This document shows positions 1 through 46,889 of a DNA stretch of 46,889 nucleotides, one piece after another. The notes below the pieces were generated by a model that saw nothing but the letters and a program-made list of their open reading frames with translations, had not been told where the DNA came from and ran no database searches. Numbering within the stretch: position 1 is the stretch's first letter; every line of letters starts with the position of its first letter. A program made the position numbers and the translations under genes. The stretch is from a virus (taxonomy: Duplodnaviria; Caudoviricetes). Where the stretch lies: positions 1 to 46,889 of IMG/VR virus record IMGVR_UViG_3300037125_000004. One strand, given 5' to 3'.

Positions 1-127
1 GCCGGATGCTAGAAGCGGGACAAAAGAAAATTTTCTTTGATGCGTTCAACTCAACGCCCCCGCAGTATCCCATGTACACAACTGAAATGACTTCCGACAA
101 AGCCCAAGAAACCTACGACAGCATGGG
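1..127. repeat. Terminal direct repeat (identical to 46763-46889); assembly circularisation overlap
   Basis: gccggatgctagaagc...gacagcatggg occurs at both ends; it falls inside the capsid ORF. Confidence 0.95.
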
Positions 128-863
128 TAACCTGAAAGCCGCAGAGCTAAAGGCCGAAGGTGACGACATCAAGTATGGTAAAGTTTCTCAGGCTTACCAG
201 ACCACAATCATAAACTACACCTATGCAAATGGTCTTGAATATACGCACGAAGCTATTCGGGATGATTTGTATGGATGCGTCAATGATGCAAGAGCAACTG
301 AGCTGGCCCGTACTATGAAGGTAAAAGAAGAGCGTACCGCTATTGTAGGGCTTGATAACGCTTTTACCACTGCGCTTGCAGATGGTAAGGCGTTGTGCGC
401 AAACGATCATCCTTGTAAAGACGCGCCCGGACAGGTCAATGACACTTTAACTACCGGTGGGCTGACTACGGCAAATTTACAAACGGCTTTGAACATGTTT
501 AACGACTTTAAGAATCACGCCGGGGATCCCATGGATTCCGACGCAAACAAACTTATTACCCACAAGAACAACATGTTTACCGTCCGTGAAATCTTGCAGA
601 GTCAGAACAAAGCCAACGAACTGTCCAATACAAAAAACACTCTGCCGATGCTACAAGAAGTTTATCTGCGGTATCTCACGTCCACGACCGCTTGGTTCTT
701 GGAAGATACAATGTTTACTCATCTCATCTTCCAGTGGCGCGAACGCACTAACTTCTCGGCAGATCAGGACAACATCAGGACAAAAGACTACTATACAAAT
801 GCGCTTGGCCGTTGGGGCAATGGAGCTATTCCGAATATTGGCATAGTCGGCAGTGCCGGTTAA
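1..863 (+). CDS. Major capsid protein (3' part; true start ATG 46735 across the circular junction, MAVLTRADISRMLEAGQKK...)
   Basis: About 296 aa when joined; follows scaffold and decoration genes; RBS AAGGGGTG at 46721; motifs such as ADGKALCANDHP resemble Mu gpT-like capsid proteins. Confidence 0.85.
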   Translation, partial: RMLEAGQKKIFFDAFNSTPPQYPMYTTEMTSDKAQETYDSMGNLKAAELKAEGDDIKYGKVSQAYQTTIINYTYANGLEYTHEAIRDDLYGCVNDARATELARTMKVKEERTAIVGLDNAFTTALADGKALCANDHPCKDAPGQVNDTLTTGGLTTANLQTALNMFNDFKNHAGDPMDSDANKLITHKNNMFTVREILQSQNKANELSNTKNTLPMLQEVYLRYLTSTTAWFLEDTMFTHLIFQWRERTNFSADQDNIRTKDYYTNALGRWGNGAIPNIGIVGSAG

Positions 864-876
864 GGCGGTGTTGTAA

Positions 877-1302
877 ATGGGTAACATTGTATTACAAAGT
901 TCTAACTCAACATATGAACTGCCTGGGACGTTTGATTTTCAAGGCAAGGTAAAACAGTCTTACACTGAGACCGGAAGCACTGCCGCGAATCTCGCAAACT
1001 ATGGAGTATCTAAACTTACTGCCGGTACAACGGGAACCGGCCTAAACAAGTATACGTTAGGCGCTCCGGAAGCTGGATCGGTAAAGACCATTTATACAAC
1101 CGCAGCAGGATCAAGCGATTTTTCGATAGTCTACTCTGGGTCTACTGCCACTTTCTTCATAAGCGGATCCACGGCTCTTACTGATGCGCTATATGTATCG
1201 TTACAGTCTGACGGTGCAAGTGCAACTTTCTTGGGGCTTTCTACCGCCGAGTGGTTAGCAATCGGAGAAGTCGGAACTGTCGCATATACAACCAGTACCT
1301 AA
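877..1302 (+). CDS. Ser/Thr/Gly/Ala-rich virion protein (capsid decoration/minor head protein)
   Basis: Directly after capsid gene; about 30% Ser+Thr by manual count (42/141). Confidence 0.6.
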   Translation: MGNIVLQSSNSTYELPGTFDFQGKVKQSYTETGSTAANLANYGVSKLTAGTTGTGLNKYTLGAPEAGSVKTIYTTAAGSSDFSIVYSGSTATFFISGSTALTDALYVSLQSDGASATFLGLSTAEWLAIGEVGTVAYTTST

Positions 1303-1333
1303 GGGGGGTATATCCCCCCCCCTATCTTAATTT
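1301..1333 (+). terminator. G/C hairpin after head genes, possible weak terminator
   Basis: AGGGGGG-TATATCC-CCCCCCT followed by an AT-rich tail. Confidence 0.45.
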
Positions 1334-1346
1334 AAGGAGATTGCCA

Positions 1347-2078
1347 ATGAGCAAAGAGTACCGCAAGGTTGCTATCATGGGTTTTGCCCCGTCATGGATT
1401 GAGGCACCGTTTAAGGACAAGTCTTTTGAAATATGGGCCTTAAACGAAATGTACAAATTGTTTGCACAAAAACCAGAGGCCAGGGCAGATAGATGGTTTG
1501 AAATCCATAGCCCAGATTCGCCGTCGAAGAATACAAAAGAGCACAGGGAATTTCTTCGGAATTGTGAAATCCCTCTGTATATGTGGGATCATTCAGATGA
1601 ATTTCCAAACTCTGTACGGTTTCCTCGAGAAGAACTGCTTGATTATTTTGGCGCACCGTTTGGCGAACAGTTTAGGTATTTTACAAACTCCATATCGTGG
1701 ATGATCGCTTTGGCTATCTACGAAGAATACGACGAAATTCATGTGTACGGTGTGGACATGGCCGCAGATTCAGAATACGGTATGCAACGTCCATCATGTG
1801 AGTATTTTTTAGGAGTTGCAGCGGGAAAGGGAATAAAACTTTATTTGCCCAAAACAAGCGATCTTTTGAAAAACACTCTTTTATATGGGTTTGAAACAGA
1901 CAACACCTTAAGAATAGCAATTAAGAAACGGATAAACGATTTAAAGGGTAAACGCATGAAATATCTAAACGAATTAAACAGATGCAAAGCCAGGGAAAAC
2001 GAATTAGAAGCTGCTATAAATCAATTGGACGGAGCGATGCAAGACAGTAAATACTATCTTACGAATTGGGTGGTGTAA
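1347..2078 (+). CDS. Putative sialyl-/nonulosonyl-transferase (CstII/GT42-, GT29- or Maf-like fold) with C-terminal coiled coil
   Basis: RBS AAGGAG, ATG 1347; KVAIMGFAPS...IWALNEMY...FTNSISWMIALAIYEEYDEIHVYGVDM parallels recalled CstII motifs KVIIAGNGPS...VFRCNQFY...TSGVYMCAVAIALGYKEIYLSGIDF. Confidence 0.7.
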   Translation: MSKEYRKVAIMGFAPSWIEAPFKDKSFEIWALNEMYKLFAQKPEARADRWFEIHSPDSPSKNTKEHREFLRNCEIPLYMWDHSDEFPNSVRFPREELLDYFGAPFGEQFRYFTNSISWMIALAIYEEYDEIHVYGVDMAADSEYGMQRPSCEYFLGVAAGKGIKLYLPKTSDLLKNTLLYGFETDNTLRIAIKKRINDLKGKRMKYLNELNRCKARENELEAAINQLDGAMQDSKYYLTNWVV

Positions 2079-2705
2079 ATGACCGCACAAGAATTGTTAA
2101 ACGATATTGATTTAAGATTACCCAATAAATTTGCGACAGCAACTAAAATAGGGTGGATTAATTCGTGTCTAAAAAAATATGAGGAGTGGTTTACGTCTAC
2201 TTCTTTATACCCGTTCAATACAACTGACGGTGAAGCGTATTATGATTATCCTACCGGAATGGAGCCAGACCGCATTCAGAAGATTGAAATTGCTTCGTCT
2301 GCTTCGTCAACAACATATAGCGAATACAACAAGGCCGGAATAAACGACGATCTGAGCGGCTTACAGTGGCTTAATGAGGCAACTACAGATGGAATGCAGT
2401 TAAGGATTTATCCCGCACCATCTACTACGGTAGAAGTTAAAGTGTACTATGAGGCAGCGCCCACCGCAGTAGCAAATTCATCCGACACATTGGATATAGC
2501 AGATGAACTAACTGACTTGCTAAAATACAACGTCATGAAAACAATTGCTCAATCGGGAGTTGCACCCGATATAGACTTAGGAAACAACTACTGGGAAGAA
2601 GAAAAAGAAGCGTTTCGCAATATCAAAATGAATTATTATAACAAAAAGCAAAAATTACCGAAGCAAACAAAAACATATAAAAAAGCATACTGGGGCGGTT
2701 GGTAA
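2079..2705 (+). CDS. Head-tail adaptor / tail tubular protein A-like
   Basis: Position and size; MTAQELLNDIDLRL N-terminus and LRIYPAP motif typical of podoviral adaptors. Confidence 0.65.
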   Translation: MTAQELLNDIDLRLPNKFATATKIGWINSCLKKYEEWFTSTSLYPFNTTDGEAYYDYPTGMEPDRIQKIEIASSASSTTYSEYNKAGINDDLSGLQWLNEATTDGMQLRIYPAPSTTVEVKVYYEAAPTAVANSSDTLDIADELTDLLKYNVMKTIAQSGVAPDIDLGNNYWEEEKEAFRNIKMNYYNKKQKLPKQTKTYKKAYWGGW

Positions 2706-4225
2706 TGGCAAGATGGACACAGGTTAGATACGAAAACGCCACAATTCAAAACGGTATAGGCAACGGTCTAGACCAAAATAAAAACCCGTACAGAGTGCAG
2801 GGCGACAAAGCAATATATATGAAAAACGGATGTGGAGCAATTTCGCCTGGGTTTCAGACAATGGAAGATATTTATTTAGATTCTGACTTTTCAACGCAGT
2901 TTCCCAAACAAATATTTGCAACTCCGTCAAGCGACGGTGGCACAGTGGATTATCTGAATGTTGTGACCGAAACAGCATGGTACGGAAAAAGCGTATCAAC
3001 TAATCCATTTTTGTCAACAGACTTTACTGAAATAGCTACCCTAACAACTGGTGGGTCGCGTCCTGGACTGGCACAATTAAAAACCGGAACAAAAACCTAT
3101 AATGTCATGATGGACAAGGTAAACAAAAAATATGCTGACATAGGAACAACGGGACTGGATATAACAAGCACGGGATGTCCGGCAACAAATATCGTAACTG
3201 TATATGGTAATAGAGTATACTGTGCGGCAAACGCTGTCTTGTATCATTCTGCTTTAGCTAAACCAGAAGATTGGACAACGGCAAGTGATTCGGGGAGTAT
3301 TCCTATAGGATCGGCAAAAAGCGATATTACTTGTCTTGTATCATATAACAATCATGTAGTTATATTTACTATGACATCCATGCACGAACTATACGGAAAA
3401 GGGCCGTCTACATTCCAGATTGTAGACGTATCAAACTCAATCGGATGTGTCAGTCATTTTGCGGCGGCAGAAGTAAACGGGATTTTATATTGGCTCGGGC
3501 GGGATGGAGTGTACTCTTACAATGGCGCAAAAATCACTGAGATAAGCGATCCGTTTATAAACGAAACGTTAGATAAAATGATAGCCGCAGGTTTAGAACA
3601 AAATCAATATTGCGCTGGAAGTTATGCGGGAAGGTTTTTCTTGTCTTATCACACTACAGATAGCGCTGCAGATGTTGATTGGGTTGAATACGACACCCAA
3701 AGAAAACAGTGGTATTCGGTAGAGACAAACTTTGATGATATCTCTACCTCAAAAACGTTAAAATATTTAGATGCATGTTCGCAGAACGCAAACAATTTTT
3801 ACGGGATAGGCAAAAACGGTTATGTATATACTCATTGGGCATCATCGACGGGCCACGGAACATTGCACGACACTTTATCATCCGAGACTGAACCAATCAA
3901 GTTTGAAGAATGGGGACCGCCCTATACAGATGGTACAATCTCAAACGAAAAAGTTCTCAAGAGAATGTACATGACGGCTGATGTAGGCAGCGATGCAAAA
4001 TTGTCTGTGGGGTATACAACCGAACCATATAGCTATAAAAACCCAGCGGCAATCGGAATACATTCTTTGGGAAACGTACTGCCTAGCAGGGACAAGGAAT
4101 CGGTTGAACTTGATATAACTCCACAGCCTGGTACGAAACAATATTCAATTGTTCTAAGTGGATTTGGCGACATAAAAGCGTTTTTGTTACAAAAAGATTA
4201 TCGTATACGGAGAAACAGCAGATGA
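2705..4225 (+). CDS. Tail nozzle / packaged-DNA stabilisation protein (P22 gp10 / T7 gp12-like beta-propeller)
   Basis: TAATG coupling to the previous gene; YGNRVY, IGCVS, LYWLGRDGVYSYNG propeller-type motifs. Confidence 0.7.
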   Translation: MARWTQVRYENATIQNGIGNGLDQNKNPYRVQGDKAIYMKNGCGAISPGFQTMEDIYLDSDFSTQFPKQIFATPSSDGGTVDYLNVVTETAWYGKSVSTNPFLSTDFTEIATLTTGGSRPGLAQLKTGTKTYNVMMDKVNKKYADIGTTGLDITSTGCPATNIVTVYGNRVYCAANAVLYHSALAKPEDWTTASDSGSIPIGSAKSDITCLVSYNNHVVIFTMTSMHELYGKGPSTFQIVDVSNSIGCVSHFAAAEVNGILYWLGRDGVYSYNGAKITEISDPFINETLDKMIAAGLEQNQYCAGSYAGRFFLSYHTTDSAADVDWVEYDTQRKQWYSVETNFDDISTSKTLKYLDACSQNANNFYGIGKNGYVYTHWASSTGHGTLHDTLSSETEPIKFEEWGPPYTDGTISNEKVLKRMYMTADVGSDAKLSVGYTTEPYSYKNPAAIGIHSLGNVLPSRDKESVELDITPQPGTKQYSIVLSGFGDIKAFLLQKDYRIRRNSR

Positions 4226-4464
4226 TATTAAGACGCAATAAAAACCCAATAACGACATTTGAATCATGGCGAAAAGAAATATTGTCGGAGATAGACATTG
4301 TTTTACCTTTGAGCGATAACCCGAAAGACACGCAGATAGCATGGCAAAAACAACTTTCAGATTATTTTGGTGGTACAACTTATATGCCAAACCTAAAGAT
4401 ATACAGCAATCCACTTGACACACAATTGGCATGGCAAAAAGAACTTATGTACGCATTTAATTGA
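4222..4464 (+). CDS. Small protein with three NPxxTxxxWxKxL/I repeats
   Basis: NPITTFESWRKEI / NPKDTQIAWQKQL / NPLDTQLAWQKEL. Confidence 0.6.
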   Translation: MILRRNKNPITTFESWRKEILSEIDIVLPLSDNPKDTQIAWQKQLSDYFGGTTYMPNLKIYSNPLDTQLAWQKELMYAFN

Positions 4465-4473
4465 GGTGATACT

Positions 4474-5244
4474 ATGGCAACATACCGTGAAGGAAACAGA
4501 GGCTCAGGAGTAGCAGACTTACAAAATCAATTAAGGTCGGCAGGATATGATATTGCTGCCGATGGAATATATGGGCCAAAAACCGCCGCTGCCGTAAGAG
4601 ATTTTCAATCCAAAAGCGGTTTAACGGTAGATGCTATTGCCGGAAATCAGACAATGGGAGCGTTAAGAAATAGATCGTCTTTTCCACAACCAGCCCAACA
4701 ACAAGCGCCTCAATACGGAAACTACAGTATGCCAGAATTTAGTTATAACCCTAAAAAAGACAGAGCATTACAACAAGATATAGCGGCAACAAATCAGGCA
4801 GTTATGGAGGCTGCAAACGAACGTGGAATACTTTATGGAACCGGCACCAGTGAATCAATGGCAAGAAGTACAATCGGCCTTACCGCTCAATACAGACAAA
4901 GAGCATTTGATAGATACCAAGCAAAAGTTAACACTCGAAGAGCAGAAATAGACGACGCAATGAATAGAATCAATACGCTTGGATATGCGGATAATTATGC
5001 AGCGTCTATATTGGGTATTGCACCTGGAACTCCGTCGTATCAAGCACAAAGAGACGCAGACCAGCGCAAACAACAATTGCGAATGCTGGAAATGGAATAT
5101 GAATTTAGAAGAAGATATGAGGATGCAGACAATAGCGGTGAACCAATTATAGTACCGTTGCCGTCGCCCAATATGCCTCCCTATCAAACTGGAACAAACA
5201 CGCCCAACACATTGCCTGGTGGATACCCCCAATGGAGGCCATAA
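4474..5244 (+). CDS. Internal virion/ejection protein with N-terminal peptidoglycan-binding domain
   Basis: GSGVADLQNQL...ADGIYGPKTAAAVRDFQ...VDAIAG is a PG_binding_1 signature; RBS GAGGTG. Confidence 0.7.
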   Translation: MATYREGNRGSGVADLQNQLRSAGYDIAADGIYGPKTAAAVRDFQSKSGLTVDAIAGNQTMGALRNRSSFPQPAQQQAPQYGNYSMPEFSYNPKKDRALQQDIAATNQAVMEAANERGILYGTGTSESMARSTIGLTAQYRQRAFDRYQAKVNTRRAEIDDAMNRINTLGYADNYAASILGIAPGTPSYQAQRDADQRKQQLRMLEMEYEFRRRYEDADNSGEPIIVPLPSPNMPPYQTGTNTPNTLPGGYPQWRP

Positions 5245-8200
5245 ATGAGCGGACTGTATGATGCAATGCAACAAATACGTGATCGTACAAATAATCCATT
5301 TTTAAGATATGATGAAATTACACCATATATAGATCAAGACACTCGAATATTTAATGAGCAAAGATATAAAAGCGATAACGGATATGATTATGCGCTAAAC
5401 ACTATACGCAGAAATTATAACGATTATTCTATTTCAGATGACGATATAAAAGGATTTATCAATCCGCAAACAAGAGAATTTGACCTGGGACTATTTTCTT
5501 CTGTTAGGGAATACGGTCAAGGGTATAAAGAGCTTGGGCTGAGTTATACGGAAGCAATGAATTTTCTTAATGACTACGGCGAAATGTCGGTTGATCGTTA
5601 TGAGCAGTTAAACCCTTATTTTGAATACGAACAAAAAACACCACAAGAATTTGAGTTTGATATATCCAAATACAAATATGATTCTAATAATTTTATTGAT
5701 CAAATTAGACAAGCAAGAGGCGTACCGCCCCAGTCGCTATTGGAACAGTACGATTTTACTGATAAAGACGATGTGAAATTATATCAAGAAGGGAAATTGC
5801 CCAGATCAATGGGTGGATTCTTAAAATCAGACAAAGCAATAGATAAACTTGGAATTACCCCAGATATTCCAACAATTCCGGAAGATCAAACAAAGCTAAC
5901 GCCACAAGAAACCGAACAGCAAAAGTCAGACATGAACAAATATTTCATGGAGAAATACGGGTATGAGTCGGCCTCTGCCACACCGATGATTAAAGGCGAA
6001 CCTATGCCTGAAAACTTTTGGACAAAGGCGCATCAGACCATACAAAATGCCAAACAAGGCGTAGTGGGTAAGGCGGTAAAGCAAGTTGCATCAGCTTATG
6101 ATCCTTTTTATGGGCTTTTTAGAACAATTGTAGATATAGACAACCGAACCAGAAAAGACGAAAAAAAAGCAGGAGACAATTTTACTGATTATATTGCATG
6201 GCTAACAAATCCTATCAATCAGATTTTAACTTTGCCGCTTACTATGGGCGCTCAAGCAGATATAGCTCAATCACAGGCAGACAAAGGGAAAGTGGGCGCG
6301 TATTTTAAGGGACTGGGTCAAGGCGTTGCAGAAGTAGCAAAAGGAGTGGCCGGGCAAGAAGCCGATGTATACGATACAAGAAGAATGTTTGAAGAAATCT
6401 GGATGCCTAAAGCCATGGCTAAACTAAAAGACAGGCATCCGGGGTTATATAATATACTGGGTGGAATCATGCAGTATTTAGGTCCGGAAGATTTGCTTCC
6501 AGGAATAGGACTTGTTGATGACATAGCAGATGCCGCAAAAATGACAAAAGGCGTAATTAAAAACGCCGATGACATGATGGACCTCTATAGAATCAATCAG
6601 AAAGCACTTGCCAAACTAGATGATGCGGCTAAATATGCGTCTATGATTAAACAAGCCGATGACCCTGCGGCTGCTTTATCGAAATTAGAACCTGAAACAG
6701 CCGAAAAAGTGGTAAATAAGCTAGAGGGTGAAAAAGTCACAGAAGCACTAGACGAAGTTGTTCCCGAATGGAGAACAGAAGCGGCGACAACTTTAAATGA
6801 CAGTACACAACAATCGTATACAGAAATAAATGGAGTCAAGTATTACGACGAAGCAGTGGGACAAGCAGAAGATAGCGCACTGGCCGCTAGGGCCAGTGAA
6901 TTTGAACGTGTGCCGGAAGACATTGGGCAAAAGCTTGCTGATGAACCGGTACAATACCAACGGTCTTTACAGGACGTAGCTAAAACCAACGCTCAAAAGG
7001 TAATGGAAGAAAACGACTTCGAAGTATTGAGAAGAAACGTTTTGGAAGGAGATAGCTTTTCAAATGCCACCGAAGCTACGGTAGCAAGGAACGTATTTGA
7101 CGAACTCCTGAACAAAGGGCGAACAGATGAAGCAATAGAAATCCTGGATGCCGCTTCGAGAAAGTTCACAAAAGCCGGGCAGATAGGCAATGCCGCTAAA
7201 TGGTGGAACGCCGGGCCGACTGGCGTACTAAAAATGGCTGAAAACATTTTGAAAAAAAACGGCAGAAAACTTACGCCTGAACTGACAGAGTTATTGACAA
7301 AAGCGGCAGGGGAACTAGACGCTGCCAAACAAGCTAAGTCAGTAGATGGATATATAGATGTAATTAAAAACCTTGCAGAAGAACGAAAAGTAAAGATTAC
7401 TGCTAGAGACGAAAAGTTTATGCGTACTCTGAACGTAGATGAACTTGACGAACTTGCTTCCGCACAACTAGCGGCAAGAGTTTATGACGAACTACCTTCA
7501 AGTGTGGCAAAAAAAATAAGTACATATCAAGCCATATCGCACTTGCTAAACCTTCGTACACTAGCTAGAAATGTAACCACAAATGTTGCGCTCAACATGG
7601 TTGAGAGGGTTGCAAATTTGCCAGCAATGCTTCCTGATTGGATAATGTCTTTATTTACTGGACACCGCACAATAGGGTTAAAAGGAAATATTTTAGGTCA
7701 AATAAAAGTTGGCGCAAAACGTGGACGATCAGCAACGTTAAACACAAGGTTGGGAACATTCAATTTAACCAAGTCTGCGGGTAAATATGATTTGTTTCAA
7801 AATCGCACTTTTAGCAAAGGGTTAAGCAAAAAGTTAGAAGATGCAATGGGTATAGGGTTAAGGTCGCCAGACGAATTTGCAAAGGGAATGGCGGAAGAAG
7901 AAGTGCTGCAAAATATGACGGCGGCTTTAGGATACAAAAATTTTGACGATGTGCCAGTAAAATATCAAAGAGAAATAAAAAAAATTGCAAATGAAAAAGC
8001 ACTATATAATACTTTACAAGACGAAACATGGGCTGGGACGGTATTGCAAACATTAAAAGAAGGGTTAAATAGAGTCGCGGGTGTTGGCCCGTTAGTTCCC
8101 GGTCAAGTTTTAAAGAAAACACGCGCATTTGGTGCTGGCGATTTGTTTGTTAAATATACTCGCGTGCCAGGTGCTTTGATGACAAGAAGCCTTGAATATT

Positions 8201-9468
8201 CTCCTGCCGGTGCGTTAAAAGCGTTTTGGTATGCTTTTAGATCAAAAGGGTTAGCAAAGCAAAGAAATATAGCATTAGCAATTGGACGATCAGCAATTGG
8301 TTCCATGGGGCTATACGGGTTAGGAAAAGTTTTGCACAATAAAGGATTGATTGTATCTGGAAATGATGAAAAAAACAAAGACATTAAAAAAATTCGCAAA
8401 CAACAAGGTATGCCAGAAAATTCTATTAATATGTCTGCGGTAGAAAGATGGATGCAGGGCAAAGATTTAGAAGCAAAAGACGGAGATAAATTTGTTTCTT
8501 TGGGAAGTATAGAAATCTTTGGTCAAGTATTGGCGATTGGCGCAGAAGTAGATAGGATTATGAAAATAGACGATCCTGAATATGGGGTCGGACAAAAAGC
8601 ACTCGATATAGCAGAAGTATCACTTGATACGGTTCTTGACATGCCTATGATGTATGTTTTAAACAAAATGCAGACAGAGATACAAAAGAAAAACAACGAA
8701 GATCCAGACGCCATGCCCTTTCCATATATAACAGTACCTTTGGCTGAATCTCTTCCAGGGTTTGTATGGTCAGGGGCAAGACAAACCGCACAAATTATAG
8801 ACCCTGTATACAGAGAAACTTACGCGGATACATGGCAGCAAGAAGCATGGAATAAAGTAATCAACAATATACCAGTGATTAGAAAACAACTAAGACCACA
8901 ACGTGATGTATATGGGGAACCAAGAACAAATCAAAAAGAGATGTATAAACGGTTTATAGATTTAGCTGTAAACCCAATGTATGTTTCAAATTATAAAGAA
9001 AATGAAATAACTGACTTTGTATTGAATTTATCAAAAAAAACAAAAGACGAAAGTTTTATTCCTCGGACAGTGCCAATATCAAAAGTAGATTGGGAAACAG
9101 CAACGTTTAAACTTTCTCAAGCAGAAAGAAATAGATATCTACATATAGAAGGTAACGTTTTAAACCAATACTACAATGCAATATATTCACAAAAAGACAT
9201 ATTTACCGATGAAGAATTAATTGAACTTTTTACAGACGCAAGAAAAGAAGCAGAAAAAACAGCAAAGTCACAAATAGCTGTAGAAAAATATGAACAAGGA
9301 GAGATGAACTATGTAGCAACAATAAAAACCGAAGAAGGGCAGACGTTACAGGTTGATATGCAACTTGTATACGACGAACTAAAAAATAATGATTGGTTTA
9401 ATGAAGCACCACAAGTATACAAAATTGAATATTTATCAGAATACTTAGATTACTTGAAAGGAGAATAA
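5245..9468 (+). CDS. Large internal virion / DNA-ejection protein (1407 aa)
   Basis: Size, helical composition and position after the nozzle in a podoviral layout. Confidence 0.65.
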   Translation: MSGLYDAMQQIRDRTNNPFLRYDEITPYIDQDTRIFNEQRYKSDNGYDYALNTIRRNYNDYSISDDDIKGFINPQTREFDLGLFSSVREYGQGYKELGLSYTEAMNFLNDYGEMSVDRYEQLNPYFEYEQKTPQEFEFDISKYKYDSNNFIDQIRQARGVPPQSLLEQYDFTDKDDVKLYQEGKLPRSMGGFLKSDKAIDKLGITPDIPTIPEDQTKLTPQETEQQKSDMNKYFMEKYGYESASATPMIKGEPMPENFWTKAHQTIQNAKQGVVGKAVKQVASAYDPFYGLFRTIVDIDNRTRKDEKKAGDNFTDYIAWLTNPINQILTLPLTMGAQADIAQSQADKGKVGAYFKGLGQGVAEVAKGVAGQEADVYDTRRMFEEIWMPKAMAKLKDRHPGLYNILGGIMQYLGPEDLLPGIGLVDDIADAAKMTKGVIKNADDMMDLYRINQKALAKLDDAAKYASMIKQADDPAAALSKLEPETAEKVVNKLEGEKVTEALDEVVPEWRTEAATTLNDSTQQSYTEINGVKYYDEAVGQAEDSALAARASEFERVPEDIGQKLADEPVQYQRSLQDVAKTNAQKVMEENDFEVLRRNVLEGDSFSNATEATVARNVFDELLNKGRTDEAIEILDAASRKFTKAGQIGNAAKWWNAGPTGVLKMAENILKKNGRKLTPELTELLTKAAGELDAAKQAKSVDGYIDVIKNLAEERKVKITARDEKFMRTLNVDELDELASAQLAARVYDELPSSVAKKISTYQAISHLLNLRTLARNVTTNVALNMVERVANLPAMLPDWIMSLFTGHRTIGLKGNILGQIKVGAKRGRSATLNTRLGTFNLTKSAGKYDLFQNRTFSKGLSKKLEDAMGIGLRSPDEFAKGMAEEEVLQNMTAALGYKNFDDVPVKYQREIKKIANEKALYNTLQDETWAGTVLQTLKEGLNRVAGVGPLVPGQVLKKTRAFGAGDLFVKYTRVPGALMTRSLEYSPAGALKAFWYAFRSKGLAKQRNIALAIGRSAIGSMGLYGLGKVLHNKGLIVSGNDEKNKDIKKIRKQQGMPENSINMSAVERWMQGKDLEAKDGDKFVSLGSIEIFGQVLAIGAEVDRIMKIDDPEYGVGQKALDIAEVSLDTVLDMPMMYVLNKMQTEIQKKNNEDPDAMPFPYITVPLAESLPGFVWSGARQTAQIIDPVYRETYADTWQQEAWNKVINNIPVIRKQLRPQRDVYGEPRTNQKEMYKRFIDLAVNPMYVSNYKENEITDFVLNLSKKTKDESFIPRTVPISKVDWETATFKLSQAERNRYLHIEGNVLNQYYNAIYSQKDIFTDEELIELFTDARKEAEKTAKSQIAVEKYEQGEMNYVATIKTEEGQTLQVDMQLVYDELKNNDWFNEAPQVYKIEYLSEYLDYLKGE

Positions 9469-9470
9469 AC

Positions 9471-9755
9471 ATGTTTACAAAAGACGATGGTAGAAGAATT
9501 TATTCAGGAGTGGCAATTACGTATACGTCAGCCGCTGCATCAACCGATCTTACGCCGGGTAATTATATTTTGCGAAACATCGGCAATGACAGTGTTCACT
9601 TTAACACTGAACAAACGGCAACGACAAACGACTGTATCATTCCGTCATCCAGTTCGCTTCCTGCTATATTTGAATATCCAGTAGCGATAACCGAGAATTT
9701 ATATTACATCGGAAATTCAACGGGTGGTACTATCATGGCAACAAAAATAGGATAA
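9471..9755 (+). CDS. Small Ser/Thr-rich virion protein
   Basis: RBS AAGGAG; beta-rich composition; TSAAASTD, SSSS, NSTGG. Confidence 0.55.
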   Translation: MFTKDDGRRIYSGVAITYTSAAASTDLTPGNYILRNIGNDSVHFNTEQTATTNDCIIPSSSSLPAIFEYPVAITENLYYIGNSTGGTIMATKIG

Positions 9756-9790
9756 AAAGGGAGGTTGAGCGACTATGATTGCCACCATGA

Positions 9791-11206
9791 ATGAGTATAC
9801 CAGTAGTAGAATATACAATAATACTAGACTATACGGATAAAACAAATCCAAATGTTCCTGCTATCGAAATACTGAAAAGCGATACCGGGACACGTAAGTT
9901 TAGTATTACCCTAAAAAGCAACGGAGTTGCACTTGATATAACCGATTTGACGGTTAGAATATACTTTAAAAAAGCAGACGGGAACATTACCCAGGGCGAT
10001 CCAACCATAGTAGACGCTGCTACTGGTCAAATTTCATATACTCTTCAATCAAATGACGTCGCAAAAGTAGGACAAGTCATTTGCCAAATAACTTTATCTG
10101 ATGCATCTGGAAACAGAATAACAACGTTTTATTTTGACTTTGATGTATTGGATACCGCTTACTCTGATGATGCAGTACAATCAACTACTGAATTTACTTT
10201 GCTTACTCAGTATGTAGATAATTTTAAGCACTTTGGAGAATACGATTCTGGAACAACATATTATATAAACAATGTAGTTGAATATAATGGATCATCTTAT
10301 ATAGCTTTACAAACTACAAACGGCAATACTCCGCCAATTTATCCCGATTTATATAATGATTATTGGTATGTTATTGCAAATGGTTCACCAGTAACACCAA
10401 CTGTATTAAATCTTTTAAAAGACACTAAAACGTCATGGGTTGTTGATTCTGTGAGCGACCCTTTGTTTTCTATAAAAAAAGCAACTGCATCTGAAAATCT
10501 AATAGGAATTGTACCGGGGACAATGATAACGGCAAAAGATTCTTCTGGTGGCGGACCAATATCAACTTATCCAGGTATTGTTGTTAACACTCGTACAAGT
10601 GGTGGATATAATTATATAGATATTTATGCAATGATTGATATAGCAGATCATTTAGGCGCACTGACTTTACCAAATGTGTCTGATACAATAGAAACGGTTG
10701 AATTTACTTTGCCATTTCAATCAGTATTAGGATTATCTTTTTATCAACGTTATGCCGACTCTGATAGATGGACAATGCAATGGAAAGCAACAAGCTCTAG
10801 CGGTTCCATAACTCCTACAGCAGATTTTCAACCACTTGATACTTTTAGCGGTACATTGCCACCGTATGGAGATTATTTTGTAAAAATAGATATACCAGTA
10901 TTGATAGATGGTCTTTCTCCTTATTCTTTAGTTTTTACAATTTCTACGTTGTCGGGCGATTTGCTTGATAATTCTCTTAGTTCAAAACTAGGTGGAATAC
11001 TTCAAGACGAACCGAGAAATTTTCAATTTCAAAAAACTGGATTACTGTCTGGCACTGGAACTGAAAAAACAATTTATATTTTATGCGCATCTCCTACGGG
11101 TAGCGGAACAACTACAGCAGAACTTGATGTAGTTAGTGATTATAATGCCGCTATTATTCAAGTTTGGCCAGCGTGTTTGCCTGTAATGGGAGGTGTGCCT
11201 GTATGA
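9791..11206 (+). CDS. Receptor-binding/fibre protein with N-terminal BppU-like domain and short carbohydrate-binding-like module
   Basis: DTGTRKFSITL...DITDLTVRIYFKKADG (BppU_N-like); GEYDSGTTYYINNVVEYNGSSYIALQ module. Confidence 0.65.
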   Translation: MSIPVVEYTIILDYTDKTNPNVPAIEILKSDTGTRKFSITLKSNGVALDITDLTVRIYFKKADGNITQGDPTIVDAATGQISYTLQSNDVAKVGQVICQITLSDASGNRITTFYFDFDVLDTAYSDDAVQSTTEFTLLTQYVDNFKHFGEYDSGTTYYINNVVEYNGSSYIALQTTNGNTPPIYPDLYNDYWYVIANGSPVTPTVLNLLKDTKTSWVVDSVSDPLFSIKKATASENLIGIVPGTMITAKDSSGGGPISTYPGIVVNTRTSGGYNYIDIYAMIDIADHLGALTLPNVSDTIETVEFTLPFQSVLGLSFYQRYADSDRWTMQWKATSSSGSITPTADFQPLDTFSGTLPPYGDYFVKIDIPVLIDGLSPYSLVFTISTLSGDLLDNSLSSKLGGILQDEPRNFQFQKTGLLSGTGTEKTIYILCASPTGSGTTTAELDVVSDYNAAIIQVWPACLPVMGGVPV

Positions 11207-11943
11207 GTTCCCCAGTTGTATCTAAAGAATTTGAGCTTGATATTACAAATAGAAAAAATCCCGACGTGCCAGCTATTTTTGTTGTACGTGAAGATGCCGG
11301 GACAACTAAGTTTATTATTACTATAACTAATGCTGGTGTAGCAGTAGATTTAACAGACCTGATAGTGCGAATTTACTTTCAAAAAAAAGATGATACTGTA
11401 ACTCAGGGAGAGCCTACTATAGACGATGCCGTAAGTGGGATTATTTCATATTCTTTGCAATCAAACGATACTGCGGCAGAGGGGCCAGTGACGTGTCAAG
11501 TAATAATAACAGACGGAACAGGTAATCAAATATCTACATTTACTTTTACTTTTACCGTGCAACTTTCTGTTTATGATGATGCAGCAGTGGAGTCAACCAC
11601 TGAATTTACTTCCTTATCTCTTTTGGCCGACAACTTGCGGCATAAAGGGCCATATGATGCCGGAACAACTTACTATATGAATAATATAGTGGAATACAAC
11701 GGATCTTCGTATATAGCTTTACAAACAACATTAAATAATGTTCCTCCCACATATCCAACTGTATGCAATGACTATTGGTGTGTCATGGCTAACGGATATG
11801 CGTTTGATGCAGAATATGCGGAAAATATTATTATATCAGATGCAGGAGGATATTACGACAGCACGACAGTAGAAGCTGCATCGCAACATGTAGGTGCATT
11901 GCTTGCGAAATATTCATATCAAAACATAGGAGGCGCATTATAA
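11203..11943 (+). CDS. Shorter paralogue of the preceding BppU-like fibre protein
   Basis: RBS GGAGG, ATG 11203; first ~200 aa clearly homologous to 9791 (AVESTTEFT, YNGSSYIALQT). Confidence 0.7.
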   Translation: MSSPVVSKEFELDITNRKNPDVPAIFVVREDAGTTKFIITITNAGVAVDLTDLIVRIYFQKKDDTVTQGEPTIDDAVSGIISYSLQSNDTAAEGPVTCQVIITDGTGNQISTFTFTFTVQLSVYDDAAVESTTEFTSLSLLADNLRHKGPYDAGTTYYMNNIVEYNGSSYIALQTTLNNVPPTYPTVCNDYWCVMANGYAFDAEYAENIIISDAGGYYDSTTVEAASQHVGALLAKYSYQNIGGAL

Positions 11944-12368
11944 TGGCGGCCAACACACAACCGATTTTTCCCATTACTCAAAATATAGACGGGGGCAAAG
12001 TAATTACGGCAGATACTAGTTATGAAACACCTACTACAAATCCAGTAACAGTATTTACGGCTGGGGAAAATGGATCACGAATTGATGCCATAAAAGTCAG
12101 GGCGTTGGGAACAAACATTGATACTGTATTACGGTTATTTATCTATGACAACGTATCTGTTTATTACCTTGCATATGAGATACAATTAGCTGCATCAACG
12201 GCAGCCGCAGATAATATAACTGGAACAGATGTTGATTTACTGCGTGATACGGGATATGAAGCGATGCCAGTAATACCGTATTTACCAGCAGGATATAAAA
12301 TTATAGCTACCGTTGGAACTACTGTTGCTACTGGCTGGATGGTGACGGTGTTCGGAGGAGATTATTAA
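11943..12368 (+). CDS. Tail-fibre-associated structural protein
   Basis: TAATG coupling; MAANTQPIFP...FGGDY beta-rich protein. Confidence 0.55.
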   Translation: MAANTQPIFPITQNIDGGKVITADTSYETPTTNPVTVFTAGENGSRIDAIKVRALGTNIDTVLRLFIYDNVSVYYLAYEIQLAASTAAADNITGTDVDLLRDTGYEAMPVIPYLPAGYKIIATVGTTVATGWMVTVFGGDY

Positions 12369-12369
12369 A

Positions 12370-13143
12370 ATGCAATCTTTTCGGGATGGTTTCGATAGGA
12401 CAATTATAACGAAAGACAAAGAAAGACCTATCCCGCGATCTTTTAAAGACGGGTTTGCTAGGCCAATAGCAATAAGCAAAAACAATATACTTTCTATTCC
12501 GTTTGATGTGTTGTTTTTTGCTGATAAAGTATCAGGTAAAAATGGCGAGTCAATACCGATATGGCCTGATATAAAAGGTGGATATGACGCTCCATCGGCA
12601 ACCGCAACAGATGCAGTATTGACAAAAAACGTAGTTGGATTAAATGGTCATGCAGCTATTACATTTAATGGAACGCAAGCATTTCAGAACACCACATACT
12701 CAACAGGACAACCAAGAACCGTAATAGTCGTATGGAATACTACGGTTGGGAGCAGAAATCATAATGTAATTGATGGTGCCTATATAAACAATCAAAGCGG
12801 CTTGATGTACCGGAATGCGTCATCTGGTTATAGGGTTGTAGGTGATCAATCACATTATTTCGATTATGTAATTTCTAGGCCCTCCGATTATGTTATTAAT
12901 ATAATTGATTTCAACGGTGCAAGCTCGGAAATATTTCAGAATGGAGTCTCGCTTAGAACGGGCAACTTGGGTACAGCGGAGATGCATGGAATTACGTTGG
13001 GTGCATCATATAGTTTAGACACGACTTATGCTACAGTGGGAAATATCGCTCTCGCCGGTATTGTGGAAGGCGGACTTGATAGCGCCGGAAAAACAAGGAC
13101 ATGGTCAATTTTGTCTCGATATTATGGAATAGCATTGTCGTAG
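12370..13143 (+). CDS. Concanavalin-A/LamG-like lectin-fold virion protein
   Basis: IPIWPDIKG...GLNGHAAITFNG...LSRYYGI pattern; N-terminal SFxDGFxRxI duplication. Confidence 0.55.
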   Translation: MQSFRDGFDRTIITKDKERPIPRSFKDGFARPIAISKNNILSIPFDVLFFADKVSGKNGESIPIWPDIKGGYDAPSATATDAVLTKNVVGLNGHAAITFNGTQAFQNTTYSTGQPRTVIVVWNTTVGSRNHNVIDGAYINNQSGLMYRNASSGYRVVGDQSHYFDYVISRPSDYVINIIDFNGASSEIFQNGVSLRTGNLGTAEMHGITLGASYSLDTTYATVGNIALAGIVEGGLDSAGKTRTWSILSRYYGIALS

Positions 13144-13154
13144 AAAGTTGAGAA

Positions 13155-13466
13155 TTGGATGTCATGGAGTGGATAGCATGGGTAATAGCAGCATTAGCAA
13201 CAATAAGTAATATTATACATGCCTGGACTGGCAGAGCAAACAAAAAAAGAGAAGAAAGTGTAAAAGGCGCTGTAAGGAATGCCGTTACAGAGGCAACATT
13301 GTTGCAGAAAATTGAATCTATATCTGAAAGAATTGAAGAAATTAAACTAGATATGAATATGTATCTAACGGAAACAAAAAAAACAACAAAAGATATAGCA
13401 GAAATACAAGAACGACTTAAATATCATGACAGACGGTTATCTAAACTGGAATCAGTAAATCCCTAG
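13155..13466 (+). CDS. Single-TM coiled-coil lysis-cassette protein (XhlA/holin-like)
   Basis: N-terminal hydrophobic helix then coiled coil ending RLSKLE; upstream of holin. Confidence 0.55.
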   Translation: MDVMEWIAWVIAALATISNIIHAWTGRANKKREESVKGAVRNAVTEATLLQKIESISERIEEIKLDMNMYLTETKKTTKDIAEIQERLKYHDRRLSKLESVNP

Positions 13467-13503
13467 CCGGGGGACAATCCGGTAAATTAAACGGAGGTAT
13501 ATT

Positions 13504-13788
13504 ATGGATAAGTTTTTTACATGGGAATTTATTGCCACTTTCGCAGGGGCGCCAATTGTAACTGGATTGATCGTTCAGTTTACCAAAGGCTGGTTCAATC
13601 TTGCCACTCAGGTATATAGCTATATTGTGGCTCTTATCGTTCTGCTTGTTGCAAACTTTTTTCTCGGAAATCTTACATTAGAGTTTGGTGTTTTATGTTT
13701 ATTCAATGCTTTGCTTGTATCTTTTACTGCAAACGGTGCATATGCGGCCGGTGTGAAAATTAAGTCTGCCGCACAAAAGGATAAGTAA
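13504..13788 (+). CDS. Holin
   Basis: Three hydrophobic segments, basic tail, immediately before endolysin; RBS GGAGG. Confidence 0.8.
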   Translation: MDKFFTWEFIATFAGAPIVTGLIVQFTKGWFNLATQVYSYIVALIVLLVANFFLGNLTLEFGVLCLFNALLVSFTANGAYAAGVKIKSAAQKDK

Positions 13789-14559
13789 ATGTTGGGCATT
13801 GACGTATCAAAGCACCAGGGAAAAATTGACTGGTCAAAGGTAAAAGAAGATAAACAGGGTATCAAATTTGCAATGATTCGTGTTGGATATGGGCATTCAT
13901 ACGATAACCCTTGCGTTGTTGATCCATGGTTTAAGGCAAACATGGAGGAAGCATTAGCCGTTGGGATAGATGTTGGTGTATACATCTATAACTATGCGAA
14001 GTCTACAGATGCAGCTATTACGGAAGCGCAATTTGTTCTTGAGCAAATTGCTCCCTATGCTGGAAAGATCATGTATCCAATTTCTTGCGATATTGAGGAC
14101 AACAGTTTAAAAAAACTAAGCAAATCAGCATTGACGGATATAGTAAACGCTTTCTGTACCACAATCGAACAGGCTGGATATTATGCCGCAATATACGCAG
14201 GTAATAATTGGTGCGCGAGAATGGATATGAACGTTCTTGCAAAGTATGATCTTTGGCTTGCTGATTGGCGTAAAAATCCATCGAAAAAATATTCTTATGG
14301 CATGTGGCAATATACAAACAAGGGCGGCGCAGACGGTGTTTACAGTCAACGTCTTGATATGGATATCGCTTACAAAGACTATCCAGCAATTATTAAAAAC
14401 AACGGGTTAAACGGATATGGAGAGAAGGATCCATTGGAGGCAGAAAACAAAAAGCTAAAAGCAGAAATACAAGGGCTAAAAAAATCGCTAGAGTATGAAC
14501 AACAAGAAAGCGCACGACTTGGCGGTATAATTCAAAAAGTTAGAGATGTAGTTGCATAG
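13789..14559 (+). CDS. GH25 lysozyme endolysin with C-terminal coiled coil
   Basis: GIDVSKHQG, DIED, WQYT and LDMD motifs. Confidence 0.92.
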   Translation: MLGIDVSKHQGKIDWSKVKEDKQGIKFAMIRVGYGHSYDNPCVVDPWFKANMEEALAVGIDVGVYIYNYAKSTDAAITEAQFVLEQIAPYAGKIMYPISCDIEDNSLKKLSKSALTDIVNAFCTTIEQAGYYAAIYAGNNWCARMDMNVLAKYDLWLADWRKNPSKKYSYGMWQYTNKGGADGVYSQRLDMDIAYKDYPAIIKNNGLNGYGEKDPLEAENKKLKAEIQGLKKSLEYEQQESARLGGIIQKVRDVVA

Positions 14560-14587
14560 TGTTAAATATAATGATATTATTAATTTA

Positions 14588-14621
14588 GCGTAGCGTAATG
14601 CCACGTTGCGTAACTTTTTTT
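14588..14621 (+). terminator. Intrinsic terminator ending the late operon
   Basis: GCGTAGCGT-AATGCC-ACGTTGCGT stem-loop followed by AAC-T7. Confidence 0.65.
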
Positions 14622-14637
14622 GCAAAGGCGGCCCAAA

Positions 14638-14997
14638 CTATTTGGTCGCCTTTATTTTTTTTCTTATACGCGAATAGACAAATAGCTGAGACCCGGAAAA
14701 AATACACGCTTTTATTAAAAAATTAATAGACACATTCATTCTTTCATTAATTGGCCATATTATAACAAAAAAAATAGATGAAATTATTAAAAATATAGAT
14801 ACAAAAAACACATATAAAAAACAGTACCGAATCTTTGACCATATAGAAAAACTTTTACTTGCTTTTAATATTGGGAAAAATCCAAACAAAAAAGGAATCA
14901 TCATAATGCCAATAATGGGATACCCAAACAACCATAAATACATATCTATAATCCAACAAGAAAACGAAATTGCCACATGAACATAATGTAGTTTCAT
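14638..14997 (-). CDS. AT-rich multi-pass membrane protein (moron-like)
   Basis: RBS AAGGAG; about four hydrophobic helices; next to attP. Confidence 0.65.
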   Translation of the reverse strand: MKLHYVHVAISFSCWIIDMYLWLFGYPIIGIMMIPFLFGFFPILKASKSFSIWSKIRYCFLYVFFVSIFLIISSIFFVIIWPINERMNVSINFLIKACIFSGSQLFVYSRIRKKIKATK

Positions 14998-15136
14998 TTT
15001 GTCTCCTTCTTTAATTTTAAATTAATTTGTGATGGTGCCAAGATGTAAACATAATGCTTTTTTAAAAACAAAAATGGTGCCCAAATGGTGCCAAGCGTAA
15101 TTTTGTGGTTTACATAAAAAATTAAAAATAATAAAT

Positions 15137-15176
15137 AAAAGCCCGGCTCCCTTTGGTGTGTAAGGGGTTTCCGGGC
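15137..15176 (-). terminator. Terminator hairpin following the tRNA 3' end
   Basis: Minus strand GCCCGG...CCGGGC-TTTT directly after CCA. Confidence 0.65.
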
Positions 15177-15230
15177 TGGTGCCGAAGGAGGGATTTGAAC
15201 CCTCACGGGTTGCCCCACAGGATTTTGAGT
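15177..15230 (-). mobile_element. attP core: 3' half of tRNA-Leu(CAA), from anticodon loop to CCA
   Basis: Minus strand ACTCAAAATCCTGTGGGGCAACCCGTGAGGGTTCAAATCCCTCCTTCGGCACCA (anticodon, long variable arm, T-arm, CCA) with no 5' half; next to the integrase 3' end. Confidence 0.9.
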
Positions 15231-15373
15231 TTTGTAAATGCGTATGTTAAAAAGCCTAAAATACAAGGAAAATTCAGTCATATCAATTGTTTTCGGTTTT
15301 TTGCTTATAATAATTTTTAACTCAATTCCGGTATACTCTATAAATTTTGGTGTCAAAAATGGTGTCACAAAGC

Positions 15374-16459
15374 TCACTGGACTTTTGGCATAATTGAGTT
15401 AATCCTGTGAGCTGCATCTTTATCCATGCTTTCCAATACATCCTGGTATATGTCCATTGTTATTTGAGTGGTTGAATGTCCAAGCCGCTTAGATGCTGCT
15501 TTGATTGGAACTTTTTTTTGCAACATAACAGTAGCGTTAAAATGTCTTAAATCATGAAATCGTATGTGCTTAAGGTTGTTAGCTTTTAAAAATACAGCAA
15601 ATGCATGGGAATAAGCGTATGGCTTTACCGGAGATCCATCATCCATTGTAATTACAATTCCGTCTGCGCTCATGACTTTTTGTTTCTTCTTATGCTCTCT
15701 CAATGTCTGCATGATATATGACGGTACAGAAATAGTTCGGTCCCCAGATTCCGATTTAGGCCGCTTGTATTCCACTTCCCTATACCCATAGCTGGATTGA
15801 CATATATGAATAGTGTTTTTTTTGAAATCAATATCTTTCCATCTTAATGCAAACACTTCACCGCGTCTTAACCCAAGCCCACCAGCAAGAAGGACCGGAA
15901 GAAAGTGCCGTGTACCTTCCGCTTTTTTGAGCATTTTTTTATACTCCTGGGTAGTAGGGACATTGGCTTGATACTTTCTTTTTGTGATCGTTGGCAGCTC
16001 GGCATTGTCACAAGGGTTTTTCCGTGCTAAGTCTTGCTTCATCATGTCTTTAAAAAATTTATGCAAAATAGAGTGAACTTGTTTGATCGTAGCGTACTTC
16101 AATTTTTGATTAGCCATGTTTGCGTATAATCCATTTACTTTTGCTGTAGATACTTCTAATAGCCTCATATTGCCCATCCAGGGAATGATATGTTTATTGA
16201 TATACCTTTGATACCCCGCAACTGTAGTTGGGCTTAAAACGGCCTTACGGCCGTTTAGCCAGCCTTTAATTGTTTCTGCTACTGTTAGCCTAGAAGGACG
16301 CGCATAGTTTCCTGTCTCATATTCTTCTAATAATTTCCGCACCTTTATCTTTGCTTCTGCGCCGGTGGAAGCAGAGATATACCTTCTTTTGCCGTTTAGT
16401 AAAGTTATATATCCTCTCCAACATTTGCGGCGTTCATCATAAAAGACGCTCGATTGCAT
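15374..16459 (-). CDS. int: Tyrosine integrase
   Basis: GLRRGEV, HDLRH and LGHS...TMDIY catalytic R-H-R-H-Y motifs. Confidence 0.97.
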   Translation of the reverse strand: MQSSVFYDERRKCWRGYITLLNGKRRYISASTGAEAKIKVRKLLEEYETGNYARPSRLTVAETIKGWLNGRKAVLSPTTVAGYQRYINKHIIPWMGNMRLLEVSTAKVNGLYANMANQKLKYATIKQVHSILHKFFKDMMKQDLARKNPCDNAELPTITKRKYQANVPTTQEYKKMLKKAEGTRHFLPVLLAGGLGLRRGEVFALRWKDIDFKKNTIHICQSSYGYREVEYKRPKSESGDRTISVPSYIMQTLREHKKKQKVMSADGIVITMDDGSPVKPYAYSHAFAVFLKANNLKHIRFHDLRHFNATVMLQKKVPIKAASKRLGHSTTQITMDIYQDVLESMDKDAAHRINSIMPKVQ

Positions 16460-16460
16460 A

Positions 16461-16700
16461 TTATTCCTCGTCTTTCTCTATTCCTTTTAACAGCCAAGGT
16501 TTTTCATTATTAAAATATTTTCGCATAAAAATATCGTGAAAAAACACATTATAAATAATTAGTCCAACAACAATAAAAATAAATTCATGTTCTACTACGT
16601 TAAATTCATGGCATAAATATTTTATGCAGCCTATTGGAGCGGCAAACATGGCAATTATAATAAATAAACCAACAAAAAGTTCTCTTATTGTTTTAAGCAT
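16461..16700 (-). CDS. Small 2-TM membrane protein
   Basis: Hydrophobic segments; abuts integrase start. Confidence 0.6.
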   Translation of the reverse strand: MLKTIRELFVGLFIIIAMFAAPIGCIKYLCHEFNVVEHEFIFIVVGLIIYNVFFHDIFMRKYFNNEKPWLLKGIEKDEE

Positions 16701-16703
16701 TTT

Positions 16704-16802
16704 TTATTTTTTCCATAACCATTTCTTTTTAGCCACATAATCTACGAGGCACACGCCGGGATACCATACTATTAAAAATATAAGTATATACCACCACTTC
16801 AT
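16704..16802 (-). CDS. 32-aa hydrophobic/basic peptide MKWWYILIFLIVWYPGVCLVDYVAKKKWLWKK
   Basis: Translated manually; fills the gap between two membrane ORFs. Confidence 0.45.
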   Translation of the reverse strand: MKWWYILIFLIVWYPGVCLVDYVAKKKWLWKK

Positions 16803-16803
16803 A

Positions 16804-17028
16804 TCAATACGTCCATAACACTATTAGTAGTAAAAGTAATATAATTCCTGCAACAATTCCAAGTTCCCTAAAAAACCATGTTACAAAAATAACAGGTGCA
16901 ATAAAATTAAAGAAAATTATAGCTATATTATATAAAATTGTGTAAGTTATGCGACATGGCTTTAAATTATCATAAAGATGACCTTGATTTGAAAGATAAA
17001 TAGATGAACCCCTTTTCATTGTAATCAT
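16804..17028 (-). CDS. Small 2-TM membrane protein
   Basis: RBS AAGGAGG; hydrophobic C-terminal half. Confidence 0.6.
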   Translation of the reverse strand: MITMKRGSSIYLSNQGHLYDNLKPCRITYTILYNIAIIFFNFIAPVIFVTWFFRELGIVAGIILLLLLIVLWTY

Positions 17029-17053
17029 GCCTCCTTAACTGGCACAACATAAC

Positions 17054-17097
17054 CGAACGTTTGTTCCCATTGTATTACATTTCGTATTATGTAGCAA
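17054..17097 (-). promoter_or_regulatory. SigA promoter with LexA (SOS) box
   Basis: Minus strand TTGCTA-17-TACAAT; CGAACGTTTGTTC at 17054-17066 matches the Gram-positive GAAC-N4-GTTC box. Confidence 0.75.
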
Positions 17098-17114
17098 GAT
17101 TTATTTAAAGGGGA

Positions 17115-17489
17115 TTAATTTCTTTTATCTAACTTTTTAGCCTGTCGTTCTAAAAACTTTATTAATTGCTTATAAGAAATTTCTTCATCCCACATTATAT
17201 ATTCTGCGCCTACGCGAGTTAAATCATCGGCTAATTTCGGGTGACTTTTTCTTAATTCGCTAAGAGTTATTATAACTCCTTTTTTATTTGACCGTCCCAA
17301 TAAGTAATCGACAGTAACACCAAAAATGTCTGCAATTTCTTCAATTTTTGTTAAATTGGGTTTTCTTGTACCTCTTTCCCAATCGGCAATTGCTGGTTGG
17401 GTAAGGCCTAGTTTAGTCGCAAGGTCTTTTTGCGACCATTCTTTTTCTTCTCTTAATTCTCTTAATCGTTTTTCAAAATTTTTTTTCAT
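17115..17489 (-). CDS. CI-like XRE-family repressor without S24 peptidase domain
   Basis: RLRELREEKEWSQKDLA...WERG...VDYLLG HTH; 124 aa; RBS GGAG. Confidence 0.9.
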   Translation of the reverse strand: MKKNFEKRLRELREEKEWSQKDLATKLGLTQPAIADWERGTRKPNLTKIEEIADIFGVTVDYLLGRSNKKGVIITLSELRKSHPKLADDLTRVGAEYIMWDEEISYKQLIKFLERQAKKLDKRN

Positions 17490-17507
17490 AATTTCTCCAA
17501 AAACAGT

Positions 17508-17536
17508 TTGACACATCGCAAATTGCGATGTATACT
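17508..17536 (+). promoter_or_regulatory. Rightward (lytic) promoter with operator in spacer
   Basis: TTGACA-17-TATACT; palindrome ATCGC-AAATT-GCGAT at 17515-17529. Confidence 0.85.
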
Positions 17537-17643
17537 ATAAGTAGTAGTTATGACTCCTCGTCCGGCGTAGTTTGACAGGCCAAACCGGACGAGGAACCGC
17601 AAAACAGGCAGGGAAAACGATACCCCAACCCATAAGCTATTTT

Positions 17644-17672
17644 ATTATATCGCACGAAGCGATTAATTGCAA
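17644..17672 (-). promoter_or_regulatory. Leftward (cI) promoter with second operator
   Basis: Minus strand TTGCAA-17-TATAAT; ATCGC-ACGAA-GCGAT at 17649-17663. Confidence 0.8.
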
Positions 17673-17692
17673 AGGTTTAGGAGAATTTTTTT

Positions 17693-17896
17693 ATGAGAGA
17701 TTGGCTGCGGAATGCACGAATACAAAATGGATTATCTCAAAAGGAGTTAGGGGGATTGCTTGGCATATCTCAAAACGCTGTGTCGGATCATGAGCGCGGT
17801 GTACGGACTCCAGGACCAAAAACTGCAATAGGATATATCAATGTTCTTAACCTAGAGGAACACGAAAAGTCTTTTGAGGATTTTTACAGGGATTAA
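17693..17896 (+). CDS. Cro-like HTH regulator
   Basis: WLRNARIQNGLSQKELG...HERGVRTP; divergent from repressor. Confidence 0.85.
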   Translation: MRDWLRNARIQNGLSQKELGGLLGISQNAVSDHERGVRTPGPKTAIGYINVLNLEEHEKSFEDFYRD

Positions 17897-17946
17897 ATTG
17901 TCAAGGTTCGACACTATTGTACCAATCATATGGGGAGGGGAAAAGT

Positions 17947-18390
17947 ATGAGTGACCATCCAAATAAATGGCGAAGGGCTAGGGAGAGTATCGGTTTTACT
18001 AGAGAGAAAGCGGCGGAACTATACGGGATAAGTGTCCCCTGGATAAAAGAGATTGAAAAACATCCCGACGAGAATCCACCGGAGCCAAAGCGTGAATTGC
18101 AAGGCATTATATCTGTTGTGTGTAAGGCCCCCTGGTTACTTGATTCTGACCTTGAAGATGATTATATGCCCTGTGCCATTACAGAGGCATACATGCAGTT
18201 TGATTGTGAGTTTGAGGATGTGGAAAAGCTAATCAATACAGCCAAGCGCATGATTGCAGACAATAAAATTGATCATGATGAGAGAGACGATGCGCTTCAT
18301 CTTGTTAAGGAACTTAAAGAGGCAAGCATAGCTATAAAGAAACTTATTTATTCGTTGCTGGATAAGATGGAGGCGACACATGAAAGATAG
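17947..18390 (+). CDS. HTH regulator with CII-like helical C-terminus
   Basis: RRARESIGFTREKAAE HTH; ADNKIDHDE motif. Confidence 0.65.
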   Translation: MSDHPNKWRRARESIGFTREKAAELYGISVPWIKEIEKHPDENPPEPKRELQGIISVVCKAPWLLDSDLEDDYMPCAITEAYMQFDCEFEDVEKLINTAKRMIADNKIDHDERDDALHLVKELKEASIAIKKLIYSLLDKMEATHER

Positions 18391-18619
18391 TATAAAAGCA
18401 TATTTTCAACGCTTTGGCCTTGATTACAGAGAGGTTGCGGATATTATAGGCAAAACACCACAGACAGTTTGTATAAAGGTAAAGAAAAACACTTTTACAG
18501 GTTTTGAAATGGGGCTTATTAACGACTATATAAAGGGGAATAAGCTAGGTAGATACGGCAGACCGGAAAAGCTGGACGAGATAGATGTGTGCAGGGCCTT
18601 TGGATTATTGGCTAGTTAG
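18380..18619 (+). CDS. HTH protein
   Basis: YREVADIIGKTPQTV. Confidence 0.6.
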   Translation: MKDSIKAYFQRFGLDYREVADIIGKTPQTVCIKVKKNTFTGFEMGLINDYIKGNKLGRYGRPEKLDEIDVCRAFGLLAS

Positions 18620-18624
18620 GTAGT

Positions 18625-19023
18625 GTGGGGAGTATGGAAATTTGCAAGGTTGATGGATGTGAAAGACAGGCGATGGCTAAAAGCTATTGCAGGATGCATT
18701 ATTACAGATTATACAGAAATGGCACAATAGAGCGCATTAATGGAACAACACAAGGAACGTGTGATGTTGATGGTTGCGATAATCCAATTTATGCGAATAA
18801 TTTATGTAAAAAGCATTATAGCCGTATACAGAGAAACGGCGATCTTGACTTGCGAAAAAGGGGAAGAAACCAAGAGTTTATGGAAAGCATTAGAAACAAG
18901 CACCTTGTATTGATGAAAAATGAAGGTGCGACATACACAGAACTTGCAGATATATTTTCAATATCAAAACAAAGAGTGTATCAGATATATGAACGAGACA
19001 AGGACAAATATTTAGCAAATTAA
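18625..19023 (+). CDS. Protein with two CxVDGC...C..HY zinc modules and C-terminal HTH
   Basis: CKVDGC..YCRMHY, CDVDGC..LCKKHY; GATYTELADIFSISKQRVYQI. Confidence 0.7.
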   Translation: MGSMEICKVDGCERQAMAKSYCRMHYYRLYRNGTIERINGTTQGTCDVDGCDNPIYANNLCKKHYSRIQRNGDLDLRKRGRNQEFMESIRNKHLVLMKNEGATYTELADIFSISKQRVYQIYERDKDKYLAN

Positions 19024-19083
19024 TTTTAGTGGGAACCGCTAACGACATAGGATGCTGCACAGGCATTTTTGAAAACTTTATAT

Positions 19084-19214
19084 GGCAGGGTGGCAGAGCG
19101 GGGAATTGCTGAGGTGCCGGGCGGTGATAATGAGGCGGGTTCCGGTTCGATACGTGGAGGCCACAGAATGAGTGCAAGGCTCACAAATTGCGGGTTCAAA
19201 TCCTGCCCCTGTCA
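19084..19214 (+). ncRNA. tRNA-like RNA with ~65-nt insertion replacing the anticodon loop
   Basis: Acceptor GGCAGGG/CCCTGTC, D-arm GCA-GAGCGGGGAAT-TGC, stem TGAG/CTCA, T-arm GCGGG-TTCAAAT-CCTGC. Confidence 0.65.
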
Positions 19215-19760
19215 CAAAACGCTCGATGCTCTCTCCTCCTTTCAACGCTGGTCACGAGAGAGACCTTGCGGAAGGATTGATACTTCGGGCGATAGCATCA
19301 GCCGCATGATGAAAGCGAAGCAGCCGGGGTATTGCGGATATCCCCGGCCCATGGTGAGCAACCCAATAACGGGTGCCAATAAACACTAGACAGGGACAAC
19401 CGTATTGTTCCTCGACACGCATAGTTAAGCGGTCGAAATTAGCACAAGGCCCCCGGAGGATGCGGGAGAGCGGGGGCGCACATGGGCAGAACGTAAAGAG
19501 GCGTTTTTCTGGTTCGATTCCGGTACTGCCTACCACAAGGCCGGTTCAATTCCGGATCGTTCACCGAGGGCATGGAGCGACGGGAGCGGGGTTCGATTCC
19601 CCGGGTGCAAGTAGCAAGGACAATAATCCTTGTGGGGCTCTGGGAGACAAATGGTGCGGGCGGCCCGCCCGAGAAAGCACGGCGAAATCCGATGCAGGGG
19701 CAATTTACCGGGCACGTCCAAAGTGGCGGTCCGGTAGCGATCAACTTCTACGGAGGATTA
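19215..19760 (+). ncRNA. GC-rich, hairpin-dense probable non-coding RNA region with further T-arm modules
   Basis: Many stems; T-loops at 19511, 19543 and 19590; no credible ORF or RBS. Confidence 0.55.
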
Positions 19761-19781
19761 TATAGGGGAGGGACAAGCAGT

Positions 19782-20552
19782 ATGAAGATCAAAGAAGAAA
19801 TTTTGGCAATATTGGCAGAGTGTAGGGTTGATGGAAACATCCTTTATTTGCCGCCAGATCAACTTGATAGAAACGTTTACATGAATGTAAACAAATGCAT
19901 TGAAAGCATTGGTGGCAAGTGGAACCGAAAATCAAAAGGACACGTGTTTGACTACGACCCAACGGATGCTTTGGAAAATCTTATTTTTACTGGCGAAACG
20001 GAAGATATGAAAAAAGCATTTCAGTTTTTCCCCACACCACGTCCCGTTGCTGAGAAGGTTTGCGAAATGGCAAAGCTTGATGGTGCTAATAATATCCTTG
20101 AGCCGTCCTGTGGAAAAGGTGATTTGGCCGATGTCATATACGAACAAAACCAGAATCTTATTTGCATTGAAATGAACAATGAAATGAAAAAATATTTAGG
20201 CGATAAGCCATATACATGCATGGTAGGAAATGATTTTCTTGAATATAAGCCGGGCGAAGTTATGGAATTTGACCGCATAGTAATGAACCCGCCGTTCAGT
20301 AAACAACAGGACATAGACCACATTTATCACGCTTATGATCTGTTGGAAAGCGGTGGAATTTTAGTTTCGGTTATGAGCCCTTCACCGTTCTTTAGAACAA
20401 ATAAAAAGTCAGTGGATTTTCGTAACTGGCTAGAAAAATTAGGGACTGAAATTGTGGACGTTGCGCCGGGTGCATTTAAAGAAAGCGGGACGCAAATTGC
20501 CACAAAAATAATTAAAGTCATAAAGCCATTATTGGGTGACATGGCATTATGA
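19782..20552 (+). CDS. DNA amino-methyltransferase (N6-adenine type)
   Basis: QFFPTP, ILEPSCGKG and VMNPPF motifs; RBS GGGGAGG before ATG 19782. Confidence 0.88.
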   Translation: MKIKEEILAILAECRVDGNILYLPPDQLDRNVYMNVNKCIESIGGKWNRKSKGHVFDYDPTDALENLIFTGETEDMKKAFQFFPTPRPVAEKVCEMAKLDGANNILEPSCGKGDLADVIYEQNQNLICIEMNNEMKKYLGDKPYTCMVGNDFLEYKPGEVMEFDRIVMNPPFSKQQDIDHIYHAYDLLESGGILVSVMSPSPFFRTNKKSVDFRNWLEKLGTEIVDVAPGAFKESGTQIATKIIKVIKPLLGDMAL

Positions 20553-20652
20553 TCCGCATACTACGCTCTGATCGTACCCGGATATGGTGCAACATACTAA
20601 TTGTTATTTCTATAGGTGTCTTGGTATGGCAAATAGTTGGGAGATAAAAGGA

Positions 20653-20808
20653 ATGGCAAAAAAGCTGGATAAGAGCAAAAAATCAAATATTAAATGTGAA
20701 CATTGTAAATATTGGAATAGCGCGCATAATTGCGAATTATCTGGAGCGCATAAATGGTACTATCAACGATGCAAAGATTTTGCGTGGCACAAGAAATACG
20801 ACGATTAG
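20653..20808 (+). CDS. Small Cys-rich protein
   Basis: CEHCKYW...C...C. Confidence 0.5.
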   Translation: MAKKLDKSKKSNIKCEHCKYWNSAHNCELSGAHKWYYQRCKDFAWHKKYDD

Positions 20809-20819
20809 GAGGTAAGACC

Positions 20820-20945
20820 ATGGTGGTACGTACATGCCCTGAATGCGGGGAAGAGAACTATTCATCCGACGATCTGAACGCATGGAAATGTTGTGTATGT
20901 GGTGCAGAGATTCCGGTTCCGGAAGTTGAGGAAGTGGCGAAATAA
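20820..20945 (+). CDS. Zinc-ribbon peptide
   Basis: RBS AGGAGG; CPECG...CCVCG. Confidence 0.6.
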   Translation: MVVRTCPECGEENYSSDDLNAWKCCVCGAEIPVPEVEEVAK

Positions 20946-21121
20946 TGGAATACAACAAATATGAACAATGGTGCGAAGAAAACAATTTGCCAGTCATGGA
21001 TAGAGAAGAACATGAGGCAGAAATGTTTAATCGCGGTATGCATGAAGAAATGGAGAAGCTTTTTGATATAGGGTCTTTTATGGGCGAACCAAAGCGCAAG
21101 GAAAGCGAGAGGGAATTATGA
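20945..21121 (+). CDS. Hypothetical protein (MEYNKYEQW...)
   Basis: TAATG coupling; translated manually, 58 aa. Confidence 0.5.
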   Translation: MEYNKYEQWCEENNLPVMDREEHEAEMFNRGMHEEMEKLFDIGSFMGEPKRKESEREL

Positions 21122-21261
21122 AAAATGAATTATTGAATACAACCATGCGTTTGATTGCTTTGATTGGTTTTACTTTTTGTGCATTATTTTTGCATTTATT
21201 ATATTGCTGAAACTTGTAATTTTCTAAAGGAGCAGCAGGACAACCCTTTACCCCCTACACT

Positions 21262-21293
21262 GGCCCCGTTCATTACGGGCGGGGCCGCTTTTT
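21262..21293 (+). terminator. Intrinsic terminator in the early operon
   Basis: GGCCCCGT...GCGGGGCC stem followed by GCTTTTT. Confidence 0.65.
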
Positions 21294-21307
21294 AGAAAGG
21301 ATAGAGC

Positions 21308-21532
21308 ATGGAAAAACCAACTATTGATATCGCCGCAGGTAAAGAAGTTATTTTAACGGACGATGAAAAAGACACAGTATGTTATGTGACATATGCAGTA
21401 TACGGTACACCGCGAGAAATTAGAGAGATTGAAGAATTTTTTATTGATCGTGGATATAATTACGCGGCGATTCCAGCGCCTACAGAAGAGAAGGAGGATC
21501 ACAATGGGTTTACCAGTGCTATTGATTGGTAA
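21308..21532 (+). CDS. Hypothetical protein
   Basis: RBS AAAGGA; acidic 74 aa. Confidence 0.5.
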   Translation: MEKPTIDIAAGKEVILTDDEKDTVCYVTYAVYGTPREIREIEEFFIDRGYNYAAIPAPTEEKEDHNGFTSAIDW

Positions 21533-22133
21533 AAGTGGGAGCGGAAAATCTGCCAGCTTGCGGAATTTTGCGGAAGGTACAGGCGTGATAAACGTCCTGG
21601 GTAAACCGCTTCCTTTTAAGGGAAAAATACCTATTAAGGTAACGGATGATTACAACGAGATTAAACAGCTTCTTTATTCATCGAAATCATTAACGCTAGT
21701 TATTGACGATGCCGGATACCTTATGACAAATGCATTTATGAGGGGGCATGCAAAGACTGGGGCTGGAAATGCTATCTTTTCATTTTACAACGACTTGGGG
21801 GATCAATTTTGGGGATTGATTAGATTTGTGGTTGACCAACTCCCAGTTGAAAAGATTGTGTACTTTATCATGCATGAGGACAAAAACGATTTCGGGGACG
21901 TGAAACCCAAGACTATAGGCAAGATGTTGGATGAAAAAGTATGCATTGAGGGTATGTTTACTATTGTTTTGCGGTCTGTTTTTTCTGACGGCAAATACAA
22001 ATTCAAAACACAGTCAGACGGGCTCGATATAGCGAAAAGTCCTATGGACATGTTCCCGCAAGAGATCGAAAACGATTTAAAGATGGTCGATGATTCCATA
22101 CGTGAATATTACAATTTTGGAGGTAAAGAATGA
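21504..22133 (+). CDS. Sak4-like AAA ATPase single-strand annealing recombinase
   Basis: GKSGSGKS Walker A, LVIDDAGY, KTIGKMLD; followed by a DUF669-like SSB. Confidence 0.85.
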   Translation: MGLPVLLIGKSGSGKSASLRNFAEGTGVINVLGKPLPFKGKIPIKVTDDYNEIKQLLYSSKSLTLVIDDAGYLMTNAFMRGHAKTGAGNAIFSFYNDLGDQFWGLIRFVVDQLPVEKIVYFIMHEDKNDFGDVKPKTIGKMLDEKVCIEGMFTIVLRSVFSDGKYKFKTQSDGLDIAKSPMDMFPQEIENDLKMVDDSIREYYNFGGKE

Positions 22134-22690
22134 TTAAAAAACCGCAAGGATACGAAGAAGCACCGGCATTTACTGGCGAATATGAATCACTTCCGGCAGA
22201 TGGGTATGTATGCAGAATAGTCAATGTAAAAGAGGACAAGTCAAGCACAGGAAAGCCAATGCTTAAATTGGCCCTTGATATTCATGAGGGAGCCTACAAG
22301 GATTTTTTCAAGAAGCGTTTTGAGAAGGATACCCGCGACGAAAAGAAATGGGGCTGCACCTACTATCAAATGCTTACTAACGAATCGGCAGGATTCTTGA
22401 AGGGGCTTATTGAGGATATCGAAAAGAGCAATTCTTTTACGTGGGATTGGGACGAAAACAAACTCAAAGGCAAGCTGGTCGGGATGATCTTTCAGCGAGA
22501 AGAATACGAGCGGTCAAACGGCGAGATAGGATGGTTTACAAAGCCAGTAAGTCCCCGGTCTATACAAACCATCCGAGAAGGTGACTTCAAAGTCCCGGAG
22601 GACAAGCCCCTTATTCCTGTCAACAACACGTACACGCCCCCGAAAGACTTTGAACCGATTGAGGGCGAGGACGAAGATTTACCGTTTTAA
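22130..22690 (+). CDS. DUF669-like single-stranded DNA-binding protein
   Basis: LPADGYVCRI, acidic DEDLPF tail. Confidence 0.8.
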   Translation: MIKKPQGYEEAPAFTGEYESLPADGYVCRIVNVKEDKSSTGKPMLKLALDIHEGAYKDFFKKRFEKDTRDEKKWGCTYYQMLTNESAGFLKGLIEDIEKSNSFTWDWDENKLKGKLVGMIFQREEYERSNGEIGWFTKPVSPRSIQTIREGDFKVPEDKPLIPVNNTYTPPKDFEPIEGEDEDLPF

Positions 22691-22968
22691 TGATAAATCA
22701 AGATTGGGAGCCATGCTTTTTTTGCAAACAACCATCAGAGCCACCGCATCATGCGTTTCAAGGCAACGGCAGACGGAAATTATGCGATAAATACGGGCTA
22801 ATATATCATCTTTGTTCAAGATGCCACAGGACAGGTCCGGACAATGTAACGGATCATCCGTTTGGAGTTAAGGACATGATTATAAAAAAGGATGCGCAAA
22901 AGAAGTTTGAAAGGGATCATGGTTCCCGTGATGATTTTATCAGGATATTTGGGAGGAACTACTTATGA
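22690..22968 (+). CDS. HNH-like zinc-binding nuclease
   Basis: CFFC...HHAF...LCSRCH. Confidence 0.65.
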   Translation: MINQDWEPCFFCKQPSEPPHHAFQGNGRRKLCDKYGLIYHLCSRCHRTGPDNVTDHPFGVKDMIIKKDAQKKFERDHGSRDDFIRIFGRNYL

Positions 22969-23306
22969 GTGAGAGCGGACAGGATTTATTTCTTGAATTG
23001 CGGGACAAACAACAACAATTAGAGGTGGCCCTAAGCGAATTAGGCAAGCGTGGCAAGGCGAGAGCGAAAGCAGAAAAAACATACAGACAGGCACTAAGAA
23101 AAGAAATACTGATAGAGCGAGATAAGGGGACGCCAGTAACCATTGTGTCTGATATATGCCGTGGAAGTAGAGGAATATCAGAATTAAGATTTGAGCGTGA
23201 TGTTGCGGATGTCGTGTATTCGTCTGCTAAAGATGCTATCCAAATATATAAGCTTGTGATGAAGATATTGAATGAGCAAATTGGACGGGAGTGGAATAGA
23301 CCATGA
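22965..23306 (+). CDS. Helical hypothetical protein of recombination module
   Basis: ATGA coupling; coiled-coil composition. Confidence 0.55.
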   Translation: MSESGQDLFLELRDKQQQLEVALSELGKRGKARAKAEKTYRQALRKEILIERDKGTPVTIVSDICRGSRGISELRFERDVADVVYSSAKDAIQIYKLVMKILNEQIGREWNRP

Positions 23307-23938
23307 CTTATAAAGGCTTTCTCCGTCTCACTATAGCCCTAATTATATTCACATATATCCTGGCTATATTCTTTGTAGCCACGGCAGACGGTGCAGACCT
23401 TATATCCCAGGTGGTCTATGAAGAATCAAGAGGAGAACCATTTATCGGTCAGGTGGCAGTAGCAGAGGTCATTTTGAACCGCGTATCTGCCCCGTATTGG
23501 TCCGACATAATCAAGGAGGTAATCTACCAATCGAATCAATTTGCGCTCCCACAGGGTAATTCTGATGCATCTACGGAGCAAGCAACAATGATAGCCGTGC
23601 AAGGCTCGGATATTGTACAGGGAGCGCAGTATTTTTTTAACCCGGACAAGTGTCAACCGGAATGGGCCGATGATCTGGAATACGTCTGTACCATCGGGAA
23701 CCATGCATTTTACCGCAGACCGGAGGAAGTCACGGACAGGGGATCATCAAGGGTGTTGTCTTTCGGATGCCGTGGGGAGGATGTGGAGGCTCTACAAGAG
23801 GCTTTAGGTATTGAGGCTGATGGGATATACGGACAAGAGACGTATGAGGCCATCAAAGCATTCCAGGAGGATTATGGGTTGGTTGTGGATGGAGTGGCTG
23901 GACCGCAGACGTTGAAGGAACTGGAGGCTACAATATGA
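23303..23938 (+). CDS. SleB-like cell-wall hydrolase (Hydrolase_2) with signal peptide and C-terminal PG-binding domain
   Basis: EESRGEPFIGQVAVAEVILNRV...QSNQF...YFFNP...IGNHAFY; DGIYGQET...DGVAGPQT. Confidence 0.9.
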   Translation: MTYKGFLRLTIALIIFTYILAIFFVATADGADLISQVVYEESRGEPFIGQVAVAEVILNRVSAPYWSDIIKEVIYQSNQFALPQGNSDASTEQATMIAVQGSDIVQGAQYFFNPDKCQPEWADDLEYVCTIGNHAFYRRPEEVTDRGSSRVLSFGCRGEDVEALQEALGIEADGIYGQETYEAIKAFQEDYGLVVDGVAGPQTLKELEATI

Positions 23939-24168
23939 AAAAGCCAATATCTTGTCCTTGTTGTGGTGGAAAAGTAACCGTTACAGAAACAGAATGGCAT
24001 ACAAATTATTATGGCGCAGGAATCTTTTGCAAGTGTGGACTGACTATGGAACACGATTGCAGGGGAAAGGGCCGGGCAAGGCGGCGCGTTATAGAAAAAT
24101 GGAATCGTCGTGATGGGGTGGATGGGATAGCGGGGACGGAAACTTTATCGCGTATTAAGGAGGTTTAA
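23935..24168 (+). CDS. Lar-like restriction-alleviation protein
   Basis: CPCCGG...CKCG...IEKWNRR. Confidence 0.65.
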   Translation: MKKPISCPCCGGKVTVTETEWHTNYYGAGIFCKCGLTMEHDCRGKGRARRRVIEKWNRRDGVDGIAGTETLSRIKEV

Positions 24169-24170
24169 TC

Positions 24171-24488
24171 ATGGCTATTGAGGTTGCTAAATGCAGGACA
24201 TGTACGTATCAAGGCCCCGGTGATATCTGCGAACATCCAGAGAGTGAGACGGGGAAACAGTGCGTTTGCAAGGGCGATAAATACAGAGAAAGAAAATGCT
24301 CAAATTGCGGGTACTGCTATCCATTTGGCGCTAAGAATATTTGCCATGTAACGCGAGGCGGCAGATATTTACCACCGAAAAAAGATCAAAAAACATGCAA
24401 GGATTGGGCGAAGAAAACTAAAAAACCATTGCACTTTAAATATCAAAATGAATCCATAGAGTGGAGGAAAGAGGGTGCAACATCATGA
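24171..24488 (+). CDS. Cys-rich hypothetical protein
   Basis: RBS AAGGAGG; multiple CxxC. Confidence 0.55.
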   Translation: MAIEVAKCRTCTYQGPGDICEHPESETGKQCVCKGDKYRERKCSNCGYCYPFGAKNICHVTRGGRYLPPKKDQKTCKDWAKKTKKPLHFKYQNESIEWRKEGATS

Positions 24489-24802
24489 CCAATACCCAAC
24501 AAAGAATACTAAACGCTATACCCTATGGACAGGACAATGCAATCACTAATAAATACCTTGCTTTTAAAACTGATTTATCAGCAAGGAAGGTACAGTCAGA
24601 GATTCAGCAAATGCGTTTAGACGGGAAGTTAATAGCATCTACAACACATCCTCCATACGGCTATTACATCCCCCTAGACGGAGAGGAAACAGATTCATAT
24701 ATAAACCAGTTAAGACATCGTGTTTCGGAACAGGTGAGGGTTTTAAAAAAGCAGGAGCACGCTGCATGTGGGGAGCAGATGGAAATGGGGGTTGGATTTT
24801 GA
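24485..24802 (+). CDS. Winged-HTH protein
   Basis: NAITNKYLAFKTDLSARKVQSEIQQMR...GYYIP. Confidence 0.65.
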   Translation: MTNTQQRILNAIPYGQDNAITNKYLAFKTDLSARKVQSEIQQMRLDGKLIASTTHPPYGYYIPLDGEETDSYINQLRHRVSEQVRVLKKQEHAACGEQMEMGVGF

Positions 24803-25464
24803 ACGAAAATAGCGACAAGATAATTCTTGACCTATGTGGTGGAACGGGCGCATGGTCAAAGCCGTATAAAGACGCTGGGTATGACGTGCGATTATTGACT
24901 TTACCGAAATGGGATGTAACTAGATGCGGTTTTAATGAATTTGATTTTGAAATATGGATGCCTGGAGGGGGTTTTTCTTGCGCGTACATTCCTTATGAGA
25001 AAATTTACGGAATTTTTGCCGCGCCGCCATGTACGGAGTTTAGTCGGGCCAAGGCAAACAATCCGCGAGACTTTGAGGCTGGCATGGAGGTTGTTTCTGC
25101 ATGTATGGAAATTATATGGGAATGCCGTATAAAAACAAAACTAAAGTTTTGGGCAATGGAAAACCCCGTTGGTTTTTTACGGCAGTTTCTTGGTAAGCCG
25201 GCATATACATTTCAGCACTGGCAATATGGGGAGCAACGCAGTAAGCCTACCGACGTTTGGGGTTATTTTAACGAGCCTAAACCTACCGTAAAAGAAAAGC
25301 CGGCAGACATGATGTATAAGTTTCCAAACGGGAGCTTGAACGCAAAGGATTGGAAACATCCGAAGTGTCCGGATGAATATAAGCACCTGAATTTAAAAAG
25401 GGCAGACATACGGGCGATCACACCGCCCGGATTTGCAAAAGCGTTTTTTAAAGTAAATAGATAG
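24799..25464 (+). CDS. C5-cytosine DNA methyltransferase-like protein
   Basis: LDLCGGTG, APPCTEFS and MENPVG motifs. Confidence 0.8.
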   Translation: MNENSDKIILDLCGGTGAWSKPYKDAGYDVRLLTLPKWDVTRCGFNEFDFEIWMPGGGFSCAYIPYEKIYGIFAAPPCTEFSRAKANNPRDFEAGMEVVSACMEIIWECRIKTKLKFWAMENPVGFLRQFLGKPAYTFQHWQYGEQRSKPTDVWGYFNEPKPTVKEKPADMMYKFPNGSLNAKDWKHPKCPDEYKHLNLKRADIRAITPPGFAKAFFKVNR

Positions 25465-25472
25465 GAGGCACT

Positions 25473-25697
25473 ATGAACCCTATACGAGAAGCCCTGAAAA
25501 AAGCCAGAATAATATTAAAAGAAACAGAGGAACTTGCTTTAGAAATGTACATCACATCAAAGGGTGACGAGAAAAAGCAATATGAGGATATTTTAAAATA
25601 CATTGCGCCTGTTCTCGTAGAAATTAATAAACCGGAGCCAATGGAAACGGGCACGATTAATAGTGATCCTTATGTAGAAAGCGAAGTTTGCAGATAG
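25473..25697 (+). CDS. Hypothetical protein
   Basis: RBS AGGAGG. Confidence 0.55.
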   Translation: MNPIREALKKARIILKETEELALEMYITSKGDEKKQYEDILKYIAPVLVEINKPEPMETGTINSDPYVESEVCR

Positions 25698-25707
25698 AGG
25701 GGAATAT

Positions 25708-26427
25708 ATGGCTGGCTGGATTAGCATATATAGATCAATTTGGAATAACTGGGTATGGCAAGAGAAACCATTTTCAAAAGGGCAAGCATGGGTAGACCTG
25801 CTTTTGTTGATGGGGCATGAGGACGGAAAGGTTGTTTTTAGACAAGAAGTTATCCCAGTTAAACGAGGGCAAAAAGTAACAAGCGAATTGAAGTTATCGG
25901 AAAGATGGGGCTGGAGCAGGAACAAGGTCAGGGCGTACCTAGAACGGCTAAAACAGGACAACATGATAGACATCAAAAAGGACAAGAGAAAAACCATTAT
26001 AACCATTGTAAATTATGACGATTACCAGGGAGAAAAAAAACGAAAGGTACAACAGAAAGTACAACAGATTGAACAACAGGAGGTACAACAGGAAGTACAA
26101 CAGTCGGACATAAACAATAAAGATAATAAGGATAATAAATATATTATATACGGTGAACTTGGAAACGTGAAATTGAAGGACGGTCAATATGAGAAGCTGG
26201 TGCAAGATCATGGACAAGTTGTGATAGATGATTTCATACAGAGAATCGATTACTACGTTGCATCAAAGGGAAGAAAGTACAAGGATTACTACGCTACCGT
26301 CAAGGCATGGATTCGGAGAGAAGAAAAAAAAGAAAAAGAAAAAGGACGGGGCAAGATGGGATTCGGCGACTTCACGCAGCGGGACTACTCCGAGAAAGAA
26401 CTCGAAGAACTGATTGATAACAAATAG
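25708..26427 (+). CDS. Replication initiator (replisome organiser)
   Basis: MAGWISIYRSI...ITIVNYDDYQ; C-terminal KYKDYYATVKAW and FTQRDYS; internal iterons. Confidence 0.85.
   Translation: MAGWISIYRSIWNNWVWQEKPFSKGQAWVDLLLLMGHEDGKVVFRQEVIPVKRGQKVTSELKLSERWGWSRNKVRAYLERLKQDNMIDIKKDKRKTIITIVNYDDYQGEKKRKVQQKVQQIEQQEVQQEVQQSDINNKDNKDNKYIIYGELGNVKLKDGQYEKLVQDHGQVVIDDFIQRIDYYVASKGRKYKDYYATVKAWIRREEKKEKEKGRGKMGFGDFTQRDYSEKELEELIDNK
26047..26150. repeat. Replication origin: five iterons G(T/A)ACAACAG at 12-nt period plus AT-rich tract
   Basis: Copies at 26047, 26059, 26071, 26083 and 26095. Confidence 0.75.
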
Positions 26428-26433
26428 GGGGAT

Positions 26434-26655
26434 ATGAAAATGGATGAAGTGCTTACAAACGGTGATCGGATACGGGCTATGAGCGACGATGAGCTGGCTA
26501 GAGAAATATTATTTTTTCGCCCCACAGATGCTGTGTTTAGAGATGGACCATTAGAAGGGTTGCCTTGCTACATGGGTCTTGGTGGAGATTATTACAAAAC
26601 GGCAGACGATGCTATACAAGCAAGCCTTGAACGGCTCCGCCAACCGGCAGAGTAG
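26434..26655 (+). CDS. Hypothetical protein
   Basis: TNGDRIRAMSDDELA motif common in phage early genes. Confidence 0.6.
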   Translation: MKMDEVLTNGDRIRAMSDDELAREILFFRPTDAVFRDGPLEGLPCYMGLGGDYYKTADDAIQASLERLRQPAE

Positions 26656-26671
26656 ATAGGGGGATATACAC

Positions 26672-27160
26672 ATGAAATTAGAACGCGGGATGTGGAGAGG
26701 GAAAGACAGGGTAACGGGTGAGTGGATAATCGGCTGGAAAGTTGTGCGAAATGCATCCACAAGACATTACAGTTTAACATGCATAGTAAGATACGAAGAA
26801 ACAGATGATATGTCGGACTGGTATTGGTACGAGGTTGACCCATCCACACTAGGGGAATGGACGGGAATGTATGACAAGAACGGAGAGCCGATATTTGAGG
26901 GGGATATTATCACTTTTCATCAGTTTCTTTTTGATGGATGTGAAATCGAGTCAATCCTAACGGCACTGGTTGAGTATGACGAAGAAGATGTTTGCTTTGC
27001 ACTAAAGCGTATTGAAAATGACTTTTATCAAGATTACACGGGGTATAGGCGTGGAGAAGGAAGCGCACCGATATGTTTTTTTTACGGACTTCACGAAGAA
27101 TCATTTACGAAAATGGGCAACAAATGGGACAATCCTGACCTATTGGGGGTGGAACTATGA
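26672..27160 (+). CDS. YopX-family protein
   Basis: GEWTGMYDKNGEPIFEGDII...GNKWDNPDLL. Confidence 0.85.
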   Translation: MKLERGMWRGKDRVTGEWIIGWKVVRNASTRHYSLTCIVRYEETDDMSDWYWYEVDPSTLGEWTGMYDKNGEPIFEGDIITFHQFLFDGCEIESILTALVEYDEEDVCFALKRIENDFYQDYTGYRRGEGSAPICFFYGLHEESFTKMGNKWDNPDLLGVEL

Positions 27161-27561
27161 ACAATATAAAAGAATGGATTGAAAAACTAAATAGTGGAAA
27201 ATATCAGGGAATCAATGAACGGGCAGACTTGCTCAATTATATTATAAACGCATTGCTTGAAGTGTTTGACCCTGACTTCCTTGCCGCTATGGTGGAGGCC
27301 GGACAGGAACGGGTGTTTATAATGCCACCCCATCCGGAAACGATGCCAGACGATCTTCTGATAAAACTTATTGATTATTTGAAGGGCCGTGCTGTGATGC
27401 CTTTCCCGTGCTACCGGTGCGAAAACGTTGGTAACGATACGCCTCGATGCGATAAGTATGCTGATTGTAAAAAATATAGATGCTGGGCGCGCGGACAAAA
27501 CCTAGACATTGATTCAACAGTTTCATTTACAACCGAGGCCGCGCTGAAAGGGGATAAATAG
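27157..27561 (+). CDS. Hypothetical protein
   Basis: ATGA coupling in early operon. Confidence 0.5.
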   Translation: MNNIKEWIEKLNSGKYQGINERADLLNYIINALLEVFDPDFLAAMVEAGQERVFIMPPHPETMPDDLLIKLIDYLKGRAVMPFPCYRCENVGNDTPRCDKYADCKKYRCWARGQNLDIDSTVSFTTEAALKGDK

Positions 27562-27563
27562 AT

Positions 27564-27740
27564 ATGAAATACATTCGAGAGACACCATGCGTATACAAAC
27601 ACACCTGCGGTTATGAAATCTGTATGCTTGATGAATGCCCTGAGTATATAGCTAAGAAACGTGGTATGCCTTGGTATGAAGATGATCCAGAACGATATCA
27701 CGAAATGGAAAAGATGCGTAAACAAGAAGAGGGGGAGTAG
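27564..27740 (+). CDS. Small Cys-containing hypothetical protein
   Basis: Translated manually (MKYIRETPC...), 58 aa, fills gap. Confidence 0.45.
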   Translation: MKYIRETPCVYKHTCGYEICMLDECPEYIAKKRGMPWYEDDPERYHEMEKMRKQEEGE

Positions 27741-27742
27741 AT

Positions 27743-28168
27743 ATGGACAAGCAACTAGAGTCTGAAACGATTGTCAAGGCATTACGGGCAAAGGCAAACT
27801 GTGATAAATTTTTTAAGTCTGCAGGGGATTGTATGGGATGCCCTATGCCACACAAGCCATTTCCAAGCCCAGAGCAAATGTGCGTTGGTTTCAATAAAGA
27901 AGTATTGCCGCAAGCCGCTGATATGATCGAATCCCTACAGGCCAAGCTTTCAGTTAGAACCGAACAATGCATAAAGAGGCATGAAGAAATATTCGAGCTA
28001 CGAGAAGAAGTCTCCACACTACAAACTCAGCTTACCGAATTCAGGGCAAGAGAGCAAAAGGCACGAAATGAACTATGTATGAAATGCGGAGCATACCACA
28101 GGGCGCATGAGGGTGCCTGCGACTGGTGTATATGGCGCGATCCTGGGGAAGGAGAGAACCATGAGTAA
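27743..28168 (+). CDS. Cys-rich coiled-coil hypothetical protein
   Basis: RBS GGGGAG. Confidence 0.55.
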   Translation: MDKQLESETIVKALRAKANCDKFFKSAGDCMGCPMPHKPFPSPEQMCVGFNKEVLPQAADMIESLQAKLSVRTEQCIKRHEEIFELREEVSTLQTQLTEFRAREQKARNELCMKCGAYHRAHEGACDWCIWRDPGEGENHE

Positions 28169-28427
28169 TTTGATGAAATGCGGCGGCTTGCGGAAGTTTA
28201 TTGTTATTAAAATCGAGGATTTTGTGAAGTATGTAAATTCTGGAATAAAAGGCGCATTGCTTCAAAACGATTTAGAGGATATTCAGGCCGGAAGAAAGCG
28301 AGACGGGAAAGAACCTTGTCCGGAATACATTGTCATTAACACGGACGAGTCCTACGCACAGGAAGTCATTGAAATTATGAAAAAGCACGGTCATTGGGGA
28401 CAGGCTGGGGAAGGAGAGACAGAATGA
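28161..28427 (+). CDS. Hypothetical protein
   Basis: RBS AAGGAG; YIVINTDESYA. Confidence 0.55.
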   Translation: MSNLMKCGGLRKFIVIKIEDFVKYVNSGIKGALLQNDLEDIQAGRKRDGKEPCPEYIVINTDESYAQEVIEIMKKHGHWGQAGEGETE

Positions 28428-28744
28428 TTAGTTTAAAATGCCCTAAATGTGGATTTTTCTTTAGCGTAAGCTTGCCTGCAAACATCACGGAAGAAGAGCG
28501 GGAAGAAGCATTGACATGTCCTTGCGGCACAAGGATGAAAGAATTGGAACTGACTAATGCACAGAGACGGGCGGTAGAACTGCTTGGTAATGGAGAGGAA
28601 TTTCGCGGATATTATGACAACTGCTGGCATGTTGGATCGCGGATGATAAGAAAGGACACAATGTACGTGCTTGTCAGAAATGGGATTGTTGAGATATACG
28701 CAGATGGCTTGGACAGATATGCCCGGCTTGTGAAGGAGGTATAG
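28424..28744 (+). CDS. Zinc-ribbon hypothetical protein
   Basis: RBS AAGGAG; CPKCG...CPCG. Confidence 0.55.
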   Translation: MISLKCPKCGFFFSVSLPANITEEEREEALTCPCGTRMKELELTNAQRRAVELLGNGEEFRGYYDNCWHVGSRMIRKDTMYVLVRNGIVEIYADGLDRYARLVKEV

Positions 28745-28747
28745 GGT

Positions 28748-29011
28748 ATGAAAATTATGGACGCTGTGTCTCAATTCAAACAGAAAAAATTTAATAACGA
28801 TATGACAAATGAGCGTATCTTAAATGACGCAATGGATAAAATTCTTAAAATAAAACAGATGGTTGGTTTAGGATATTGCGGTTTTGAGATAAAAGTGATG
28901 GCTTGCCAACTAGTAACGTTGGCAGATGACTTCATGAAATGCGACGCTGAAAGGATAATGCTATGTGCAAATGCACCGAAAGAGATACTGGCGGAAGCAA
29001 TAGACGATTGA
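28748..29011 (+). CDS. Hypothetical protein
   Basis: RBS AGGAGG. Confidence 0.5.
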   Translation: MKIMDAVSQFKQKKFNNDMTNERILNDAMDKILKIKQMVGLGYCGFEIKVMACQLVTLADDFMKCDAERIMLCANAPKEILAEAIDD

Positions 29012-29292
29012 CGGAGATTAAAATTCCGAAATGGCTTGTCGGACGAAGGGAATCTGATTTCTATATATTCAGAGCAACCATATTTGTTGACTCTTGCATA
29101 GCAAAAGAAATAGACGAACTATTAAAGGCTGGAGTTATTACTGTTAATTCATGTTGTGGTCATAATAAATACAGGGGAACTGTTATTGTTGCTGAGCAAT
29201 CTATACTAGACATGGAGCGACTTGGGTATAAACACTGCAAAGAAACTCCATATGAAAACTGGAATAATATATTTTATACAAAAACTGATTAG
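29008..29292 (+). CDS. Hypothetical protein with VDSCIA...TVNSCCGH motif
   Basis: TTGA coupling; motif reminiscent of phage Tyw3-like small proteins. Confidence 0.5.
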   Translation: MTEIKIPKWLVGRRESDFYIFRATIFVDSCIAKEIDELLKAGVITVNSCCGHNKYRGTVIVAEQSILDMERLGYKHCKETPYENWNNIFYTKTD

Positions 29293-29318
29293 ATTCAGGT
29301 AAAGGAGGTATAGGGGGA

Positions 29319-29489
29319 ATGCTTACGGCTACTTATGTAAGAAATATTAGAAAAGACAAGCGTATTTGTTGTCAGTGTGGAGGATCTTTTGATCGATATC
29401 GTGGAGATTCGATGGTAACAACAATTAGTAGAGGAAAACACTTGTGCCGCGAATGTGAAAAAGAGAGGCAGGAGGCCGACCATGCTTAA
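29319..29489 (+). CDS. Zinc-finger peptide
   Basis: Translated manually; CCQCG...LCREC. Confidence 0.5.
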   Translation: MLTATYVRNIRKDKRICCQCGGSFDRYRGDSMVTTISRGKHLCRECEKERQEADHA

Positions 29490-29691
29490 TGAGCAGATAA
29501 AACAATATGTGACAGAAAAGAAGCGATACACAGAAATGGAATGTTCTGAATATGCAGAGGGATATGTAATGGCATGTAATGATGTATTAAATTATTTAAG
29601 AAGCATTGGGGATGGTGGTACTGGCCCTGTGGAATATCCGATAAATGTCGTTACAAAAAGAATTGTTTATAGGGAGGCCGACCATGTATAA
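29482..29691 (+). CDS. Hypothetical protein
   Basis: RBS AGGAGG. Confidence 0.5.
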   Translation: MLNEQIKQYVTEKKRYTEMECSEYAEGYVMACNDVLNYLRSIGDGGTGPVEYPINVVTKRIVYREADHV

Positions 29692-29926
29692 AACAGAGGA
29701 GAAAATAGTAGGAGAAATTATAGAACATATAAAAACAAATAAAGCAAATAAAGAGCTAAATGAAGTTAAAGAAAAATGTGACGATCTTGTGGAATCTGCA
29801 CATAAATACAATAAAACCATAAAGATGTTTTCTATCGTTTTTATTGTTGTTATTGCAGTGGTTTGTGTTGCTGTGTGGGTAGCTATGATTGCTATTGTAC
29901 TAGCCGTCAAGAAAGCAGTGGGTTGA
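29684..29926 (+). CDS. Membrane-anchored hypothetical protein
   Basis: RBS GGGAGG; C-terminal hydrophobic helix. Confidence 0.5.
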   Translation: MYKTEEKIVGEIIEHIKTNKANKELNEVKEKCDDLVESAHKYNKTIKMFSIVFIVVIAVVCVAVWVAMIAIVLAVKKAVG

Positions 29927-29944
29927 GGAAGGGGAAGAAGGGAT

Positions 29945-30256
29945 ATGAAAGCAAAGTTTGAAAATCTTGGATTTACAAGTATAGTTACAAAAGAAAAATT
30001 AAAGATCGAAGTTTCAATTGATGGGTTGATATGCGCGTTTGAGAATGCAGAAAACAACCATTTAGAAATGAAAGTTAAGCAGGGAAAGCAGTTAGAATTT
30101 GCGGCATTTTGCGCACGAAATATTATTAACGAATGCAATCAGCATAATGGAGATACTTATTTGCATGAAGCATTTGATAAAATGTTTGACTTAATATTTG
30201 AAGGCTATGAGGACGCTTCTGACTGTGTTGATGATCCAGAGGATACAGAAGAATGA
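29945..30256 (+). CDS. Hypothetical protein
   Basis: Purine-rich RBS; acidic tail. Confidence 0.5.
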   Translation: MKAKFENLGFTSIVTKEKLKIEVSIDGLICAFENAENNHLEMKVKQGKQLEFAAFCARNIINECNQHNGDTYLHEAFDKMFDLIFEGYEDASDCVDDPEDTEE

Positions 30257-31203
30257 CAGAACCAAATAACAACAATAAATCATGGGCAAGCAACGAGATT
30301 GTATTACTAATAAAGCATTATGAAAATAATGTAGAGCCATCTAAAATTGCTGATGAACTCGGAAGATCAAGACGGGCAATAATAAGCAAGGCAAACAAAC
30401 TACACATTGCGCACCCCGTGAGTTTTACGGAAAAAGAATGTCGTTATATTAAAAAGAATTACAATAGCTACAACCTCCAAGAGATATCTAATAAACTTTG
30501 CAGGCCAAAAACGAGCATTGCCCGTAAAGCACGTGAACTCGGTGTTGAAATGACCGGGAGAAAGAAAAAGAACCCCAAGGGTCCGGCGAAGCCAAAATAC
30601 AAAACATCTAAAGCGAGAAATGCCGCAACCAGTAAAAGGATGAAAAAATGGATTGCCGAAAACGGGCATCCGCGAGGCATGTTGGGAAAAACGCATTCGG
30701 AAGAGTTTAAGAAGAGATATGCAGATGCTGTAATTAAATGGCACCAAAATGCATCCGAAAAAGACAAAAAGAAAAGGATTGATAAATTGATTAAATCAAG
30801 AAAAAAAAACGGAACGTTGAACCCACACAAAGACGCTTCATCATGTTATTCGAGGGCCAGGGGCGGTAGGCGCGCTGATTTAAATAATCAGTATTTCCGT
30901 AGTGCGTGGGAAGCAAACATGGCTCGGTATTATAACTTTGTTGGGATTAGATGGGAATATGAACCGAGAACATTTGTTTTTGAGCCAATAAGAAGGGGGT
31001 GTGTTTCATATACTCCAGACTTTTATTTATTAAATGAGGACAGATGGGTTGAAATTAAGGGATGGATGGACGATAAAAGTAAAACAAAGCTAAAAAGATT
31101 TGCAAAGTATTATCCAGAAGAATCTAAAAAGTTGGAACTCATAACACAAAAGGAATACAAGGAATTTGCTAAGTACGGTCGGTTAATTCCCAATTGGGAA
31201 TGA
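30253..31203 (+). CDS. PD-(D/E)XK endonuclease fused to HTH repeats and a NUMOD3-like segment
   Basis: FRSAWEANMA...WEYEP...YTPDFYL...VEIKGW; GMLGKTHSEE. Confidence 0.75.
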   Translation: MTEPNNNNKSWASNEIVLLIKHYENNVEPSKIADELGRSRRAIISKANKLHIAHPVSFTEKECRYIKKNYNSYNLQEISNKLCRPKTSIARKARELGVEMTGRKKKNPKGPAKPKYKTSKARNAATSKRMKKWIAENGHPRGMLGKTHSEEFKKRYADAVIKWHQNASEKDKKKRIDKLIKSRKKNGTLNPHKDASSCYSRARGGRRADLNNQYFRSAWEANMARYYNFVGIRWEYEPRTFVFEPIRRGCVSYTPDFYLLNEDRWVEIKGWMDDKSKTKLKRFAKYYPEESKKLELITQKEYKEFAKYGRLIPNWE

Positions 31204-31239
31204 CGATGGGACAAGCATTACTGTAGTGAGGTTAGAAAA

Positions 31240-31788
31240 ATGCAAGAATTAAAGCAAAAGATACTCCAATTCATGAAAGAAGAAAGGCTTGAAAATATAC
31301 CTACAAGAACACAGATGGTTGGATTAGGGATTAAACATTCTTGGATAGACAAATATGGCGGTATTGAAAAGATGTCAAAGGCACTTGGAATACCTTATAT
31401 GAGAGTAGGGACATGTGAAAGCTGCGGAAGTGCTTTTTACACTAGGGATCCAAAGAAAAGATACTGCGAATACAGTTGCAAAAATAGCGCACACAGCAAG
31501 AAGATATCGAGAGGGCCACGCAGGAAACTAACTTATGATTCAATTATTGGGATAGCAAGTGATCTTTTGGAAGGATGGTCAGTAGAGAAGATCGCAAAGA
31601 CAACAAATTACGATCCCGAATATTTGGAAGGGCAAATAAAACTTTATGCTTTTCAGATAAAGAGAGAAATGCAAGCAAGAAAAGCATATAGAAAATACTC
31701 ACATTTGCACAGCGAAGGACAAAAACATATTTACAGACCATATGAAACAAAAGTAAAGCGCAATATATACGGCGCATTGATGGGATAA
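31240..31788 (+). CDS. Hypothetical DNA-binding protein (zinc finger plus HTH)
   Basis: CESCG...YCEYSC; GWSVEKIA. Confidence 0.55.
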   Translation: MQELKQKILQFMKEERLENIPTRTQMVGLGIKHSWIDKYGGIEKMSKALGIPYMRVGTCESCGSAFYTRDPKKRYCEYSCKNSAHSKKISRGPRRKLTYDSIIGIASDLLEGWSVEKIAKTTNYDPEYLEGQIKLYAFQIKREMQARKAYRKYSHLHSEGQKHIYRPYETKVKRNIYGALMG

Positions 31789-31802
31789 GGGAGGGAGCAT
31801 AT

Positions 31803-32030
31803 ATGAAAGTTAGCGATATAAAGGTAAACCATATGTATGAGCTAAATTTTTACCGCAACAAATGGTTTTGTAAAGTATTGAAAATAAAGGATGACCGTAT
31901 ATATTATAATATCATAAAAACAAAAATGGCTGGCGGCGAAGATTATTATGGGTTTACTGGGAAAATGGATTCACCGTTAAAAAACTTTTTAAAATATGCG
32001 GTAGAAGATTTAGGGGAGGTAGAACAATGA
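31803..32030 (+). CDS. Hypothetical protein
   Basis: RBS GGAG. Confidence 0.5.
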   Translation: MKVSDIKVNHMYELNFYRNKWFCKVLKIKDDRIYYNIIKTKMAGGEDYYGFTGKMDSPLKNFLKYAVEDLGEVEQ

Positions 32031-32356
32031 CATACAGTTCATCCGTATTTATACCAGACAAGACGCCGGAAAAGCACAGAAAATATATGGAGCGTGATGC
32101 AAAAGAAAAAGCCATAAGAGAGATAACAAAAATAATCAAAGACGGAGAATACTATACTTTCAGAATTATCAAAAATAAAAGGCAAGCAGTACACCAATAC
32201 ACGCAAGGGGACGAAATTGTTTATAGCTTTGATATAAAAATATGTGAACGCGAAACAATCAGGATTCCCTTGACATTTGAAGAACGCTTTCTCGCGCCAA
32301 ATAAAAAATTCTTTGCCCGTTTAAAGGCAGGAATACGCTATTTGATTGGGAGGTAA
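32027..32356 (+). CDS. Hypothetical protein
   Basis: RBS GGAGG; ATGA coupling. Confidence 0.5.
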   Translation: MTYSSSVFIPDKTPEKHRKYMERDAKEKAIREITKIIKDGEYYTFRIIKNKRQAVHQYTQGDEIVYSFDIKICERETIRIPLTFEERFLAPNKKFFARLKAGIRYLIGR

Positions 32357-32363
32357 TTGAATA

Positions 32364-32762
32364 ATGCTAAATAAAGTAGTCCTTATAGGTCGCCTCACCA
32401 AAGACCCGGAACTGCGTTATACAGCGACCGGCACAGCCGTATGTACATTTACTCTGGCAGTGGACAGGCAGAAAAAAGATGAAGCTGATTTTATACCTAT
32501 TGTGACGTGGGAGAAAATAGCCGAGAACTGCGGAAAGTATCTTGTGAAAGGTCGGCTTGTGGCAGTATGTGGGCGAATCCATGTAAGGAATTATGAGACC
32601 CAGGCAGGAGAGCGGCGGTATGTAACAGAGGTTATTGGTGACGAAGTTAAATTTTTATCATGGAAACAAGAAACAGAGAACGGGCCAGACATGAGTGGGT
32701 TTAACCCGGAACCACAAGAGCCGGAGCAGCAGAGCATGGATACGTTTTTTAAAAGGCGGTGA
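32364..32762 (+). CDS. ssb: Single-stranded DNA-binding protein
   Basis: MLNKVVLIGRLTKDPELRYT...EADFIPIV. Confidence 0.95.
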   Translation: MLNKVVLIGRLTKDPELRYTATGTAVCTFTLAVDRQKKDEADFIPIVTWEKIAENCGKYLVKGRLVAVCGRIHVRNYETQAGERRYVTEVIGDEVKFLSWKQETENGPDMSGFNPEPQEPEQQSMDTFFKRR

Positions 32763-32766
32763 TCAC

Positions 32767-33006
32767 ATGGACATACGAGAAAGCCTTATATTAAATCCTT
32801 TGCCAGATGATATACAAGAGGCTATCAGACGTGTTAGAATACGTCACAACACAAGCAAAGCGTTTGAAGTGTTCCGTATGCGGTTTATTGAAGGGCGGCC
32901 CTATGACGTGATAGCGGAAGCGAGACACTACGAGATAGGGACATGCAGGAACTACGCAAGCAGAATCATGCAGGAAATTGAGGCGGAAGTAGAGAATATA
33001 ATTTGA
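32767..33006 (+). CDS. Sigma region-4-like HTH protein (possible late activator)
   Basis: VFRMRFIEGRPYDVIAEARHYEIGTCRNY; last early gene. Confidence 0.65.
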   Translation: MDIRESLILNPLPDDIQEAIRRVRIRHNTSKAFEVFRMRFIEGRPYDVIAEARHYEIGTCRNYASRIMQEIEAEVENII

Positions 33007-33032
33007 CAGGAACGTATGTTCTATGGTATAAT
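33003..33032 (+). promoter_or_regulatory. Consensus SigA promoter with LexA box in spacer
   Basis: TTGACA-18-TATAAT with extended TG; GAACGTATGTTC at 33010-33021. Confidence 0.85.
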
Positions 33033-33038
33033 ATGATG

Positions 33039-33263
33039 AACTTGTGAAAGCGTAAATGCGCCGTAGCTGGTGTAAGGCTCTGTACTATCGAAGGTCTACG
33101 TGCCACGTGGAGTAGTATAGCGGCAGCTATCTAGGTAGTATGGGGCCATACGGAATTGCGGTGAGTGTTTGCGGACACCACTTAAGGTAATCGGATGCGT
33201 CCGGTTTCCTGCCTTATCGGGCGAAAAAAGAAAGCCGGGCGATTAAACCCGGTTTTTCTTTTC
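33039..33263 (+). ncRNA. Structured small RNA (~220 nt) of unknown family
   Basis: Own promoter and terminator, no ORF with RBS, multiple nested stems. Confidence 0.7.
33224..33263. terminator. Bidirectional intrinsic terminator
   Basis: AAAAAAGAAAGCCGGG-CGATTAAA-CCCGGTTTTTCTTTT. Confidence 0.8.
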
Positions 33264-33410
33264 TGATTCTTCCTCTTGTACTTTATTGATTTTATCTATT
33301 ACTGATAACTCTATAATTTGTGCTTTAGGGATCCTAGTCTCTTTAGAATATTTTGAAATCCAATCCCATACAGCGGGATCAATGGTAATCGTTATTTTTT
33401 TTCGGGACAT
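33243..33410 (-). CDS. Ribbon-helix-helix DNA-binding protein (55 aa)
   Basis: Translated manually: MSRKKITITIDPAVWDWISKYSKETRIPKAQIIELSV...; RBS AAGGAGG. Confidence 0.75.
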   Translation of the reverse strand: MSRKKITITIDPAVWDWISKYSKETRIPKAQIIELSVIDKINKVQEEESEKKNRV

Positions 33411-33466
33411 TTTTTCGCCTCCTTATTTGTAAATAATACAATATAACCGGGGATATTGCTAGTGGA

Positions 33467-33616
33467 TTAGGAACATTGAGCAGCCTCTTCGATTATTTCA
33501 ATTGCCAGTGTGAGCCCAGAAGCTTTACCCCGCCAATAGTCAGGGCTTTTACTTATCTGCATTTGTTCCCAATATTCTTTGCGTTGTTCCGTGAGTTTTT
33601 TCAATATCTCGTTCAT
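33467..33616 (-). CDS. Hypothetical 49-aa protein
   Basis: RBS AGGAGG; MNEILKKLTEQRKEYWEQ...YWRGKASGLTLAIEII. Confidence 0.6.
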   Translation of the reverse strand: MNEILKKLTEQRKEYWEQMQISKSPDYWRGKASGLTLAIEIIEEAAQCS

Positions 33617-33638
33617 GGTTCATACCTCCTATCAATTT

Positions 33639-33699
33639 ACGGGGTGCTGACCGTGCCGTTTCCGGCCCCGCATTACCGGCCCGAAGGCCGTCAGTCTGC
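33639..33699 (-). ncRNA. Twister ribozyme (P5-type permutation)
   Basis: GCA-GACTGA-CGGCC-TTCG-GGCCG-G-TAA-TGC-GGG-GCCG-GAAA-CGGC-ACGG-TCAGCACC-CCGT: P1-P4 plus both pseudoknots (CUG/CAG, GGG/CCC). Confidence 0.8.
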
Positions 33700-33966
33700 G
33701 TATTTGCACATGTAGAAATGGACTTTTCCGTCTTTTATTTCGTGGGTGCAGCTTTCCCACACACCGTAATACAAAAACCACACAATACCATCGAAATCAT
33801 TTATGTACTCGAAACCCAGTTTTTTTAGACCACGACGCAAAAGCTCATTAATTGAATCGTTACCATTCTCCCACTTTACATTAAAAAACGGAGTATGGGC
33901 AATAGGTTCGCCGTGTGGCTTTCGATCGTTGAAGTCTTTACAAAGTTTATTAAAATCCATCTTCAT
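33691..33966 (-). CDS. Hypothetical protein (91 aa)
   Basis: RBS AAGGAGG; stop codon lies inside the twister. Confidence 0.7.
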   Translation of the reverse strand: MKMDFNKLCKDFNDRKPHGEPIAHTPFFNVKWENGNDSINELLRRGLKKLGFEYINDFDGIVWFLYYGVWESCTHEIKDGKVHFYMCKYAD

Positions 33967-33987
33967 TCCCTCCTTATTTAATATAGC

Positions 33988-34048
33988 CTATTTTCATCAG
34001 TACCGGGAGGCTATCTCCGGTAGACGGGCCGAAGCCCGTTTCGATTAG
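33988..34048 (-). ncRNA. Type II hammerhead ribozyme with degenerate stem II
   Basis: CTAATC-GAAA-CGGGC-TTCG-GCCCG-TC-TACCGG...CCGGTA-CTGATGA-AAATAG; core intact, stem II has two mismatches. Confidence 0.75.
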
Positions 34049-34266
34049 TTGATATTGTGAGCGTCCATATAAGCTACCACTTTTTTGATCCGGTCCTTTA
34101 TCTCGCTAACTTTTTTCTCGTCCTCCGCAATCCACCGCCTGCTGTCCTCGTCCCCGTATAATTCAAAGCACTTTTTACTGTCTGCAAGTTTCTTTTCTGC
34201 CTTTGCAAGGGTTTCGTTCCACTCCATCATTGTAATCTCTCGCTTGGTTCCCGTTAAAATTTGCAT
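34045..34266 (-). CDS. Hypothetical coiled-coil protein (73 aa, MQILTGTKRE...)
   Basis: RBS AAGGAGG; upstream promoter TTGCAT-16-TATAAT at 34297-34324. Confidence 0.7.
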   Translation of the reverse strand: MQILTGTKREITMMEWNETLAKAEKKLADSKKCFELYGDEDSRRWIAEDEKKVSEIKDRIKKVVAYMDAHNIN

Positions 34267-34403
34267 CGTGTTTACCTCCTTGCTTTTGATATTCTCATTA
34301 TACCGCAAAATACAGACAATGCAAGAGAACACAAGGGGAACAAATTGTAAATAAAGTGTGAACAAATCGTACATAAAATGATTATATCTGGATAGTTGGT
34401 AAC

Positions 34404-34440
34404 ATGATATACTATATGTAGACAGGGAGAACGTAAGTTC
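34404..34440 (+). promoter_or_regulatory. Extended -10 promoter with downstream LexA box
   Basis: TG-A-TATACT at 34404-34412; GAACGTAAGTTC at 34429-34440. Confidence 0.6.
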
Positions 34441-34457
34441 CTACAAGGAGAAAAAAG

Positions 34458-34619
34458 GTGCAGGAAGCAACGAGACAACATATAGAATTAAACGACGTAG
34501 ATCACGCAGGTACAGTATTTAATATCCATGGGCATCTAATAACCTACGAATTGCTTTGTGATGTTGTTGAAGCAATGGAAAAGGATTACAATATATTAAA
34601 TAAAATACGAAAGAAATGA
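34458..34619 (+). CDS. Hypothetical 53-aa protein
   Basis: RBS AAGGAG, GTG start; translated manually. Confidence 0.55.
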   Translation: MQEATRQHIELNDVDHAGTVFNIHGHLITYELLCDVVEAMEKDYNILNKIRKK

Positions 34620-34623
34620 TCAT

Positions 34624-34731
34624 ATGCCGTACAAGAGTAAAAAACAAAGAGCCTGGATGCATATAAACAAGCCCAAACAAGCAAAGAATTGGGATAAGAA
34701 GTATGGGACTAAGATCAAAAAGAAAAAATGA
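34624..34731 (+). CDS. Small basic peptide MPYKSKKQRAWMHINKPKQAKNWDKKY...
   Basis: Translated manually; resembles a recurrent phage MPF/YKSxxQ peptide family. Confidence 0.6.
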   Translation: MPYKSKKQRAWMHINKPKQAKNWDKKYGTKIKKKK

Positions 34732-34886
34732 TGAATTATAACGCTATTATAAAAGCCAATCATAGGAGTATACGGCGGTTCATGGCTCACCAGAAAAAAC
34801 GATTAAGAGAGCTGCGGAACATGAAGAACCCTACAAATGAACAGATACAGGAAATACGTGATAGGTTGCGGGGGATAGTAGAGTGA
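34728..34886 (+). CDS. Hypothetical 52-aa basic protein
   Basis: ATGA coupling; translated manually. Confidence 0.45.
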   Translation: MMNYNAIIKANHRSIRRFMAHQKKRLRELRNMKNPTNEQIQEIRDRLRGIVE

Positions 34887-35026
34887 GTGCCGAGGAAAAA
34901 AAAGAAATCGAAGAGATCAGACACAGAATAGCAGTGAGTAGTTTTATGCTTGGACTACCGTCAATGCGTGAAATATATAATCTGCCGGTTGCGCCTGAAC
35001 CTATAATAGTAAAAGACCCGGAGTAA
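34883..35026 (+). CDS. Hypothetical 47-aa protein
   Basis: GTGA coupling; translated manually. Confidence 0.45.
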   Translation: MSAEEKKEIEEIRHRIAVSSFMLGLPSMREIYNLPVAPEPIIVKDPE

Positions 35027-35035
35027 GGAGAGGGT

Positions 35036-35248
35036 ATGGAACTATGGATTGATCTAAAAGAATGGAAAGCGTACATGCGATCAAAGGGTATAGAGATACG
35101 CGAAGGGGAAAGGCATAACAGAACAGATGGTGAGGCACATTATATCTTGTCACATGGCGATAAACATTTTGAGTTACACGCCAATGTATGGGACAAGGCC
35201 AAACATTGGAAAGAATCAATAAAGTGGGCAAATAACATTACTAGATAA
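35036..35248 (+). CDS. Hypothetical protein
   Basis: RBS AAGGAG. Confidence 0.55.
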   Translation: MELWIDLKEWKAYMRSKGIEIREGERHNRTDGEAHYILSHGDKHFELHANVWDKAKHWKESIKWANNITR

Positions 35249-35321
35249 AAAGATAGATATGCACATGTATTCATATGTTCATGTAAAAGCATAAAGATAA
35301 TATTATGGAAGTGTAAACAAT

Positions 35322-35933
35322 ATGGGGAGACCAAAGAAATACACATCAGATGAAGAGCGCCGGCGAGCGAAGCAACTCTCCAACCTTAAATACCGTGAAC
35401 GGTTAAAGGATAGACAACGTATGGAAAAGACACCAGGTAAGAAAGCTGTAGATGTATGTGTACATAAGGGGCAAGGCTCTAATAATGGTGGATTGTTACC
35501 CCAATACAGTGAGGTAGAGTTTAAAAGTAAAGTAGAACAGTATACAGAGGATGTTATCAATAATGTACGTAACGTAGCTATTCCCTCTATGTATGACCTG
35601 GCTGTGTATCTTGACATCGATCATACAACGCTTATGGACTATGAGAGGCGTGGGGGACTGTATGCCAGTTCCGTATCTCGCGTGCGTACTTGGATGGTCT
35701 CGCAAAAGCTCGGTAGCCTCTATACGCTCAAGAATCCCAGGGGTGCTATGTTCGACTTGAACGTTAACCATGGAATGAGCGAGACAAAGGAAACAAATGT
35801 ACATATTGACGGAAAAATACAGGCTATTCAGGGCATGAATGATGAAGAATTAGAAGCAAAGATACAAATGATGCTACCTAAATCAACATCTAGTAGGTAC
35901 ATAGAAACACAACATACTACATCTAGTGGTTAG
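35322..35933 (+). CDS. Terminase small subunit (P22 gp3-like)
   Basis: MGRPKKY; PSMYDLAVYLDIDHTTLMDYE HTH; NPRGAMFDL...GMSE; upstream of large terminase. Confidence 0.75.
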   Translation: MGRPKKYTSDEERRRAKQLSNLKYRERLKDRQRMEKTPGKKAVDVCVHKGQGSNNGGLLPQYSEVEFKSKVEQYTEDVINNVRNVAIPSMYDLAVYLDIDHTTLMDYERRGGLYASSVSRVRTWMVSQKLGSLYTLKNPRGAMFDLNVNHGMSETKETNVHIDGKIQAIQGMNDEELEAKIQMMLPKSTSSRYIETQHTTSSG

Positions 35934-36143
35934 TGACACACTATGCTTGAAAGTCTTGTTTCACGCATAGTTGACATCTTGGGTTACTGGCGTTAGGGGA
36001 TATGTAAGCAAGAAGCGCAGGGGAATAGGTCTATAAAGCGGAATGGAGCCCCCCCACCATCCCAAATCGGAGTCCCGTTCCTCTGCGCCCCCCTAAATTT
36101 TAGGTATCCATTCTATAGGCGGAAGATTATATAAGGAGACAGA

Positions 36144-36311
36144 ATGAAAAACGAATCTAAAAAGACAATTAAAGACGCGCTGGACGTTCTTAGTCTAGCT
36201 TTGGCTGGACATAACCACGCTTGGACAAATAAAGAACGGTCGTTATACGAAGAAGCAATATATCTACTTGGCGAGAATGATGCACTAAATACGCATAAAC
36301 ATACACAATAG
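36144..36311 (+). CDS. Hypothetical 55-aa protein
   Basis: RBS AAGGAG; translated manually. Confidence 0.5.
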   Translation: MKNESKKTIKDALDVLSLALAGHNHAWTNKERSLYEEAIYLLGENDALNTHKHTQ

Positions 36312-36388
36312 TCACAAAATACACGGGGATATATAAAGGAACACTGCATAAACGGTGTATAACACTGAATAGAACGAAGGAGAGCAAC

Positions 36389-37195
36389 ATGATTGCCAGA
36401 ATACTAAAAAAATATGAATTTGACCTTACTGATTGCGGCCCAATGGAATTTATCGGATGTTTAGCGGGAATTCCATACATTGTTCTCGTTAAAGCTGGTT
36501 GCAATTTTTTTGCAAGTATTGTTTTTACGCTTGTTGTACATTTTAGTATTATATTTTCTATTAGCAAAATACTAGAAAAAAACGGGAAACGTCCAGTTTT
36601 TATTACTGGATCTTTTATAACTTTATTTTCAATGGGCACACTACTAAACATTGGATTAGGAATAGCACGATTTTATGATTCAGCAATAGAACAAAATTTA
36701 GCCATTGTAAATGGAATTTTATTATGGGAATCTATCATTGCAGTATCTATTGTTAGTTTAATACATCTTTATATTTATATTAGCACAAGAATAAATAAAT
36801 TGCTTAATGAAACAATTATAAAAAACACAGAAAATAACATATTAATAAAATCGAAAAACATAAACAACAAATTAACAAACAAAAAGTTTAAAGGAATTTT
36901 TGACCTTGCAAAAGAAATATTAGAAAACATAGACGAAAACAACATAAAAATTGCGAATCGATTTTTGAATTATTATCTTCCGTTGGCTGAAAAACTAGAA
37001 CAAAAATATATTAAATATATAGATGTTTTTACGCCAGGAGCACAAGAAACGCTAATTAAAATTGAACAAACTTTGCCGATAATACAAAAAACGTTTGAGC
37101 ACGTATTGCAACATATTCAAGAACCTGATTATATGGATATAGATGCTGAACTAAAGGTATTGAAACAAATATCATTTGCGGAAGGTGGGAAATAA
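36389..37195 (+). CDS. Membrane protein with C-terminal XpaC-like domain
   Basis: About four TM helices, then RFLNYYLP...DIDAELKVL; very AT-rich. Confidence 0.7.
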   Translation: MIARILKKYEFDLTDCGPMEFIGCLAGIPYIVLVKAGCNFFASIVFTLVVHFSIIFSISKILEKNGKRPVFITGSFITLFSMGTLLNIGLGIARFYDSAIEQNLAIVNGILLWESIIAVSIVSLIHLYIYISTRINKLLNETIIKNTENNILIKSKNINNKLTNKKFKGIFDLAKEILENIDENNIKIANRFLNYYLPLAEKLEQKYIKYIDVFTPGAQETLIKIEQTLPIIQKTFEHVLQHIQEPDYMDIDAELKVLKQISFAEGGK

Positions 37196-37308
37196 ATGTT
37201 GTGGGGGTTTTTAACGGGCGCAGGGATTTTATTGGCATATGAAATTATTGTGATTATTATTGAAAAACGCAATGAACGGAGGCAGAGCCACTAGATGACC
37301 ATTAATGA

Positions 37309-38859
37309 TTGCTAGAAGAACTATCACGAAAAGAGCGCGAAGAACTTGCTTTGCTGCTGGAAGAAAAAGAACGGCGCAGAGAACAAGAAGCTATACGCTA
37401 TTACAATAAAGAAAAACGACATGAAAAGCAGATTGCTTTCCATAAGTCGCCTAAACGAATCCGGGCATTGTTCGGAGGCAACCGCACAGGCAAAACGGTT
37501 GGCGGATCCGTAGAGGGCGTGTGGTACGCAACCGGCGAACATCCGTATAAAAAAGACATTAAGCCATATATAAACCGTCCAAACAGAGGATGGGTTGTCT
37601 CATTGACAAACGAAGTCCAGCGTGACGTTGCACAGAAAGAAATTCTAAAATGGTTGCGACCCGATCAGATTCACGATGTAGTCATGAGAGTGGGCGCAAA
37701 AACAGACTACGAACATGGAATTATTGACTTGTTGATGGTCAAGCATATTTCCGGTGGGATATCAACGATAGGATTCAAAACAGTCGAGCAGGGCCGGGAA
37801 AAGTTTCAAGGTACAAGCCAGCACTGGATATGGGCCGACGAAGAAATACCAAAAGAAATATATGACGAATGCTTAATGAGACTGTTAGATACCCAGGGTG
37901 ATTTTTGGACAACCATGACACCGTTGAAAGGGCTGACGTGGACATATGAAGTCATATATGAAAACAGAAACGCTAACCCGGAAGTCCAATACTGGCAAAT
38001 GCAATGGTCGGACAACCCGTTTTTAACGCAATCAGAAATCAAATATCTGGAATCAACGTTGACGGAAGAAGAGCGCGAGGCACGACAATATGGCAGATTT
38101 GTAGCTTTATCGGGATTGGTTTACCCTGAATTTAGACAAGAAATTCATGTGATTGATCCGTTTCCGGTTCCTCATGGATGGTACGATAAAATATCAATCG
38201 ATCCTGGATTAACTGCTCCATTGTCATGTCATTGGTATGCATGCGACGATGAAGCCAACATCTACGCAATAGCAGAGCATTATGTTAAAGAAAAAAAAGT
38301 AGAATGGCACGCTGAACAAATTATAAAAAAATCTCAAGAATTGGATTGGCCATTTACTCAAAGCGGTAAACTATTAGCGGTAATGGATAGTGCCGCCACA
38401 CAAAATACGATTAACGCAGAACAAACTACAGCAGAGTTGTTTACACAGCACGGTATTGTACCTCAATTTGTAAACAAAAACGTGTGGGTAGGCATACAAA
38501 GGATGAAACAATATTTAACTCTAAGAGAACTGCCAAACGGTCACCCAGAGAAAGCAAAATACTCAAAAGGCAAACCTAAGTTTTTTATTACAACCGATTG
38601 TCCTAAAATGATCTGGGAAATGAAAAAATATCGGTGGGAAGAACCGCGAGACGGGGAACCTGTTGAACGACCAAAAAAGAAAAACGATCACGCTATGGAT
38701 GACGCTAGATACTACGTAATGTCACGGCCAAGCCCATTTGAAGCAGAAAAAGAACGGCTAAAAGGATGTTACCTAAGGTCAGAACTTATAGACAAAGGAT
38801 TTACGAATTATCAAATAAAACAAATGATTGAAAGAGGCGAGGTGAATTTAATCGGATGA
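37309..38859 (+). CDS. terL: Terminase large subunit (P22 gp2-like)
   Basis: LFGGNRTGKT Walker A, WADEE Walker B, TMTPLKG, SIDPG, NDHAMDDARY. Confidence 0.95.
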   Translation: MLEELSRKEREELALLLEEKERRREQEAIRYYNKEKRHEKQIAFHKSPKRIRALFGGNRTGKTVGGSVEGVWYATGEHPYKKDIKPYINRPNRGWVVSLTNEVQRDVAQKEILKWLRPDQIHDVVMRVGAKTDYEHGIIDLLMVKHISGGISTIGFKTVEQGREKFQGTSQHWIWADEEIPKEIYDECLMRLLDTQGDFWTTMTPLKGLTWTYEVIYENRNANPEVQYWQMQWSDNPFLTQSEIKYLESTLTEEEREARQYGRFVALSGLVYPEFRQEIHVIDPFPVPHGWYDKISIDPGLTAPLSCHWYACDDEANIYAIAEHYVKEKKVEWHAEQIIKKSQELDWPFTQSGKLLAVMDSAATQNTINAEQTTAELFTQHGIVPQFVNKNVWVGIQRMKQYLTLRELPNGHPEKAKYSKGKPKFFITTDCPKMIWEMKKYRWEEPRDGEPVERPKKKNDHAMDDARYYVMSRPSPFEAEKERLKGCYLRSELIDKGFTNYQIKQMIERGEVNLIG

Positions 38860-39770
38860 TTAAATGTGATGATACAGATTATGTGGGCTGGAAAGATATG
38901 AGTTTAGACGTACCATATACCGTTTTAATTGCGTCGCTAAACAAAAAATACTCATATGAAGATTTGCGCTATAAAGATGCGTATGTGGACCAGTATTATG
39001 ATTTAATTATTTCTTGCACTACAGGCACGAACCACATTGACAACCGAGACATACCTCTTTTGAAGCTGGAACCAGAGGATTGTAAAGATATATATTCTAC
39101 CGCCGAACACACCATAGGATTGATGCTTGCGCTTTTAAGAAACACAGTACAATCCTGTGGGGACACAGAAGAAAACAGAGACAAATACATAGGCCACACT
39201 CTCCATGGCAAGATATTGGGGATTGTGGGATACGGACGATTGGGAAAGATGGTTGCCAAATATGCGAAGTGTTTCGGTATGAAGATTCTAACCCACGATA
39301 AAACCGACCCAGACCAGAACTTAGAAGATTTACTAAGACATTCAGACATTGTAACATGTCATTTAAAATTAACCAGGGACACACGGCATTTTTTCTCATA
39401 CAACGAATTTGAACTCATAAACGGATGGTTTATTAATACGTCGAGAGGTGAAATCGTTAACACTGAAGCGTTGGCCGAAGCACTGGAAAACGGAAATGTC
39501 AAAGGCGCATCCTTAGATGTGGTGGACAAACCGGAGTTACTTATAAAGCCAAAAATATATTATCCAATTGGAAATGACGCAATGGTAGAACCTAAGTACG
39601 CCGCTATATATCATGCAGATACGTCAATGGAAATGAAATATATTGGCCCATATTTTACAGAAAATCTTATCATTACTCCCCACATAGGGGGTAACACAAT
39701 AGAAGATCGCAAAGCAACCCAAGAAATCATGAAAAGAAAGTTGATTAAATGGTTGGAAGTTTTTAAATAA
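38856..39770 (+). CDS. D-isomer-specific 2-hydroxyacid dehydrogenase (SerA-like)
   Basis: STAEHT, GIVGYGRLG, INTSRGE, LDV, ITPHIGG. Confidence 0.88.
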   Translation: MIKCDDTDYVGWKDMSLDVPYTVLIASLNKKYSYEDLRYKDAYVDQYYDLIISCTTGTNHIDNRDIPLLKLEPEDCKDIYSTAEHTIGLMLALLRNTVQSCGDTEENRDKYIGHTLHGKILGIVGYGRLGKMVAKYAKCFGMKILTHDKTDPDQNLEDLLRHSDIVTCHLKLTRDTRHFFSYNEFELINGWFINTSRGEIVNTEALAEALENGNVKGASLDVVDKPELLIKPKIYYPIGNDAMVEPKYAAIYHADTSMEMKYIGPYFTENLIITPHIGGNTIEDRKATQEIMKRKLIKWLEVFK

Positions 39771-39785
39771 AAAGGAGATTGCAAA

Positions 39786-40079
39786 ATGAAAGTTTTATTA
39801 AAAATAACAATGTTTATGCACACGAAAGCATGTACAATAATTTGGCTTTTACTGTCAATTGGCCTTCCAATGTTGGGCGGCATATTGCGTCAACACAGAA
39901 CAATATCGGTTATTTTAGCTTTAATGGGACTTTTTAATTTTTTGTTTGCTGGAATTGTAGAAAAACTTTTGGAAGATATAATAGAAAAATACGTATATAA
40001 ATCAAACAATACAGAAATCAAAGAATTAGTTGATATTTGGGCATATAATCGGGCTTCGTGGGAAGATACATATATTTAG
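39786..40079 (+). CDS. 2-TM membrane protein
   Basis: RBS AAGGAG; hydrophobic segments. Confidence 0.55.
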   Translation: MKVLLKITMFMHTKACTIIWLLLSIGLPMLGGILRQHRTISVILALMGLFNFLFAGIVEKLLEDIIEKYVYKSNNTEIKELVDIWAYNRASWEDTYI

Positions 40080-40109
40080 GAGGAAGAGTTTCTTGAAAAC
40101 CACAAGTGA

Positions 40110-40895
40110 ATGAAAATCATAGCCGAATGTTGTGCTAATCATAATGGCGACAAAAAAATCATAAAAAAAATGATTAAAACAGCCGCAGATGCTGGGGCCG
40201 ATGTTGTCAAGTTTCAGTCTTTTAAGGCCGACAAGTTAGTAGACAAAACAAACTACGACTACTACAAAGCCCGTGAACTATCGTATAAAGACCACGAAAA
40301 CATAATGGGCTGGTGTGCTCAAAGCCATGTTGGATTTTTGACGACTGTGTTTGACTTAGATATTGTTTATGAATTGGGCAAGCTGGGCATTAAGCGTGTG
40401 AAGATCGGATCGGCAGATTGCAACTCGTGGAAATTAATTGATAGGTGCCTTTCCATGTTTGAGCATGTATATATCTCAACGGGGATGCACTCGACGGAAG
40501 AACGGCTTGAACTCGTCAAAAGATTAAACAAATGGAACGCCAAACATGTAACCCTAATGCATTGTGTTTCGTTGTATCCGTGTCCCTTAGATAAACTGAA
40601 TCTTATAAACTTGGGCTTTTTGCATAGCTTGTGGCCAAGCATAGGTCTTTCGGATCACTCTCAAGGAACAGCCGCAGCAAAGTTTGTGGTAGCTAGCGGA
40701 ATAGACTGTCTAGAAAAACATTTTACCATCGATCCCACCATGGAAGGAAAAGACCAAAAGTTTGCCATGACACCGTTTGAACTAAAAGAAATATGCGATT
40801 GGCGAGACACAGTCCGAACTATGATGTGCGGAGAAGATCAATACCCCGATTTTCAATCAAGAAAGTATATAGGGAAATGGGGGAATAACAAATGA
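40110..40895 (+). CDS. neuB: N-acetylneuraminate/nonulosonate synthase (NeuB family, TIM barrel only)
   Basis: IIAE..ANHNGD, VKFQ, KIGS, ISTGM, HCVSLYP, GLSDH, LEKHFT. Confidence 0.93.
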   Translation: MKIIAECCANHNGDKKIIKKMIKTAADAGADVVKFQSFKADKLVDKTNYDYYKARELSYKDHENIMGWCAQSHVGFLTTVFDLDIVYELGKLGIKRVKIGSADCNSWKLIDRCLSMFEHVYISTGMHSTEERLELVKRLNKWNAKHVTLMHCVSLYPCPLDKLNLINLGFLHSLWPSIGLSDHSQGTAAAKFVVASGIDCLEKHFTIDPTMEGKDQKFAMTPFELKEICDWRDTVRTMMCGEDQYPDFQSRKYIGKWGNNK

Positions 40896-41869
40896 AACTA
40901 TGCGTTGCGATAGGCTCTAGGGCAAACTGGGGCCGGTTGAAAAGCGTTTGTGAATTTGCCCAGGACTATATGGACATTGAAAAGCTGGTGTTTTGTACTG
41001 GAATAGATCACACAGACGGGTATACGCTGAAAAACTATGTGGGCGGGAATGATCCAATCAACATGGTTTTGACTGATTCTTTGATATACTCACAGGTTGG
41101 AAACGCTTTAGAACACATTAAGCCTGATGTTGTTTTGGTGCATGGCGATAGATACGAAGTCTTACCCATAGCAGTTACGGCAATGTACATGAAAATCAAA
41201 GTTGCTCACACAGAAGGCGGAGAAACAACAGGATGCATTGACAATAAAATTCGCAATATGATCACGGCCGCAGCAGACATACATTTTCCCGTAACTGAAA
41301 AAGCTGCATCAAGAATACGAAATGCAGTAGAAAAAACAAACATTATAACAGCAGTAGGGTCCACTGCTTTAGATTGGATAAACAGAGAACAAATAAAGCC
41401 GGAAAACTATACCCTTGTCTTGCTTCATCCGGAAACATTGATAAGCGAAAACATTAATGAATTTTTTGCAGCAATAGAAGAGTTGCCTTGTCCTATTTTC
41501 ATTAATCCCAATACGGACGCTGGGAACGTAGATGTATCAAAAGAAATACACGCGAGAGAATTTACCATGATAAAACATCAATCACCCGAACAATATATTG
41601 AACTGATGCGGAAATGTTCGTTATTAATTGGAAATACTTCATCTGGCATAAAAGAAGGGTCTTATCTGGGCATTCCCTATGTGTGCGTGGGAAATCGTCA
41701 AGCTGGACGGGAAAAGGACAAAAACGTCATAGAAGTCCCTATGAAGAAAAAAGACATTTTGGACGCAGCGGATAAACTTTACGGAAAACGATTTGCACCA
41801 TCTAACAAATTCGGTGATGGACATGCAGCAGAAAGGATAGTGAAAACTTTACTATGCGAAAACAATTAA
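40892..41869 (+). CDS. neuC: Hydrolysing UDP-GlcNAc 2-epimerase (NeuC/LegG family)
   Basis: GSRANWG, HGDRYE, AHTEGGE, IGNTSSGIKE, VGNRQAGR, FGDGHAAERI. Confidence 0.93.
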   Translation: MKLCVAIGSRANWGRLKSVCEFAQDYMDIEKLVFCTGIDHTDGYTLKNYVGGNDPINMVLTDSLIYSQVGNALEHIKPDVVLVHGDRYEVLPIAVTAMYMKIKVAHTEGGETTGCIDNKIRNMITAAADIHFPVTEKAASRIRNAVEKTNIITAVGSTALDWINREQIKPENYTLVLLHPETLISENINEFFAAIEELPCPIFINPNTDAGNVDVSKEIHAREFTMIKHQSPEQYIELMRKCSLLIGNTSSGIKEGSYLGIPYVCVGNRQAGREKDKNVIEVPMKKKDILDAADKLYGKRFAPSNKFGDGHAAERIVKTLLCENN

Positions 41870-42042
41870 GATGCCCTTTTGACGGTAGACGCTTATTGGA
41901 TTACAACGAAGATTTTACTTTTGAGTTTATCCCAGGATCAACCGAGGGGTACACGAGAACGATAGAAGTTGCCTGTCCAACCTGTCGCCAAAAAAGACAC
42001 GGCAGACATATTTTAAAGTTTGGAGAGCCGATACATGATTGA
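41854..42042 (+). CDS. Com-like zinc-ribbon peptide
   Basis: LRCPFDGRRLL...IEVACPTC. Confidence 0.5.
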   Translation: MRKQLRCPFDGRRLLDYNEDFTFEFIPGSTEGYTRTIEVACPTCRQKRHGRHILKFGEPIHD

Positions 42043-42742
42043 TTTAGCTATTATTCCCGCTAGAGCAGGATCAAAGAGAGTGCCGGGTAAAAACACTCGG
42101 TTGTTATGCGGAAAACCTCTCATTCAGTGGACGGTAGAAGCGGTGGAACAGTCACAGTATATAAAAGACTATGTAATATCAACAAATATACCATTTGTGC
42201 TTGACACATACGAAAAAATAATGGAACGTCCCGAGCGGTTATGTGGCGATGATGTGCCCATGGCAGAAATTATTAAAGACGTTTTACTTAGATACCTATA
42301 TATAAAATTTTTTAACGGCGAACACCCGGAAAGGCCATTGAGAAACATAGTGTTGCTACAACCATCAAGCCCGATGCGAACAGGAGAAGATATCGACAAT
42401 GCTTATTTTTTAGAGAGAAAAGCAAATGAAGGACAGCCGTTCGGTGGGCGCGTACCTGTTGTTAGTGTATGTGAAACAACGGCAAAAAAACGAATGTATG
42501 CAGATGATGAAAAGCCAATGGGAGAACAGACGGCATATGATAAAGGCAAAGATAAAACATGCTATCAAAGAAACTCTGCAATATTTATTTTTCAAGCCAT
42601 TAGGTTTATTGAAACCAACCAAATTATTCACGATGATCCAATACTCTATAAAATGCCAAAATCCCGCTCAATAGACATAGACACAAAAGAAGATTGGGAC
42701 ATGGCAGAAGCGTTGATGAAAGCAAAACTAGCAAAAACATAA
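42035..42742 (+). CDS. neuA: CMP-N-acylneuraminate synthetase (NeuA family)
   Basis: IIPARAGSKRVPGKN, LLQPSSPMR, YQRNSAIFI, SIDIDTKEDW. Confidence 0.93.
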   Translation: MIDLAIIPARAGSKRVPGKNTRLLCGKPLIQWTVEAVEQSQYIKDYVISTNIPFVLDTYEKIMERPERLCGDDVPMAEIIKDVLLRYLYIKFFNGEHPERPLRNIVLLQPSSPMRTGEDIDNAYFLERKANEGQPFGGRVPVVSVCETTAKKRMYADDEKPMGEQTAYDKGKDKTCYQRNSAIFIFQAIRFIETNQIIHDDPILYKMPKSRSIDIDTKEDWDMAEALMKAKLAKT

Positions 42743-42838
42743 TCATTTTATGTACGATTTATGTATTACTATTGACATTTATATCGGAATATGAAACTGT
42801 AAAAGAGGAAAAAACTAAACAGAGGTTTTAAACTGAAT

Positions 42839-43000
42839 ATGTTAATGATTTTAGGAGCAACTATTTTGATTGCCGGGTTTATACCCGGCTTTTTTATTGG
42901 ACGGATGCACCGCAAGAAACCGTCTGTGGATAAGTATGGAAAATACAAAAACGAAGATGGACTCTACACGGGAAAACGGGTGAAAGATGGACGAAATTAA
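42839..43000 (+). CDS. Small N-terminally hydrophobic peptide overlapping a terminator-like hairpin (42872-42897)
   Basis: Translated manually (MLMILGATILIAGFIPGFFIG...), 53 aa; GCCGGGT-TTAT-ACCCGGC-T7. Confidence 0.4.
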   Translation: MLMILGATILIAGFIPGFFIGRMHRKKPSVDKYGKYKNEDGLYTGKRVKDGRN

Positions 43001-44786
43001 AAGCACACGCGATGAATACATGACAGAAGAAGAAATGCAAATGGTTGACGATTATCTCAACCAGATAGAAGAGTCTCGTTCTTTAATGGATCCCCACTAT
43101 ACACAATGGGAAAAAATAGACGAAGTATATTCCTGCGATCAAGAGTTAGAAACAGATCAACCCAACACACGAGCAAACATAGTTAACGCAAACATAGAGG
43201 GTCAGGTAGCTATGATCATGGCGGCTCCCATAGATTGCATTGCGGAAGGACAAACGCCATCGGACAAGCCATTTGAGGACGTAACGCAAGCCGCTTGCGA
43301 ATGGGTATTACAACAAAACAACATTAAATTATTAATAGAGCATCATGAACGACGCAGATGCAAGTTCGGACCGGGAACATTTAAAATTACATTTGATCCC
43401 ACATGGAAAAACAACTTTGGGCTTCCCGTGTTTTCCGTAGTTCCTCCAAATCGGTTTTTTGTGGATTCCAGCATAACATCACCCCTAGATTTTTGCCGTG
43501 CAGAACACATGGGCGAAGAATTTTTCTATCCTGATTCATGGTTTAAGAAACAGAAACGATTTAACGAAGAAGCTGTAAAAAATTTGAGAAGCGGCGATGA
43601 CGATAGATCTCCAATATGGAACACACAATATACAACACAAGATAAGCAAAAAATGATTCGGTATTTGCAAATATGGAGATTTGAAAACGGAAATTTGCAA
43701 TTACTTGAATTTACTGGAAACGGTGTGCTGCTTTATAAATCTGATTCAAGCAAGCCGTATTATAAGTACAACAAATATCCGTATTTCTTTACGCCTAATT
43801 ACGTAAAAGAAGGAGATTTGTGGGGATTTGGCGACGGTAAACTATTGGTTCCACTCCAGGAAACAATCAACAAACTGTACGACCAGATTATGAAAGCCGC
43901 CAAACCAAACAAATTCTTGATTGATCCTGCGTCGGAAATAGACCCGGAAAGTTTCAATGATGACGAAACCAACGTTGCTCCGTGCAACAACCCAAACCAA
44001 AACGTCAGACAAGTAGAAATGGGTCGCGTTAATGCAAATTTGTGGCAACTAATAGCGTCTTTTCACACAGAAGCGCAACGAGCAACGCGATATTCCGAAT
44101 TGATGATGGGCCAGTCCTCAAAGGCTAGTACAGCGACAGAAGCGGTCATACAGCAACAACAAGGAAATTCGGCAACAGACCACAAAAAGATGATGCTGGA
44201 ACTGACATTAGGAAACATGCTGAAATATGCGTTTTCTATGATGCTAGAACATTACGACGCAGGAAAGATGTTTAGAATTGCGGGTGATCCGGTAAGGTTT
44301 GTGTGGGCTGATTTTAACAGCATGAAAAACATTCCAGTCATGGTTCCGGCAGATTCAAAATTTAAAAGTAAATGGAAAAAATCAAACGAGGACGCGCCTC
44401 CCCCTGAATTTATGGTGTTAGAAAGCAAGGGTAAAGGGCAGACGCGAGACGTTGATATCGACATAAAAGTCACCGTTGGAGATGGACTTCCGAAAAACAA
44501 ACAGTTTATCCTACAGCTCATGCAAAGTCTTGCCCCATGGGTAATAGAAGGCAAACCTGTATTAACGTGGGAAGAAGCGCGTAAATACCTGTCGGAAGAT
44601 ATAGGACTTCCCCTACAGCACAATGATTACGCTGGGCAGCAGATAGACCAATCACAGGAACAAACCTTACAGCGTGAAATGCAGCTACAGCAAGCCGGTG
44701 CGCCAGAAGCAACAGCCGGTATGGCAGAAGGTGGACCTTCTTTATCGGATTTACCCGGAAGGGCATTAAGTAGGGCTGGAAGATGA
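42987..44786 (+). CDS. Portal protein (P22/podovirus-like)
   Basis: 599 aa; NIVNANIE, YPYF...GFGDG, ELMMG...TATEA motifs; position after terminase. Confidence 0.85.
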   Translation: MDEIKSTRDEYMTEEEMQMVDDYLNQIEESRSLMDPHYTQWEKIDEVYSCDQELETDQPNTRANIVNANIEGQVAMIMAAPIDCIAEGQTPSDKPFEDVTQAACEWVLQQNNIKLLIEHHERRRCKFGPGTFKITFDPTWKNNFGLPVFSVVPPNRFFVDSSITSPLDFCRAEHMGEEFFYPDSWFKKQKRFNEEAVKNLRSGDDDRSPIWNTQYTTQDKQKMIRYLQIWRFENGNLQLLEFTGNGVLLYKSDSSKPYYKYNKYPYFFTPNYVKEGDLWGFGDGKLLVPLQETINKLYDQIMKAAKPNKFLIDPASEIDPESFNDDETNVAPCNNPNQNVRQVEMGRVNANLWQLIASFHTEAQRATRYSELMMGQSSKASTATEAVIQQQQGNSATDHKKMMLELTLGNMLKYAFSMMLEHYDAGKMFRIAGDPVRFVWADFNSMKNIPVMVPADSKFKSKWKKSNEDAPPPEFMVLESKGKGQTRDVDIDIKVTVGDGLPKNKQFILQLMQSLAPWVIEGKPVLTWEEARKYLSEDIGLPLQHNDYAGQQIDQSQEQTLQREMQLQQAGAPEATAGMAEGGPSLSDLPGRALSRAGR

Positions 44787-45157
44787 ACATAAAAACATCT
44801 AATCAGCTTGCCAGACAAACTATTGGTGTAAGCAAGTTTTACGAACATGCTTTGGGATATAATCCGGCAAAGGTATTTCTCAATGAAACGTATGGATACG
44901 ACATATGGGACATGCCAGTGTGTGAACGATGCGAACGCATAGCATGGTGGGATAAGGACGATTCGGCAACTTGTGGATGCGGCCACCATACAAAAAATCC
45001 TATAACCGTAGCAGAGTTTTTGGAAGGCGGATATCATCAAGGATTGTTTGATAAAACAAAGTTTGTCAATCGAAAGATAGCAACCAAGACAAGCACTGTA
45101 TACGGCGGTGAAGCTGGGCTGAAAGATGAAAACAAAAAAATAATTATAGCGAGGTAA
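44783..45157 (+). CDS. Hypothetical zinc-binding protein
   Basis: CERCE...CGCG; ATGA coupling. Confidence 0.55.
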   Translation: MNIKTSNQLARQTIGVSKFYEHALGYNPAKVFLNETYGYDIWDMPVCERCERIAWWDKDDSATCGCGHHTKNPITVAEFLEGGYHQGLFDKTKFVNRKIATKTSTVYGGEAGLKDENKKIIIAR

Positions 45158-45159
45158 AT

Positions 45160-45507
45160 ATGTTAAGGGTTTTAAATTCGACAAAAGTTGGAAAGCACAC
45201 ATATACAGTAAATGATTTAAAGCGGGTTGTTGAATTAAACCAGTATACGGATTCAACCGGGTTTTACGGCAACAGATTTAAATGGGCCGGAGAGACAGAA
45301 ACAGACGGATTGATCATGCTTATGGAAAATCAAAACGGATCATGGAACGTTATCGATATGGCCGTAACTGATTTAAATATCATTGGAGTACGAACTTTGA
45401 GGGAAATAGCAGAAGGAATGAAATACACAAACATTACGGCATTGGATAAAAAAGAGCTTATACATTTGATCGAAACGGGGGAACGTCCCCGGAAAGATAA
45501 GTCCTGA
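45160..45507 (+). CDS. Protein with C-terminal Rho-N/HeH-like domain
   Basis: VRTLREIAEGMKYTNITALDKKELIHLI. Confidence 0.6.
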   Translation: MLRVLNSTKVGKHTYTVNDLKRVVELNQYTDSTGFYGNRFKWAGETETDGLIMLMENQNGSWNVIDMAVTDLNIIGVRTLREIAEGMKYTNITALDKKELIHLIETGERPRKDKS

Positions 45508-45588
45508 ACACGACTATAAACGGTTTTATATGGTGGCACCAGTAACAGCCCGACCGAGCGGCGTAACCGACTTTTAGAGGAGGATTCC

Positions 45589-46251
45589 ATGAGCGAAGAA
45601 ACCTTGGAGGAAAAAGATTCCTTAGAGGAACAGGACGAGCAGCCAGAAGATGGGGAACAAAACGAGGAAGAAAAAACAGAAGCGGTTCCACTATCTAAAT
45701 ACATGAAAGAAAAAAAGCAACGCCAGGAAGCAGAGCGCAAACAGAAAGAAATAGCGCAAAAACTTGCTGAGTACGAGGCTGCCAAAGAACGCACTGATAC
45801 AGAAAACAGATATGTCCAGGATGGCGTTGACGAAAAAACGGCAAAATTCATGGCGGCTCAAGATGCCCGGTTGGCAAGAATTGAGGAAGCGTCAATTGAA
45901 ATTGAGATTGATGCACTTTCTCAGAAAGAACTTTATGCGGATGCAAAAGAAAACGCCAATGTAATCAAAGAAGCTATGAAAAAGTACGATGTTACGGCAG
46001 AACAGGCTTACATGATGAAACTATGGACTCCATTAAAAGCCAAAGAGTTTACCGAAAAACGGGCCCAACTTGCGCTGTACAACAAAGATGCGGAACAGGA
46101 AATAGATCCTGGTCCTTCGGGATCAAAAAAACCTACATCCTTATATACGCATTGGACAGACAGTGACAAGGCCGCGTTTAACGCCTTACGTGAGAAAAAC
46201 TCCTCCTGGACGAAAGAGCAGTACAACGAACTAATGTACAAAGAGGAGTGA
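45589..46251 (+). CDS. Capsid scaffolding protein
   Basis: Acidic N-terminus, VPLSKYMKEKKQRQ coiled coil; upstream of capsid. Confidence 0.8.
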   Translation: MSEETLEEKDSLEEQDEQPEDGEQNEEEKTEAVPLSKYMKEKKQRQEAERKQKEIAQKLAEYEAAKERTDTENRYVQDGVDEKTAKFMAAQDARLARIEEASIEIEIDALSQKELYADAKENANVIKEAMKKYDVTAEQAYMMKLWTPLKAKEFTEKRAQLALYNKDAEQEIDPGPSGSKKPTSLYTHWTDSDKAAFNALREKNSSWTKEQYNELMYKEE

Positions 46252-46256
46252 ACTAA

Positions 46257-46721
46257 ATGATTAGAAGCGCTAACGTGGGCAGCTACGTTCAAGTATTGCC
46301 CGGTGCTGGCAGCTTGGGTAATATAGGCAGTTCCGACCTTGGAAAACTTTTAACAGAAAGTTCCGGAAAAGCTGTATTACAATCCAGCACCAGCACATCC
46401 ATTCCTAAAATTTTGGGAATGGTTGCAAATGTTCCCGTTGATACAACCGGCGGGAGCACCGTACCTTTTTATGTTTGGGATGTGAGGGGTAAGGAGATTG
46501 AACAGACCTATACCACTCTAGCATCCGCTACGCTACCCGCAACTACCGACATTGGCAGTTATGTAGGCTGGTCTACGGCCTCCACTGGTGCCGCTGGCGG
46601 CATTATCGGTATGGATACTGCGTCATCCGCACCCGGTAAAGCATTCTTGAAGATTACTGGTTTTGACAACAACCGCAGAAAAGTTTTTGGTCGCGTCAAT
46701 ACCACTAATCTAGCACTGTAA
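46257..46721 (+). CDS. Ser/Thr-rich capsid decoration/auxiliary protein
   Basis: Between scaffold and capsid; about 23% Ser+Thr by manual count (36/154). Confidence 0.65.
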   Translation: MIRSANVGSYVQVLPGAGSLGNIGSSDLGKLLTESSGKAVLQSSTSTSIPKILGMVANVPVDTTGGSTVPFYVWDVRGKEIEQTYTTLASATLPATTDIGSYVGWSTASTGAAGGIIGMDTASSAPGKAFLKITGFDNNRRKVFGRVNTTNLAL

Positions 46722-46734
46722 AGGGGTGTGAATT

Positions 46735-46889
46735 ATGGCTGTATTAACAAGAGCAGATATTAGCCGGATGCTAGAAGCGGGACAAAAGAAAATTTTCTTT
46801 GATGCGTTCAACTCAACGCCCCCGCAGTATCCCATGTACACAACTGAAATGACTTCCGACAAAGCCCAAGAAACCTACGACAGCATGGG
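46735..46889 (+). CDS. Major capsid protein, 5' part (continues at position 128)
   Basis: ATG 46735 is in frame with ORF 6..863 through the terminal overlap. Confidence 0.85.
   Translation, partial: MAVLTRADISRMLEAGQKKIFFDAFNSTPPQYPMYTTEMTSDKAQETYDSM

Follow-up and report, generated by a model that had tools for sequence, protein, structure and literature searches.

The window analysed here is a whole phage contig of 46.9 kb bounded by a 127-nt terminal repeat. This repeat, together with genes for an integrase, an endolysin, a portal protein, a terminase and an SSB, identifies the contig as a temperate phage, to which the closest cultured phages are related at only about 30% terminase identity. 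A 1.1-kb cassette on the minus strand separates the early region from the terminase; in the order of transcription, it comprises ORF73, a type II hammerhead, ORF91, a twister, ORF49, an Arc-like regulator and a terminator-like hairpin. The first gene, ORF73 (34045..34266, minus strand), encodes 73 aa and has 114 matches including the window's own records; one match and several ORF73 loci bear a Clostridia label, and such labels do not fix the host. A candidate cassette promoter (34297..34324, minus strand) was recognized by eye from a weak -35 element, a 16-nt spacer and a perfect -10 element, and is absent from the consensus promoter scan. On the other side of the twister, the SD-led ORF49 (33467..33616, minus strand; 49 aa) starts 22 nt 3' of the ribozyme motif. 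Its sole match is a 100%-identical record, and its status as a gene is read from its Shine-Dalgarno (SD) sequence and position. It is followed by a ribbon-helix-helix (Arc-like) regulator of 55 aa (33243..33410, minus strand; PHROG 3180, E 1.9e-7; Pfam RHH_3, E 3e-5) and by a hairpin resembling a terminator on both strands (33230..33257), which closes the cassette and is weak evidence when taken alone, as two such hairpins were found against 2.1 expected in shuffles.

Several further elements were noted around the cassette and elsewhere in the window. On the plus strand, a DUF3800-VIII RNA motif (33074-33149; Rfam, 57.2 bits, gathering score 40.2) is preceded by a promoter with a perfect 12/12 sigma-70-type match (33003-33032), and this unit converges on the ribozyme cassette at the two-way terminator-like hairpin. 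The function of the DUF3800-VIII family is not known according to the passages of PMC5737381 drawn on here. A perfect 22-nt inverted repeat is found at 34364-34385 and 42739-42760, 8.3 kb apart; its copy just upstream of the cassette is possibly an operator site. In the replication region, an array of short repeats with a 12-nt period (26036-26103) possibly represents origin iterons. Finally, a weak Rfam tRNA match (19084-19214, plus strand; 29.2 bits) contains a long insertion, and ARAGORN finds no tRNA.

The upstream hammerhead

The type II hammerhead motif (33982..34046, minus strand; Rfam RF02276, 44.1 bits, gathering score 37) begins inside the stop codon of ORF73. It lies 280 nt upstream of the twister, brackets ORF91 together with it and had been missed by the earlier note. 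Its core is present, as is a 7-bp pseudoknot between loop I and the 3' tail, and the predicted cut falls after C34023. The first pair of stem II is an A.C mismatch, which counts against an excision by hammerhead and twister; weak stems II do occur in natural hammerheads (passages of PMC3088659). A conserved hammerhead behind ORF73 was not found, as a hammerhead core follows the stop codon in none of 20 distinct homologue loci and no ORF73 homologue locus has an Rfam hammerhead match. A single CTGA-N-GA match (L092; one of 21 loci, among them one partial match) was rejected because it lies in a coding region. Likewise, the custom twister model, applied to 23 ORF73 loci, detected only one twister (L095), 1.9 kb from the gene. 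Similar ribozyme arrays occur in relatives, with three twisters in L055 and, in L046, a pistol plus two twisters, of which one does not reach the gathering score.

A GC-rich hairpin recurs immediately 3' of the stop codon in loci with an ORF73 homologue (L085, L100, L101, L102, L103 and L003), and a similar element is found in L007 (390-420). These hairpins have no Rfam match, are often located just 5' of a Shine-Dalgarno sequence and possibly represent an undescribed intercistronic RNA motif.

Fold and class of the twister motif

The twister motif spans 62 bases (33639..33700, minus strand). The earlier note had read it as a twister, and Infernal places it in the type-P5 class, with a full-length Rfam match to Twister-P5 (RF02684, model 1-58, at 33700-33639) of 40.3 bits and E 4.5e-5 against a gathering score of 37.6 bits. 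The motif opens with P2, formed by 33700-33697 and 33672-33669; this stem had been recognized before as UGC/GCA, with three instead of four base pairs, since base 33700 was overlooked. P2 is followed by the catalytic GA (G33696-A33695) and by the first strand of pseudoknot T1, in which CUG (33694-33692) pairs with CAG (33649-33647). The UUCG-closed P1 (33690-33686 with 33681-33677) and the GAAA-closed P3 (33666-33663 with 33658-33655) are in the sequence as described earlier, and so is the predicted U-A cleavage site at U33675/A33674, which follows from the position in the Rfam alignment and from the site in passages of PMC5408937 and lies 16 nt 3' of the ORF91 stop codon. Pseudoknot T2 consists of the two GG/CC pairs of 33668-33667 with 33644-33643, and P4 joins 33654-33651 to 33642-33639. 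Thus, the two pseudoknots of the earlier note do pair, while its CUG(A)/(U)CAG and GGG/CCC overcount each by one, T1 having three pairs and T2 two; the additional A/U and the third G/C belong to P1, L4, P2 and P4. In twister crystal structures, a trans A.A pair extends the three Watson-Crick pairs of T1, and T2 consists of a dinucleotide (passages of PMC5408937).

The conserved positions of the class are all present, namely G33696, A33674, U33650, A33645 and the pair G33651-C33642; the roles of the general-base G, of the general-acid A at the U-A site and of the conserved L4 positions are described in passages of PMC5408937. The strand order, the 4-bp P2, the GA, the 3-bp T1 and the 2-bp T2 are those of the type-P5 twister (RF02684; passages of PMC5408937), with which the motif also has the U-A site, P4 and the optional P3 in common. 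On every feature that can be judged from sequence, the motif is a type-P5 twister. No clear P5 stem is seen in it, unlike in type-P5.

In isolation, the minimum-free-energy fold of the motif consists of the nested twister stems P1, P2, P3 and P4. The folding energy is ordinary for this base composition, with a z of -0.65 and an equally good value in 52 of 200 shuffles. All five pseudoknot pairs are Watson-Crick, though the Rfam model leaves pseudoknots unscored, and it is because of the model score and of these five unscored pairs that the motif is not regarded as a chance match. A search of the window with the custom twister model revealed no further twister. Among the sequencing runs found to contain 33200-34400, none is an RNA run, and the DNA run X1 may be the source of the window. 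A 151-nt contig of depth 2 in run X2 matches 33630-33663 and then diverges, and was rejected as too thin to count.

The earlier note had furthermore held that covariation supports the fold, which was confirmed by pattern scans of viral contigs in which the partner bases were left free. In the 15 loci with a first T1 base other than G, T1 is Watson-Crick throughout (CUG/CAG in 10, ACG/CGU in three, CCG/CGG and AUG/CAU in one each). The scan for the common form returned 124 loci from 22 of 64 parts of the viral collection, and in 120 of the resulting 122 distinct matches T2 is Watson-Crick at the free position. An alignment of 46 rows, pattern-selected, chosen for variety and only illustrative, has T1 paired in 100% and T2 in 97.8% of the rows, and its covariation score was reached by none of 500 shuffles. 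As far as pairing in these sequences can tell, the pseudoknot changes are compensatory and confirm the twister fold. They are not unique, as might be gathered from their earlier description as unusual: T1 of the window is CUG/CAG versus GUG/CAC in most viral type-P5 matches, but by the scans CUG/CAG is common to a small subfamily with ten other viral loci, and GG/CC forms T2 in 41 of the 122 viral matches. A loose-pattern scan gave 54 distinct matches, mostly due to chance, of which 11 with full P1, P2 and P4 pairing were retained by eye. In six of 11 CUG/CAG relatives (L014, L046, L062, L071, L073 and L074), the twister is followed on its 3' side by a promoter-like sequence with an inverted repeat and not directly by a Shine-Dalgarno sequence; in these six, a transcription unit possibly ends at the twister.

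The one core deviation of the motif is C33646 in L4, a substitution for the A that would complete the trans A.A pair. An A occupies this position in 107 of 117 motifs, and a C in eight of ten CUG/CAG relatives as in the window. The exchange of A for C at this pair is tolerated without a loss of cleavage, and about 94% of 2625 natural twisters are active in vitro (passages of PMC11662667); moreover, replacement of T1 by other pairs is mostly possible (PMC5113685). For these reasons, the twister, a real member of type P5, is probably active.

When 10-60 nt of flanking sequence are included, the nested model, which does not score pseudoknots, lowers the probability of P4 to 0.07 or less and favours a hairpin that joins L4/P4 to the Shine-Dalgarno region 3' of the motif. 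Such a hairpin would be expected if the motif were an inactive or poorly active passenger, persisting as a hairpin and recombination seam while L4/P4 pairs with the SD region, a reading that appears quite improbable. It could draw on the predicted openness of the SD region, which reaches only 0.40 in the 3' product of the window against 0.57 when the ribozyme is shuffled, as well as on a weak partial match in L007 (11.1 bits, E 0.37) suggesting that decay may occur at such sites. Nevertheless, every catalytic and pseudoknot position is preserved in a motif of 71% GC within a genome of 40% GC, and the five pseudoknot pairs lie outside the nested model. For 127 phage twisters, the predicted openness of the SD region is higher with the authentic ribozyme (0.63) than with shuffled versions (0.58), and SD sequestration was therefore rejected as a conserved twister trait.

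ORF91 and stop codons at the ribozyme edge

The last 10 nt of ORF91 (33691..33966, minus strand; 91 aa) are located inside the twister, where its final Ala-Asp-stop codons sit on P2, GA and T1; the catalytic strand does contain the end of the gene and its TGA, as first noticed in the earlier note. Three homologues with 62-74% identity end in Phe-x-Asp, in register with the Tyr-Ala-Asp of ORF91, and they mark ORF91 as a real gene. With regard to its function, PHROGs and Pfam gave no match and the Atlas no usable match. Two further candidates, L001 and L002, were dismissed as homologues because their matches extend over only 10-20 residues. Only three homologue loci are readable, one of which (L008) ends 54 nt past the match, and neither Rfam nor the custom model detected a significant twister after the homologue in any of these three metagenome loci. 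In L009, the homologue ends in Phe-Ala-Asp-stop and no twister is found there, with a twister-sister upstream instead; seven of ten bases are common to this gene end and the first ten bases of the twister. An older overlap may have left a trace in the C-terminus of the ORF91 family. The weak partial match in L007 mentioned above is situated 70 nt downstream of the homologue. At 415-483 of this locus, a twister-like 3' half with complementary T2 and L4 is accompanied by a separated or interrupted 5' strand, and the element may be a decayed or rearranged twister.

The position of stop codons was surveyed for 144 phage twisters, comprising the matches of both pattern scans and the window after removal of duplicates, as judged by a 20-nt flank, and of motifs with less than 240 nt upstream. 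Genes were called by simple ORF-plus-SD rules, with an SD-led ORF of at least 45 codons; the scan patterns favour motifs with a built-in TGA (106 of 144). Nine twisters lacked such an upstream ORF. Among the remaining 135, the upstream gene stops 0-2 nt before the motif in 63 cases and on the built-in TGA at +10 in 29, including the window. The latter overlaps mostly concern real genes, since, among 57 control cases whose gene ends in a different frame, an ORF of this kind was present in the +10 frame only once. The proteins ending on the twister TGA have Ala-Glu or Ala-Asp as their C-terminus. After related proteins had been clustered, 57 of 127 stops were found at -2..0, 27 at +10 and altogether 110 within -12..+10 of the motif; the median gap between the 3' side of the twister and the next start is 27 nt. 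By these gene calls, the stop-codon overlap is genuine yet ordinary, being found in roughly a fifth of related phage twisters. A search of literature titles and abstract starts, in which most subscription papers were out of scope, returned none on such an overlap.

The overlap geometry behind the gating idea of the earlier note is not retained among relatives. Of the 11 closest CUG/CAG relatives, only one overlaps a stop codon; in eight the stop precedes the motif by 0-2 nt, and two are unclear. None of the three ORF91 homologues is followed by a significant twister. In seven groups that share the same ribozyme and downstream flank, the stop offset differs within six; the members L116, L140 and L172 of one such group have offsets of -4, 0 and +10 behind three unrelated genes. 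The seventh group has an offset of 0 throughout, with two different upstream genes.

Putative message processing and gene exchange

The type-P5 twister likely cuts the message 16 nt past the ORF91 stop, and the overlap most likely came about as a side effect when genes were swapped. In this scheme, we infer transcription, cleavage, the effect on mRNA stability and the swapping history. The polycistronic message of the minus strand would be cut on both sides of ORF91, by the twister immediately 3' of the gene, at U33675/A33674, and by the hammerhead immediately 5' of it. With the predicted cuts after C34023 and U33675, an RNA of 348 nt (34022-33675) would be released as a single-gene mRNA. Upstream pieces would each end in a UUCG hairpin with a 2',3'-cyclic phosphate and downstream pieces would start with a 5'-OH, and after the cuts each cistron might have a lifetime and stability of its own. 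Genes would be exchanged at the 5' edge of the ribozyme, the first ten bases of which read Ala-Glu/Asp-stop in one frame, so that an incoming gene can end there and the overlap would arise in passing. Gene swapping is favoured over a selected gate because the offsets vary when upstream genes change and because three homologues have no twister.

The same two cuts would leave ligatable ends (5'-OH and cyclic phosphate) around one whole gene, and the genes between ribozymes vary between phages. It is conceivable on these grounds, and very improbable all the same, that the excised gene-sized RNA is circularised and then functions either as a stable mRNA or as an intermediate in gene cassette mobility. 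For tandem prophage hammerheads, spliced and circular products were sought and not detected (Perreault et al., passages of PMC3088659), and neither a ligase nor a reverse transcriptase is among the 23 phage proteins checked.

The position of the stop codons allows for another alternative to gene swapping. The footprint of a terminating ribosome would reach the strand of P2, GA and T1. Such a ribosome could act as a timer, covering these elements and permitting folding and cleavage only while translation of the upstream gene is weak, which we consider unlikely; it is just as doubtful that selection keeps stops at the ribozyme 5' edge for this gating. The sharp clustering of the stops, in contrast to the wider spacing on the 3' side, fits a timer, as does the folding model, in which P2 is lost when the first 10-25 nt are forced to be unpaired and native P1 as well from at least 16 nt onwards. 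However, loss of pairing under such a mask is trivial and silent on selection. The clustering, which was assessed without a control for compactness, is explained by compact packing, yet ribosome coupling predicts the same. Structure hinders initiation and not termination, and compact packing would thereby give the same asymmetry. Moreover, a ribosome covers the strand equally with stops at -1 or 0, so that the overlap adds nothing specific, and the exact offset is lost on gene swaps and among the CUG/CAG relatives. Tandem prophage hammerheads also cleave in vivo (passages of PMC3088659). Accordingly, gating by ribosomes is physically plausible and, as a selected feature, without support.

Gating and exchange could also be combined. 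Twisters would then be portable separators of cistrons and a seam for the exchange of upstream genes, with the translation load setting the cutting rate of each cistron, a proposal of low probability. In the same tentative reading, unrelated genes would, in about one in five cases, take their final two residues and stop codon from the first ten bases. Nearly nine in ten twisters would sit under a terminating ribosome, a claim to be held with equal reserve.

The preferred reading of a twister that cuts between cistrons, with an overlap left by gene swapping, can be compared to two described systems. Clustered prophage hammerheads likewise bracket one gene of a temperate phage, without a known function (Perreault et al. 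2011, passages of PMC3088659), and they cleave in vitro and in E. coli (passages of PMC3088659). There as in the window, the identity of the gene is variable and single-gene mRNA processing has been proposed (passages of PMC3088659). Unlike in these arrays (passages of PMC3088659), the pair of the window is mixed, consisting of a hammerhead II and a twister. In addition, both ribozymes of the window begin in a stop codon; the passages of PMC3088659 drawn on here contain no mention of stop codons. The glmS ribozyme likewise cleaves itself upstream of a gene, which is there followed by decay of the message by RNases (passages of PMC6765202). It requires a metabolite cofactor and is located in a 5' UTR (passages of PMC6765202), whereas the window's twister is intercistronic and no ligand is known for twisters. 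Processing of polycistronic messages by ribozymes has been proposed and is still undefined, and the role of self-cleaving ribozymes of bacteria and phages other than glmS is still open (passages of PMC6765202).

Against this background, the locus adds one more twister of a known class to an already described type of phage cassette. It offers a compact test case, with a pair of unlike ribozymes, both located at stop codons, in a cassette of only 1.1 kb. More can be gained from the survey than from the locus itself: stop codons cluster at the 5' edge of twisters, and unrelated proteins owe their Ala-Glu or Ala-Asp ends to the ribozyme. Should translation prove to tune cleavage, this would be a general mechanism for many phage ribozymes.

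Follow-up and report, generated by a model that had tools for sequence, protein, structure and literature searches.

The Maf flagellin nonulosonate O-glycosyltransferases (M. magneticum, PDB entry 5MU5; C. botulinum and G. kaustophilus; PF01973) are three-domain proteins, with 632 resolved residues, for which no sequon is known (PMC11339370). The candidate described here differs from them in having 243 amino acids, with a single domain and a long helix, in being mainly phage-borne and in its proposed substrates, which are virion proteins carrying a Ser-Thr (S-T) motif; PF01973 has no match in this phage genome. The GT42 enzymes CstII and Cst-I of Campylobacter jejuni, encoded with neuBCA (PF06002; PDB entries 1RO7 and 2P56), share with the present system the profile and fold of the nucleotide-binding core and the same three-enzyme donor pathway, but the identity is about 17-20%, the family cut-off is not reached and no enzymes for an underlying glycan were found here among the families searched (GT2 and GT4).

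Mycobacteriophages use other glycosyltransferase families and neutral sugars, whereas this phage pairs an enzyme of Maf/GT42 fold with a donor pathway of its own for an acidic nine-carbon sugar. The likeness lies in phage-encoded O-glycosylation of capsid or tail, attributed to Freeman et al. (2023) in the available text of PMC11652166. Giant viruses also encode nucleotide-sugar synthesis and transferases and glycosylate autonomously, with predicted but unvalidated Kdo pathways in CroV and Fadolivirus according to the available text of PMC9614988; they are, however, eukaryotic viruses, and the terms sialic, nonulosonic, legionaminic and neuraminic have 0 occurrences at word start in that review. 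The prophage genes epaA-epaB of Acinetobacter baumannii likewise act on a nonulosonate, but they epimerize a host-made sugar in the host capsule, and the available text of PMC12053666 describes no de novo synthase-epimerase-transferase set for them.

A nonulosonate gene cluster between terminase and portal

In the window (the whole 46,889-nt stretch analysed), a cluster of sugar genes is anchored upstream by terL, encoding the terminase large subunit (37309-38859; PF03237; phrog_2, E 1.8e-33), and downstream by the gene for a P22/SU10-like portal (42987-44786; PF23899, phrog_156). The cluster and both anchors lie on the + strand, as do all other genes located below except the integrase gene. 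The homologues of neuB (40110-40895), neuC (40892-41869) and neuA (42035-42742) are indeed co-oriented with intact motifs between terminase and portal, as had been claimed, and neuB and neuC overlap by 4 bp. The cluster genes contain no internal stops and stand in a conserved order, and their family motifs are conserved over 26-31 homologues.

The neuB product is a short-form (261 amino acids) NeuB-family nonulosonate synthase (PF03102, E 1.6e-54; 185 bits against a cut-off of 22.1) with the metal- and PEP-binding residues of the family; Lys34, Gln36, Lys98, Ser101, Ser123, Ser181, His183, Glu202 and His204 are conserved in homologues. It scores 200.5 bits against TIGR03569, the full-length NeuB equivalog, which is under the cut-off of 399.65, and 147 for PseI. 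The SAF domain (PF08666) was not matched in a Pfam scan; environmental bacteria have SAF-less NeuBs (PMC8208679), and the closest PDB match is 6NCS, of 290 amino acids. The neuC product belongs to the hydrolysing UDP-GlcNAc 2-epimerases (TIGR03568, 242.4 bits, over the cut-off of 235.9; non-hydrolysing WecB, only 67.5), its best PDB matches being human GNE (4ZHT, E 6.5e-37) and 5XVS/5ZLR (E 1.7e-32). For the NeuA-family CMP-nonulosonate synthetase (PF02348, E 1.5e-16; 61.3 bits against a cut-off of 22.6), the best PDB match is the CMP-Neu5Ac synthetase 6IFD (E 3.2e-16), full-length over residues 4-231.

Neu and Leg synthases are not separable by sequence here, the NeuB matches bearing mixed names. 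The legionaminic and pseudaminic pathways have a dehydratase, a PLP aminotransferase and an acetyltransferase upstream of the synthase, a set that the phage does not encode: the aminotransferase family (PF01041) is absent from its genome and present in two of 20 records, both from other lineages, and the Pfam scan of window ORFs revealed no dehydratase; a legionaminic or pseudaminic precursor could nevertheless come from the host.

The transferase candidate behind the capsid gene

The window ends share a 127-nt terminal repeat, through which the major capsid gene runs from 46735 to 863 (46735-46889 and 1-863; PF10124, PF25209, phrog_371). Because this gene reads across the repeat, the transferase gene (1347-2078) follows the capsid gene and that of a 141-amino-acid protein, probably a head spike or fibre (877-1302); its downstream neighbour encodes the head-tail adaptor (2079-2705; PF24175). 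It lies in the virion module, as in mycobacteriophage-type systems. The original prediction had placed a sialyltransferase-like gene behind the capsid genes in the same late operon; the position is correct, while the shared operon is drawn only from orientation and overlaps. Terminator-like hairpins are found at 42872-42889 and 1302-1323, hairpin-type sites in the scans being about as numerous as expected by chance (15 versus 11.8 and 14 versus 10.8).

The transferase candidate consists of one domain (residues 2-176) and a C-terminal long helix (residues 187-241). The protein alone has no significant match in Pfam, NCBIfam, PHROG or the PDB; its family profile matches CstII (E 1.8e-5), and its predicted model matches both Maf and Cst folds (Foldseek E 8.9e-8 to the GT42 core). 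By structure Cst-I and Maf tie, and by sequence the family is nearer to CstII/Cst-I than to Maf. The candidate is predicted to have the modified CstII-like GT-A domain of Maf enzymes; their three-domain architecture and flagellar-locus context are replaced by one domain with a helix and by a head module. Weak PF01973 matches occur in 14 of 120 relatives (best E 0.001), and PF06002, which does not match the candidate itself, gives weak matches in 11 of 120 relatives in one set and one of 109 in another.

The catalytic histidine of CstII is His188. The alignment of the transferase with CstII stops at about CstII residue 163, before the catalytic-base region, for which the invariant His54 and Gln147 are candidates. 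Within the aligned part, the motifs GxxPS, Asn33, GxD and Tyr144 are near-invariant. The conserved Glu52, Asp137, Glu143 and Ser115/Ser117 are candidates for the catalytic acidic pair and conserved serine of Maf.

Ser-Thr motifs and the probable target of the sugar

Outer virion proteins show an excess of the S-T motif that is tied to the presence of the transferase and that tracks one transferase family across phages with different capsid types. The cultured phage PP496355, which lacks both NeuB and the motif, offers a contrast. The S-T O/E is 2.58 for the head-tail adaptor family and 2.11 for that of the probable tail nozzle or tubular protein (2699-4225; phrog_3287, phrog_511), and there is no enrichment in the portal family (0.61) or, in this clade, in the major capsid family (1.03). 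The 141-amino-acid protein, with 30% Ser+Thr, has six S-T motifs against 3.1 expected; in the Atlas it resembles unnamed viral clusters, and the hints of T4 gp9/10-N are weak. The likely capsid decoration (cement) protein (46257-46721) has five S-T sites, every one in predicted loops. These two proteins, the adaptor and the nozzle are the candidate acceptors.

The intact sugar genes, the predicted transferase fold and the S-T enrichment therefore indicate that this uncultured phage likely sugar-coats its own particle, which supports the coating with a phage-made nonulosonate that had been predicted. We estimate at roughly three in four the probability that a CMP-activated sialic-type sugar is made late in infection and that the Maf-like transferase attaches it directly to Ser/Thr at S-T motifs in outer virion proteins. 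NeuC would hydrolyse host UDP-GlcNAc to ManNAc, NeuB would condense ManNAc with PEP and NeuA would add CMP, yielding a Neu5Ac-type backbone that the dehydrogenase, together with a methyltransferase in relatives, may modify. The predicted transferase would place the sugar directly on Ser/Thr hydroxyls at S-T motifs in surface loops of the decoration protein, post-capsid spike, adaptor and nozzle, with small residue-S-T-(A/G) as the preferred site. The outcome would be a dense negative coat, which may change how the particles aggregate, how they adsorb to minerals or cells, or how readily proteases reach them.

The transferase family profile matches 5,271 clusters at 50% identity, and the viral hits number 214. 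It is plausible, at slightly under even odds, that these minimal protein O-nonulosonyltransferases form a sequon-directed family widespread among phages, through which many tailed phages armour their particles at S-T-(A/G) with sialic-type sugars of their own making, the sequon having evolved repeatedly under enzyme presence, and that this clade carries native Ser/Thr-O-Neu5Ac or a new oxidized/methylated derivative. To our knowledge, the Ser/Thr-O-Neu5Ac linkage has so far been reported only from engineered E. coli. If coating is true, phage virion glycosylation extends beyond a few mycobacteriophages: it would be an extensive and overlooked system, equipped to make an acidic sugar itself, and would change ideas of how phages persist, are recognized and carry surface charge in environmental and anoxic communities. 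It would also provide a small soluble enzyme that adds a sugar of sialic type to a short motif in a peptide, whereas no sequon is known for Maf enzymes. The claim is testable with two or three genes in existing CMP-Neu5Ac-producing E. coli.

We may wonder whether the enzyme instead works in the manner of CstII, capping a glycan first placed on the S-T sites by the host or by an unrecognized glycosyltransferase. The sequence proximity to CstII/Cst-I and the structural tie with Maf are compatible with this, as is the O-glycosylation of mycobacteriophage capsids and tails by phage enzymes (available text of PMC11652166), but no GT2 or GT4 gene, the two families searched, was found in 20 carrier records, and the motif follows a single enzyme family through differing capsid types, so that we consider capping improbable. 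With no GT2/GT4 partner in those records, the enzyme resembles a Maf-type protein O-transferase acting by itself more than a sialyltransferase of glycans, which refines the sialyltransferase-like assignment of the original prediction.

Equally improbable is conversion of the host surface, in which a prophage or infecting phage would make the sugar and decorate the host's flagellin or a polymer of its cell wall with it, blocking superinfection or altering host recognition. The phage is temperate, with a tyrosine integrase (15374-16459, - strand; PF00589, E 2.7e-23) and a repressor-like gene; flagellin is the substrate of Maf enzymes; EpaA/EpaB change capsule pseudaminic acid in Acinetobacter (available text of PMC12053666); and a sigma70-like site (10/12) precedes terL and a hairpin precedes the portal gene, both within chance numbers. 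Since the phage is temperate, the late location on which the original prediction relied against lysogenic conversion is not sufficient alone, and the argument shifts to integrase-less relatives and the motif: neither of the two integrase families tested occurs in seven of the 12 near-complete carriers, and conversion leaves the S-T excess of virion proteins unexplained. Moreover, the place of the neu cluster between terL and portal is fixed within the clade, the transferase gene adjoins capsid genes in unrelated phages, its head-module location being conserved across unrelated capsid types, and the family is found mainly in phages, with only 12 matches in 185,579 GTDB genomes, all in MAG contigs.

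Less probable again, the product of 1347-2078 would act at S-T sites as a (pyro)phosphoryl transferase of MptE/TPK type or in a structural role, with the neu genes serving otherwise. This is opposed by the near-invariant CstII-aligned motifs, by the many relatives in which the gene sits directly between neuB and neuC, and by the co-occurrence comparison (NeuB 12/12 versus 0/14); the neu genes and the transferase co-occur across relatives, and separate distribution had been named in advance as grounds for refutation. Finally, modification of packaged DNA or of a packaging or defence target is very unlikely: the cluster adjoins the terminase and phage glycosyltransferases are known to hypermodify DNA (10.1101/2023.12.21.572611), but a Pfam scan of window ORFs recognized no base-modification gene, the cluster belongs to the late and not the replication region, and the protein-level S-T motif is left without account.

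The dehydrogenase and the small open reading frames

A gene for a D-isomer 2-hydroxyacid dehydrogenase (38856-39770; PF02826, E 1.8e-37) overlaps terL by 4 bp. Its GxGxxG motif, Arg197 and His276 are conserved, and it lies between terL and portal in 24/24 relatives, so that a nonulosonate with some modification may be the actual product; the enzyme possibly modifies the sugar or provides an acyl substituent. It went unmentioned in the original prediction, although it falls within the region delimited there.

The 97-amino-acid hydrophobic ORF (39786-40079) has no family match, is missing at the same place in the close relative L003 and has no tblastn match among 80 loci; it is probably a recent insertion outside the system. 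The 53-amino-acid hydrophobic ORF ahead of the portal gene (42839-43000) has tblastn matches in relatives L003 and L012, and the 62-amino-acid CxxC ORF (41854-42042), zinc-ribbon-like in sequence, has an L003 copy that is 85% identical.

The gene cluster between terL and portal

The genes between terL (37309–38859) and the portal gene (42987–44786) of the window share a single orientation, in the order D-2-hydroxyacid dehydrogenase, 97-aa hydrophobic ORF, neuB, neuC, 62-aa CxxC ORF, neuA and 53-aa ORF, with 4 bp overlaps at terL/dehydrogenase and neuB/neuC and a GC content similar to that of the remainder of the genome. NeuC lies above the hydrolysing-epimerase cut-off (242 versus 236 bits), its nearest PDB structures being human GNE and bacterial NeuC, and CMP-Neu5Ac synthetases match NeuA across its length. 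NeuB (261 aa) has no SAF domain and scores under the NeuB equivalog cut-off, though higher there than against PseI (200 versus 147); short NeuBs are known in environmental bacteria (PMC8208679). The motif residues of the three enzymes are kept across 26–31 homologues each.

The window (46.9 kb) has a 127 nt terminal repeat. CheckV rates the record as 52% complete; since relatives of 47.9–53.0 kb are rated as 97–100% complete and the capsid gene runs through the repeat, we treated it as a whole circular genome. Its portal and adaptor are of the P22/SU10 type, and its YopX, BppU, cell-wall hydrolase and GH25 lysin domains suggest a Gram-positive host. The gene at 23303–23938 (+), whose SleB-like cell-wall hydrolase product also has a peptidoglycan-binding domain, is situated in the early/replication region and not in the lysis module. 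The terS–terL interval contains a moron-like, low-GC gene for a membrane protein with a PF10112 (5-bromo-4-chloroindolyl phosphate hydrolysis) domain (36389–37195, +). In the stretch 33003–33257 (+), directly after a Sigma70_r4_2-domain gene (32695–33006), comes a perfect sigma70/sigmaA consensus promoter with an extended −10, followed about 200 nt further by a terminator-like hairpin; the arrangement resembles a late promoter under antitermination control, such as lambda pR'.

Co-distribution with the transferase

A portal-based search, biased to the window's clade because its alignment derived from transferase-bearing loci, gave 54 loci, with terL visible in 31; removing duplicates and four distant portals left 24. 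Dehydrogenase, neuB and neuA each lie between terL and portal in 24/24, neuC in 23, and a SAM methyltransferase occurs in 13; the cluster is absent at all four distant-portal loci. The transferase (the predicted Maf/GT42-fold enzyme; 1347–2078, + in the window) is within the cluster at 15 loci and behind the capsid gene at six, while three stop short of the capsid gene. Within the fetched flanks, many of them short, the best 80 of 214 transferase loci showed neuB in 29, neuA in 26 and neuC in 25. Among 45 transferase-bearing whole records, picked chiefly by length, NeuB was found in 26, including every one of the 12 with a completeness of 90% or more (nine of the window's clade, three with other head types). 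The 50 controls, picked by capsid, tail-tube or portal similarity, yielded no transferase and weak NeuB fragments in one; none of the 14 near-complete controls had either. The terL–portal neu cluster pointed out in the original prediction is real and conserved.

In other lineages the family is paired with PseB-like, GNAT, PIG-L and aminotransferase genes, and in siphovirus-like loci it mostly lies one gene downstream of the capsid gene. Two unrelated phages (L037, 11230–19348; L050, 8056–10735) have Pse-type pathway genes interspersed with portal/head genes beside it. Some relatives (L025, L032, L038, L057, L058) have, between terL and portal, more than one transferase-family gene (two or three), a second dehydrogenase, or HNH endonucleases inserted into the transferase or next to it. 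An ORF of about 240 aa (cluster c24; 3391–4140 in the close relative L003) adjoins neuA in 9/24 relatives and is missing from the window; by eye it is like a truncated UDP-glucose/GDP-mannose dehydrogenase (no Pfam match at 1e-3) and may diversify the sugar.

The sole cultured-phage homologue (PP496355; L094, 9905–10708; 30% identity) lies immediately before terS. Its profile match suggests that the label 'type 11 methyltransferase' is a misannotation. PP496355 has no NeuB match and no S-T excess (Ser-Thr dipeptides over expectation in virion proteins), so the fit is not universal in the family.

Probable virion modification, or lysogenic conversion

We consider it probable, at roughly three chances in four, that UDP-GlcNAc would be converted to ManNAc, then to a nonulosonate and its CMP-activated form, the sugar being O-transferred directly, in the cytoplasm, to S-T sites of outer virion proteins while particles assemble. 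A Neu5Ac-type backbone is favoured by gene content, the aminotransferase of the Leg/Pse routes being absent from the genome, but a precursor could come from the host, and the dehydrogenase, as a constant member of the cluster, points to a product that is modified. The predicted mode of action is like that of Maf, but membership of Maf and of GT42 failed on Pfam score and architecture, and no position matching the catalytic base was obtained in CstII or Maf. Ser/Thr-O-Neu5Ac, produced by Mafs in engineered E. coli, was termed previously unknown in any organism (10.1101/2020.06.03.131540), no sequon is known for Mafs (PMC11339370; 10.1101/2023.12.03.569772), and virion O-glycosylation is known in mycobacteriophages (PMC11652166). 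The literature searched, subscription journals and supplements aside, contained no report of phage-made nonulosonate on virions.

The neu system might instead, much less probably, act on the surface of the lysogenised host. The original prediction argued against this. Also against it, 7/12 near-complete carriers have neither PF00589 nor PF07508, though the window phage itself is temperate (a tyrosine integrase and a repressor-like gene are present) and a prophage that edits capsule nonulosonate provides a precedent (PMC12053666). The virion-coating interpretation is supported, now with a sharper prediction on acceptor and sequon.

S-T excess and candidate acceptors

Several results count against the proposed virion coating. 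In a quick capsid tree, all 13 positives (transferase present) of the lineage examined form one clade with three label changes, so independent contrasts are few. Three negatives nested in this clade, on the other hand, do lack S-T excess (33 versus about 34). The clade to which the window belongs contains no true transferase-negative. The enrichment is also missing in two of three capsid families themselves, and certain positive loci (L019, L034) show no excess. 

L232 (record G076), a transferase-negative phage nested in a transferase-positive capsid clade, keeps Ser/Thr-rich proteins that show no S-T excess. It also has weak NeuB fragments, and its system may be in decay or have been replaced. 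In the closest relatives, L001–L003, with transferases about 80% identical to the window's, an unrelated 299-aa gene takes the place of the window's 141-aa post-capsid gene; the product of the latter, the presumed spike, would therefore be exchangeable.
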